The position numbers and the translations under genes were made by a program. DNA of 34,491 nucleotides, taken from Methanobacteriota archaeon (GTDB lineage: Archaea > Halobacteriota > Methanosarcinia > Methanosarcinales > Methanogasteraceae). The stretch is from contig JAYEGZ010000121.1 of NCBI GenBank assembly GCA_034659315.1, positions 1-34,491 on the forward strand, read 5' to 3'. Below are positions 1 through 34,491 of the stretch, in pieces. The notes under the pieces are model-generated. The model was not told the origin of the DNA, did not search any database, and saw only the letters and a list, made by a program, of their open reading frames with translations. Numbering within the stretch: position 1 is the stretch's first letter; each line of letters opens with the position of its first letter.

Positions 1-1181
1 AGACCGGTACTGTACCGGAGCATATCATCGAGAAGTACAAAACAGAAGCGGAAGAGAAGGGCAAAGGCTCATTTGCATTCGCGTGGGTTATGGATTCCTT
101 GAAAGAAGAGCGAGAGCGGGGCATCACTATTGATATCGCACACAAACGATTTGATACCGATAAATACTATTACACTATCGTAGACTGCCCCGGACATCGG
201 GACTTTGTCAAAAACATGATCACCGGTGCTTCACAGGCAGACGCCGCGATACTTACCGTCGATGCAAAGGACGGGGTCATGGAGCAGACCAAGGAGCACG
301 TATTCCTGTCACGAACGCTCGGAATCAATCAGATGGTTCTTGCGATCAACAAGATGGATTCTGTAGATTACAGCGAGGAGCGGTTCAATGAGGTCAAGGA
401 CGACATCAGCACCCTGCTAAAGATGGTTGGGTTCAACCCTGCCGACATGAGCTTCATACCAACGTCCGCACTCTTCGGTGCAAACATATCCGAAAAGAGC
501 AAAGACACGCCGTGGTACAAGGGATCAACCATTCTCGAGGCTCTTGATCAATTCAAAGCACCTGAAAAACCAACAACCCTGCCAATGCGCATTCCTATCC
601 AGGATGCGTACACGATCTCAGGTATCGGCACCGTGCCAGTCGGGCGTCTTGAGACCGGGATCCTGAGACCAGGCGACAAAGTCGTATTCATGCCAAGCGG
701 CGCTGCTGGTGAGGTAAAATCGATCGAGATGCACCACGAAGAGGTCCCTGAAGCCGTTCCTGGCGACAATATCGGATTCAACGTGAGAGGCGTTGGCAAG
801 AAGGATGTGCGTCGAGGCGATGTGTGCGGACCTGCAAACAACCCGCCAACGGTTGCCGATGAGTTTACAGCCCAGATTGTGGTACTCCAGCATCCGTCAG
901 CGATATCTGCAGGATACACGCCGGTATTCCACTGCCACACAGCTCAGACCGCGTGCATGTTCATATCACTGGACAAGAAGCTTGATCCACGTACGGGAAA
1001 GGTTCTTGAGGAGAACCCAACGTTCATCAAGGCAGGCGATGCCGCAATTGTCACGATCAAGCCAACAAGGCCGATGGTTATTGAGGAAATCAAAAAGATC
1101 CCACAGCTTGGTAGATTTGCCATACGTGATATGGGGCAGACCATTGCTGCGGGTATGTGCATGAGCATTAAGGAGAGATAA
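1..1181 (+). CDS. tuf: translation elongation factor aEF-1 alpha, 5' end cut by window edge (codon phase starts at nt 3)
   Basis: The reading frame is open from nt 3 ([44 protein letters not shown]...). GTPase motifs DCPGHRDF and NKMD are present, and the C-terminal beta-barrel domains run to the stop at 1181. Confidence 0.97.
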
Positions 1182-1210
1182 TTCTCCTTTCTCATTTTAT
1201 CGGTACTAAA

Positions 1211-1522
1211 ATGGTTCAGAAAGCCCGAATACGGTTAACTGGTACGAATCCGGAAGAGCTGGACTCCGTCTGCAAACATGTCAGAGGGATTGCAGAACGA
1301 ACCGGCATCAGCATCGCGGGTCCAATCCCACTACCAACCCGGAGACTGGTGGTTCCAATCCGAAAAAGTCCTGATGGTGAAGGGACTGAGACATGGGATC
1401 ACTGGGAGATGCGGGTACACAAGCGGCTGATTGACCTTGCCGCAGATGAACGCGCGCTCAGGCAATTGATGCGCATCAACGTTCCAAACAACGTCAACAT
1501 AGAGATTGTACTTGAGAACTGA
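1211..1522 (+). CDS. rps10: 30S ribosomal protein S10
   Basis: 103 aa ([11 protein letters not shown]...HKRLIDL...). It sits immediately downstream of the EF-1alpha gene, the conserved archaeal tuf-rps10 arrangement. Confidence 0.95.
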
Positions 1523-1537
1523 TTCAGTTGGTTTGCT

Positions 1538-2139
1538 TCACTGCGATTTTTTGTTAGATGGTCGCTCCATTTCAGCGACCATCACTTCCACTTCAATTCT
1601 CTCCTTTCGCACCGACACGGTTTCCTCAGTGGTGCGCTTGGCAACCAGTTCCTCAAGACGGCACGATACCTCTCCAATTCCTTTTCTGCCCTTTTGCGTT
1701 CGGTGATATCCTTCATGACGGCACAGTACTTTCGCTTCTCTCCGAGGTCCATATCCGTGTGGCTAATAAGCAGTGATCGAACCGTGTCGTCCTTTCTTAC
1801 AATATCAACCTCGTAAGGCACTCCCTCACCTCGCTGAACCTCACCCCACCGCTGGAATGCAAACCTGTTGAAGTCGGGGTGTACCACCTTCATGAACGTC
1901 TGCCAGATGAGTTCTTCTCTCTGCCACCCAAAAGGGTCGCAAAAGCTGATCATTGCCAAACTCAAAGTTTCCACCAGCATCGAGGACGAACATCCCATCA
2001 TGCAATGTTTCGATGATGGCACTAAGATACGCGCTGTTAGCATCCTGCTCTGAAACCTGTGTTTTTGTACCACTCCCCAAACCCGGCACCCTCTGCATCG
2101 AAATACCTGCAAAACACTCCCAACGCTCGTTTTCAGCTT
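1538..2139 (-). pseudogene. decayed PAS domain plus kinase-type coiled-coil linker, split over two reading frames with no kinase core
   Basis: The PAS N-half (AYLSAIIETLHDGMFVLDAGGNFEFGNDQ) lies in the frame of ORF 1841..2098. The PAS C-half (FCDPFGWQREELIWQTFMKVVHPDF...VRKDDTVRSLLISHT...MKDITERKRAEKELERYRA) lies in the frame of ORF 1582..2112. The linker LEELVAKRTTEETVSVRKERIEVEVMVAEMERPSNKKSQ is back in the first frame and stops at 1538..1540. Confidence 0.7.
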
Positions 2140-3054
2140 CTAACCGCCCCTCCCCTTACGTAGCTCTTCCAGCCTCATGCTGTTTAGCGCAAATGCAATA
2201 TCCCCGGCAACCTCTGTGAGCAGCGGCGACTCTGCCAACTCTGCAGCAAGATCGGCAGGGAGTGCCACAGATAACAGCCCGCAGATCGTTTCTCCCGCTT
2301 CCAGCCGGATGGTGAGCGTTTCTCCACCATCACACCACTTTAGCAACGGACATGCGGTACATGCGCCGACAGAAGACGGACTCCGAACCGTGACAACCTC
2401 GGATTGCCCAATCGCCTGTTTGGCACAATCCGGCAACTCACCGAGCCTCATGCGTCCCCCAACCTGCGATAGCTCTTCGCTCGCACCGAGCTTTCCGGCA
2501 CCTACAAGCAGGTATGGTTCGTCGTTTAGCGCGATCCACGCGTGGCGATAGCCGCGTGTCTCGATGAAAACCTCACATATTCTCTTAATCAGCATCCTCG
2601 GGTCTTTCTCTTCGGTGGTGATCTTGTCGATGTTCCGGATGGTGCCCATCATCGCAGCGAGTTGTTTCAGCCGATTTTCCCGCTGGCTCTTGTAAATAGC
2701 CATCTCTACGATACAGCAGAGTTCTTTGTCGAAAAACGGCTTGACGACGTACCCATAAGGCGCGGTCACCCGTGCCCGCTTCAGTGTGGCGCGGTCTGCA
2801 TAAGCAGTTAGGTATACAACCGGAATGTGAAGAGTGGACCGTATCTGTTCAGCCGCCTCAACCCCATCCATCTCGCCTTTGAGTACGATGTCCATCAGCA
2901 CCAGATCGGGCAACACCTCCCCTGCCTTGGTGATAGCATCCTCGCCTGACGCCACGATCGAGGATACTGCATAACCAAAGTTCGTTAGAATCATCTGGAC
3001 GTCTTCGGCGACGATTCTTTCGTCTTCAACGATTAATATCTCTTTTTTAATCAC
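2140..3054 (-). CDS. response regulator with receiver (REC) and GAF-like domain
   Basis: REC motifs are ILIVEDE, DLVLMDIVL and a conserved K in VVKPF. The C-terminal half is GAF-like. The preferred start is GTG 3054, with GAGG 6 nt upstream and 1 nt after the kinase stop. The ORF track's TTG 3066 would overlap the kinase by 11 nt. Confidence 0.85.
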   Translation of the reverse strand: MIKKEILIVEDERIVAEDVQMILTNFGYAVSSIVASGEDAITKAGEVLPDLVLMDIVLKGEMDGVEAAEQIRSTLHIPVVYLTAYADRATLKRARVTAPYGYVVKPFFDKELCCIVEMAIYKSQRENRLKQLAAMMGTIRNIDKITTEEKDPRMLIKRICEVFIETRGYRHAWIALNDEPYLLVGAGKLGASEELSQVGGRMRLGELPDCAKQAIGQSEVVTVRSPSSVGACTACPLLKWCDGGETLTIRLEAGETICGLLSVALPADLAAELAESPLLTEVAGDIAFALNSMRLEELRKGRGG

Positions 3055-3055
3055 T

Positions 3056-3814
3056 TCAACCCTCAAACGTAACCTTAAATTTGGTTCCGTCGGTTATATC
3101 AAGCTCGATTGTACCCTTGAGCTGATCTTCAGCCATCATGATAATCAGATGCATGCCAAGCGTTTCCACGCTCCGAAAGTCCCGATGTTGCGACATCCCA
3201 ACCCCGTCATCGCTGACAACTAGTTCAAATTTATCTTTGCCGGTTGAGTGGAGTGAAACGCTGACTTCGCCCGATCTGCCCTCTGGAAAAGCGTGTTTCA
3301 AGGAATTGGAGACCAGTTCATTGATTATTAATCCACATGACATGGCATCGCGGACACCGAACGAAACATCCTCGATGTTCATCTTCAGCTTGATTCTGCC
3401 CGTGCTAAATCCGTAACCGTAAGACCAGAACACGTCATGGAGCAGAGTCTTGATATACTCCTTAAAATCGACGTTTGCAATATCTTGTGATTTGTAAAGC
3501 TTCTCATTGACAAGAGACATTGCCAGTATCCGGTTCTGACACTCTTCAAGCATCTCGCGCACATCGTCGTCCCGGACATACCCGGATTGAATCTTGAGGA
3601 GACTGGAGATGACCTGCATATTGTTCTTAACCCGGTGGTGAACCTCATGCAGAAGAATCTCTTTCTCCCGAAGTGACACCGTAAGCTCTCCCTCTACGCG
3701 CTCTTGTTCAGCGATCTTCTTTTCCAGATCTTTATTCACCCTTTCCAGCTCTGCAATGCGCTGGTCGATGTCTCCGCTCTCGTGCATTTCATCGCCCGAT
3801 CCTGAACGACTCAT
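3056..3814 (-). CDS. sensor-less histidine kinase (coiled coil + HisKA_2 + HATPase_c)
   Basis: It has the H-box EVHHRVKNNMQVISSLL typical of the HisKA_2 type, plus the N-box ELVSNSLKHAF and the G-box DDGVGM. Only about 55 aa of coiled coil precede the H-box. Confidence 0.9.
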   Translation of the reverse strand: MSRSGSGDEMHESGDIDQRIAELERVNKDLEKKIAEQERVEGELTVSLREKEILLHEVHHRVKNNMQVISSLLKIQSGYVRDDDVREMLEECQNRILAMSLVNEKLYKSQDIANVDFKEYIKTLLHDVFWSYGYGFSTGRIKLKMNIEDVSFGVRDAMSCGLIINELVSNSLKHAFPEGRSGEVSVSLHSTGKDKFELVVSDDGVGMSQHRDFRSVETLGMHLIIMMAEDQLKGTIELDITDGTKFKVTFEG

Positions 3815-3900
3815 TTCTTTTCCTCACATAGCTAAGCACCGGTTCACAAACCTTGCATCTCTATTCGGATGGTTATGCGCAGCGCCATGTTGTTTAATCT

Positions 3901-3953
3901 ATGCCATGATGTGGATGCCATGATGCCATGTACTATGTGCTATGGTGCCATGC
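3901..3953. repeat. clustered ATGCCATG repeats in a divergent intergenic region
   Basis: ATGCCATG occurs at 3901-3908, 3915-3922 and 3923-3930 (the last two in tandem). TGCCATG occurs at 3947-3953 and GCCATG at about 3884-3889. Confidence 0.5.
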
Positions 3954-4153
3954 AAACCAGTTATAGCGTATAACAATGGGTTTACTTGTAAAAAAACATT
4001 GCCCTAAATGTGTGATTGTTATACTACATGGTGTTAGCTGGCATCTGTGGATATTCACAGGCAAACATGAAACTTGCATAGGGCATCAGCCGGCACCCTC
4101 CTGCTGCAATACACCCGCAAGCCATAATAGTAAAATAATACCACAATACTCCT

Positions 4154-5095
4154 ATGGACCAACCTGCCCGGGAAACCGCATGGAACACAACCCGGATGAA
4201 CGCCCCCGGATCAATGAGCGTCGTCTGTATAGCGTTTGTGCTGTCGCTGTACGTGATTGCATGCATACCAGCCTGTGCCGGAAATGTCCATGAGGCAACC
4301 ATCTTCTACTTTGATGGCGACATCAAGACCGGTCGCGCCATAGATCTGGAACAGGGCTACATGCTCCGGGTCAAGGAGGTCATGAATGACAGCGCGACGA
4401 TCGACATATCAAATGGCGGTAAGAAAATTGAAACCCATGATATATCCAAAGAGAGTTCTTATACGCTTGAAAAGAGGCTTGGCGACATTAATTACGACAT
4501 CATAAAAATATCGCTGGTAGGAGCTAATACTACGTCAAACACGGTTTCGTTGACCATTGAACAGCACATCGATCCTGATCGGTCATTTGATTACCCTTTG
4601 ATCAGCGATGTGTCTGCAAACATAGGGGAAGGCGACCGGGAACATTTGGAGGAAGACTACGAACTGAGGGTGGAGTCTATTGCTGACAACAACGCCATTC
4701 TGACGCTGTACAAAGGGGATGAAACAGTTAAACATGAAAAATTGTATGTAGACGATCCCGATAAGAGGCGGTTTGTGTATATGAAGAAGATCGGGAGCGA
4801 CTATCACACCATTCTGTTTGTGGAACTGGCCCGGGTGTCATTGGACGCGGAGGGCGGGGTTGCGCACCTGCGCGGGCTTTCGCAGTTCAAGGATCCTGAA
4901 TACATCATAATGGACGATTTAGAAGAATCCGCGCAGGTGAACGAATCATTACCAAGTGACTGCAGCGGCAGTGATAACTGGAACATTCGGCTTGCAGAGT
5001 CCGCGGCTTTCAGATATCTGTTGAGTGGTTGCGTGTTTGCCGCCATATTCGTATTGATCCTCTCAGTTACAAGAATGGGACAGAAACGCAGGTGA
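4154..5095 (+). CDS. surface protein with signal peptide, two S-layer-like half modules and a C-terminal TM anchor
   Basis: Hydrophobic N-terminus MSVVCIAFVLSLYVIACIPACAG. There are two related segments: LEQGYMLRVKEVMNDSATIDISNGGKKIE and LEEDYELRVESIADNNAILTLYKGDETVK. The C-terminal TM is CVFAAIFVLILSV followed by the basic tail RMGQKRR. Alternative ATG starts are at 4196 and 4214. Confidence 0.7.
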   Translation: MDQPARETAWNTTRMNAPGSMSVVCIAFVLSLYVIACIPACAGNVHEATIFYFDGDIKTGRAIDLEQGYMLRVKEVMNDSATIDISNGGKKIETHDISKESSYTLEKRLGDINYDIIKISLVGANTTSNTVSLTIEQHIDPDRSFDYPLISDVSANIGEGDREHLEEDYELRVESIADNNAILTLYKGDETVKHEKLYVDDPDKRRFVYMKKIGSDYHTILFVELARVSLDAEGGVAHLRGLSQFKDPEYIIMDDLEESAQVNESLPSDCSGSDNWNIRLAESAAFRYLLSGCVFAAIFVLILSVTRMGQKRR

Positions 5096-5153
5096 TCATA
5101 TAGATACAGGACGTAATACGAAGCATCGCACGGATTACCAGGTTAGGAAGGCG

Positions 5154-5588
5154 GTGGTGCAGGATGTGGATCAGGTGCATGAACTGGTCAATGGATATGC
5201 CGGGGACGGGACTATGCTTCCGAGATCGCGTAGCGAGTTATATGACCGAATCAGGGATTTTACAGTCTGTGCAAGCGAGGATCAGCTGCTCGGGTGCTGC
5301 GCGCTTCATGTCTGTTGGGATAATCTTGCAGAGGTCATATCCTTTGCAGTGCGGCAGGATGCGCACAATCAGGGCATTGGTTCGCTGCTTTTACACGCGT
5401 CTATGAGCGAGGCGCAGGAACTCGGAATCGATACAATCTTCACGCTTACCCGCGCACCAGGCTATTTTCGGAGATATGGGTTTGTGGAGGTTGATAAGGA
5501 TGTGCTTCCGCACAAGGTATGGGGCGAATGCATCAAATGTCCGAAGTTCCCTGATTGCGACGAGGTTGCGCTGGTGCGGGAATTATAG
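5154..5588 (+). CDS. GNAT family N-acetyltransferase
   Basis: Acetyl-CoA binding motif VRQDAHNQGIGSLLL (Q/RxxGxG), followed by YFRRYGF. GTG start, 144 aa. Confidence 0.8.
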   Translation: MVQDVDQVHELVNGYAGDGTMLPRSRSELYDRIRDFTVCASEDQLLGCCALHVCWDNLAEVISFAVRQDAHNQGIGSLLLHASMSEAQELGIDTIFTLTRAPGYFRRYGFVEVDKDVLPHKVWGECIKCPKFPDCDEVALVREL

Positions 5589-5768
5589 GCTTGCCAAAAG
5601 AATAAACGGTTAAAATTTGGGGCATTCGTGTAATCCGTGATAAAAACTGACAGAACCCGATACAATTACCGATAAACACCTGCAATTAGGGTGTAGCGAT
5701 TTGGATAAAATGAGCAATATCTTTATAAGTATTGGTCATTGCAACGCGAGATACCAGGAGACCAAAAA

Positions 5769-5922
5769 GTGTGTGAAGTGAGTTGAAAAAACTAATGGAT
5801 TTCATGAGATTAACACACGAAGATTGTTGTACATGCAAGATATTGGTGATATGTTTGCGTTTTATATCCCACCCCCTCGTACATTCTTGTGGAAATCCGT
5901 GTAATCGTGCGGTTAGCTACAC
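5769..5922 (-). repeat. MITE-like palindromic element, copy 1 (inverted orientation, one degenerate end)
   Basis: The reverse complement aligns along its length with 8669..8822. Shared blocks are TAGCTAACC..GATTACAC.GATTTCCAC....GGATATAAAACGCAAACATATCACCAATAT...GTTTTTTC. Confidence 0.8.
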
Positions 5923-5954
5923 GTACGATAAAAAGAATAACGATGAACGTGAGA

Positions 5955-6305
5955 ATGTTTGTTATGCCTCATAAATGCGCCAACTGCGAACACATCTTCG
6001 ATGATGGTGCAGCCAAGATACTGGATGGCTGCCCAAACTGCGGGTGGAACAAGTTTCTGTATGTGCCGGCAGAACCTGAGACTGAAGACGTGCCCGATAC
6101 TGAAACGCAAGTGGATACACCTGAGGTGGTGGAAGAAAAGCCCGATTTGAAGGTTGAATCGATCCGCATACTCGATAAAGGCTCTTACGAGCTAAATCTT
6201 GAAGCACTGCTTGAGCGGGAAGAGATCATAATGTCTCTACAAGAGGATGGGCGGTATATCGTGCATCTGCCATCAGTTTTTGAGAAGAGCAAGAAACACC
6301 AGTGA
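5955..6305 (+). CDS. conserved archaeal Zn-ribbon protein
   Basis: CANCEH...CPNCGW (CxxC-N17-CxxC), followed by an acidic linker and a conserved C-terminal domain. I start it at ATG 5955 because the track's 5889 start lies inside repeat copy 1. Confidence 0.75.
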   Translation: MFVMPHKCANCEHIFDDGAAKILDGCPNCGWNKFLYVPAEPETEDVPDTETQVDTPEVVEEKPDLKVESIRILDKGSYELNLEALLEREEIIMSLQEDGRYIVHLPSVFEKSKKHQ

Positions 6306-6345
6306 ATCCATACATTTTTATCGCATCAAAACGATCTGGTATGCG

Positions 6346-6588
6346 ATGAAATACCGTGCCGAGATCACCACGCAACTGAAGGAGGGCATGCTCGATCCTG
6401 AAGGGGCTACGATACAACGTGCGCTCATGCACCTTGGTTATGACGTAAGCGGCGTTCACACCGCAAAAAAACTGCTTATCGAACTGGAAGCTAACAGCGC
6501 GGATGATGCCGCAGAAATGATGGATGAGATGTGTCAGAAACTACTGGCAAATCCTGTGATCCACAATTACTCAATTAAAATACAATGA
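6346..6588 (+). CDS. purS: phosphoribosylformylglycinamidine synthase subunit PurS
   Basis: 80 aa ([27 protein letters not shown]...). Its stop overlaps the purQ start (ATGA). Confidence 0.9.
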
Positions 6589-7277
6589 AATTTGCAATCA
6601 TCAGGTTTGGTGGAAGTAATTGTGATCTGGATGTACATCATATCTTAAGCGATGTTCTCAACGTTCCTACTGATCTGGTATGGTACAAAGACTCAATTGA
6701 GGGGTATGATGGGGTCGTAATCCCTGGAGGATTTTCTTATGGCGATTACCTGCGTGCAGGTTCGATTGCGGCAAGTACACCGATCATGGAATCTGTCAAA
6801 GAGCTTGCGGATGATGGAAAACCCGTGATCGGGATATGCAATGGATTTCAGATCCTTGCCGAGTCGGGGCTTCTCCCAGGCGCGCTTCGCACGAACATTT
6901 ACCCGAAATTCTGCTGCAAAGGGGTAGACCTACGTGTCGAAAACACAGACACCGCGTTCACATCAAAATTCAAGAAAGGCGAAGTCGTGCGAATACCGAT
7001 TGCGCACAAGGAAGGGAATTTCTTCGTAGACGACAGTACATTAAGCGATCTTAACTTGCATCAGAGGGTCGCGTTTCGGTACGTCGATTCAGGTGGCAAG
7101 GCAGTTCCTGCCGCAAATCCGAATGGCTCGGTCGAGAACATCGCGGGAGTCGTCAATGAGGCTGGAAACGTTCTCGGGATGATGCCGCATCCTGAGCGTG
7201 CATCCGAATCGATACTTGGTTCAAATGACGGGCGTAAGGTCTTTGAGTCGATGGTTGAGTACGCGTTGCAGGGATAA
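6585..7277 (+). CDS. purQ: phosphoribosylformylglycinamidine synthase I (glutaminase subunit PurQ)
   Basis: Class I glutamine amidotransferase motifs: GICNGFQ (catalytic Cys) and HPER near the C-terminus. Confidence 0.93.
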
Positions 7278-7281
7278 ACGA

Positions 7282-8619
7282 TTATACAAACAGCTTCTTC
7301 ACCTTTGCCAGTGCCGGCGCCAGCGCGAAGATTACCACCCGGTCGCCTGCCTGGATCTGGTGCGTGCCCCGCGGTACGATCACCTCGTTCCTGCGCACGA
7401 TCATGCCGATGATGGCGCCTTTCGGAAATTTGATCCGACCAAGTGTCTTCTTTGTTATCTTTGCACCGGGCGATGCGACCAGTTCAACCAGCTCGGCTTG
7501 CTTTTCCTCAATAGCGGCGAGCGATTCGACCCCTGCGCCCGCGGTGACGCGCAGGACGCTGTTGATGGTTGCATATTTTGGAGACAGCGCCGCGTCGATG
7601 CCAACTCGCTCAAACAACTCCATATACTCCGACCGATCGACCTTGGCGATGATCTTCCGGGTGCCAAGTTGCTTTGCGAGCAGCAGACAGAGCAGATTTC
7701 TTTCATCGCTATCGGTTGCTGCAATGACCGCATCCATCTCAGCAACACCCTCAGACTTTAGCATCATCTCGTCGGTGCCGTCACCGTGCAACACAAGTAC
7801 GCCAGGTAGCATGTCAGCGATCTCTACGCACCGCTCCGCATCCGCCTCGATGATCTTGAGGTCGGTGTCGCCATGTTTTGCGAGCAGTTTTGCGATGTAG
7901 AACCCAACGGTGCCTGCGCCGATTATCATGACCTTGTTGTGCTGGCTCGGCGTGTCACCAAACAACTCTCCAATCTCCTCTATCGACTCTGGTTTGCCGA
8001 TTACAATCACATGGTCACCTTCGCGCATGACATCGTCACCATGCGGGATGATCACATCATCGCCCCGGATCAACGCACTGATAACGCAGCAATCAGGAAT
8101 CCTGGCATCAGCAAGTGGTATCTCGTCAAGTGCCGTATCAGGTCCCACCTTGAACTCGATCATCTCGACTTTGCCTTCGGCGAACGCATCCATGCTAACC
8201 GCAGACGGTATCGATATGATCTCAGTAACCACTGATGCAAGTGTCAGTTCAGGGCAGATCATATAATCGATTCCGATCTGCTCCCGATTGGTGATCGGCT
8301 TGTTGATATAATCCGGGCTTGAGACTCGGGCAATCGTCATGCATTTCCTTGCGACTTTTTTTGACAGTAGTTTTGCCGCAATGCATGCAACGATATTAAT
8401 CTCGTCGTTGCCTGTGACCGCAACCACGAGATCCGCCGGAAAAGCACGCTTCAAGATATTAATATCCGCACCATTCCCCTGAAGGACTTGCACGTCCAGA
8501 TCATTCGCTCGTTCGCAAGCTTCCTCTCGTTTATCGATGAGAATAATGTCGTTATTTGCGTACAGCGCCTTCGCGATCGAGTGTCCGACCTCACCGGCAC
8601 CGATGGTTACGATTTTCAT
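7282..8619 (-). CDS. trkA: Trk-type K+ transport NAD-binding regulatory protein TrkA (two RCK N-C units)
   Basis: It has two Rossmann motifs, IGAGEVG and IGAGTVG, each followed by an RCK_C-like segment. 445 aa. No trkH is in the window. Confidence 0.9.
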   Translation of the reverse strand: MKIVTIGAGEVGHSIAKALYANNDIILIDKREEACERANDLDVQVLQGNGADINILKRAFPADLVVAVTGNDEINIVACIAAKLLSKKVARKCMTIARVSSPDYINKPITNREQIGIDYMICPELTLASVVTEIISIPSAVSMDAFAEGKVEMIEFKVGPDTALDEIPLADARIPDCCVISALIRGDDVIIPHGDDVMREGDHVIVIGKPESIEEIGELFGDTPSQHNKVMIIGAGTVGFYIAKLLAKHGDTDLKIIEADAERCVEIADMLPGVLVLHGDGTDEMMLKSEGVAEMDAVIAATDSDERNLLCLLLAKQLGTRKIIAKVDRSEYMELFERVGIDAALSPKYATINSVLRVTAGAGVESLAAIEEKQAELVELVASPGAKITKKTLGRIKFPKGAIIGMIVRRNEVIVPRGTHQIQAGDRVVIFALAPALAKVKKLFV

Positions 8620-8668
8620 CCAATCAGGATTGTGCTTATAAGGAGTTAATGATTTTGCTTGTGGGTGT

Positions 8669-8822
8669 GTGTTTAGCCAACCATAAGATTACACAGATTT
8701 CTACGAGAAAATAAGAGGCGGCAGGATATGAAATGCAGACATATCACCAATATTTTGTAGGTACCGCCACATTCTTGTGCCAATTCCGTGAAATCTCGTG
8801 GTTTTTTCGCTCAGCTAAACAC
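8669..8822 (+). repeat. MITE-like palindromic element, copy 2 (best preserved)
   Basis: Perfect 9-bp terminal inverted repeats: GTGTTTAGC at 8669-8677 and GCTAAACAC at 8814-8822. Internal inverted blocks are CCACGAG / CTCGTGG-type and GATTACAC / GTGAAATC. Confidence 0.85.
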
Positions 8823-8841
8823 ATACGCTTGTGGAAGTTCC

Positions 8842-9843
8842 CTAAAATCCCATCGCCTTATTCGTCTTCCTGATCGACTTTGCGAAGTCTTGCTCGGTCT
8901 CTGTCATCGACCTAATACAATCGACGTTTTCAGGGATTACGTCAGATTCCTGGTGTATTGCCTGGAACAGATACAATTCCCGATCCGAAACATTGATCGA
9001 GGCATCCCACACGCAGTTCTCCCACATGTCGCTTCTCGGACGATTCATATCGCGTGCCAGTTCCATGATCTCGGCGGTAGAGGTGATACCCTCTCCGACA
9101 AACCGGATCCTTGAGTTCTCGCCCAGTACATCAATCACATCGCGTGTTGTGCAATCCTGTTTCAGCACCATGTTCAGGATGTGCAGATGCATAAGCGTCG
9201 TTGGAACCTTGATTGCAACGGTATCAATGTTGATGTGCGGCATCACCGTAGCTACATCAGGTCCATGGTGAGACGGCATCTTCAGTTCGGGTATGATTGC
9301 GTTGATCGGACCTGTCTTAACGTCTCCGGGGTCAGCCGACCGCCTGCATAGTGTTGCGCGCACCTTTTCGACACCATAAGCCGCATCGAGCGCAGAGATG
9401 ACTCTGGAAAGCCCGGTTGTGTTGCAGGAGACGACTCTTGCATAATCGCATCCGAACGCTGCATCATAATTCGAGTGTGCATTAAACGAGATTCCGGCGA
9501 GTTCGTGGTCTTCACCGCCCTGCCAGATCGCTTTTATGCCCGCGGCATCGTATACGGACTTATTCCCGGCACCGATCTTGCCCGGGGTGCAGTCCACAAC
9601 AACGTCCCCCGCTCTGAGCATATCATCGACGGTACCGCTGATCTCCATGCCCGCACTCTTGAAATCAGATTCCCTGCCAGCAAGCACATAGAGTGGAAAT
9701 CCTTTGTCAAGCGCCATCCGCGCCTCAAAGTTAGGACGTGTCTTTGCAACACCTGCAATCTCCATATCCGGCTGAGCCTCGACGGCATCTGCCACACGCT
9801 TTCCAATCGTGCCATACCCATTAACTACTACTTTTACCGACAT
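8842..9843 (-). CDS. gap: type II (archaeal) glyceraldehyde-3-phosphate dehydrogenase
   Basis: MSVKVVVNGYGTIGKRVADAV Rossmann N-terminus and the catalytic SCNTT motif. 333 aa. Confidence 0.93.
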   Translation of the reverse strand: MSVKVVVNGYGTIGKRVADAVEAQPDMEIAGVAKTRPNFEARMALDKGFPLYVLAGRESDFKSAGMEISGTVDDMLRAGDVVVDCTPGKIGAGNKSVYDAAGIKAIWQGGEDHELAGISFNAHSNYDAAFGCDYARVVSCNTTGLSRVISALDAAYGVEKVRATLCRRSADPGDVKTGPINAIIPELKMPSHHGPDVATVMPHINIDTVAIKVPTTLMHLHILNMVLKQDCTTRDVIDVLGENSRIRFVGEGITSTAEIMELARDMNRPRSDMWENCVWDASINVSDRELYLFQAIHQESDVIPENVDCIRSMTETEQDFAKSIRKTNKAMGF

Positions 9844-9847
9844 ACCA

Positions 9848-10030
9848 TCATTCCTTTATCTGTATTATTGCTACTTCATTCGTTATATCAATCTCGGCGA
9901 TTGTTCCATGTACAGCCGTAACATCACCAAGAATGCTTCGCAGTTCGATAGAACCTGCGTCCACCTTGATATACACCACATCTTCTGCAAGAATTGTTCT
10001 GTCTGGTTTCATCACTGTAAGTTCGCACAT
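9848..10030 (-). CDS. CooT-family small (putative nickel-binding) protein
   Basis: 60 aa starting MCE. The layout matches the CooT family (MCE...V..I.....I.L....G....V.G.I..I). Its stop is 4 nt before the gap start. Confidence 0.6.
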   Translation of the reverse strand: MCELTVMKPDRTILAEDVVYIKVDAGSIELRSILGDVTAVHGTIAEIDITNEVAIIQIKE

Positions 10031-10045
10031 AATCTTTAACCTCGC

Positions 10046-10471
10046 CTATTTAGGACTGACCGGGGCAAAACCGTTCAATGCCTTTGGTCTATCAATCATC
10101 TTCGGTTGTTCGATGCTTTTTGGCGCACCTGTTGCTTCCGGCAGGGCAACCATACGATATGCAGGAGGCGGCCGTTCTACCTTTAATATCTGTGCCGTCT
10201 CCGGAACTTCAGCTATTGTAGAAGTGTCCGTTTCGTGTTTTTTATGATTCGCGCCGTCTACTTTGCCCATGAGGTACCGCTGTTTAAGCAGATCTTCGAT
10301 GCCATATCCTGTGGCACGTGCGATCTGTTTGTTATACGCTTCAGCAACCCAGCCAATCTCGGAATGGTGGTAATACCCGACCTCAGAACCAAGTTTGTAC
10401 ATCGCCTCAAGGAGTTCGGTCCGCAGAGATTCACTCATGGGTTTGAGATCTTTTTTCTTTTTGAAGTGCAT
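10046..10471 (-). CDS. hypothetical protein, partner of the KaiC-like ATPase
   Basis: ATG 10471 lies 6 nt after the KaiC-like stop. The N-terminal ~75 aa look helical (LRTELLEAMYKLGSEVGYYHHSEIGWVAEAYNKQIARATGY), followed by a Pro/Ala-rich tail. I recognise no family. Confidence 0.6.
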   Translation of the reverse strand: MHFKKKKDLKPMSESLRTELLEAMYKLGSEVGYYHHSEIGWVAEAYNKQIARATGYGIEDLLKQRYLMGKVDGANHKKHETDTSTIAEVPETAQILKVERPPPAYRMVALPEATGAPKSIEQPKMIDRPKALNGFAPVSPK

Positions 10472-10477
10472 GGTCAA

Positions 10478-11227
10478 TCACTTTATGCGATCCAGAACCT
10501 CGATCCCCTGCTTGTTGAACCTGATCCTCCGCATGTCACAATCATGCTCGGTACCGCGCATCTTAATGACCTGTATCGCACGGGTCATAGCGTCATCACG
10601 CATGAAATTGTGCATGAAGATGACACCGCTTGCAGCGAACTGTTCGGTGCTGTATGTGTTTGGATCAGTCAGTTCTGACAGAAGGATCGTTGTGCAACCA
10701 AGTTTCCTCAGGTTCCGCATGAATCTGCCAAGTTCCTTCTCCTCCTGTGAACGCTCACTTGTCGTAAATCGTATCGCAGACACCGAATCGATCGTCACTC
10801 TCTTGATCTGGTACTGCTTCACAAAGTTGTTGATCTCCTTGTACACGATGTATGGTGAAGGTGGCTCGGTCTCTGGCGCTGGCTCTGACATCTCGTCATA
10901 GCTGGTGGTGATCACGCTGTGCAGTTCCTCACCATAGCCATACTCAAGCGTCGGACCAAGGTCTAAGAAGAATAGTTTCTTTAGTTTGATCAATGTCGAC
11001 ACATTCAGGGCATAATTTGACATGTCGCTGACAATATTCTGCGGGCTTTCAGAGAGTGTCACGTACAACCCGAGTTCCCCAACTGTTGCCCCATAAGTCA
11101 GAAACTGCGTCCCAAGCGTGGTTTTACCACTGCCTGGTGGACCACTTACCAGATACACCCTGTTCTCGATCAGTCCCCCTTGGATTAATTCATCGAATCC
11201 TGCGATTCCAGTTTTCTTCCGCATCAT
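10478..11227 (-). CDS. single-domain KaiC/RecA-like ATPase
   Basis: GIAGFDELIQGGL...VSGPPGSGKTTLGTQF (Walker A) and a Walker B-like RVTIDSVSA. The C-terminus MRGTEHDCDMRRIRFNKQGIEV is typical of KaiC-like proteins. Confidence 0.88.
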   Translation of the reverse strand: MMRKKTGIAGFDELIQGGLIENRVYLVSGPPGSGKTTLGTQFLTYGATVGELGLYVTLSESPQNIVSDMSNYALNVSTLIKLKKLFFLDLGPTLEYGYGEELHSVITTSYDEMSEPAPETEPPSPYIVYKEINNFVKQYQIKRVTIDSVSAIRFTTSERSQEEKELGRFMRNLRKLGCTTILLSELTDPNTYSTEQFAASGVIFMHNFMRDDAMTRAIQVIKMRGTEHDCDMRRIRFNKQGIEVLDRIK

Positions 11228-11405
11228 TGTATAACTCCCTTAAACCAATAATTTCTATGCAATACATTAGTTATAAACATGTTGGTGATTGTTGGGCGGA
11301 TTTGCGAGGCTATTTAATCCGCCTGAAACCCCCGGAAAAACTGCCATCATCCATGCACACATTTTTGCGCGTGCAAGCTCGCGCGTCTGGCATGGTTGGT
11401 AGGGA

Positions 11406-11479
11406 TGGGCTCGCTGCGATTCGAACGCAGGATCCCCGCCGTGTGAAGGCGATGTCATAACCGACTAGACCACGAGCCC
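11406..11479 (-). tRNA. tRNA-Val (anticodon CAC), no intron, CCA not encoded
   Basis: The reverse complement is GGGCTCGTGGTCTAGTCGGTTATGACATCGCCTTCACACGGCGGGGATCCTGCGTTCGAATCGCAGCGAGCCCA. It folds as a 7-bp acceptor stem, D arm, anticodon loop TTCACAC and T loop TTCGAAT. Confidence 0.93.
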
Positions 11480-11558
11480 ATGACTAATGGTTTAGAGTAT
11501 GGATAACAATATAAAGATTACGTGAACAAAGCGGATATGACCAATGTGGACATGACCA

Positions 11559-12635
11559 ATGAGCTCAATGATTGATATGGACCGACAGATGAAATGCGAA
11601 CTACATGGAGATATGATCACCGCGGGTAGCGACGCAGTCAGCGAACTGTATGACCGCGGTTTCTACGGGCGAAAGAAAGATGGGGTGCTTGAATTATCGC
11701 TCATCGAGGGCGCGTACCTGCTGTACCGCGAGAAGATAGAGATTTTCTCGAACGGAGTGTCTGTTGATTTCAAAACATTCTTTGAGATCGCATCCGGGCG
11801 TTCCGAGGATTTTGAACTGCGATATATTGTGTTTAAGGATCTGCGTGAGCGTGGTTACTATACAAAGATGAATCCGATCGGTTTTCGAGTGTATCCGCGG
11901 GGTGGACACCCGGGAGAAGTCCCGGCACACATATTTATCTATGTGATCTCCGAACGAGCACATCTCCCACTGAAAAGCCTGATTCATGAGCTGAACAAAG
12001 CAGTAAATGCAAGGAAACGATTGATACTGGCGATAGTGGATGAAGAAAGCGACATAACGTTCTACGAGATTAAGAAAATAGCCATGGTTGGCAAAACCCC
12101 GATCAAACCGGGAGAAGTCGAAGTCCCGATGATTGCAGGTCTGGTTAACGATCGGACGATTGTCTGGGATCAGGAGATGTCTGATTTTCTGCATAGCAGC
12201 TATTTCTTTGGGCGAAAACTTGATGAGTCCCGGCTTCAGCTATCGCTTGTCGAATCCGGCTACCTGCTTGGCAAGCGATGGATCAGGATCGAGCACAAGG
12301 ACATTGCAGACTCAGACGCAGGCAAGTTCAACGAGTACGCGGCCGGTGTCGAACCCGGATACATGCTAAAGTATCAGGTGTATGCGCATCTCAGAGATAA
12401 CGGGCTTGTCGCAAAGACCGGATTTAAGTTCGGAACCCATTTTCGCGTGTATAAACAGTTTAAGTCAGACACACACTCGGAATACCTCGTACACGCGGTC
12501 ATGCCAGATTACATATTTGCGCTGCCCGAACTGTCGCGTGCGGTGCGCATCGCAAATAGCGTCAGGAAACGGATGGTTTTTGGATATGCCAATGGTGAGG
12601 TTGAGTATGTCGAGATCGGATGGATCCGGCTATGA
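11559..12635 (+). CDS. endA: tRNA-splicing endonuclease, duplicated (two-unit) type
   Basis: 358 aa with two tandem EndA-like units. The C-terminal catalytic unit carries GFKFGTHFRVYK...HSEYLVH. An alternative start is ATG 11589 (MKCELHG). Confidence 0.88.
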   Translation: MSSMIDMDRQMKCELHGDMITAGSDAVSELYDRGFYGRKKDGVLELSLIEGAYLLYREKIEIFSNGVSVDFKTFFEIASGRSEDFELRYIVFKDLRERGYYTKMNPIGFRVYPRGGHPGEVPAHIFIYVISERAHLPLKSLIHELNKAVNARKRLILAIVDEESDITFYEIKKIAMVGKTPIKPGEVEVPMIAGLVNDRTIVWDQEMSDFLHSSYFFGRKLDESRLQLSLVESGYLLGKRWIRIEHKDIADSDAGKFNEYAAGVEPGYMLKYQVYAHLRDNGLVAKTGFKFGTHFRVYKQFKSDTHSEYLVHAVMPDYIFALPELSRAVRIANSVRKRMVFGYANGEVEYVEIGWIRL

Positions 12636-12768
12636 TGATTGGTGATTCATGTGGTTGGGCAGTGCATCCGGAGGTACTGTAAGATGGTTTTGGGGCTTGC
12701 CGTAAAATAACATGTTGTGATCAGTGTCATTCCCCCAACGTGCGAGTTCGTGGTTTAATAACTTTTTT

Positions 12769-12901
12769 GCGTAAAAAACCACGAGATTGACACGAGAAGA
12801 TGGATAGTACTTTCAAGATATTGGTGATATGTTTGTGTTTTATATCATGCCACCGATACTTTCTCCTGGAAATCTGTGTACTCTTGTAGTTAGCTAAACA
12901 C
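12769..12901 (-). repeat. MITE-like palindromic element, copy 3 (inverted orientation, one end truncated or rearranged)
   Basis: It ends with GCTAAACAC at 12893-12901. The reverse complement aligns with copy 2 up to GGTTTTTT. The far end is replaced by an inverted partial copy (CGTGGTTT ... AAACCACG). Confidence 0.75.
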
Positions 12902-12946
12902 GCGCAAGGAAGTTAAACCAGACCGGAGTTATTATGGGATAGTTCC

Positions 12947-13531
12947 TTAGTTAACGTTCTGCGCAATCGGAAGAACATGCTCCGGGATTGTTGCGGTTTC
13001 ATACACCCTATATTCTCGCTGTACCCGGTTGCCACGCCGCTCAAGAACGCCCCGGGCGCACATCCTGGCAAGGTATGTTGAGACCGTGCTCTGTTTGATC
13101 GGGTCATAGACGCGCTCGTAATGGTTCTTTATGTCGGTGGATGTAAACCAAACCTGTGGATACTCATACTTTAAGAAGAGTTCGAGGCGCTCACGAACAG
13201 ATAACGACTCCGGAATCGGCGCATCCGGTATCAGGCATGTCACTGCTGCCCTTGACTCTGTAGTGGGGGTTCTGGTCCCGGTTGAGAAGTTCTCGACGAA
13301 CCGGATGATGACTTCCGCCCAATTGGCGGCTTCCGATTCTATGATGATGTCTTCGCCATCATCTGTCGTGAGTATTAACCGGGACCTTGCGTGGGTTGAG
13401 TCCCCGGACTCTTGGGCGGGTGCCGGGACCGAATTGATGAAACTGATCAACACGTCCTTCCAGCCAGCTCCACCTGACCGGATTGTGTGCCGACAGTCGT
13501 TGTCGGTCGTGATGTCGAGCCGGGATCTCAT
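12947..13531 (-). CDS. hypothetical winged-helix protein with an internally duplicated N-terminal module
   Basis: GAGGA lies 5 nt upstream of ATG 13531. The C-terminus STVSTYLARMCARGVLERRGNRVQREYRVYE looks like a wHTH. The N-terminus carries two copies of an RSRLxxTTD...W..V.I.F module. Confidence 0.7.
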   Translation of the reverse strand: MRSRLDITTDNDCRHTIRSGGAGWKDVLISFINSVPAPAQESGDSTHARSRLILTTDDGEDIIIESEAANWAEVIIRFVENFSTGTRTPTTESRAAVTCLIPDAPIPESLSVRERLELFLKYEYPQVWFTSTDIKNHYERVYDPIKQSTVSTYLARMCARGVLERRGNRVQREYRVYETATIPEHVLPIAQNVN

Positions 13532-14107
13532 ATCTTTTCCTCAAATGATGTTCACCGTCCATCCCCTCAGATGCCTGGTGCTGTATAAACTGCGATCCAC
13601 CATGCTTTTGTGCACGTATTGTGCGGATCGTCATATATGTGAATGTGTAATGCTCGATATATAAAGGTTTTGTAGAGATTCATGGCATAACTACAATTTA
13701 TTCAGGATAGGTACAGTGATGTGCTTTGTTCACATCCGGAACTCGGTCAATGATCCGGTTTACTGGTTTGTTAATCTTTCGTATCAGACACATTTCGACA
13801 GATACTGTGAACAGTTATGCAAGCTATCCTACAATAGGTCAGGTGGATTACTCGGCATGTAGTTAATTTTAGCTAAACATAGTGTTAACCGGGTTAAACA
13901 CGGAACAATGAACTTTCATTAGTTCACTCAAAGATGTACACTTTGTTCAAAAAACATACTTGTGAACAAGATCATCTAAAAATTTAAGGCATCCGGAACA
14001 TATCCTCCCATCTCCAGCTCCCACACCTTTACAGGAAAATCCACCAAAAGCCATTCCCAAGTCGGAGGATGGAAATGGGCTGATGGCGGACGGTTGTACT
14101 TACGCGT

Positions 14108-15373
14108 TTAGCGAATGAGTATCTGGTTACGTTTCGGACCATTTGAGACCATCTTAACATCGACTTTGAGGATCTCCTCCATTTTACGCACGTAATCCTG
14201 CGCAGCATTCGGCAGATCTGAGAACACCCTTGCAACCGAGATATCCTGATCCCATCCTTCCACCTCTTCATACACAGGGATGCAGCGCTCGAGATCGGAC
14301 GAAAGCTCGGGTGGATAGTCTATGCGCTCGCTATCCAGTTCATATCCGGTGCAGACCCTGATCGGATCAAGTCCGGTCAGAACATCCAGTTTTGTCAGTG
14401 CGATGCTCGTGTAAGCGTTTAGATACACAGATTTTCGTGCAAGTGGGGCGTCAAACCAGCCGCACCGCCGGGGTCGCCCTGTGGTGGTGCCAAATTCACC
14501 ACCCACATCCCTGAGCCGGTCTCCGATCTCGCCTGCCTGTTCAGTCGGCAGCGGACCCTCGCCAACCCGCGTGATGTATGCCTTGACCACGCCGACTACC
14601 TGATCCACCATCGTCGGACCTATGCCAAGGTAGGTACATGCGCCGCCGGCGGTAGTGCTTGACGATGTTACATACTTCTGGGTGCCGTGGATAATATCGA
14701 GATGCGCGCCCTGCGCGCCCTCCGCAAGCACGTTCCCGCCAGAATCGAGCGCACGGTTCAGTTCATAAGAAACATCAGTGATGTATGGCTTGAGCGTGGC
14801 GCCGTATCCTGTATAACCCGGAATTCCCGCACGCACCACGCCGGGATCGCCTCCGAGATCGACGATTGCGCGCTCCCTCTGCGGCGCAAGTTCGTCCATG
14901 ATCTCTAAAAACGCGTTTTTGTCGGCAAGATCTGCCAGCCGCACCTCATCTCTTGATATTTTATCGATATACGCAAATCCGATGCCGCGGGCGGTTGTCC
15001 CGATCTTCTTCTCTCGTTTTTGTTCCCGTAGCTTGTCCATCTCGATGTGGTATGGCATGATGATGCTCGTCTTTGCATCAATCCCAAGTTTTTCGGGCGT
15101 TATTTTTATGCCCATATCCGCAAGCATCTTGATCTCGCCGATAAGAACTCCCGGATCGACAACCACGCCCGGACCAATCAGGAGGCGGGCGCCTGTCAGG
15201 ACGCCTGACGGGAGTAGATGGAGTTTGTAAGTGTCGTCTCCGACGATTACTGTGTGTCCTGCATTATTTCCGCCCTGAAATCGGACAACGGTGTCATAAT
15301 CACTGCTCAATACATCTATGATCTTTCCTTTGCCCTCATCTCCAAACTGGGCACCTGTGAGGATGGTGAACAT
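14108..15373 (-). CDS. purA: adenylosuccinate synthetase
   Basis: P-loop GAQFGDEGKGKIID, GGNNAGHT and TTGRPRRCGW motifs. 421 aa. Confidence 0.95.
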   Translation of the reverse strand: MFTILTGAQFGDEGKGKIIDVLSSDYDTVVRFQGGNNAGHTVIVGDDTYKLHLLPSGVLTGARLLIGPGVVVDPGVLIGEIKMLADMGIKITPEKLGIDAKTSIIMPYHIEMDKLREQKREKKIGTTARGIGFAYIDKISRDEVRLADLADKNAFLEIMDELAPQRERAIVDLGGDPGVVRAGIPGYTGYGATLKPYITDVSYELNRALDSGGNVLAEGAQGAHLDIIHGTQKYVTSSSTTAGGACTYLGIGPTMVDQVVGVVKAYITRVGEGPLPTEQAGEIGDRLRDVGGEFGTTTGRPRRCGWFDAPLARKSVYLNAYTSIALTKLDVLTGLDPIRVCTGYELDSERIDYPPELSSDLERCIPVYEEVEGWDQDISVARVFSDLPNAAQDYVRKMEEILKVDVKMVSNGPKRNQILIR

Positions 15374-15457
15374 ATCTCTAAATCTGTGCAGGCATGTTAT
15401 AATCCTTTTCAGGGGGTGGTTAAGATTAAGCCGCCTGCCCGTAAGTAGTCACCAACC

Positions 15458-16231
15458 ATGCCCATCAGGATAACATTGATCGGAACCGGAGTTGCCATCC
15501 CGCAGCCACACCGGGTGCAGTCAGGCGTGCTCGTTGAGCTTGGCGATCTGGCATCTCCTGAATTTTCAGTATTGTTCGACTGCGGAAGCGGAGTTCTCCC
15601 GCGCCTTACCGGCTTTACCGACTGCACTGCGATCAATCAGGTATTCCTCACGCACCTGCACCTTGACCACGTCGCGGATGTCATGAGTCTTATCAAAGCG
15701 AAATGGCTCTGCGAAAGCTACGATCTTACGATATATGGACCTTCCGGAACCAATGAGTGGCTTGCGAGGGTTTTTGATGCGTATCCCTACATGAAAAACC
15801 GGGTGCGGATCAATGTCACAGAGCTTGCGGATAATGATCGTGTTTCGATCGGAAAGTTCGAGATCGTCTGCGCAGAGACTATACACGCGCTGCCGTCGCT
15901 TGGCTACGGTATCGCTGATGAGCGCGGGCAGGTGCGGGCAGTATACACCGGAGACACCGAGCCGTGCGAAAGCATAAAGAGGCTCTGCGATGGTGCAGAT
16001 ATCCTGATTCACGAGTGCTCGTTTCCGGATTTTGTACCTGACGTGACCAATCACACAACACCGCAGGCGTTTGGCGAGATGTTTGGGTCAGTATCGGTGG
16101 GCAGGATCATTCTCACGCACCTCTACCCACACACAATGGGATTTGAGGAGGAAATGGTGAAAATCGTGCGTAAGTACTGTGGTGGCTGCGACGTTGCGAT
16201 TGGCAGGGATATGGAGACTGTCACGCTTTAG
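15458..16231 (+). CDS. MBL-fold metallo-hydrolase (RNase Z-like fold, specificity unknown)
   Basis: HLHLDHVAD metal-binding motif (HxHxDH), with downstream H and D ligands (TIHALPSLGY, YTGDT, HECSF). 257 aa. Confidence 0.8.
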   Translation: MPIRITLIGTGVAIPQPHRVQSGVLVELGDLASPEFSVLFDCGSGVLPRLTGFTDCTAINQVFLTHLHLDHVADVMSLIKAKWLCESYDLTIYGPSGTNEWLARVFDAYPYMKNRVRINVTELADNDRVSIGKFEIVCAETIHALPSLGYGIADERGQVRAVYTGDTEPCESIKRLCDGADILIHECSFPDFVPDVTNHTTPQAFGEMFGSVSVGRIILTHLYPHTMGFEEEMVKIVRKYCGGCDVAIGRDMETVTL

Positions 16232-16326
16232 AATATCATGGTTCCTTAGTCTGGCAAATACACATAAATGATTCAGATCCTTTGCTTTTCCGTAACATAT
16301 AAGTGATAGATACCCGACCAATACGC

Positions 16327-18102
16327 ATGGTTGCACGCAACATGCGAAGAATCGGCATCGTGATCGGCTCAGTGATAATAGTAGCAATCGTGATTATTGC
16401 GCTTGCAAACCATCTCAATCATAAATCTGATACAGAGATCAACTCCTACCGCTTTTATGGGAATCTGAGCATAAACGGGGATCACGCGCCCCGGCACACC
16501 ACGATCATCGCAAAGATCGGAAACCGGACGTGCGGGGCTACAGACCTAATATCACCAGGAACGTATGATCTCGAGGTGTTTGCACATCCCGGTACCAAAA
16601 AATACGTCTCGTTCTGGATAAAAACATCTTCAATGCAATCTGCGGTGAATGCAGCTCAGAAACGCACGCTGCCACATACCAAAAAGTGTTTACTTGATCT
16701 TACGGTTGAAATCAGCGATTCAGATCTCACCCGCGCGGCTTTGCACATGATGGCGCCAGAACCCGCCGAAAGAACTGATGCAGAAACCAATCCCGCGCCC
16801 GCCCCCACGTCCACCCAGTCCCTACCCCCAGCCCCAACATCGCAGACCCTGTATCAGCACGACCCGATGTTATGGGACATTGTGATCAGCGAAGTGATGT
16901 GGGATGGGGATGAGTACCTCGAACTCTACAATACGCTCGACCGCACCATCTGCATCGAGAACTGGACGATTACAAAAGGGTCTGGTGCGGTAAACGACAG
17001 TATAGCGGTGACCCTAAAGCATGGCGCAATCATACCGTCGCACGGCTATTACCTGATCGCAAGTAATGGTGCTGTGACCTGTAAACCGGATCAGATCACA
17101 AATCTTACACTCAAAAACAGTGGCGAGGTATTGCAGCTCTTCAATGGCTTTTCCATAATATCAAAGAGGATTGATGTTGTGAACCGTGATGGAAACTGGT
17201 TTGCCGGGAAGAACGATGACGTTGGGCAGTCCATGGAAAGAATTTCTCTGGAAAACGGTGCAAACCCCGATAACTGGTACACTTCGCTTGGATATATGTG
17301 CGGGCGTATCGGTACTCCCGGAAAGGAAAATTCGATCCCTGATAGAAACCCTCCTGAAATGACAATTGTCAGCGATCTGATTGGTGCAAACGATGATATT
17401 GTCGTCTCTTTCGATGAACGGATCGATATTTCGACGCTGCGCATATCCGTGATCGGTCCATATCATGGGTGGATCTCCGGGCATATCATCGGTGACGACG
17501 ACATGAAAGGCGCCCTCTTTGATCCGGACAACCCGCTTCAGGCGGGGCAGCATAGCGTCATGGTGACCTGCCGGGATCCGTCTGACAACTTTGTAGAATG
17601 TGATTTCTTGTTGACAGTTGCAGGCGTAGATGTAGGCGCGCCAGATGATGTGGTCGATGATGCGCCGGAACAAGTTCCTGCGCCGACACCAGATCCAACA
17701 CCCACCCCGGATCCCGGCGTCGCCACAAGAATCGTCGTGAACGAACTGATGCCAAATCCAATCGGGCGTGATCGCGGGAACGAGACTACAGAACTGTACA
17801 ACTACGGCGATGAGTCGGTCGATATTGGCGGCTGGGTTATTAAGAATGAGGATGGTGACGCGCACGAGATTCCGGCGGGAAAGATGATCGATGCGCATGG
17901 ATATTACTTGACAAAGGAGATACAGCTCGATAACAGTGGCGGGCAGGTGCTTTTGTATCGTGATGGCGAGGAAATTGACCGGAGTATCGCTTACATGGAT
18001 TCGACCGAAGGTGAGTCATGGCAGCGGCGGACTGACGGGCTTGATACTGATAGCGATGGCGACTGGACCCGGGCGCGTCCGACATTTGGGGTGGCTGGGT
18101 GA
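16327..18102 (+). CDS. membrane-anchored surface protein with two lamin-tail domains (LTD) and a central Ig-like domain
   Basis: N-terminal TM IGIVIGSVIIVAIVIIALA. LTD-like segments are ISEVMWDGDEYLELYN...ENWTI...HGYYLIAS...KNSGEVLQLFNG and VVNELMPNP...TELYNYGDESVDIGGWVI...HGYYL...DNSGGQVLLYRDG. Pro/Thr linkers are present. An A/T-rich box about 27 nt upstream of ATG 16327 suggests a leaderless start; the track's GTG 16303 is the alternative. Confidence 0.8.
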   Translation: MVARNMRRIGIVIGSVIIVAIVIIALANHLNHKSDTEINSYRFYGNLSINGDHAPRHTTIIAKIGNRTCGATDLISPGTYDLEVFAHPGTKKYVSFWIKTSSMQSAVNAAQKRTLPHTKKCLLDLTVEISDSDLTRAALHMMAPEPAERTDAETNPAPAPTSTQSLPPAPTSQTLYQHDPMLWDIVISEVMWDGDEYLELYNTLDRTICIENWTITKGSGAVNDSIAVTLKHGAIIPSHGYYLIASNGAVTCKPDQITNLTLKNSGEVLQLFNGFSIISKRIDVVNRDGNWFAGKNDDVGQSMERISLENGANPDNWYTSLGYMCGRIGTPGKENSIPDRNPPEMTIVSDLIGANDDIVVSFDERIDISTLRISVIGPYHGWISGHIIGDDDMKGALFDPDNPLQAGQHSVMVTCRDPSDNFVECDFLLTVAGVDVGAPDDVVDDAPEQVPAPTPDPTPTPDPGVATRIVVNELMPNPIGRDRGNETTELYNYGDESVDIGGWVIKNEDGDAHEIPAGKMIDAHGYYLTKEIQLDNSGGQVLLYRDGEEIDRSIAYMDSTEGESWQRRTDGLDTDSDGDWTRARPTFGVAG

Positions 18103-18170
18103 ATCGAGCACGAAAGCCCGTGCACAAAATTTATAGCGGATTAAAGAGCGATACTTAATAGGTGGTTTTG

Positions 18171-20348
18171 ATGGAGAAGGTATTCGGAATGAATAATAGC
18201 TGTGTGATGATGGGTTTGCTTGTATTGGTGTTTGTGGGATGCGCGTGTGCAGAACCCGGTGGCAATGACATAAAAACTCTTGTGACGGGCGAACAATGGA
18301 ATCTTGGTGGAGGATACGCGCTCGAAGCAAAGCAGATCGATCTTGAGGGTAACAAAGTTTGGCTATGTCTGTATAAAGATGGAGGGGAGATTGACAGCGA
18401 GGTAGTCGACACCGGCAGCCCCAATTTACAGAATCGAGTATACGCGTACACAGAGGGTGAGGTACTGATATTTTCGTGTTACGTCTCTGCGGTCTTCCGT
18501 GGAACCTGCTCCAATATGGTGCAGATCAACGATGTTTTTCTGATCGGTGGTCTTTTTTCGGGCGATTACGGGTTTGCGCTGGATGATTACCGGATCGGTT
18601 CGGTGTGGGATCTGTCCGAAGGCTATTCCATCGCAGCAAATGATGTTGCCTATCTGGGAAATAAGGCACGGATCACCCTACTGAAAGACGGCGTGGTGGT
18701 CGATGAAAGAATGCTAACCGAGAAATTCATGGCGCCCATTGATTCGGATTGCCGGTACAGCTATTCCGTAGATGAAACTGAGATCATCACAGCGACCCTG
18801 AAAGCAGCATTCCACGGGTGTGAATCAGACGCGATTCAACTTGCGGAGGTCTACCAGCGTTCGGAGATAGGTGGCAGCATACTGATTGACAACGAATCTC
18901 ATCTATTTAGATCAGCAGATCCGACCGGCATCCCATGGGATCTTACAGATGGATATGTGCTTACGTCGAAAGACATTGGTTTTAATGACGGTGAGGTCTG
19001 GCTTGAACTATCAAAGAATGGCATGATAATGAAGGAGATGATATTGAACGAGGATTTTGTCAGTACGTTCACCTGCACCTCTGGCACAGGCCGCATAAAC
19101 GGTGTGGTTGATCATGTATTCCACGGGTCCGGGGCAAACGTGGTCAAACTCATGAACGTCAGCCAGTACTCGGATGTTAACGGAACCGCCCTGCTCGTTG
19201 ATGAGACTCATTTCTACAAGACATCGGATCCGGATGGCGCTCCATGGAGACTGTCGGATGATTACGTGCTTACAGTGAAGCATCTTGATATCTACGGTGA
19301 TAAAGTATGGCTTGAGCTATCAAAAGACGGTGACATGGTCAAAGAAGGCATACTTGAGTCAGGCGATCTGTTTGAGTACAGAAACGGTCTTGAATCGGTT
19401 GATTGCACAGTCGAGGCTGTGTTTAAGGGAACACTGACAGACGTTGTCAAACTCAGGAATGTCAATCAGTATTCCAGCACCGGCACACGGTTGATTGATG
19501 ATGGATCAAAGACGTATGCGAGTGCAGATCCTACAGGCGAGGTGTGGGAGCGCTGGGAAGGTTACTCGCTTGACCCAAAGGATATTGATCTGGAGGGGAA
19601 TAAGGTCTGGCTATCACTATCAAAGAACGGTGCGGTCGTGAAGGATGCAATCGTTGACTCCGGAGAATCTGATGCTGATAGATGGTTCAAATACTATAAT
19701 GCAACAGGCGCGCTGGTGTTCAGCACATACGTTGATGCGGTTTTCCGCGGCACAGATTCCAATCTGATCCAGTTGAAGTACACAACCCAGTATTCCGAGA
19801 TCGATGGAAGAGTATTTATCGAGCCAAGTACTGAATCGTGGCAGTTGCAGGAAGGGTATTATCTGACTGCACAGGAGATGTACTGGAATGACTCCGTGTG
19901 GCTGCAACTTTCGAAAAACGATAAATTAGTTGATGAAGGTCTGTTTTATGGTTCATTCGACCTACAAAACGACACTGCTGGTCACACGATGGTTTTCGGA
20001 ACGATTAGCAGCTATAATCCCTGGCAGGATTATGTGCAACTGACTTCTGTTACACAGTATCAGGAATCAACCGGAGCAGTGCTGGCAACAGGGCAATCGG
20101 CGACTTTGTATGCATCATGGAGCCTTAAAACTGATAAAAAGACATTATGTACGGGGGTTACGATCATCGAACACAGAGGCGACCCTGACCGCGACGGTGA
20201 AATCACCCCAACTGATGCCATGATCGCGCTTCAGATCGTAGCTGGTGGCGGATGTAATGCTGATGCGGACGTGAGTGGCGACGGGAATGTTACCTCGCTT
20301 GATGCACTGATGATCCTGCAGGCGGCGGCTGGCGCGATAGAATTATGA
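18171..20348 (+). CDS. secreted protein with six S-layer duplication-type modules and a C-terminal type I dockerin
   Basis: AGGTGG lies 6 nt before ATG 18171 and there is a signal peptide (MNNSCVMMGLLVLVFVGCACA). The module motif W.L..GY.L....ID..G.KVWL.LSK.G..V, followed by AVF.G....V.L..V.QYS, occurs six times. The C-terminus is DPDRDGEITPTDA...DVSGDGNVTSLDALMILQ. Confidence 0.85.
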   Translation: MEKVFGMNNSCVMMGLLVLVFVGCACAEPGGNDIKTLVTGEQWNLGGGYALEAKQIDLEGNKVWLCLYKDGGEIDSEVVDTGSPNLQNRVYAYTEGEVLIFSCYVSAVFRGTCSNMVQINDVFLIGGLFSGDYGFALDDYRIGSVWDLSEGYSIAANDVAYLGNKARITLLKDGVVVDERMLTEKFMAPIDSDCRYSYSVDETEIITATLKAAFHGCESDAIQLAEVYQRSEIGGSILIDNESHLFRSADPTGIPWDLTDGYVLTSKDIGFNDGEVWLELSKNGMIMKEMILNEDFVSTFTCTSGTGRINGVVDHVFHGSGANVVKLMNVSQYSDVNGTALLVDETHFYKTSDPDGAPWRLSDDYVLTVKHLDIYGDKVWLELSKDGDMVKEGILESGDLFEYRNGLESVDCTVEAVFKGTLTDVVKLRNVNQYSSTGTRLIDDGSKTYASADPTGEVWERWEGYSLDPKDIDLEGNKVWLSLSKNGAVVKDAIVDSGESDADRWFKYYNATGALVFSTYVDAVFRGTDSNLIQLKYTTQYSEIDGRVFIEPSTESWQLQEGYYLTAQEMYWNDSVWLQLSKNDKLVDEGLFYGSFDLQNDTAGHTMVFGTISSYNPWQDYVQLTSVTQYQESTGAVLATGQSATLYASWSLKTDKKTLCTGVTIIEHRGDPDRDGEITPTDAMIALQIVAGGGCNADADVSGDGNVTSLDALMILQAAAGAIEL

Positions 20349-20529
20349 CAACCCCCCCCCGGGGGCAACATTTTCCGGCTGCTGCCTGTGCTGATTGGTT
20401 GCAGTTGTAGCAGTAATCCAGGCGCGGGCACTCCGATTCAGGATGCGGTCGATGATGCAGAACCCCGAACTGGCTAATCTGGGATACATGTGAAAAATTC
20501 ATAAGCCATCAACAATAAATGGTACCATA

Positions 20530-21648
20530 ATGTTTGAAAACATCAGGAGCATGTTTGATCAATATTCCTTTGTTGTTTCACCGGATGACCTGATCGTTTT
20601 CTTTCTAATAATCTTTCTCACCTTGACTTTGCGAAAACTCAGCATCTACATCTTCGAGAAAAAACTGGCAAAACTTGCCAAAAAGACGAAGACCGAGATT
20701 GATGACCTGCTCGTAGTCGCATTCAAATCACCTCTTGGCTACATGATCATGGTCTGTGGAATCTATGCTGCCATCGCTTCGCTGCATCTGCCGGATCAGA
20801 TGGGGATATTGAATATCGCATGGTTCCATCATTTCTTTTTCACGATTGCATTCACGTTCGTAGTCCTCCTGCTCCTGCTCAACCTGATCAATGTCTTAGC
20901 ATATCAGCTGTATAAGGTGACACGGAAGACCGAGACGAAACTTGATGAGCAACTGGCGCCGCTTCTCATAAAGAGCCTCAAGGTCGTTGTGGTGACGATC
21001 ACGATCCTTGCCATGATGGATAACCTTGAGTACGACATCACATCGCTTCTGGCTGGTCTTGGCGTCGGCGGGCTTGCGCTCGCTCTGGCGGCGCAGGAGA
21101 CCGTAAGTAACATATTCGGATCGCTCACGGTCTTCTCCGACCGGTCTTTTCACATCGGCGACTGGATTAAGGTCGGGGAAGTGGAGGGAACTGTTGAAGA
21201 CGTGGGGCTCCGGTCCACACGGATACGCAGGTTTGATCAGGCGCTCGTGACCGTTCCAAACAGCCGTTTCATCAGATCCGACATTATAAACTTCACCCGG
21301 ATGAAAAAACGCCGAATAAAGTTCTATCTCGGCGTATCGTACAAAACGAGCAGGAAACAGATGGAAGAGGTTGTTGAGGGGATCAAACAGATCATAAAAG
21401 AAGACTCCAATTTCGATCACACATTCTACATGGTTCACTTCACAGATTTTGGTGCATACTCGCTTGATGTCTTCATATACTGCTTCACAAAGACGACGGT
21501 GTGGGATGAGTTCCTTGCGGTTCGCGAGGAGTTTAACCTCAAAATCATGCACCTCCTCGAAGAGATGGGTGTAGAGATTGCGTACCCCACGCAGACGATC
21601 TGTCTGGAAGGTGGTGTGGTGGAACGTGACATAGACCGCGATCTCTGA
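20530..21648 (+). CDS. small-conductance mechanosensitive channel (MscS family)
   Basis: N-terminal TM helices are followed by an MscS core: LAGLGVGGLALALAAQETVSNIFGSL...HIGDWIKV....GTVEDVGLRSTRIR..D...V.VPNS. Confidence 0.9.
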   Translation: MFENIRSMFDQYSFVVSPDDLIVFFLIIFLTLTLRKLSIYIFEKKLAKLAKKTKTEIDDLLVVAFKSPLGYMIMVCGIYAAIASLHLPDQMGILNIAWFHHFFFTIAFTFVVLLLLLNLINVLAYQLYKVTRKTETKLDEQLAPLLIKSLKVVVVTITILAMMDNLEYDITSLLAGLGVGGLALALAAQETVSNIFGSLTVFSDRSFHIGDWIKVGEVEGTVEDVGLRSTRIRRFDQALVTVPNSRFIRSDIINFTRMKKRRIKFYLGVSYKTSRKQMEEVVEGIKQIIKEDSNFDHTFYMVHFTDFGAYSLDVFIYCFTKTTVWDEFLAVREEFNLKIMHLLEEMGVEIAYPTQTICLEGGVVERDIDRDL

Positions 21649-21795
21649 TCTGCCAAAAAACGCTCGCTAAGGTCGATTGTTCGGACCTGCGACATTTGTT
21701 TAAACGTGTGTATTCGTGTTAAAATCACGAATGTGGACGGATGCCGTGAATTACTTCACCGGTTTACCTGCAAATCTCCGGAGTCAATTAAAACG

Positions 21796-23262
21796 TCACT
21801 CATCACCGTTCTCGACGCCAACTGTTGCGAAGAATCGCTTCATCACCACTTCCTCTGCCATCCGCATCAGTGCCTGCCGATCTCTTGTGTCGCTGAACAC
21901 CCCAAGTGGAATCTGAGCGCCAGCCATGGTCGCATGTCCTCCAGCGGAGCCTGCCGGAGCGAATGCTTTCTGCATGATATCTCCAAGATTCAGCCGGATG
22001 TCACGGCTCCTTCCTGAGATGTGTATGCAATCATCCCCGATTCCGTAGACGAGAACCGTTGTGATTCCTTCGAGGTTCAGCAGGTAGTCAGCAGCCTGGG
22101 CAAGTGCGTCCCGGTCCCGGATGATGCCCGCATTCGTGACCAGATAGCTGCCCTTGACCTTCCGGTTCCGTATGGCTTCCCCGAACGTCTCCAGCGTCTC
22201 GGTCGAGATCGCCGGTGTTTCGATCCGGTTCAGGATCTCGTGGTCTGCAAGCGGGTACAGGAATGCCGCAGCAGTTAGATCAACAAGATTTGCGTTCCGC
22301 TTGAATCCAAGTGTATCTGTACGGATACCGTACAACAACGCGGTTGCAAGGTCTTTGTCGACTGGAATACCCATCTCCTGTAGATATTTTGTCAGAATCG
22401 TCGCCGTAGCCCCGCTGTTTGGACGGATGTCTATATGATCCGCACGTATCTTCTTCATATCCACAGGATGGTGGTCGATGATGATGTCCACGACGGCATC
22501 TTTGGGAAGTAGATTGTTCTCGCCCGGTAGCGAGCAGTCGACCATCGCAATCTTCTTAAAATCGCTCATCGGGTGTTCGTTGTGTCCATCGAGCTTGTCC
22601 ATACCGATATGGAGCAGATTCACGAAGGCTTTGTTCTCCTGATGCCCGATCTCCCCCCGGTACACAATCTCGGATTCTGCGCCAACGCTTGCGGCAATTG
22701 TTTTTAATGCAACTGCGCTTGACATGGCATCAGGATCCGGGTTATCATGTACTACAATCGCGAGTTTCTTATTGCCAATCGAGCGCAGAATATCAAGAAT
22801 GTTTGACGCATCTCTGACAGACTCGGCAAGCTCGATGATCCGGATCGTGGCGTCCGCAACGATCCTCGGCGGCACGATTACGCTGTCTGCACCCGCGTCT
22901 TCAAGCTCGCTCTTTGCAACAGTGCTCGGAGCGCGTGCAATCACCTGAATGTCCTTGGAGATCTTCTTCACAGTGGCAATTGCACTGCTATTTGCCGCAA
23001 CATCGGAACTCAGCACCAGTACGAATTCTATGCTCTTGATGTCGATTGGGTCAAGCAGATGGGGGTCACTGAGATCTCCCACAACGGTTTCAAACTCCTG
23101 TTCACGCAGAGTCTCGACCTTTCTGACATCCTTGTCGATCATCACGACTTTCTTATTCCGATTGGTCAATTCTCTGGCGACCGCAGACCCAATCCTCCCA
23201 CTACCTATAACGATATACGGCGCTTGCGGTTTTTTATCGCCATTCTGGTCATCGTTCTGCAT
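21796..23262 (-). CDS. RCK (TrkA_N)-DHH-DHHA1 phosphoesterase
   Basis: N-terminal Rossmann motif IGSGRIGSAVARELT with VMIDKD. DHH motifs are VHDNPDPDAMSS and IIIDHHP. DHHA1 motif is GGHATMAGAQ. ATG 23262 is preferred over the track's GTG 23271. Confidence 0.85.
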   Translation of the reverse strand: MQNDDQNGDKKPQAPYIVIGSGRIGSAVARELTNRNKKVVMIDKDVRKVETLREQEFETVVGDLSDPHLLDPIDIKSIEFVLVLSSDVAANSSAIATVKKISKDIQVIARAPSTVAKSELEDAGADSVIVPPRIVADATIRIIELAESVRDASNILDILRSIGNKKLAIVVHDNPDPDAMSSAVALKTIAASVGAESEIVYRGEIGHQENKAFVNLLHIGMDKLDGHNEHPMSDFKKIAMVDCSLPGENNLLPKDAVVDIIIDHHPVDMKKIRADHIDIRPNSGATATILTKYLQEMGIPVDKDLATALLYGIRTDTLGFKRNANLVDLTAAAFLYPLADHEILNRIETPAISTETLETFGEAIRNRKVKGSYLVTNAGIIRDRDALAQAADYLLNLEGITTVLVYGIGDDCIHISGRSRDIRLNLGDIMQKAFAPAGSAGGHATMAGAQIPLGVFSDTRDRQALMRMAEEVVMKRFFATVGVENGDE

Positions 23263-23703
23263 ACAAGTCACCTTGCCTGAACTGTACGTCGACGCGGGAA
23301 CCTTTATACAAGTGTTTCATCCCCAGTCATTAACCGAATCATTGTACATATACATATCGGATACGAATCTCCACATTCTAACATTACGTTAGCACATCGA
23401 CGTAAGTAGCACATACTATGTGCAGGGTCTGTTTTAACACTTTTGGTGGTCATGGCTTGAAAACCCCTCCAAAAAGTCCCTGCAATAATTCTCATGTGCG
23501 TGGCAACCGCGGATGCGCGAGAGTACTTGATGATGCTGCGGTTAATCATACACAATCACGCAGACATCCCGGAACTGTCAACCCATTAACTTTAAATGAG
23601 TTTACACCATAAGTATCATTGCGTATGATCCATACGTTACAGGGAGTTGATCGGCAAGGTTGGGTCCGGTTGGTAGTAAGTTTTAAATGCACCTTGAACA
23701 TGC

Positions 23704-24669
23704 ATGAATACATTTACCAATGGTGATGAAATGAAAAGGCAGCAGACGACAAACAAACCCCGACCAATGGGAGTCCGGGGCGCGCTGGATAGGGGCGGTA
23801 ATGGGCTTGACTCACACATTGCAACGCATTATGGTGATGTGTTGGCGGTTGCGACCGAGGACGTTGTGACAGTTCCGCCGACTACACCGATCATGACTAC
23901 GGTCAGAACGATGCTTGAACATGGATTCCGGAGAATTCCTATAGCGGATGCCGGCACACAGCAGTTGAAAGGCATCATCGTGTGCAAGGACATCGTTGAT
24001 TTTCTGTGCGGCGGACCAAGACACTTACTTGTCACCAACCGATTTGATGGCAATCTACTCGCCGCGGTCAACGAGGAGATCCGTGCGATCATGAAGACTG
24101 AGGTTCCGTATCTGGATACGAACGCCTCAATCAGCGATGCGCTGAAGCTGATGCATGATAAGTCGGTCGGGTGCCTGCCGATCATCGGTGAGGCTAAACG
24201 CGTATCTGCGATCGTGACCGAACAGGATTTCATGCGCCTGATTGCAGACGTCAAGACTGGTGTCGCTATAAATGAGTACATGTCTACAAATGTGACCACC
24301 GTCGAACCGGACGTCGAAATCGGGGTTGCGGGCAAACTGATGGTCGATAATAAGTTTAGACGGCTCCCGGTTGTCAAAAATGGGATATTGCTCGGGATTG
24401 CCACCGCTTTTGATATGTTGCGTTTTCTTGGCAGCGGCGAAGCACTTAAAAAGGGTGCAAACGGCATAGAGGATACACTGACGACACCAGTCAAATCGTT
24501 AATCACGCGGGATGTTATCTGGGCGACATCGGATCACGATCTTGGCGAGGTTGCTGGTATGATGGATACAAATAATGTGGGTTCGATTCCGATCATCGAT
24601 CAAGGTGTTCTCACAGGAATAGTAACTGAAAGAGACATTGTCCGGGCGTTAGCTACACTGAAGCAATAG
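23704..24669 (+). CDS. CBS-domain protein (four CBS motifs, no effector domain)
   Basis: Repeated CBS signatures (…RRIPIAD…, …GCLPIIGE…, …RRLPVVKNG.LLGI.T..D, …GSIPIIDQGVLTGIVTERDI). 321 aa. Confidence 0.85.
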   Translation: MNTFTNGDEMKRQQTTNKPRPMGVRGALDRGGNGLDSHIATHYGDVLAVATEDVVTVPPTTPIMTTVRTMLEHGFRRIPIADAGTQQLKGIIVCKDIVDFLCGGPRHLLVTNRFDGNLLAAVNEEIRAIMKTEVPYLDTNASISDALKLMHDKSVGCLPIIGEAKRVSAIVTEQDFMRLIADVKTGVAINEYMSTNVTTVEPDVEIGVAGKLMVDNKFRRLPVVKNGILLGIATAFDMLRFLGSGEALKKGANGIEDTLTTPVKSLITRDVIWATSDHDLGEVAGMMDTNNVGSIPIIDQGVLTGIVTERDIVRALATLKQ

Positions 24670-24693
24670 ACAATGAAATGACGTAATAACAAC

Positions 24694-25500
24694 ATGACAG
24701 AGATGAGGGTTAGGGATATAATGAGCACTCAGGTGTACGCGGTTACACCGGGGGAGCCACTTTCGCGGGCACGTAACCTGATGCTTCGCCACAAGATCAG
24801 CAGGTTGCTGGTGCTGATGCATGACGAGCCTGTCGGCATGCTCACCAAAGCCGATATCACATGCAGGCTTAATCAGGCAGAGCCGCAGTGGCGTAGGCGC
24901 CCGATAGACCAGATTCCAGTCCAGTTGGTCATGACAAAGTCTTTGATCGGCATATATCCGGATGCCACACTGCCACAAGCATGTGAACTGCTGCTTGAGA
25001 ACGATATTGGCGGGCTTGTCGTCCGCGATGAGGATCTACACGGGATCATCACCAAGTGGGACATGATCCTGTACATCTCAAAGCATTCAGCAGATCTACG
25101 TGCGTGTGACATCATGTCTGATTTTATTGCAGTCGTGCATCGCCAGCATTCGGTTGGGCACGTCATAAATACGATGGATGCCGAGGATGTGGACCGGGTC
25201 GTCGTTCTTGAATACGGTGGAAAGCCGATCGGCATGATCACAAATTCCAATCTGGCGTTTGGGTGTGCGTCTGACCCACGTGGCAGAGACAAGAAGTTTC
25301 TTGAAGTTCCGGTCGTTGCGGAGGACATTATGTCCACGCCACTGATAACGATTCCGGAGGATGGTCTTGTAACCGATGCGGCGCGGACAATGGTCGATGA
25401 ACTTATTAACAGCATCATCGTTCTTGATGCTGAATCTGATGTTGTTGGGATCCTGGATCAGGAGAGTATACTCCGAGGGATCATTATGCTTGGAGAATAA
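24694..25500 (+). CDS. CBS-domain protein (four CBS motifs, no effector domain)
   Basis: ISRLLVL...PVGMLTKADI, GGLVVRDEDLHGIITKWDM, DRVVVLEYGGKPIGMITNSN, NSIIVLDAESDVVGILDQESI. It starts 24 nt after the previous stop. Confidence 0.85.
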   Translation: MTEMRVRDIMSTQVYAVTPGEPLSRARNLMLRHKISRLLVLMHDEPVGMLTKADITCRLNQAEPQWRRRPIDQIPVQLVMTKSLIGIYPDATLPQACELLLENDIGGLVVRDEDLHGIITKWDMILYISKHSADLRACDIMSDFIAVVHRQHSVGHVINTMDAEDVDRVVVLEYGGKPIGMITNSNLAFGCASDPRGRDKKFLEVPVVAEDIMSTPLITIPEDGLVTDAARTMVDELINSIIVLDAESDVVGILDQESILRGIIMLGE

Positions 25501-25502
25501 TT

Positions 25503-26270
25503 ATGAATGTATCTGAAATTATGGTAAAGCCAGTGCGCATAGAGAAGTCGGAGAATTTGTCTCATGCAATGGACCTTATGAGCAAGCACGAAACCAGACG
25601 GTTACTGGTCACAAACAGGGGCGAACTTATGGGTGTGTTAACTATGCGAAACATTGCACGCGCACTTGGCACGAGCAGAAAACCGGGAATGCCAGCATCA
25701 TCGTTGCATGTCGCAACAGCGGTCGGCGATGAGTATTCCACAGTTCCGCCTGAGATGGGTGTGAACGATGCCATATCAATTTTACAGCAACAACATGGCA
25801 TACTTTGTGTAATGGATGGTGATGATATTATTGGCTGGGTCACGCCTGAAGAGATCTTGAAGACCTGTGGTATGGAGGGGTTTGCTGCTGAATTCATGAA
25901 AACGCCGATCACTGCCGCACCGGGCGACCGTGTTGTTCATGTGCGAAGGATAATGATGGACCGGGATATCGGGCGGCTTCCGGTGGTTGACGAGTATCAG
26001 GTGGCAGGGATCATCACCGAGAAGGATATAGCAAAGGCGATGCGGGCGATCCGCGACATGGTTCCTGCAAACCAGCAAGATAGCCGCGTCAAGAACCTGC
26101 TGACAGAGGATGTTATGAGTCGCGGCGTCAAAACCGTGTACACAAACTCCCCCATATCGGCGGTTGCGGATATTGCACTTAAGTTTGGCTACGGCGGAGT
26201 CCCTGTGCTCAATCTCGAAGAGGATCTTGTTGGATTCATCACTCGCAGAGATCTTGTTGCAAAGATGTGA
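25503..26270 (+). CDS. CBS-domain protein (four CBS motifs, no effector domain)
   Basis: RRLLVTNRGELMGVLTMRNI, GILCVMDGDDIIGWVTPEEI, GRLPVVDEYQVAGIITEKDI, GGVPVLNLEEDLVGFITRRDL. It starts 2 nt after the previous stop. Confidence 0.85.
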   Translation: MNVSEIMVKPVRIEKSENLSHAMDLMSKHETRRLLVTNRGELMGVLTMRNIARALGTSRKPGMPASSLHVATAVGDEYSTVPPEMGVNDAISILQQQHGILCVMDGDDIIGWVTPEEILKTCGMEGFAAEFMKTPITAAPGDRVVHVRRIMMDRDIGRLPVVDEYQVAGIITEKDIAKAMRAIRDMVPANQQDSRVKNLLTEDVMSRGVKTVYTNSPISAVADIALKFGYGGVPVLNLEEDLVGFITRRDLVAKM

Positions 26271-26375
26271 GCCCGGGTTTTTCGGTTCGGGACATGGGGG
26301 GCCGGTGTGGGTAACCCGGGTGTCGCCAAAACCGGAAAACCCCCTGACATTTGACTATAGTGGTTTTTGGGCGTA

Positions 26376-26792
26376 CTATCGCACCAGTATATCGCCATTG
26401 CCGGTTATCGCGATCTCGAAATCGACCACCACCACCCTGTGCCGTATCCTGCGCCCGGTAAGTTCCCGGATTCTTGATGCGAGTGCGACGCCATCATAAC
26501 GTACATGCATATCCGCATCCGATGCATCAGCTTTTGAATAGACCATCCCGACCAAATCATCAAGACCGGTGCCCTCCACAACTTTGAACCAGACCGGTGC
26601 GACAAGCATCTTGACAAATTCCAGGGTGTTTTCAGCCTGCTCGATATTCTTGCGTGCCGTTTTTTCGATGGCAGAGATGTTCTGTTTCGTCGTGCCCAGT
26701 TTGGCAGCGATCCCTTCCTGAGAGCAGCCATCGTTCCGCAGTCTCAGTACCTGCATCTGCCGCTCTGTGAGTGTTGTATTACTTGCTGCCAT
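26376..26792 (-). CDS. tfx: Tfx-family DNA-binding transcriptional regulator
   Basis: LTERQMQVLRLRNDGCSQEGIAAKLGTTKQNISAIEKTARKNIEQAENTL matches the Tfx N-terminal HTH layout. Start is set at ATG 26792 (MAASNTT); upstream in-frame ATGs are at 26807 and 26813. Confidence 0.8.
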   Translation of the reverse strand: MAASNTTLTERQMQVLRLRNDGCSQEGIAAKLGTTKQNISAIEKTARKNIEQAENTLEFVKMLVAPVWFKVVEGTGLDDLVGMVYSKADASDADMHVRYDGVALASRIRELTGRRIRHRVVVVDFEIAITGNGDILVR

Positions 26793-26944
26793 TGATTGTC
26801 TCTGCATGTACATGGCATATCAAGGTATGGATACTCAGGGTTGGACAAAACATCGTGGAGACCCGGCAGTTTCCAAAATCGGGTGATCCAAGCTTGCGGC
26901 TATGCCTAAAATCAATCTATAGCTGCAGGAAAATAAGAAGTCTA

Positions 26945-27229
26945 TTAATCCGGGAGCAATTTAGACAGATCGTCATAGAAATTGAGCACCAACTCAGTTA
27001 CCGGATTTTCACCATTCAGCGTAAACGTGCGAATCTGTTTTCCAACCTTCTTTTCGTCGATGATCCCGATTGCGAGCAGCGGTTCGATGACTCTTGAAAC
27101 ACTCGAATGGGAGAGTCCGGTCTCCTCCGCGATGCCCGAGAGGTACGTGAATGTGCCCCGGTTCTTCATCAGATTCTCAAGAACGATCATCTGTGCCGTC
27201 CTTCCAAACGTTTTTTCGAGTGCGCTCAT
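26945..27229 (-). CDS. small winged-helix transcriptional regulator
   Basis: 95 aa from ATG 27229 (MSALEKTFGRTAQMIVLENL...YLSGIAEETGLSHSSVSRVIEPLLAIGII). CTTATAAATAA lies about 25 nt upstream, which suggests a near-leaderless transcript. The track's longer N-terminus looks non-coding. Confidence 0.7.
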   Translation of the reverse strand: MSALEKTFGRTAQMIVLENLMKNRGTFTYLSGIAEETGLSHSSVSRVIEPLLAIGIIDEKKVGKQIRTFTLNGENPVTELVLNFYDDLSKLLPD

Positions 27230-27415
27230 GTGTTCATCTGTGCGTCCATTATTTATAAGATTACCCGTTTTTAAATTTGATAGGGCTGCTGTATGCCGGA
27301 TTTTTTGATCAATCGGCAGATAAGGTGTCACGGTCAGACGGCAGTAAACGGCTGCCCGGGTGAACGTGTGGAAGGACATGTTAATAAGCACTGTTGCACG
27401 CATAAATTATCATCG

Positions 27416-27736
27416 ATGGCACGAAAGAACCGTAAGAAACTGATCAGGGCTATTGCACAGCAGCAGATACAGCGACTGTTTGAGCTTGCGGATGTGATAT
27501 CGGAAACGCGCCCTGAATTAAGCGACCGTTATATATATCTGGCAAAACAGATCGGGATGCGGCACCGGGTGCGAATCCCCTCGCATCTGAAACGCAGGAT
27601 GTGCAAGCATTGCGGAAAGTATCTTGTTCCGGGCAGAACGTGCCGGGTACGGCTTAATTACGCTCGTGTCGTCATCACGTGTTATGCATGTGGCAAACAG
27701 ATTAGATATCCCTACAAAACACAGAGGAATCAGTGA
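27416..27736 (+). CDS. rnp4: RNase P protein component 4 (Rnp4/Rpp21 family)
   Basis: MARKNRKKLIRAIAQQQIQRLFELA... followed by the Zn ribbon CKHCGKYL...CYACG. 106 aa from ATG 27416. Confidence 0.88.
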   Translation: MARKNRKKLIRAIAQQQIQRLFELADVISETRPELSDRYIYLAKQIGMRHRVRIPSHLKRRMCKHCGKYLVPGRTCRVRLNYARVVITCYACGKQIRYPYKTQRNQ

Positions 27737-27738
27737 TT

Positions 27739-28479
27739 ATGGCAAAAAATATCATCCCGCTATCGACGGTCGACTGGTACGGGCGAGCCGTGACCGTGGT
27801 TTTCCTGATGGGCTGCCCGTTTCGCTGCCCGTACTGCCAGAACCACGCGCTCCTCGAGATGCGGAAACTGACTGCAGAACCGGCTGATGTTGGAGAGATT
27901 AAATCAGAGATCAAAAAGAACTCCCTCCTTATAAGTGGTGTCGTTTTCACCGGAGGCGAGCCGTTTCATCAATTAGATGCGCTCCGGCATCTCGCGGAGT
28001 TCACTCACAAACAGGGGTTGTTGACAGGCGTTGAAACGAATGGGTACTATACCGAGCGGATCAGGCAGATGATCGATGCGCATCTCGTTGACATGATATG
28101 CATGGACGTGAAGGCTCCACTGAAACGGGATGCATACCTGCATATCTGCGGCATCGATGCGGCAGACCATGTCGTGGATTCGTTGAGGCTCTGTGACTTG
28201 TGCAGGGGAAACGAGATCGACTTTGAGGTACGAACGACGGTATTCCCCGATCTTGTTGGGTCACCCCATGAGATACAATCGATCGCCACGCAGGTTAGAG
28301 AGTTTGCTGGTGATGTGCGATACATCCTTCAGCAGGGTATACCGGAGCACGCATGGAAGAAGCCATCTCCGCGGTCGTTTACGCGGGACGAGTTGATGGC
28401 GCTTGCAAGAAACGCAAAGCCAGCTCTGTCAGACGTCCGAATCCGGACAAAGGAATTTGGCGAGGAGCGTGTAGGGTAG
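27739..28479 (+). CDS. radical SAM activating enzyme (anaerobic ribonucleotide reductase activase-like)
   Basis: STVDWYGRAVTVVFLMGCPFRCPYCQN (CxxxCxxC cluster motif) and VVFTGGEP. GTG 27733, overlapping the rnp4 stop, is the alternative start. Confidence 0.75.
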   Translation: MAKNIIPLSTVDWYGRAVTVVFLMGCPFRCPYCQNHALLEMRKLTAEPADVGEIKSEIKKNSLLISGVVFTGGEPFHQLDALRHLAEFTHKQGLLTGVETNGYYTERIRQMIDAHLVDMICMDVKAPLKRDAYLHICGIDAADHVVDSLRLCDLCRGNEIDFEVRTTVFPDLVGSPHEIQSIATQVREFAGDVRYILQQGIPEHAWKKPSPRSFTRDELMALARNAKPALSDVRIRTKEFGEERVG

Positions 28480-28537
28480 GGGATAAACAGCATCGATAGC
28501 CTGCATTGCCGGGTTATACTTTAACCATGGGGTACAT

Positions 28538-28667
28538 GTTTAGCTAACCACAAGATTACACCAATTTCCACGAGAGCGTATGAGGCAGCAGGTTATAAAA
28601 TGCAAACATATCGCTTGCCAATCTCGTGCAATCTTGTGAAATCTCGTGGTTTTCAACCTTAGCTAAA
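28538..28667 (+). repeat. MITE-like palindromic element, copy 4 (internal deletion relative to copy 2)
   Basis: GTTTAGCTAACCACAAGATTACAC...CCACGAGA...AAATGCAAACATATC...TCTCGTGGTTTTCAACCTTAGCTAAA. It aligns with copy 2 except for a central gap of about 22 nt. Confidence 0.85.
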
Positions 28668-28716
28668 TATATGTGTACATAAAATCAGAACAGACCAGTC
28701 CCAGGGGTTAAATAGA

Positions 28717-29709
28717 TCATACACAAGCGGTAAGAGCAACCGGTAATATTGGAATACCTGCAACGACGCATCCAGCCACATATCCGAGGATCGCGCCCGT
28801 ATTCAAAAAAGGCAGCCCGGCCTGTGGCTTTCCACCCATCACAACGATCATCAGCACGGTGTATCCAATAAGCGTCCCGATTGCCGCAAGAACTACGGGA
28901 AGCGCGATTCCTCCGAGCAGTGGCAACTGCACCGCCATGCATCCGGCAGGGAGAAATACACTGGCTGATACCACAAGGATCGTGGGCATCACCGCATCGC
29001 CAAGTCCCATAAAGTATGCGCCGCGTTCTCCGTCACCCGCCTCAGCCGCAAAGTCCTGTTTCACGAAGGAGTAATCCCGCCGCTTTGGAACCACAAAGAG
29101 GATCGGTGCGTGCAGATCCATCACACCCTCGGCGAGCGTGATCATGTGTTTTGTCTTGTAAACCGAGATGATGTCGTATATTGTGAGAAGGATCAGCAGG
29201 ATGAGTGTGGGGAGAATCTCAAGCGATATCCCGATGATTGCGCTTGCGCCCGCGCCGACAAGGATTCCGGTAATATCAACCACATACCACTCAGGAAACT
29301 TGTACAAGAGTACAGTGATCGCCGTTGTCAGGAGTATTGCGGGTACATTGCCTATGAATATGACAAAGACGTAATACATGGTTGCTGCTACTGCAAACAG
29401 CAGTATCGCGTGGAGGATGTATTTTTTATCAGTCTTGATCACGAAGAGAATGAAGACTGTGAACGCTAATATAAGTAGGATATAATACACGGGATTCCAG
29501 ACCGATGCCGGGTTTTCGAATGCTTGCATCCCTTCAGCTTCCATCGGACTTGCCATCGTCAGTGCAAGCACCTGCACGATGACGATGAATCCTGCCATGC
29601 CGATGAGAGGGAGATATTTGGATATCTGTTTCACATTATTGACTTGGGGTGCTCGTGTTTGTAAACCTATTGGAAAAACAGCAGTCTCCAACCAGGGAAT
29701 CATTACCAT
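28717..29709 (-). CDS. presenilin/signal-peptide-peptidase homologue (PSH-type intramembrane aspartyl protease)
   Basis: Catalytic motifs are LTIYDIISVY (YD) and FMGLGDAVMP (GxGD), plus a QAGLPFLNTGAILG (PAL-like) region. It is polytopic throughout. An alternative GTG start at 29634 would give a length close to characterised PSH. Confidence 0.9.
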   Translation of the reverse strand: MVMIPWLETAVFPIGLQTRAPQVNNVKQISKYLPLIGMAGFIVIVQVLALTMASPMEAEGMQAFENPASVWNPVYYILLILAFTVFILFVIKTDKKYILHAILLFAVAATMYYVFVIFIGNVPAILLTTAITVLLYKFPEWYVVDITGILVGAGASAIIGISLEILPTLILLILLTIYDIISVYKTKHMITLAEGVMDLHAPILFVVPKRRDYSFVKQDFAAEAGDGERGAYFMGLGDAVMPTILVVSASVFLPAGCMAVQLPLLGGIALPVVLAAIGTLIGYTVLMIVVMGGKPQAGLPFLNTGAILGYVAGCVVAGIPILPVALTACV

Positions 29710-29777
29710 GTCCGGATAACTGTGCCACTGCGCTTGCAGACTGTGAATGGTGTGTTATATTTTAATAACTCCATGTT

Positions 29778-30230
29778 TCATGGCTTAACATTGAACGGTT
29801 CAGCTCTTCCATTATCCAGATCTTTAATCGAAATGTTTGGTACTGGAACACCATACCAGCGTTTTCCTTGCTTTTGCAACGGAAATTTATCGAGTGCTGC
29901 GCCTTTCAACTCCTGTTTGGTGCTGCCACTGCGATAATGGTATTGACCATTATAGCTGACCGGATAAGGATATGGCTTCACCACAATTTCCAAATACATA
30001 ATATCATTGTCTATTTTTAAATTCACATCTACAATAACTTCAAGAATATTAAATATTTTATTTGAAATATCTTTTAATAGTTTATGCACATTGGGAATAC
30101 CTGTTGCAATCCCTTCATCATTTACGCCGATGATGAGTTTTCTTCCATGTGCATTAGCAAAACCGCATATCCATTTGATATATTCATCCCGCCAGTCCTC
30201 TCCCCATTCGACATTCTGGTTTTCGGTCAT
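29778..30230 (-). CDS. AlbA_2 (Schlafen-like) domain protein, 3'-truncated fragment
   Basis: VEWGEDW...ICGFANAHGRKLIIGVNDEGIATGI...YPYPVSYNGQYHYRSGSTKQELKG matches the AlbA_2 N-terminal domain of ~400-480 aa ATP-binding regulators. The ATPase and wHTH parts are missing. The surrounding DNA is AT-rich. Confidence 0.7.
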   Translation of the reverse strand: MTENQNVEWGEDWRDEYIKWICGFANAHGRKLIIGVNDEGIATGIPNVHKLLKDISNKIFNILEVIVDVNLKIDNDIMYLEIVVKPYPYPVSYNGQYHYRSGSTKQELKGAALDKFPLQKQGKRWYGVPVPNISIKDLDNGRAEPFNVKP

Positions 30231-30572
30231 ATCAACCTCGTCTTGCTTGTGAGCAATTCCTTTCTAATCTGTGTGGGTGAGTAGTTACGAAAAAAAATAG
30301 GATAATAGCCGGATAACACAAAAAAAGGTTGAGCAAGATCATCCATTTAAAATGTGGGTCCGTACCACTGCATTTGCGGCGCCAACACCGACATCAACCC
30401 TGGGTGTAGATGTAAACTTCCCGGGTTTTGGAGCAATACTCGCAGCCACATCTCTCTTTGCAGTTATCTGTATCATGAGGGTGAGGCGATGGTGAACCCC
30501 CGAACGGGCAACGGTTGCATGCCCTTGCGCCAGAGACGTTGGGCGTATGCGTTATGTGGGGCTCACATACTT

Positions 30573-31685
30573 TTATTCATCAGATATAGATTTCCATGTC
30601 ATAACCAGCGCCCCGAGTCCCGCGAGTATCACGATCAGACTGATCAAAAATCCTAACAGCGGAATCCTGGTTGCAAAAGCGATGACAATCAGTCCGACAA
30701 CCAGATGCCAGTATGGCGACGAAATCTCCTGTTTTGCATACGTCGTGATGCGTCTGCCAATCGCCAGTCCGACAAATATCTTGGATATGTATAATATTAT
30801 GATATATACAAACAAAACAATAAGTCCAAGCGGGAGACCGATCACGGTCAGCATCAGAATCAGCGCTATCAATGGAATTGCTATCAACAACAGAACTCCT
30901 GATCCAAGACTCTTCAGGATTTGGGTAGCGATGGTATCAGATACCCTGACGGTTGTTTTCCCTGTGAATCTGACCATCAAGAGACCTATGAGCAGAATAC
31001 TCAGGAATGAGATGATGGATGATGTTGTCTTCGAGTGGATGTCTTCGACTTTCTTTTCAGATCTCTTGTAAACCACATCCCCGATCACAGTGCCTGCCGG
31101 TATTTCGATCTCCTTATCACTCGTGTATTCGAGATCTCCCTGGATTCTTGCAGACTGGAGAATCTGGATTTTATTGGCATAGATGGTAGCATTTCCATCG
31201 ATTGCCCCGCCTATGACAACGCTTCCACCAGCACATGAAAGGTCTGAACCGACATGTCCTGCGATTTTAATCGAACCTCCTGCTACATCGAGGTCACCGC
31301 CCACATCACTGTTACTGCTTGCTGTGATTGTGCCACCCGCAATCATTGCATTATCAGTAACTGAGCCGCGCAGATGAATATCACCGCCTGCCGCTCTGAG
31401 ATCGTCGCCTATCTTGCCATCTATGATCAATGATCCGCCCGTGATCCATACATCATCATTGACCCCGCCAGCAACTTCGATATTTCCGCCAGCAGCTATC
31501 AGATCCCCGGAAATATCGCCATTAATCATGATTGTGTCGCCAGCAACGAGCAGGTCATCCTCCAGAACCTCCCCACCCTCAATAGTAAACTGGTCAGCGA
31601 CAAACATCTCTGTAGCGGTCACTGGCGCGCATAGCAAGAGGGCTGATAAAAACAGTAGCATCAATAAGTTATCCGGAAAATTCAT
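30573..31685 (-). CDS. signal-peptide beta-helix (bactofilin-like repeat) protein with polytopic C-terminal membrane domain
   Basis: ATG 31685 (MNFPDNLLMLLFLSALLLCAPVTA). About seven ~17-aa repeats follow (GDISGDLIAAGGNIEVA / GGVNDDVWITGGSLIID / GKIGDDLRAAGGDIHLR ...), then about five predicted TM helices. The track's 54-aa N-terminal extension looks non-coding. Confidence 0.8.
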   Translation of the reverse strand: MNFPDNLLMLLFLSALLLCAPVTATEMFVADQFTIEGGEVLEDDLLVAGDTIMINGDISGDLIAAGGNIEVAGGVNDDVWITGGSLIIDGKIGDDLRAAGGDIHLRGSVTDNAMIAGGTITASSNSDVGGDLDVAGGSIKIAGHVGSDLSCAGGSVVIGGAIDGNATIYANKIQILQSARIQGDLEYTSDKEIEIPAGTVIGDVVYKRSEKKVEDIHSKTTSSIISFLSILLIGLLMVRFTGKTTVRVSDTIATQILKSLGSGVLLLIAIPLIALILMLTVIGLPLGLIVLFVYIIILYISKIFVGLAIGRRITTYAKQEISSPYWHLVVGLIVIAFATRIPLLGFLISLIVILAGLGALVMTWKSISDE

Positions 31686-31914
31686 TTCGCCACCAGAACG
31701 ATCGTGGATTGTCATACTATTTAAGCCTATCGGACATGGAATTGTAGAGTCAGTCGTGTTCCTGAGGCTGGTTTCGGGGCAAAACAGGCAGCCCATGAAT
31801 GCGTTGATGCTGGCGCATCGCAGAACACCGGGTGTTTCACCCCGCATTGCTTTTCAGCACATGCTTCCAGGCACGCTATAGGACATTTGTTTTCACATTT
31901 ATCATAAAATATTT

Positions 31915-31924
31915 CGATTAATCG
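31915..31924. promoter_or_regulatory. palindrome CGATTAATCG (candidate operator 1)
   Basis: A perfect 10-bp palindrome in the 440-bp divergent intergenic region between 31685 and 32126. Confidence 0.35.
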
Positions 31925-31966
31925 GAAGGTTTAAGTATCATCAACCAAACACATAGTATTGACAAG

Positions 31967-31978
31967 TCGATTAATCGA
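31967..31978. promoter_or_regulatory. palindrome TCGATTAATCGA (candidate operator 2)
   Basis: A perfect 12-bp palindrome with the same core as 31915-31924. The centres are 53 bp apart. Confidence 0.35.
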
Positions 31979-32125
31979 CCAGTCAGAACAAAATAAGGTG
32001 AGAAAGATGAAAAACAAAAACCCCGCAAGAATTATCCGGCTGCGAAAACTGCCATCGCTTGTGGACACTCTGAGCACGAAAACAGATACGCGGCGTGCTC
32101 TGCAGAACCACAGGAGGTGTACTGC

Positions 32126-33070
32126 ATGAACATGAACGCAATCGAGATACATGACCTTGCAAAGAGTTTCAACGGATCGCCCGTACTCGATGAAATAAGT
32201 TTCAATGTACGGAAAGGAGAGATATTTGGATATCTCGGTCCCAACGGTTCGGGTAAGACAACAACGATGCGTATCATGCTTGGTCTTCTGAAGCCGACCT
32301 CAGGCAGGGCACTGATCCTCGGAGATGAACCTGATGCGCACAATGGCGGTATCAGTGACAAGATCGGAGTTCTTCTGGAGAACAACGGGTTATATGAGCG
32401 ATTATCCGCATACCAGAACCTGCGGTACTACGCACGGCTTTACGGAGTTCCTGAGCAGGATAGAGTTGCGAAGATCGAGGGACTTCTCAAGTTCGCAGGG
32501 CTTTCCGACCGCAGGGACGAGAAGACCGGCAGGTTCTCGACAGGCATGAAACGGAAACTCGGGCTTGCAAGAGCAATGATTAACGATCCTGAGATCCTCT
32601 TCCTCGACGAGCCCACGTCAGGTCTCGATCCCGAGTCAAGGATTATTGTCAGGGACCTGATACTAAAGCTCTCGGAAGAGGAGGGCATGACTGTATTTTT
32701 AAATACCCACGACCTTGCAGAGGTCGAAAAGGTCTGCTCGAATGCCGCGATACTGGAAAGCGGGAGGATAAGGGCTTGTGACACGATAAATGGTCTGAGA
32801 AGGTCGCATGACACACCCGTTCTCGAGATAACTCTCGTCGATACCGGGTGTGCGGAGCGGACACTTGATCTCCTGAATTCGCAGGATCACGTGTATGATT
32901 GCGAGCGGGACGACAGAAGGGTAACCATCACATTAAACGATGAAAGCCCTTCGACGGTTCTCGCAATGCTTGTAACAAACGGCATAGCAGTGGAAGAGGT
33001 GAAAAATGCCACGAAGTCCCTGGAGGCGGTTTATCTTGATATTATGAAACGGAGGAGTGGGTACAATTGA
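32126..33070 (+). CDS. ABC transporter ATP-binding protein (ABC-2 exporter type)
   Basis: GGAGGTG lies 6 nt before ATG 32126. Walker A is GPNGSGKTT, the signature is FSTGMKRKL, and Walker B is ILFLDEPTSGLD. Confidence 0.92.
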   Translation: MNMNAIEIHDLAKSFNGSPVLDEISFNVRKGEIFGYLGPNGSGKTTTMRIMLGLLKPTSGRALILGDEPDAHNGGISDKIGVLLENNGLYERLSAYQNLRYYARLYGVPEQDRVAKIEGLLKFAGLSDRRDEKTGRFSTGMKRKLGLARAMINDPEILFLDEPTSGLDPESRIIVRDLILKLSEEEGMTVFLNTHDLAEVEKVCSNAAILESGRIRACDTINGLRRSHDTPVLEITLVDTGCAERTLDLLNSQDHVYDCERDDRRVTITLNDESPSTVLAMLVTNGIAVEEVKNATKSLEAVYLDIMKRRSGYN

Positions 33071-33774
33071 ATAAACTATTTATCGTTGCAGAGAAAGAGC
33101 TGAATGGAATTATAAGGACCCGAAGTCAGATACTTGTGGGCATATTCTTTGCCATGTGGTTCAGTGTGATGACGGCACCGGTTATCAAGACTGCTGAGAA
33201 ATCTCTGGTGTTTGACCAATTTAATAACCTGCTTTTCTATTTTGTGTTGATGCTGGGCATATTCATGGCATATATGTTCTCAGGAAAGGTTTTTTTCAAT
33301 GAAAAGAGGGAAGGCATCATAGAAACGTTGCTGTGCACACCGCTCAGCGTGAGGCGGATATGGGCGGGAAAAGTACTTGGCGTTACAATTCCTGCATATC
33401 TGATCGCGCTGCTGGCGGCTGCTTTGATAACTCTGATCGCAAACGTCTTCTCGGCAACGATCCTGCTACCATCGCCTGCCGTTTTCCTGCATATCGTTCT
33501 CGTTGTCCCGGCGTTCATAGCTGTTGCCGTGGGTCTCCTGGGGTTCGGTCACTTACTACTCGGAATGCGTGAAAACCAGATCCTGAACATCTCGATATTT
33601 GCCGCGATATTTCTCGCGTTCTCGCTTGCTAATAATAATGTGGTTAGCGGAGGCTATGTTGTTTCAGGGGTCATGGTCGGGGGAATGCTTATCGTAGCTG
33701 TGCTTTTGCTGGCACTCATAAGCTACCTGACCAGATATTTAAGCAAGGAGCGAATCACAACGACGATAGCGTGA
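33067..33774 (+). CDS. ABC-2 type transporter permease
   Basis: TTG start overlapping the ATPase stop, with GGAGGAG 9 nt upstream. 235 aa with about six hydrophobic helices. Confidence 0.8.
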   Translation: MNKLFIVAEKELNGIIRTRSQILVGIFFAMWFSVMTAPVIKTAEKSLVFDQFNNLLFYFVLMLGIFMAYMFSGKVFFNEKREGIIETLLCTPLSVRRIWAGKVLGVTIPAYLIALLAAALITLIANVFSATILLPSPAVFLHIVLVVPAFIAVAVGLLGFGHLLLGMRENQILNISIFAAIFLAFSLANNNVVSGGYVVSGVMVGGMLIVAVLLLALISYLTRYLSKERITTTIA

Positions 33775-33866
33775 AAAGGAGGCGAAAAAGATGAAAGTGG
33801 CGATTGGCATACTATCCTGCATTGGAATCTGGAAAATAAGCAACAAATAATGTGTGGTGAATAAAA

Positions 33867-34037
33867 ATGAAAACAAAGATCAGCGAGTTGCTGGTGATAC
33901 TGGGAACGGTTCTGTTTGTTGGTGGGACAATGTGTTATCTGAGAGGCGAGTTGCTAGCAGAACAGATCTCAGGAATCGGTGCTCTGGCGCTCATCTTCGT
34001 GGGTGTCGGTGCGGGCACGACAAAGGCAAAACAGTGA
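33867..34037 (+). CDS. small two-TM membrane protein (56 aa), below the ORF-track length cutoff
   Basis: GGTGA lies 6 nt before the ATG. The product is MKTKISELLVILGTVLFVGGTMCYLRGELLAEQISGIGALALIFVGVGAGTTKAKQ. The overlapping 80-aa track ORF (33854..34096) is Arg/Cys/Trp-rich and looks non-coding. Confidence 0.5.
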   Translation: MKTKISELLVILGTVLFVGGTMCYLRGELLAEQISGIGALALIFVGVGAGTTKAKQ

Positions 34038-34225
34038 ACCGGAGAAATAAAGATGGGGCACAAAAAAGGTTTACGGCATTCTGGTGGTGCTTATAGTTTG
34101 CTTTGGTTGCATTGGTTACATGGTACCAAGACAAAAGAGTGACGTAGATGTTTATTATGTTGAACAATTGCAGTCATTCTCTCTTGAAGGGGAATCTGCA
34201 AAAGTTGAGTTTTTTTGAAAAATCT

Positions 34226-34429
34226 CTAAACCTTCTTAGCTAAAATTTCTTTCACTCTGCCTATTTCACCACTTTCAAGACGAACTTTAATTCCGTATGG
34301 GTGTGTCCGAGAATTCGTTAGTATGCGTTGAACAACTCCTGTTGTGAGTTTGCCTGTTTTTTGGTCATTTTTTAATACGATTGCAACATGCAATCCCAAA
34401 CTGATATTAGCCCGAATAGTTCCATCCAT
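34226..34429 (-). CDS. YwbE-family small protein
   Basis: MDGTIRANISLGLHVAIVLKNDQKTGKLTTGVVQRILTNSRTHPYGIKVRLESGEIGRVKEI matches the YwbE layout. GGAG lies 8 nt before ATG 34429. ATG 34435 and TTG 34447 are alternatives. Confidence 0.8.
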   Translation of the reverse strand: MDGTIRANISLGLHVAIVLKNDQKTGKLTTGVVQRILTNSRTHPYGIKVRLESGEIGRVKEILAKKV

Positions 34430-34491
34430 ATACATTTCTCCTACCAATATTTTTCTCGTGATGATAAATAACGTTTGCGGATTTGCGGGGT

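Follow-up and report, generated by a model that had tools for sequence, protein, structure and literature searches.

Few putative signalling proteins of archaea are as abundant, or as poorly understood, as the KaiC-like ATPases. The archaeal single-domain forms have reportedly been proposed as signal-transduction hubs, and PH0186 (2ZTS), PH0284 (2DR3) and SSO2452 (2W0M) are solved proteins of this type. CooT is a nickel-binding accessory protein of CO dehydrogenase, and its Cys2 is involved in nickel binding. Our searches found no literature linking KaiC with ANME-2, Methanolobus or Methanococcoides and no published link between CooT and GAPDH, searches for "CooT" being swamped by the Coot crystallography program.

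The window (the whole 34,491-nucleotide stretch of DNA that was analysed) encodes members of both families in a single run of genes. We consider it likely that this locus arose when two older two-gene modules, each conserved independently of the other, were fused into one operon in a single lineage; one module consists of a KaiC-like ATPase gene and a partner gene and the other of cooT and gap. The initial annotation had described four near-contiguous minus-strand genes separated by 6 nt (kaiC/partner), 15 nt (partner/cooT) and 4 nt (cooT/gap), and both the open reading frames and their spacing were reproduced. The features are as follows:

10478-11227, minus strand: KaiC-like ATPase gene, 249 aa, single-domain, RecA superfamily (PF06745)
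10046-10471, minus strand: partner gene, 141 aa, no curated family, always 3' of the KaiC-like gene
9848-10030, minus strand: cooT, CooT-family small protein, 60 aa, N-terminus MCEL (PF10133)
8842-9843, minus strand: gap, type II (archaeal) phosphorylating GAPDH, 333 aa (NF003251, TIGR01546)
11265..11287, minus strand: promoter-like block CACCAACATGTTTATAACTAATG, archaeal BRE/TATA, near-identical in 13 orthologous loci
10039..10043, minus strand: Shine-Dalgarno sequence GAGGT, within the 15-nt partner-cooT spacer

The partner ATG lies at 10471, 6 nt past the kaiC stop. A TTG two codons upstream offers an alternative start (143 aa), and some gene callers begin the protein at Met12 (130 aa). The 141-aa start is preferred because the N-terminus MLFKKK is kept in distant relatives.

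The KaiC-like ATPase matches PF06745 over residues 5-246 (E 5e-47; 160.5 bits, cut-off 26.6) and can be aligned to CI domains in solved structures of KaiC. This alignment locates the Walker A (GPPGSGKT) and Walker B (IDS) motifs and places LSES at the position of the CI motif FEES, so one of the two glutamates is retained. The protein is one of about 20 KaiC-domain matches in this genome and falls under every NCBIfam equivalog cut-off. A bona fide circadian KaiC (NF006799/TIGR02655) was rejected, as the protein has a single domain and scores 138 bits against 408 and 100 against 546; neither kaiA nor kaiB adjoins the gene at the window locus. A role in anti-phage defence was also dismissed, PADLOC having returned only P-loop-length matches for the ATPase (17-19 bits) and nothing for the partner or CooT.

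The ATPase and its partner constitute an obligate gene pair. Among 125 loci, which span the Methanosarcinales and three further families, the KaiC-like gene is directly upstream of the partner at 123 (20/20, 20/20, 78/80 named, and 5/5 from the three further families), and the other two loci are cut by contig ends. A module of KaiC-like ATPase and small partner had been suggested when the locus was first annotated, and these counts bear out a dedicated pair. The genes flanking the pair vary among lineages: Methanolobus, Methanococcoides and Methanomethylovorans each carry one or two pairs in unrelated neighbourhoods, the Methanosarcinaceae retain the pair in unrelated neighbourhoods, and a second pair in the present genome lies directly 3' of a HisKA/HATPase_c kinase gene.

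The partner has a conserved MxFKKK N-terminus followed by a three-helix domain and a disordered Pro/Ala-rich tail. In alignments the domain displays the motif LGxEVGYHxHSEIGWV ... Y..GK..G, and the tail ends in (D/E)RPxxLxGFxP. An AlphaFold2 model built from a 36-sequence alignment predicts helices at residues 14-34, 41-54 and 59-84 (pLDDT ~90) and a tail at 85-141 (pLDDT 50-65), in agreement with the "helical N-domain plus Pro/Ala-rich tail" originally described. The accompanying statement that the partner belongs to no recognised family also stood: there was nothing at E<=0.1 in Pfam or NCBIfam, no PADLOC match, just "antitoxin" noise on the disordered tail when a profile was searched against PDB sequences (E>0.1), and no Foldseek match of the model to the PDB with E<1 (best E 2.0). 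KaiA C-terminal domains (e.g. 5JWR, 1R8J and 1Q6A) recur among the top Foldseek matches; all are non-significant (E 2-10, TM 0.23-0.37), and with the PDB profile search empty a KaiA-like fold was rejected. The family is small (128 clusters) and was present in 22 of 201 sampled genomes, from a few lineages of one phylum only. Elsewhere, the partner domain is fused to KaiC, REC and V4R domains. One natural fusion, P0122, comprises the partner domain, a linker and a KaiC domain and lends indirect support to a physical contact of ATPase and partner, although its AlphaFold2 model, made from a single sequence, reaches a pLDDT of only 42; further members have the architectures REC-domain-V4R, domain-V4R and domain-coiled coil. 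An obligate, family-specific partner together with a natural KaiC fusion provides a concrete, testable ATPase-adaptor pair, and it occurs in the cultivable Methanolobus and Methanococcoides.

The second module is widespread. The CooT-like protein matches PF10133 (E 1.7e-13; 51.1 bits, cut-off 27), and a profile of 16 homologues covers the whole length of two solved CooT structures, 6FAN (E 2e-6) and 5N76 (E 7e-4), with the Cys2 residues in register. All 31 CooT-family sequences (the window protein and 30 homologues) begin with MCE, and cooT is single-copy in 58 of 61 related genomes. The GAPDH matches NF003251 (E 2e-152; 507 bits, cut-off 185) and TIGR01546 (446 bits, cut-off 233), its translation contains the catalytic-cysteine motif VSCNTTG, and gap is the only type II GAPDH gene found in this 78%-complete genome. 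The placement of CooT in front of GAPDH was initially regarded as unusual; it is instead the normal arrangement in the phylum. The two genes are adjacent at 26 of 30 loci of the order; of 65 sampled genomes of the phylum with both genes, 54 have cooT immediately 5' of gap (spacing 12-193 nt), and the adjacency is conserved across several archaeal families. Such near-universal adjacency in several methanogen/ANME families calls the "CO dehydrogenase accessory" label of these archaeal genes into question and suggests a connection, so far unexplored, at the triose-phosphate step.

The two modules are joined only in three ANME-2 genera (g1, g2 and g4). In a genome search, the four-gene order was recovered with equally tight spacing at 15 loci in these genera; it also occurs in 13 named ANME-2 records, which may be mostly the same genomes. 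Spacers in the ANME-2 four-gene loci range over 1-37, 8-21 and 2-15 nt. The arrangement is not a chance one, since the same order and tight spacing recur in three genera. The synteny that had been marked for survey extends beyond this genome, to three ANME-2 genera, and breaks down elsewhere, where the two pairs are separate. The sister genus g3 of the same family has no orthologous KaiC-partner pair and keeps cooT-gap; there the genes run cooT-gap-trkA, a divergent DJ-1/PfpI gene precedes them, and a TATA box stands ~30 nt before cooT.

This distribution bears on whether the four genes act as one system, in line with the post-translational or metal-linked control of carbon flux suggested in the initial annotation. 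In such a system the KaiC pair would sense energy or nucleotide state and gate gluconeogenic flux through a post-translational effect on GAPDH, exerted directly or via a metal-binding CooT. The retention of order and tight spacing over three genera while partner identity falls to ~50% speaks for such a system, as do a fused cooT-gap with no proximal promoter of its own and a gap gene that is the sole type II GAPDH found in the genome. Against it, the KaiC pair and cooT-gap are separate everywhere else: genus g3 dispenses with an orthologous pair while its cooT-gap has its own promoter, the pairs of Methanolobus, Methanococcoides and Methanomethylovorans have neighbourhoods unrelated to this one, and the second pair of the present genome follows a histidine kinase and not a metabolic gene. 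We regard a single system as rather unlikely. Direct regulation of CooT or GAPDH by the KaiC pair is possible but unsupported, and the demonstrable effect of the fusion is co-expression.

Evidence for co-expression comes from promoter elements and metatranscriptomes. Unfused lineages have a TATA box ~30 nt upstream of the cooT ATG. In the fused ANME-2 lineage, cooT no longer has a TATA box of its own, and a Shine-Dalgarno sequence has taken its place: GAGGT or GGTGA is present in the partner-cooT spacer at most of the 13 ANME-2 loci. A BRE/TATA block is conserved only in front of kaiC. It is CACCAACATGTTTATAACTAATG, with the TATA box TTTATAA at 11277-11271, ~45 nt upstream of the kaiC ATG, and it is near-identical in the 13 orthologous loci from three genera while its flanks diverge. 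RNA contig depth over 11200-11407 is zero in three of four runs and ~1 in the fourth (X28), and increases inside kaiC; from the conserved block and this depth profile, we infer that transcription starts upstream of kaiC. A tRNA-Val gene is situated upstream of kaiC on the same strand, and was rejected as an operon member on the same depth values, taken between the two genes. Scans for bacterial-type promoters and terminators gave counts at the level of shuffled sequence, their models being bacterial and uninformative for an archaeon.

All three gene junctions are spanned by metatranscriptome contigs from four RNA runs, which match at 90-99% identity, were assembled from environmental relatives, and carry neither strand nor mapped 5' ends. 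These contigs cover kaiC/partner at 10405-10551, 10325-10482 and 10354-10504, partner/cooT at 9992-10250 (twice), 9992-10301 and 9859-10071, and cooT/gap at 9653-10021, 9688-10021 and 9818-10021. The co-transcription first proposed from gene spacing is thus supported by the loss of the cooT TATA box, the conservation of a promoter upstream of kaiC and the contigs that span the junctions, in addition to tight spacing that is itself conserved.

Summed RNA depth over gap and cooT is several times that over kaiC and partner, and it is the higher in three runs. Possible causes are an internal promoter, differences in mRNA stability and cross-mapping of gap, the more conserved gene. One alternative reading is a juxtaposition with no regulatory consequence, where cooT-gap is expressed mainly from a promoter within partner or cooT and the junction contigs represent weak read-through. 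TATA-like, A/T-rich strings that might serve as such a promoter are found in the 3' region of cooT (GATATAA, ~45 nt upstream of the gap ATG) and in the tail-coding region of the partner (ATATTAAA, near 10185). However, these strings fall in codons that vary among orthologues (e.g. AQILKV to AQMPNL), the pre-cooT spacer has a conserved Shine-Dalgarno sequence and not the TATA box of unfused lineages, and junction-spanning contigs were obtained in four independent RNA runs. Depth at gap could also be raised by cross-mapping of other ANME species at the 90% identity threshold, and RNA depth is an unreliable test for an internal promoter because it adds up different organisms and kaiC is less well conserved than gap. 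We therefore judge juxtaposition of this kind unlikely.

The co-transcription of an ATPase with CooT also invites an analogy with CooC-CooT in the maturation of CO dehydrogenase, by which the KaiC-like ATPase and its partner would be an NTPase-driven metal-insertion helper for CooT. An NTPase generally takes part when Ni enzymes mature, and CooT is believed to help CooC (PMC6006190). Several observations make this highly improbable: outside the three ANME-2 genera the ATPase-partner pair never adjoins cooT in the loci examined, KaiC-like proteins are RecA-type whereas CooC is MinD/SIMIBI-type, and the other fusions of the partner domain are to signalling domains (REC, V4R) and not to metal-handling ones.

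For the preferred reading, the fusion of two modules, the following mechanism is proposed. In the first module, the three-helix domain of the partner probably docks on the ATPase ring, and the conserved short motifs of its disordered tail could recognise a target or be acted on as a substrate. ATPase and partner might jointly form a switch of the "KaiC signalling hub" kind that depends on nucleotide or phosphorylation state. The second module is the widely distributed cooT-gap pair, which encodes a CooT-family Cys2 protein and the gluconeogenic type II GAPDH. In the ANME-2 lineage of this genome, the first module has ended up immediately upstream of the second, and with the cooT promoter lost and a Shine-Dalgarno sequence gained, all four genes would now run from the promoter upstream of kaiC. 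Of these steps, the gene spacing, the loss of the cooT promoter and the continuity of RNA across the junctions are directly observed. In uncultured, methane-oxidising ANME-2c, transcription of the only type II GAPDH gene found seems to pass through a pair of signalling genes.

A bolder and doubtful proposal is that the CooT-family proteins of methanogens and ANME are dedicated companions of type II GAPDH and that the partner domain is an unnamed KaiC-docking adaptor. On this proposal, CooT may be a Cys2-based metal buffer or chaperone, for example, and not a CO dehydrogenase maturation factor; alternatively, it may be a subunit with a regulatory role, shielding or tuning the catalytic cysteine of GAPDH. 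If true, cooT-gap of ANME-2c would have come under the control of a KaiC-type energy-state switch, and the partner domain, which is reused with REC and V4R, would play for archaeal single-domain KaiC the functional part of KaiA or KaiB.

In comparison with described systems, the GAPDH is a full-length, equivalog-level match to archaeal type II phosphorylating GAPDH; the enzyme is ordinary, and its operon partners are what is notable. The CooT-like protein resembles the CooT of Rhodospirillum rubrum (5N76) and Carboxydothermus hydrogenoformans (6FAN) in its ~60 residues, its PF10133 domain and its invariant Cys2. Unlike the CooT of CO dehydrogenase, it is encoded directly upstream of a type II GAPDH and not in a cooS/cooC operon; with the partner gene and gap as its neighbours, it was rejected as a cooS/cooC-linked accessory gene. 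The ATPase shares with archaeal single-domain KaiC-like ATPases one KaiC domain of the RecA type whose Walker A and B motifs are intact, numerous paralogues in the genome (the ~20 domain matches) and an operon with a small variable partner, along with a histidine kinase at the paralogous locus. It differs from them in that the partner here is a family with no Pfam or NCBIfam model. Its sequence matches cyanobacterial KaiC CI (E 6e-48) better than it does the solved archaeal proteins (E 2e-22 and weaker), and it has a ~20-residue insertion (roughly residues 96-130) relative to CI. In comparison to cyanobacterial KaiA-KaiC, the partner consists of three helices and a long disordered tail, the ATPase has a single domain, and the sequences are dissimilar. 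The resemblance between the partner and KaiA is at most a functional analogy, for which we do not claim homology, and it lies in a small all-helical protein encoded beside a KaiC-family ATPase.

The four minus-strand ORFs of the locus are tightly packed, with coordinates and spacing that agree with the initial annotation.

8842-9843, minus strand: gap, after a 4-nt spacer following the cooT ORF
9848-10030, minus strand: CooT-like ORF, 60 aa, after a 15-nt spacer following the partner
10046-10471, minus strand: partner ORF, 141 aa, its ATG 6 nt past the kaiC stop
10478-11227, minus strand: KaiC-like gene, 249 aa
11403-11480, minus strand: tRNA-Val(CAC), 175 nt upstream of kaiC

The neighbours are a divergent tRNA-splicing endonuclease gene, trkA, purQ and purS, and tRNA-Val(CAC) occupies the same position in orthologous loci (upstream sequence of L076 and L078). 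Between the gap stop (8842) and the trkA start (8619), RNA and DNA contigs of related populations skip 8636-8827 or 8728-8810. The skipped stretches look like empty-site alleles of a MITE-like element, which, if so, is polymorphic among ANME-2c strains.

The ATPase contains a PF06745 domain (Pfam search, E 5e-47) and aligns most closely with KaiC CI. In this alignment Walker A is intact, Walker B is present and one of the two catalytic glutamates is kept; the protein differs from KaiC CI by an insertion of ~20 residues. It reached none of the NCBIfam equivalog thresholds and is one of ~20 KaiC-domain matches in the 78%-complete genome. It is a KaiC-like family member and not circadian KaiC.

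Of 61 related genomes, 31 encode partner homologues, frequently two of them. The gene immediately 5' of the partner, in the same orientation, is KaiC-like in 20/20 loci, in 20/20 further loci (paralogues included), in 78 of 80 named loci drawn from ANME-2, Methanolobus, Methanococcoides and Methanomethylovorans (contig ends truncate the remaining two), and in 5/5 loci that represent three additional families of the phylum. Wherever the locus could be assessed, the pairing is obligate. Its neighbours vary between lineages, so the pair forms a self-contained unit; Methanolobus and Methanococcoides have either a SpoIIM-like membrane protein with an opposite-strand EF-Tu-like GTPase, or S-layer-like proteins, at this place. 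A second pair in the same genome (contig C50, L021) comes straight after a PAS-like HisKA/HATPase_c kinase gene (3867-5162) whose stop overlaps the start of the kaiC-like gene (5152-5838); the partner paralogue follows (5845-6246), and the arrangement looks like a kinase-KaiC-adaptor operon. Some genomes carry tandem duplicate partner genes behind one KaiC-like gene (L082 6001-6963, ANME-2 MAG AUK006; L114 3025-4145), and both copies in L114 end in a stop that is followed by more conserved sequence.

Pfam and NCBIfam searches returned no curated family for the 141-aa partner, in line with the initial annotation, which recognised no family for it. The AlphaFold check proposed there, run as AlphaFold2 with a 36-sequence alignment, gave a confident three-helix domain at residues 14-84 (pLDDT ~90) and a low-confidence tail at 85-141. 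Invariant positions in the alignments form two clusters, one comprising the helix 1-helix 2 loop LGxEVGYHxHSEIGWV with Y66-G69-K70-G73, the other a set of short tail motifs (P111, P117, RP129, L132, G134 and F135). Searches of the PDB by sequence profile and by fold (Foldseek) gave no significant match. KaiA C-terminal domains recurred among the weak Foldseek matches (E 2-10, TM <=0.37), a lead toward a possible functional analogy only.

When 1.84 billion representative proteins were searched with a profile of the partner family, only 128 clusters were recovered, and some members carry fusions. In P0122 the three-helix domain is fused to a KaiC ATPase domain, which offers Rosetta-stone-type support for a probable physical association of ATPase and partner. 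The domain is preceded by REC and followed by V4R in P0120 (L151 1491-2657), whose gene lies 3' of a histidine kinase gene, is fused to V4R alone in P0114, P0098 and P0099, and is joined to coiled coils in further members. These REC, V4R and kinase contexts place it in signal transduction. REC-domain-V4R and domain-V4R relatives come from metagenomes, and one adjoins a second V4R protein.

The 60-aa ORF matches PF10133 (Pfam search, E 1.7e-13), a family present in single copy in 58 of 61 related genomes, and gap encodes a type II GAPDH that scores 507 bits with NF003251 (cut-off 185). The initial annotation considered a CooT-like gene before gap unusual, which is wrong: gap lies immediately 3' of cooT on the same strand in 26/30 loci across the order. 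In a phylum sample of 201 genomes, 65 hold both PF10133 and TIGR01546, and the genes are adjacent in 54 of these (spacing 12-193 nt). By family, adjacency was 30/31 in f9, 4/4 in f19, 1/1 each in f3 and f1, and 18/28 in f4, where seven more pairs lie within 0.7-14 kb. In Methanosarcinaceae, genes for an ARMT1-like (DUF89) damage-control phosphatase, cooT, gap and an inositol-monophosphatase/FBPase-family protein follow on one strand (L048 605-3176, L044 3-2766), which could represent a sugar-phosphate cluster.

Synteny of all four genes, raised in the initial annotation, extends beyond this genome but only to genera g1, g2 and g4 of its family (15 genome-search loci and 13 named records, perhaps largely from the same genomes). 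The partner gene was detected in 0/12 genomes of genus g3 of the same family, where a divergent DJ-1/PfpI gene is followed by cooT-gap-trkA and a TATA box, AAAGTTTTATCT, lies ~30 nt 5' of the cooT ATG. A TATA-like box just 5' of cooT also occurs in other families. In the fused lineages cooT's own promoter is gone, and the 8-21 nt between partner stop and cooT ATG carry a Shine-Dalgarno sequence, GAGGT or GGTGA. The promoter at cooT has been replaced in these lineages. The sole strongly conserved non-coding block, CACCAACATGTTTATAACTAATG, lies ~45 nt 5' of kaiC and is kept in g1, g2 and g4 amid diverged surroundings.

Metatranscriptome contigs from four public runs, derived from relatives at 90-99% identity and lacking strand and 5'-end information, cross the kaiC/partner (10405-10551, 10325-10482, 10354-10504), partner/cooT (9992-10250 twice, 9992-10301, 9859-10071) and cooT/gap (9653-10021, 9688-10021, 9818-10021) junctions. 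Three of the four RNA runs show zero depth in the tRNA-Val to kaiC spacer (11200-11407), and the fourth a depth of ~1. The spacer is covered in a DNA run of that study, an argument for RNA, and against contaminating DNA, as the source of the signal. Summed RNA depth was higher for gap and cooT than for kaiC and partner, which could reflect an internal promoter or differential stability; cross-mapping of gap, the better conserved gene, confounds this comparison. A/T-rich TATA-like strings do occur inside cooT and the partner's tail-coding region, where the codons involved differ from one orthologue to another. The initial annotation proposed co-transcription, and its best-supported form is transcription of all four genes from the kaiC promoter, given the promoter loss at cooT, the conserved block and the junction-crossing contigs. 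Translational coupling is plausible from the 4-6 nt gaps.

It is hypothesized that the three-helix domain docks on a KaiC-like hexamer, and that the nucleotide or phosphorylation state of the ATPase would determine whether the conserved motifs of the tail are exposed, with control in the opposite direction as the alternative. The pair may thereby act as a switch in the manner of KaiC hubs proposed elsewhere. This putative switch is tied to CooT and GAPDH only by co-expression in one lineage, and control of carbon flux by the locus is speculation. The locus offers two leads that can be tested: a candidate adaptor domain for KaiC, and the conserved link between CooT and GAPDH. The MCE N-terminus is present in 31/31 CooT-like proteins, and their profile aligns end to end with the solved CooT structures 6FAN and 5N76, Cys2 included, so the small protein is by sequence a true CooT-family member. 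The dimeric RrCooT binds a single Ni with a Kd of 9 nM, with participation of Cys2 (PMC6006190). Beside GAPDH, the protein of these archaea may serve as a chaperone for nickel or thiols, as a buffer or as a regulator. The gene in the window is not part of a CODH operon; unlike CooT of CO dehydrogenase systems, the protein in these archaea has GAPDH as its conserved genomic neighbour.

Follow-up and report, generated by a model that had tools for sequence, protein, structure and literature searches.

Orthologs of the ribosome hibernation genes sriBCD beside a putative c-di-AMP phosphodiesterase gene in a Methanogasteraceae archaeon

Analysis of a 34,491-nt stretch of archaeal DNA (contig JAYEGZ010000121.1, hereafter the window) indicates that two independent, already described systems very probably lie next to each other here, adjoined by a recent rearrangement. 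One is a tight operon of three CBS genes; by sequence comparison, their products are one-to-one orthologs of SriB, SriC and SriD, factors of ribosome hibernation. The other is a divergently oriented gene for an enzyme whose domain architecture (RCK_N-DHH-DHHA1, here RCK-DHH) is that of a c-di-AMP phosphodiesterase already characterised in archaea. What the initial annotation gives for the five genes (domains, motifs and spacing) was confirmed by the open reading frames, Pfam and motif positions:

20530..21648, + strand, MscS-family mechanosensitive channel gene, 372 aa (Pfam MS_channel_1st, 2nd and 3rd)
21796..23271, - strand, RCK_N (TrkA_N)-DHH-DHHA1 phosphodiesterase gene, 491 aa from GTG
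23272..23703, no strand, divergent intergenic region between sri and phosphodiesterase genes, 432 nt
23704..24669, + strand, CBS1, sriB ortholog, 321 aa as called
24694..25500, + strand, CBS2, sriC ortholog (ARC-P type), 268 aa
25503..26270, + strand, CBS3, sriD ortholog (ARC-A type), 255 aa

Identity of the CBS triplet

The three CBS genes form a tight co-directional operon with spacings of 24 nt and then 2 nt, and each product has exactly four CBS motifs (Pfam; E 2e-48, 5e-41 and 4e-43 for CBS1, CBS2 and CBS3), with no other Pfam domain above threshold in any of them. Their initial description as proteins lacking an output domain is right at the Pfam level, yet misleading, as there are output elements that Pfam does not model, namely a ~45-residue N-terminal extension in CBS1 and inter-CBS loops; judged from the sequences, the output parts of the triplet are ribosome-binding extensions and loops.

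In Methanosarcina acetivorans, SriA-SriD serve as ribosome hibernation factors, and their structures have been determined in complex with the 70S ribosome (PDB 9ZNF, 9ZNG, 9ZNI; Nissley et al., Nat Commun 2026; PMC13454478); translation inhibition, deletion phenotypes and cryo-EM have been reported for Sri orthologs (PMC13454478). In the case of the orthologs ARC-P/ARC-A of Methanolobus, AMP keeps the factors on the ribosome and ATP leads to their departure (bioRxiv 10.64898/2026.01.19.700304). Each CBS protein of the window pairs specifically with a single chain of the M. acetivorans 70S-Sri structures (E 8e-85, 8e-66 and 1e-84), the remaining Sri chains matching only at 1e-9 to 1e-16. The SriB/SriC/SriD pairing is confirmed by reciprocal best hits in M. 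zhilinae and an ANME-2a MAG, both of which have a full sriABCD operon, and the B-C-D gene order is retained. The proposal that the triplet encodes soluble second-messenger sensors or buffers gives way to this orthology; the accompanying expectation that CBS proteins of such a type bind adenine nucleotides stands. Neither sriA nor the upstream dual-CBS gene was detected at the locus or elsewhere in the window.

The sriB product matches PDB 9znf_5 (E 8.4e-85), and its reciprocal best hit is SriB of M. zhilinae and ANME-2a (50-51% identity). Alignment of 25 of its residues with M. acetivorans SriB 33-56 places it in the long type, defined by more than 15 aligned residues of N-extension (PMC13454478). 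The true start is probably ATG 23731, giving 312 aa; this codon is preceded by a Shine-Dalgarno-like GGTGAT, and the "MKRQ" N-terminus of the product is kept among relatives. In M. acetivorans the long N-terminal extension is inserted into the peptidyl-transferase centre and the exit tunnel, and was observed together with SriA (PMC13454478); since the window has no sriA, SriB may act differently here.

The sriC product matches PDB 9zni_6 (E 7.8e-66), has SriC as its reciprocal best hit (43% identity) and conserves the AEPQWRRRPIDQIP element. SriC binds the 30S P/E site, and its long loop in M. acetivorans contacts uS11 and the 16S 3' end (PMC13454478). The loop matching M. acetivorans residues 191-225 has 16 aa in the window protein versus 35 aa, with a net charge of +1 versus +5. 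The window SriC is, on the predicted protein, a short-loop variant whose ribosome-binding hairpin is without 19 residues, and the shortening is predicted to remove the element that contacts uS11 and the 16S 3' end.

The sriD product matches PDB 9zni_7 and 9zng_7 (E 1.3e-84), and its reciprocal best hit is SriD (45-55% identity). It retains Asn50 (CBS1) and the CBS3 Asp D175, equivalent to D176 of ARC-A and of M. zhilinae SriD, residues described as nucleotide-site determinants (bioRxiv 10.64898/2026.01.19.700304). On the 30S subunit SriD occupies the A site, the decoding centre and the mRNA channel, and it is the strongest translation inhibitor among the four M. acetivorans Sri factors (PMC13454478). 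The residual novelty of the locus is that an ANME-2-related clade has sriBCD without a neighbouring sriA, and a SriC hairpin 19 residues shorter.

The RCK-DHH-DHHA1 phosphodiesterase

The likely start of the RCK-DHH gene is the ATG at residue 4, giving 488 aa, which is also the length of a 96% identical homolog (P0001). Pfam detected TrkA_N at 19-134 (8.8e-27), DHH at 170-316 (6e-13) and DHHA1 at 375-470 (2e-13), and the motifs GSGRIG (23), HDNPDPD (175), DHH (266) and GGH (444) are accompanied by the additional DHH-family motifs VDCS (244), RTDT (317) and GRSRDIR (420). A family alignment of 12 sequences shows no variation in the DHH/DHHA1 catalytic residues or in the Rossmann GxGxxG...D. The best Foldseek matches are the GdpP catalytic domain, TmPDE, DhhP, Rv2837c and NrnA, with 3llv matching the N-terminus. 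The family is large (538 clusters at 50% identity, E<=1e-30), and its JGI annotations carry COG0618-type naming.

According to the account given in PMC12699388, PyaPDE of Pyrococcus yayanosii is a TrkA_N-DHH-DHHA1 c-di-AMP phosphodiesterase (Jin et al., 2023, Protein Sci 32:e4829), and deletion of its Thermococcus kodakarensis ortholog triples c-di-AMP. An enzyme of this kind having been characterised in 2023 on that account, the label "uncharacterised" does not apply to the enzyme architecture. With this architecture and its catalytic motifs intact, the window protein is plausibly a c-di-AMP/pApA phosphodiesterase, in agreement with the initial annotation; its substrate preference (c-di-AMP versus pApA, pAp or nanoRNA) is read from architecture. 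The RCK part consists of RCK_N, with no RCK_C found by Pfam. RCK_N binds ATP/ADP/NAD(H), and c-di-AMP receptors use RCK_C (PMC12699388). No diadenylate cyclase gene was detected within the 34-kb window.

Genomic context

In a synteny survey of 80 species-level loci anchored on the RCK-DHH phosphodiesterase, no conserved neighbourhood emerged: the CBS triplet lies beside the gene at 1/80 loci and an MscS homolog was found within 10 kb at none of the 80. The pairing of sriBCD with RCK-DHH is confined to one genus-level ANME-2-related clade, in which the divergent arrangement is present in four closely related contigs. This clade is shallow (RCK-DHH 91%, SriB 84-87% identity), and in relatives at 78% (RCK-DHH) and 75% or 69% (SriB) identity the two halves are already separate. 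In M. acetivorans the RCK-DHH ortholog lies between YjeF and AglB, with sri at an unrelated place. Recurrent RCK-DHH neighbours are YjeF/Nnr (36 loci), PRPP synthetase (33) and MoaC (26). The MscS gene is convergent with the phosphodiesterase gene, 147 nt separating its end from the RCK-DHH stop, and MC1 occupies its position in the closest relatives; it was judged an unrelated neighbour, in no unit with the phosphodiesterase. The window keeps the four-gene block although both outer flanks are unlike those of the related loci L003, L089 and L090, so that selection for the pairing keeps a low probability. The co-location of sriBCD, RCK-DHH and MscS is a local chance feature of a single small lineage, not a conserved signalling module.

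Regarding the 432-nt intergenic region, no Rfam family and no notable repeats were detected in it. A/T-rich TTTAAAT boxes lie on the sri side at ~23590-23600 and 23683-23689, and a conserved block lies on the phosphodiesterase side at ~23325-23362. In alignment with the 91% relative (L003) the conserved blocks are discrete and ~250 nt apart; they may represent separate promoter-like elements, one per unit.

Proposed function and alternative explanations

Each Sri product, a tandem-Bateman (4xCBS) protein, would plug a functional site of the idle ribosome: the SriB N-terminal extension would reach into the large subunit at its peptidyl-transferase centre and exit tunnel, SriC would sit in the P/E site of the small subunit, and SriD in the A site, the decoding centre and the mRNA channel. 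As in the orthologs, AMP bound in the CBS clefts would hold the factors on the ribosome and ATP would release them, so that translation would be parked at low energy and ribosomes protected from degradation. Since the operon has no sriA and SriC is without the uS11/16S-3'-end hairpin, SriD, with SriC, is probably the main brake. The RCK-DHH-DHHA1 protein would need a metal for its activity, typically Mn2+ in the DHH superfamily, and, if of the PyaPDE kind as its architecture suggests, would convert c-di-AMP via pApA to AMP. The likeliest ligand of its RCK_N, in which the GxGxxG...D site is intact, is NAD(H) or ATP/ADP, and the domain may tune phosphodiesterase activity or oligomerisation.

That phosphodiesterase, CBS proteins and MscS instead constitute one c-di-AMP turnover and sensing module for K+/osmotic homeostasis, the CBS proteins serving as soluble sensors or buffers, is highly improbable and largely refuted already by the synteny result (triplet at 1/80, MscS at 0/80 loci). 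The CBS-only proteins CbpA and CbpB/DarB of Firmicutes are c-di-AMP receptors and the divergent arrangement is common to the four contigs, but the NCBIfam matches of the window CBS proteins to CbpB (45-50 bits) are weak and far under the 125-bit cut-off, each of the CBS proteins is orthologous to one particular Sri factor known from the ribosome, MscS is convergent and replaced by MC1 in the nearest relatives, and the enzyme carries RCK_N rather than the c-di-AMP-binding RCK_C. The integrated module put forward in the initial annotation is therefore unsupported, given Sri orthology, the known PyaPDE, the presence of RCK_N only and the unconserved neighbourhood. Co-regulation of phosphodiesterase and sriBCD from the divergent region within the ANME-2-related genus, with breakdown of c-di-AMP (or of oligonucleotides, yielding AMP) and hibernation sharing a stress signal, would fit the retained four-gene junction between differing flanks, the several intergenic blocks conserved with the 91% relative, and the identity of the enzyme's end product, AMP, with the ligand that stabilises ARC/Sri on ribosomes. 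It is nevertheless improbable: the pairing occurs in one shallow clade only, so conservation may reflect too little divergence time, the spacing of the blocks fits two separate promoters, c-di-AMP flux is expected to be tiny compared with the cellular AMP pool, and no link between this phosphodiesterase and sri was found in the literature.

A different question is whether RCK-DHH is mainly a housekeeping nanoRNase/pAp phosphatase of the NrnA kind instead of a second-messenger phosphodiesterase. This is unlikely, although source annotations read "nanoRNase/pAp phosphatase (c-di-AMP/oligoRNAs hydrolase)", NrnA and TmPDE (the latter preferring pApA) are among its matches by fold and by sequence, and the conserved neighbours PRPP synthetase and YjeF/Nnr are nucleotide-metabolism genes. 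Against it, the sole enzyme characterised with exactly these three domains breaks down c-di-AMP, and cells deleted for it have raised c-di-AMP levels, as related in PMC12699388; P. yayanosii has a separate DHH-family pApase homolog whose structure resembles bacterial NrnA, with no RCK mentioned; and both activities can coexist in DHH-DHHA1 enzymes.

Comparison with known systems

The window enzyme shares with PyaPDE and its T. kodakarensis ortholog the three-domain architecture, the full set of intact DHH and DHHA1 catalytic motifs and the euryarchaeal, cytoplasmic, stand-alone character, but comes from a Methanosarcinales (ANME-2-related) lineage. The bacterial stand-alone DHH-DHHA1 set, comprising the GdpP catalytic domain (5XSI/5XSP), TmPDE TM1595 (5O25), Rv2837c/CnpB (5JJU), DhhP (9R7O) and NrnA, has the same catalytic fold and motifs (Foldseek E 5e-14 to 1e-9; phmmer E 3e-9 to 1e-6), whereas all its members are without an N-terminal RCK_N and show only 17-24% identity.

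Regarding the CBS proteins, CbpB/DarB and CbpA are likewise stand-alone CBS proteins binding an adenine nucleotide, but contain only one Bateman module (about 140-210 aa); with 22-50 bits, where the cut-offs are 125-150, the window proteins fall outside these families. Among PDB entries other than Sri, the window SriB matches MJ1225 of Methanocaldococcus jannaschii best (PDB 3KH5/3LFZ; E 7e-51), a protein likened to the AMPK gamma subunit that also consists of four tandem CBS motifs and nothing else; it differs in its length (280 aa), in being without a long N-terminal extension and in not being known to act on ribosomes. The Sri system of Methanosarcinaceae differs from the window in having sriA and the upstream dual-CBS gene, a SriC hairpin loop of 35 aa rather than a less positive one of 16 aa, a 16-residue disordered N-terminal extension of SriD (M. 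acetivorans) and other flanking genes, including a downstream RNA ligase. It is nonetheless the closest system: SriA-SriD and ARC-P/ARC-A are 4xCBS proteins whose genes are closely packed in one direction as an operon and follow the order B-C-D, the orthology with the window proteins is one-to-one at 43-55% identity, and the long N-terminal extension of SriB, the AEPxWRRRPIDQIP element of SriC and the N50 and CBS3-Asp of SriD are shared.

Locus Organization

Open reading frame positions, Pfam matches and motif positions bear out the genes, domains, motifs and spacings described for this locus in the initial annotation. The locus comprises the following genes.

Genes of the RCK-DHH/CBS locus
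20530..21648, plus strand, MscS gene, ending 147 nt from the RCK-DHH stop
21796..23271, minus strand, RCK-DHH (RCK_N-DHH-DHHA1 protein), ORF of 491 aa from a GTG or 488 aa from the ATG at residue 4
23704..24669, plus strand, CBS1 (sriB), ORF
24694..25500, plus strand, CBS2 (sriC), ORF
25503..26270, plus strand, CBS3 (sriD), ORF starting 2 nt past the sriC stop

Started at this ATG, RCK-DHH has the same length as P0001, a 96%-identical homolog. The three CBS genes are co-directional, with inter-gene gaps of 24 and 2 nt, and each of their products has four CBS motifs and no other domain above threshold in Pfam. The divergent region between RCK-DHH and CBS1 measures 432 nt.

The CBS Triplet Is an sriBCD Operon

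Judged by sequence, the CBS triplet is an sriBCD ribosome hibernation operon, because CBS1, CBS2 and CBS3 are orthologous to SriB, SriC and SriD, respectively, and the window contains no fourth CBS gene. When PDB sequences were searched, the best match was 9znf_5 for CBS1 (E 8.4e-85), 9zni_6 for CBS2 (E 7.8e-66), and 9zni_7 and 9zng_7 for CBS3 (E 1.3e-84), while paralog cross-matches to other Sri chains reached only E 1e-9 to 1e-16 (at most 7e-16 for CBS1). In entries 9znf, 9zng and 9zni, the 70S ribosome of Methanosarcina acetivorans is bound by SriA-SriB, by SriD, and by SriC-SriD, respectively (PMC13454478). Full operons encoding a dual-CBS protein, SriA, SriB, SriC, SriD and an RNA ligase, in this order, are present in Methanosalsum zhilinae and in an ANME-2a metagenome-assembled genome (MAG), and the first four-CBS gene in operons of this type matches 9znf_4, which is SriA. 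Reciprocal BLAST against these two genomes paired CBS1 with SriB (50-51% identity, 310 bits), CBS2 with SriC (43% identity, 220-225 bits) and CBS3 with SriD (45-55% identity), all other pairings scoring at most 62 bits.

Regarding the completeness of the set, no CBS-like ORF of at least 60 aa was found in the 34-kb window beyond the three annotated genes, and sriA, the gene for the binding partner of SriB, was absent from the genes adjacent to sriBCD in the five relatives inspected (loci L003, L085, L086, L089, and L090); an sriA or hibA gene may lie unlinked in other parts of the genome. An sriA pseudogene hidden in the 432-nt intergenic region was considered and rejected, as a gene of 260-280 aa would not fit there and the region holds no further CBS-like ORF. 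Other families of CBS proteins were also considered: the triplet gave matches to the anti-phage CBS protein (DS11) and to CBS-pyrophosphatases that lie far below curated cut-offs, and membership in CbpB/DarB (45.6-50 bits against an NCBIfam cut-off of 125) or in CbpA (21.8 bits against a cut-off of 150) is likewise rejected. Triplets and quadruplets of archaeal "CBS domain-containing proteins" should be annotated as ribosome hibernation operons and not as orphan nucleotide sensors.

Features of SriB, SriC, and SriD

Long-type SriB proteins are defined as having more than 15 residues aligned to positions 27-56 of M. acetivorans SriB (PMC13454478, Methods). The SriB of the window is of the long type, with 25 residues aligning to M. 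acetivorans positions 33-56 and 8 to 17 more residues upstream. The annotated sriB start at ATG 23704 is probably wrong; relatives start at MKRQ, corresponding to ATG 23731 in the window, which is preceded by a Shine-Dalgarno-like GGTGAT element, and a conserved TTTAAAT box lies at about 23683-23689. In relatives, the sriB predicted by gene callers (299 aa) starts later still, so that the functional N-terminal extension is lost.

The ribosome-binding loop of SriC, equivalent to M. acetivorans residues 191-225, has 16 aa and a net charge of +1 in the window (residues ~186-205), versus 35 aa and a net charge of +3 to +5 in M. acetivorans, M. zhilinae and ANME-2a. The 19-aa loop deletion is common to all six sriA-less relatives examined, and was seen in the window and in L003, L085, L086, L089, and L090. 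The SriC hairpin and sriA are missing from the same loci, within one clade only. In SriD, the window protein has N50 and D175, the latter aligning with D176 of M. zhilinae SriD.

In a clade of Methanosarcinales related to ANME-2 and Ca. Methanogaster, sriBCD has neither sriA nor the dual-CBS gene next to it, and all SriC proteins of this clade share the 19-residue hairpin deletion. In most of its genomes, sriBCD lies directly upstream of the proteasome-alpha/SBDS/exosome superoperon. The sriBCD genes are co-directional with those for proteasome-alpha, SBDS, Rrp4, Rrp41 and Rrp42 in L003 (6013..9641) and L085 (6754..11954), and the arrangement is also found in L089 (4492..10937) and L090 (3442..7662); ribosome-protecting factors thus adjoin presumed rRNA-degrading machinery in these relatives, the window having the genes for Tfx and a winged-helix protein at this place. 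ANME archaea grow extremely slowly and are energy-limited, so a trimmed hibernation set could reveal which Sri components are essential.

The Predicted RCK-DHH Phosphodiesterase

RCK-DHH contains TrkA_N (residues 19-134, E 8.8e-27), DHH (170-316, 6e-13) and DHHA1 (375-470, 2e-13) domains in Pfam, and this three-domain architecture is also supported by an AlphaFold2 (AF2) model and Foldseek, the model (pLDDT 70-90 for the RCK and DHH domains and 30-60 for DHHA1) being used for fold assignment only and not for inter-domain geometry. The motifs GSGRIG (residue 23), HDNPDPD (175), D244, DHH (266-268), D319, and GGH (444-446) are present; the catalytic and Rossmann residues do not vary across a 12-sequence alignment of the family, and DHH motifs I-IV and the GGGH-type motif of DHHA1 are intact. 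The N-terminus matches 3llv (E 1.7e-16 by sequence, TM 0.83 by structure), described as the NAD(P)-binding domain of an exopolyphosphatase-related protein of Archaeoglobus fulgidus, and for the catalytic part the matches are TmPDE, DhhP, Rv2837c, NrnA, and the catalytic domain of GdpP. Pfam and the AF2 model revealed TrkA_N only, with no RCK_C (TrkA_C) domain and a helical linker at residues 135-169.

The family is large: over 4,000 of the candidates scored are homologs at E ≤ 1e-10, and there are 538 clusters (50% identity) at E ≤ 1e-30, full-length members extending down to ~30% identity; their source names include "DHH family phosphoesterase", "potassium transporter TrkA", and "nanoRNase/pAp phosphatase (c-di-AMP/oligoRNAs hydrolase)". 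Among the 50%-identity representatives, no named member of the Thermococcales was returned, only Methanofastidiosum names. One homolog with 53% identity (P0076) is annotated on a Candidatus Methanoperedens plasmid, possibly a Borg-like extrachromosomal element with its own copy of this housekeeping-type enzyme.

The enzyme class assigned in the initial annotation is therefore reasonable, but the architecture has already been characterised, as the PyaPDE type, and the RCK part of the window protein, being RCK_N only, is not of the kind that serves as a c-di-AMP receptor. RCK_N domains bind ATP, ADP, NADH or NAD+, and RCK_C is the putative c-di-AMP site (PMC12699388). As reported in PMC12699388 from Jin et al. 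(2023), deletion of the single phosphodiesterase of Thermococcus kodakarensis triples c-di-AMP.

Other Genes of the Window

Outside the locus, the window also holds the following genes.

Other genes of the window
4154..5095, plus strand, smaller S-layer-domain protein
7282..8619, minus strand, TrkA-type K+ uptake regulator, 445 aa, two TrkA_N and two TrkA_C domains
16303..18102, plus strand, lamin-tail-domain protein
18162..20348, plus strand, large S-layer-domain protein, six PF07752 repeats and a C-terminal dockerin
26376..26813, minus strand, Tfx-family DNA-binding protein, downstream of sriD
26945..27403, minus strand, small winged-helix (MarR/DUF7343-like) protein, downstream of sriD
27293..27736, plus strand, RNase P component 4 (Rpr2), downstream of sriD
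27733..28479, plus strand, NrdG2-type radical-SAM activase, downstream of sriD

The TrkA protein, encoded ~13 kb from RCK-DHH, is of the RCK_C-containing type and could, from its domain content, bind c-di-AMP. The S-layer and lamin-tail proteins are of the kinds typically found on the surface of Methanosarcinales and ANME cells. The winged-helix and Rpr2 ORFs overlap by ~110 nt on opposite strands, and therefore one of the two starts is probably miscalled.

Synteny of RCK-DHH and sriBCD

Conservation of the neighborhood was surveyed over ±10 kb around RCK-DHH in 80 species-level GTDB loci (46-91% RCK-DHH identity). The sriBCD triplet adjoins RCK-DHH in one of the 80 loci (L005, on the same contig as L003), a lone SriB-like ORF lies near RCK-DHH in another (L079, Archaeoglobaceae), and MscS was not found within 10 kb of RCK-DHH in any of the 80. 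The recurrent neighbors of RCK-DHH are YjeF/Nnr (36/80 loci), PRPP synthetase (33/80) and MoaC (26/80). In Methanosarcinales (L005-L084), the commonest arrangement has RCK-DHH divergent from a YjeF/Nnr (NAD(P)HX repair)-PRPP synthetase-MoaC cluster of nucleotide and cofactor metabolism. The arrangements in individual genomes, with identities to the window proteins, are as follows.

Gene neighborhoods of RCK-DHH and sriBCD in compared genomes
L003, L089, L090: RCK-DHH 91%, SriB 84-87%; MC1 convergent with RCK-DHH, divergent sriBCD, then psmA-SBDS-exosome
L091: RCK-DHH 78%; unrelated genes upstream, no sriBCD
L085: SriB 75%; sriBCD with other genes upstream
L086: SriB 69%; sriBCD with other genes upstream, RCK-DHH on another contig of the same MAG (L009)
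M. acetivorans: RCK-DHH 55-56%; between YjeF/Nnr and AglB

The pairing of RCK-DHH with sriBCD is thus confined to contigs with at least 91% RCK-DHH identity. Compared with the closest relatives, the outer flanks of the window have changed, with MscS in place of MC1 and Tfx in place of psmA, and the MscS neighbor is unique to the window contig among the compared loci. Since the flanks have changed and the pairing is rare, the adjacency is a recent, lineage-restricted junction. The proposal that RCK-DHH, the CBS proteins and MscS form a conserved second-messenger module for K+ and osmotic homeostasis is refuted by the lack of a conserved neighborhood; of that interpretation, the enzyme class and the binding of adenine nucleotides by the CBS modules stand.

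The adjacency of RCK-DHH and sriBCD is a local accident. The alternative is that the c-di-AMP phosphodiesterase and the Sri factors are functionally coupled in the ANME-2-related lineage, either by co-regulation from the divergent region that they share or by c-di-AMP or pApA acting on the Bateman clefts of SriB, SriC and SriD, and we regard this as very improbable. The one observation in its favor, from a shallow clade, is that the four-gene junction has been kept in the window although both outer flanks changed. An analogy for such coupling is found in Firmicutes, where DarB/CbpB, a protein of CBS motifs only, connects c-di-AMP with the stringent response. If true, the coupling would join a second messenger of osmotic and K+ homeostasis directly to the parking of archaeal ribosomes. 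A literature search returned no paper linking c-di-AMP with archaeal hibernation factors or testing c-di-AMP on Sri or ARC proteins (SriC and SriD orthologs of Methanolobus are named ARC-P and ARC-A).

Regarding the divergent region itself, each unit has conserved promoter-like blocks of its own, the two sets lying ~250 nt apart, and these may represent two separate promoters. When the entire window was scanned for Rfam families and tRNAs, only a tRNA-Val (11403..11480) was detected, and nothing in the 432-nt region. Searches of the intergenic region for repeats and for bacterial-type promoters and terminators gave nothing beyond chance, the sigma-70 model not being applicable to archaea.

Proposed Functions

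The sriABCD operon of M. acetivorans encodes four proteins with four CBS motifs each, every one of which inhibits translation in vitro, and the Sri proteins shield rRNA and the small subunit when stationary phase is prolonged (PMC13454478). They bind in tandem, with SriA occupying the large-subunit A and P sites, the N-terminal extension of SriB reaching the peptidyl-transferase center and exit tunnel, SriC the small-subunit P and E sites, and SriD the A site, decoding center and mRNA channel; the long loop of SriC forms a β-hairpin that sequesters the 3' end of 16S rRNA and touches uS11 (PMC13454478). In Methanolobus, AMP is present in the CBS pockets of ARC-P and ARC-A, which stay on ribosomes with AMP and are released with ATP (Methanolobus preprint).

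The orthologs of M. acetivorans and Methanolobus are the only ones for which ribosome binding and translation inhibition have been demonstrated, and we infer both by analogy for the window proteins. SriB, SriC and SriD would then park idle ribosomes at the peptidyl-transferase center and tunnel, at the P/E site, and at the A site and mRNA channel, respectively, with AMP-loaded Bateman modules favoring binding to the ribosome and ATP favoring release. From its architecture, RCK-DHH is predicted to be a metal-dependent phosphodiesterase converting c-di-AMP to pApA and then to AMP, and its RCK_N domain would probably bind NAD(H) or ATP/ADP. The DHH superfamily typically uses Mn2+.

Comparison With Known Systems

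Both systems have already been published (2023-2026), the novelty is small and the clade represents a minor variant at most. SriB is at times found without SriA, and some archaea encode only subsets of the sri genes, including a "SriC-short" class found mainly in Nitrososphaerales (PMC13454478). The short loop of the window SriC resembles the defining feature of that class, a likeness that does not imply placement in its clade. RCK-DHH is likened to PyaPDE, the c-di-AMP phosphodiesterase of Pyrococcus yayanosii, by shared architecture as PMC12699388 describes it. The c-di-AMP-binding RCK proteins of the KtrA/KtrC/CpaA type carry RCK_C, whereas RCK-DHH is without this domain. The nucleotide-site signature of ARC-A consists of Asn50 (empty CBS1) and the CBS3 aspartate D176, which anchors AMP (Methanolobus preprint), and both determinants are kept in the window SriD.
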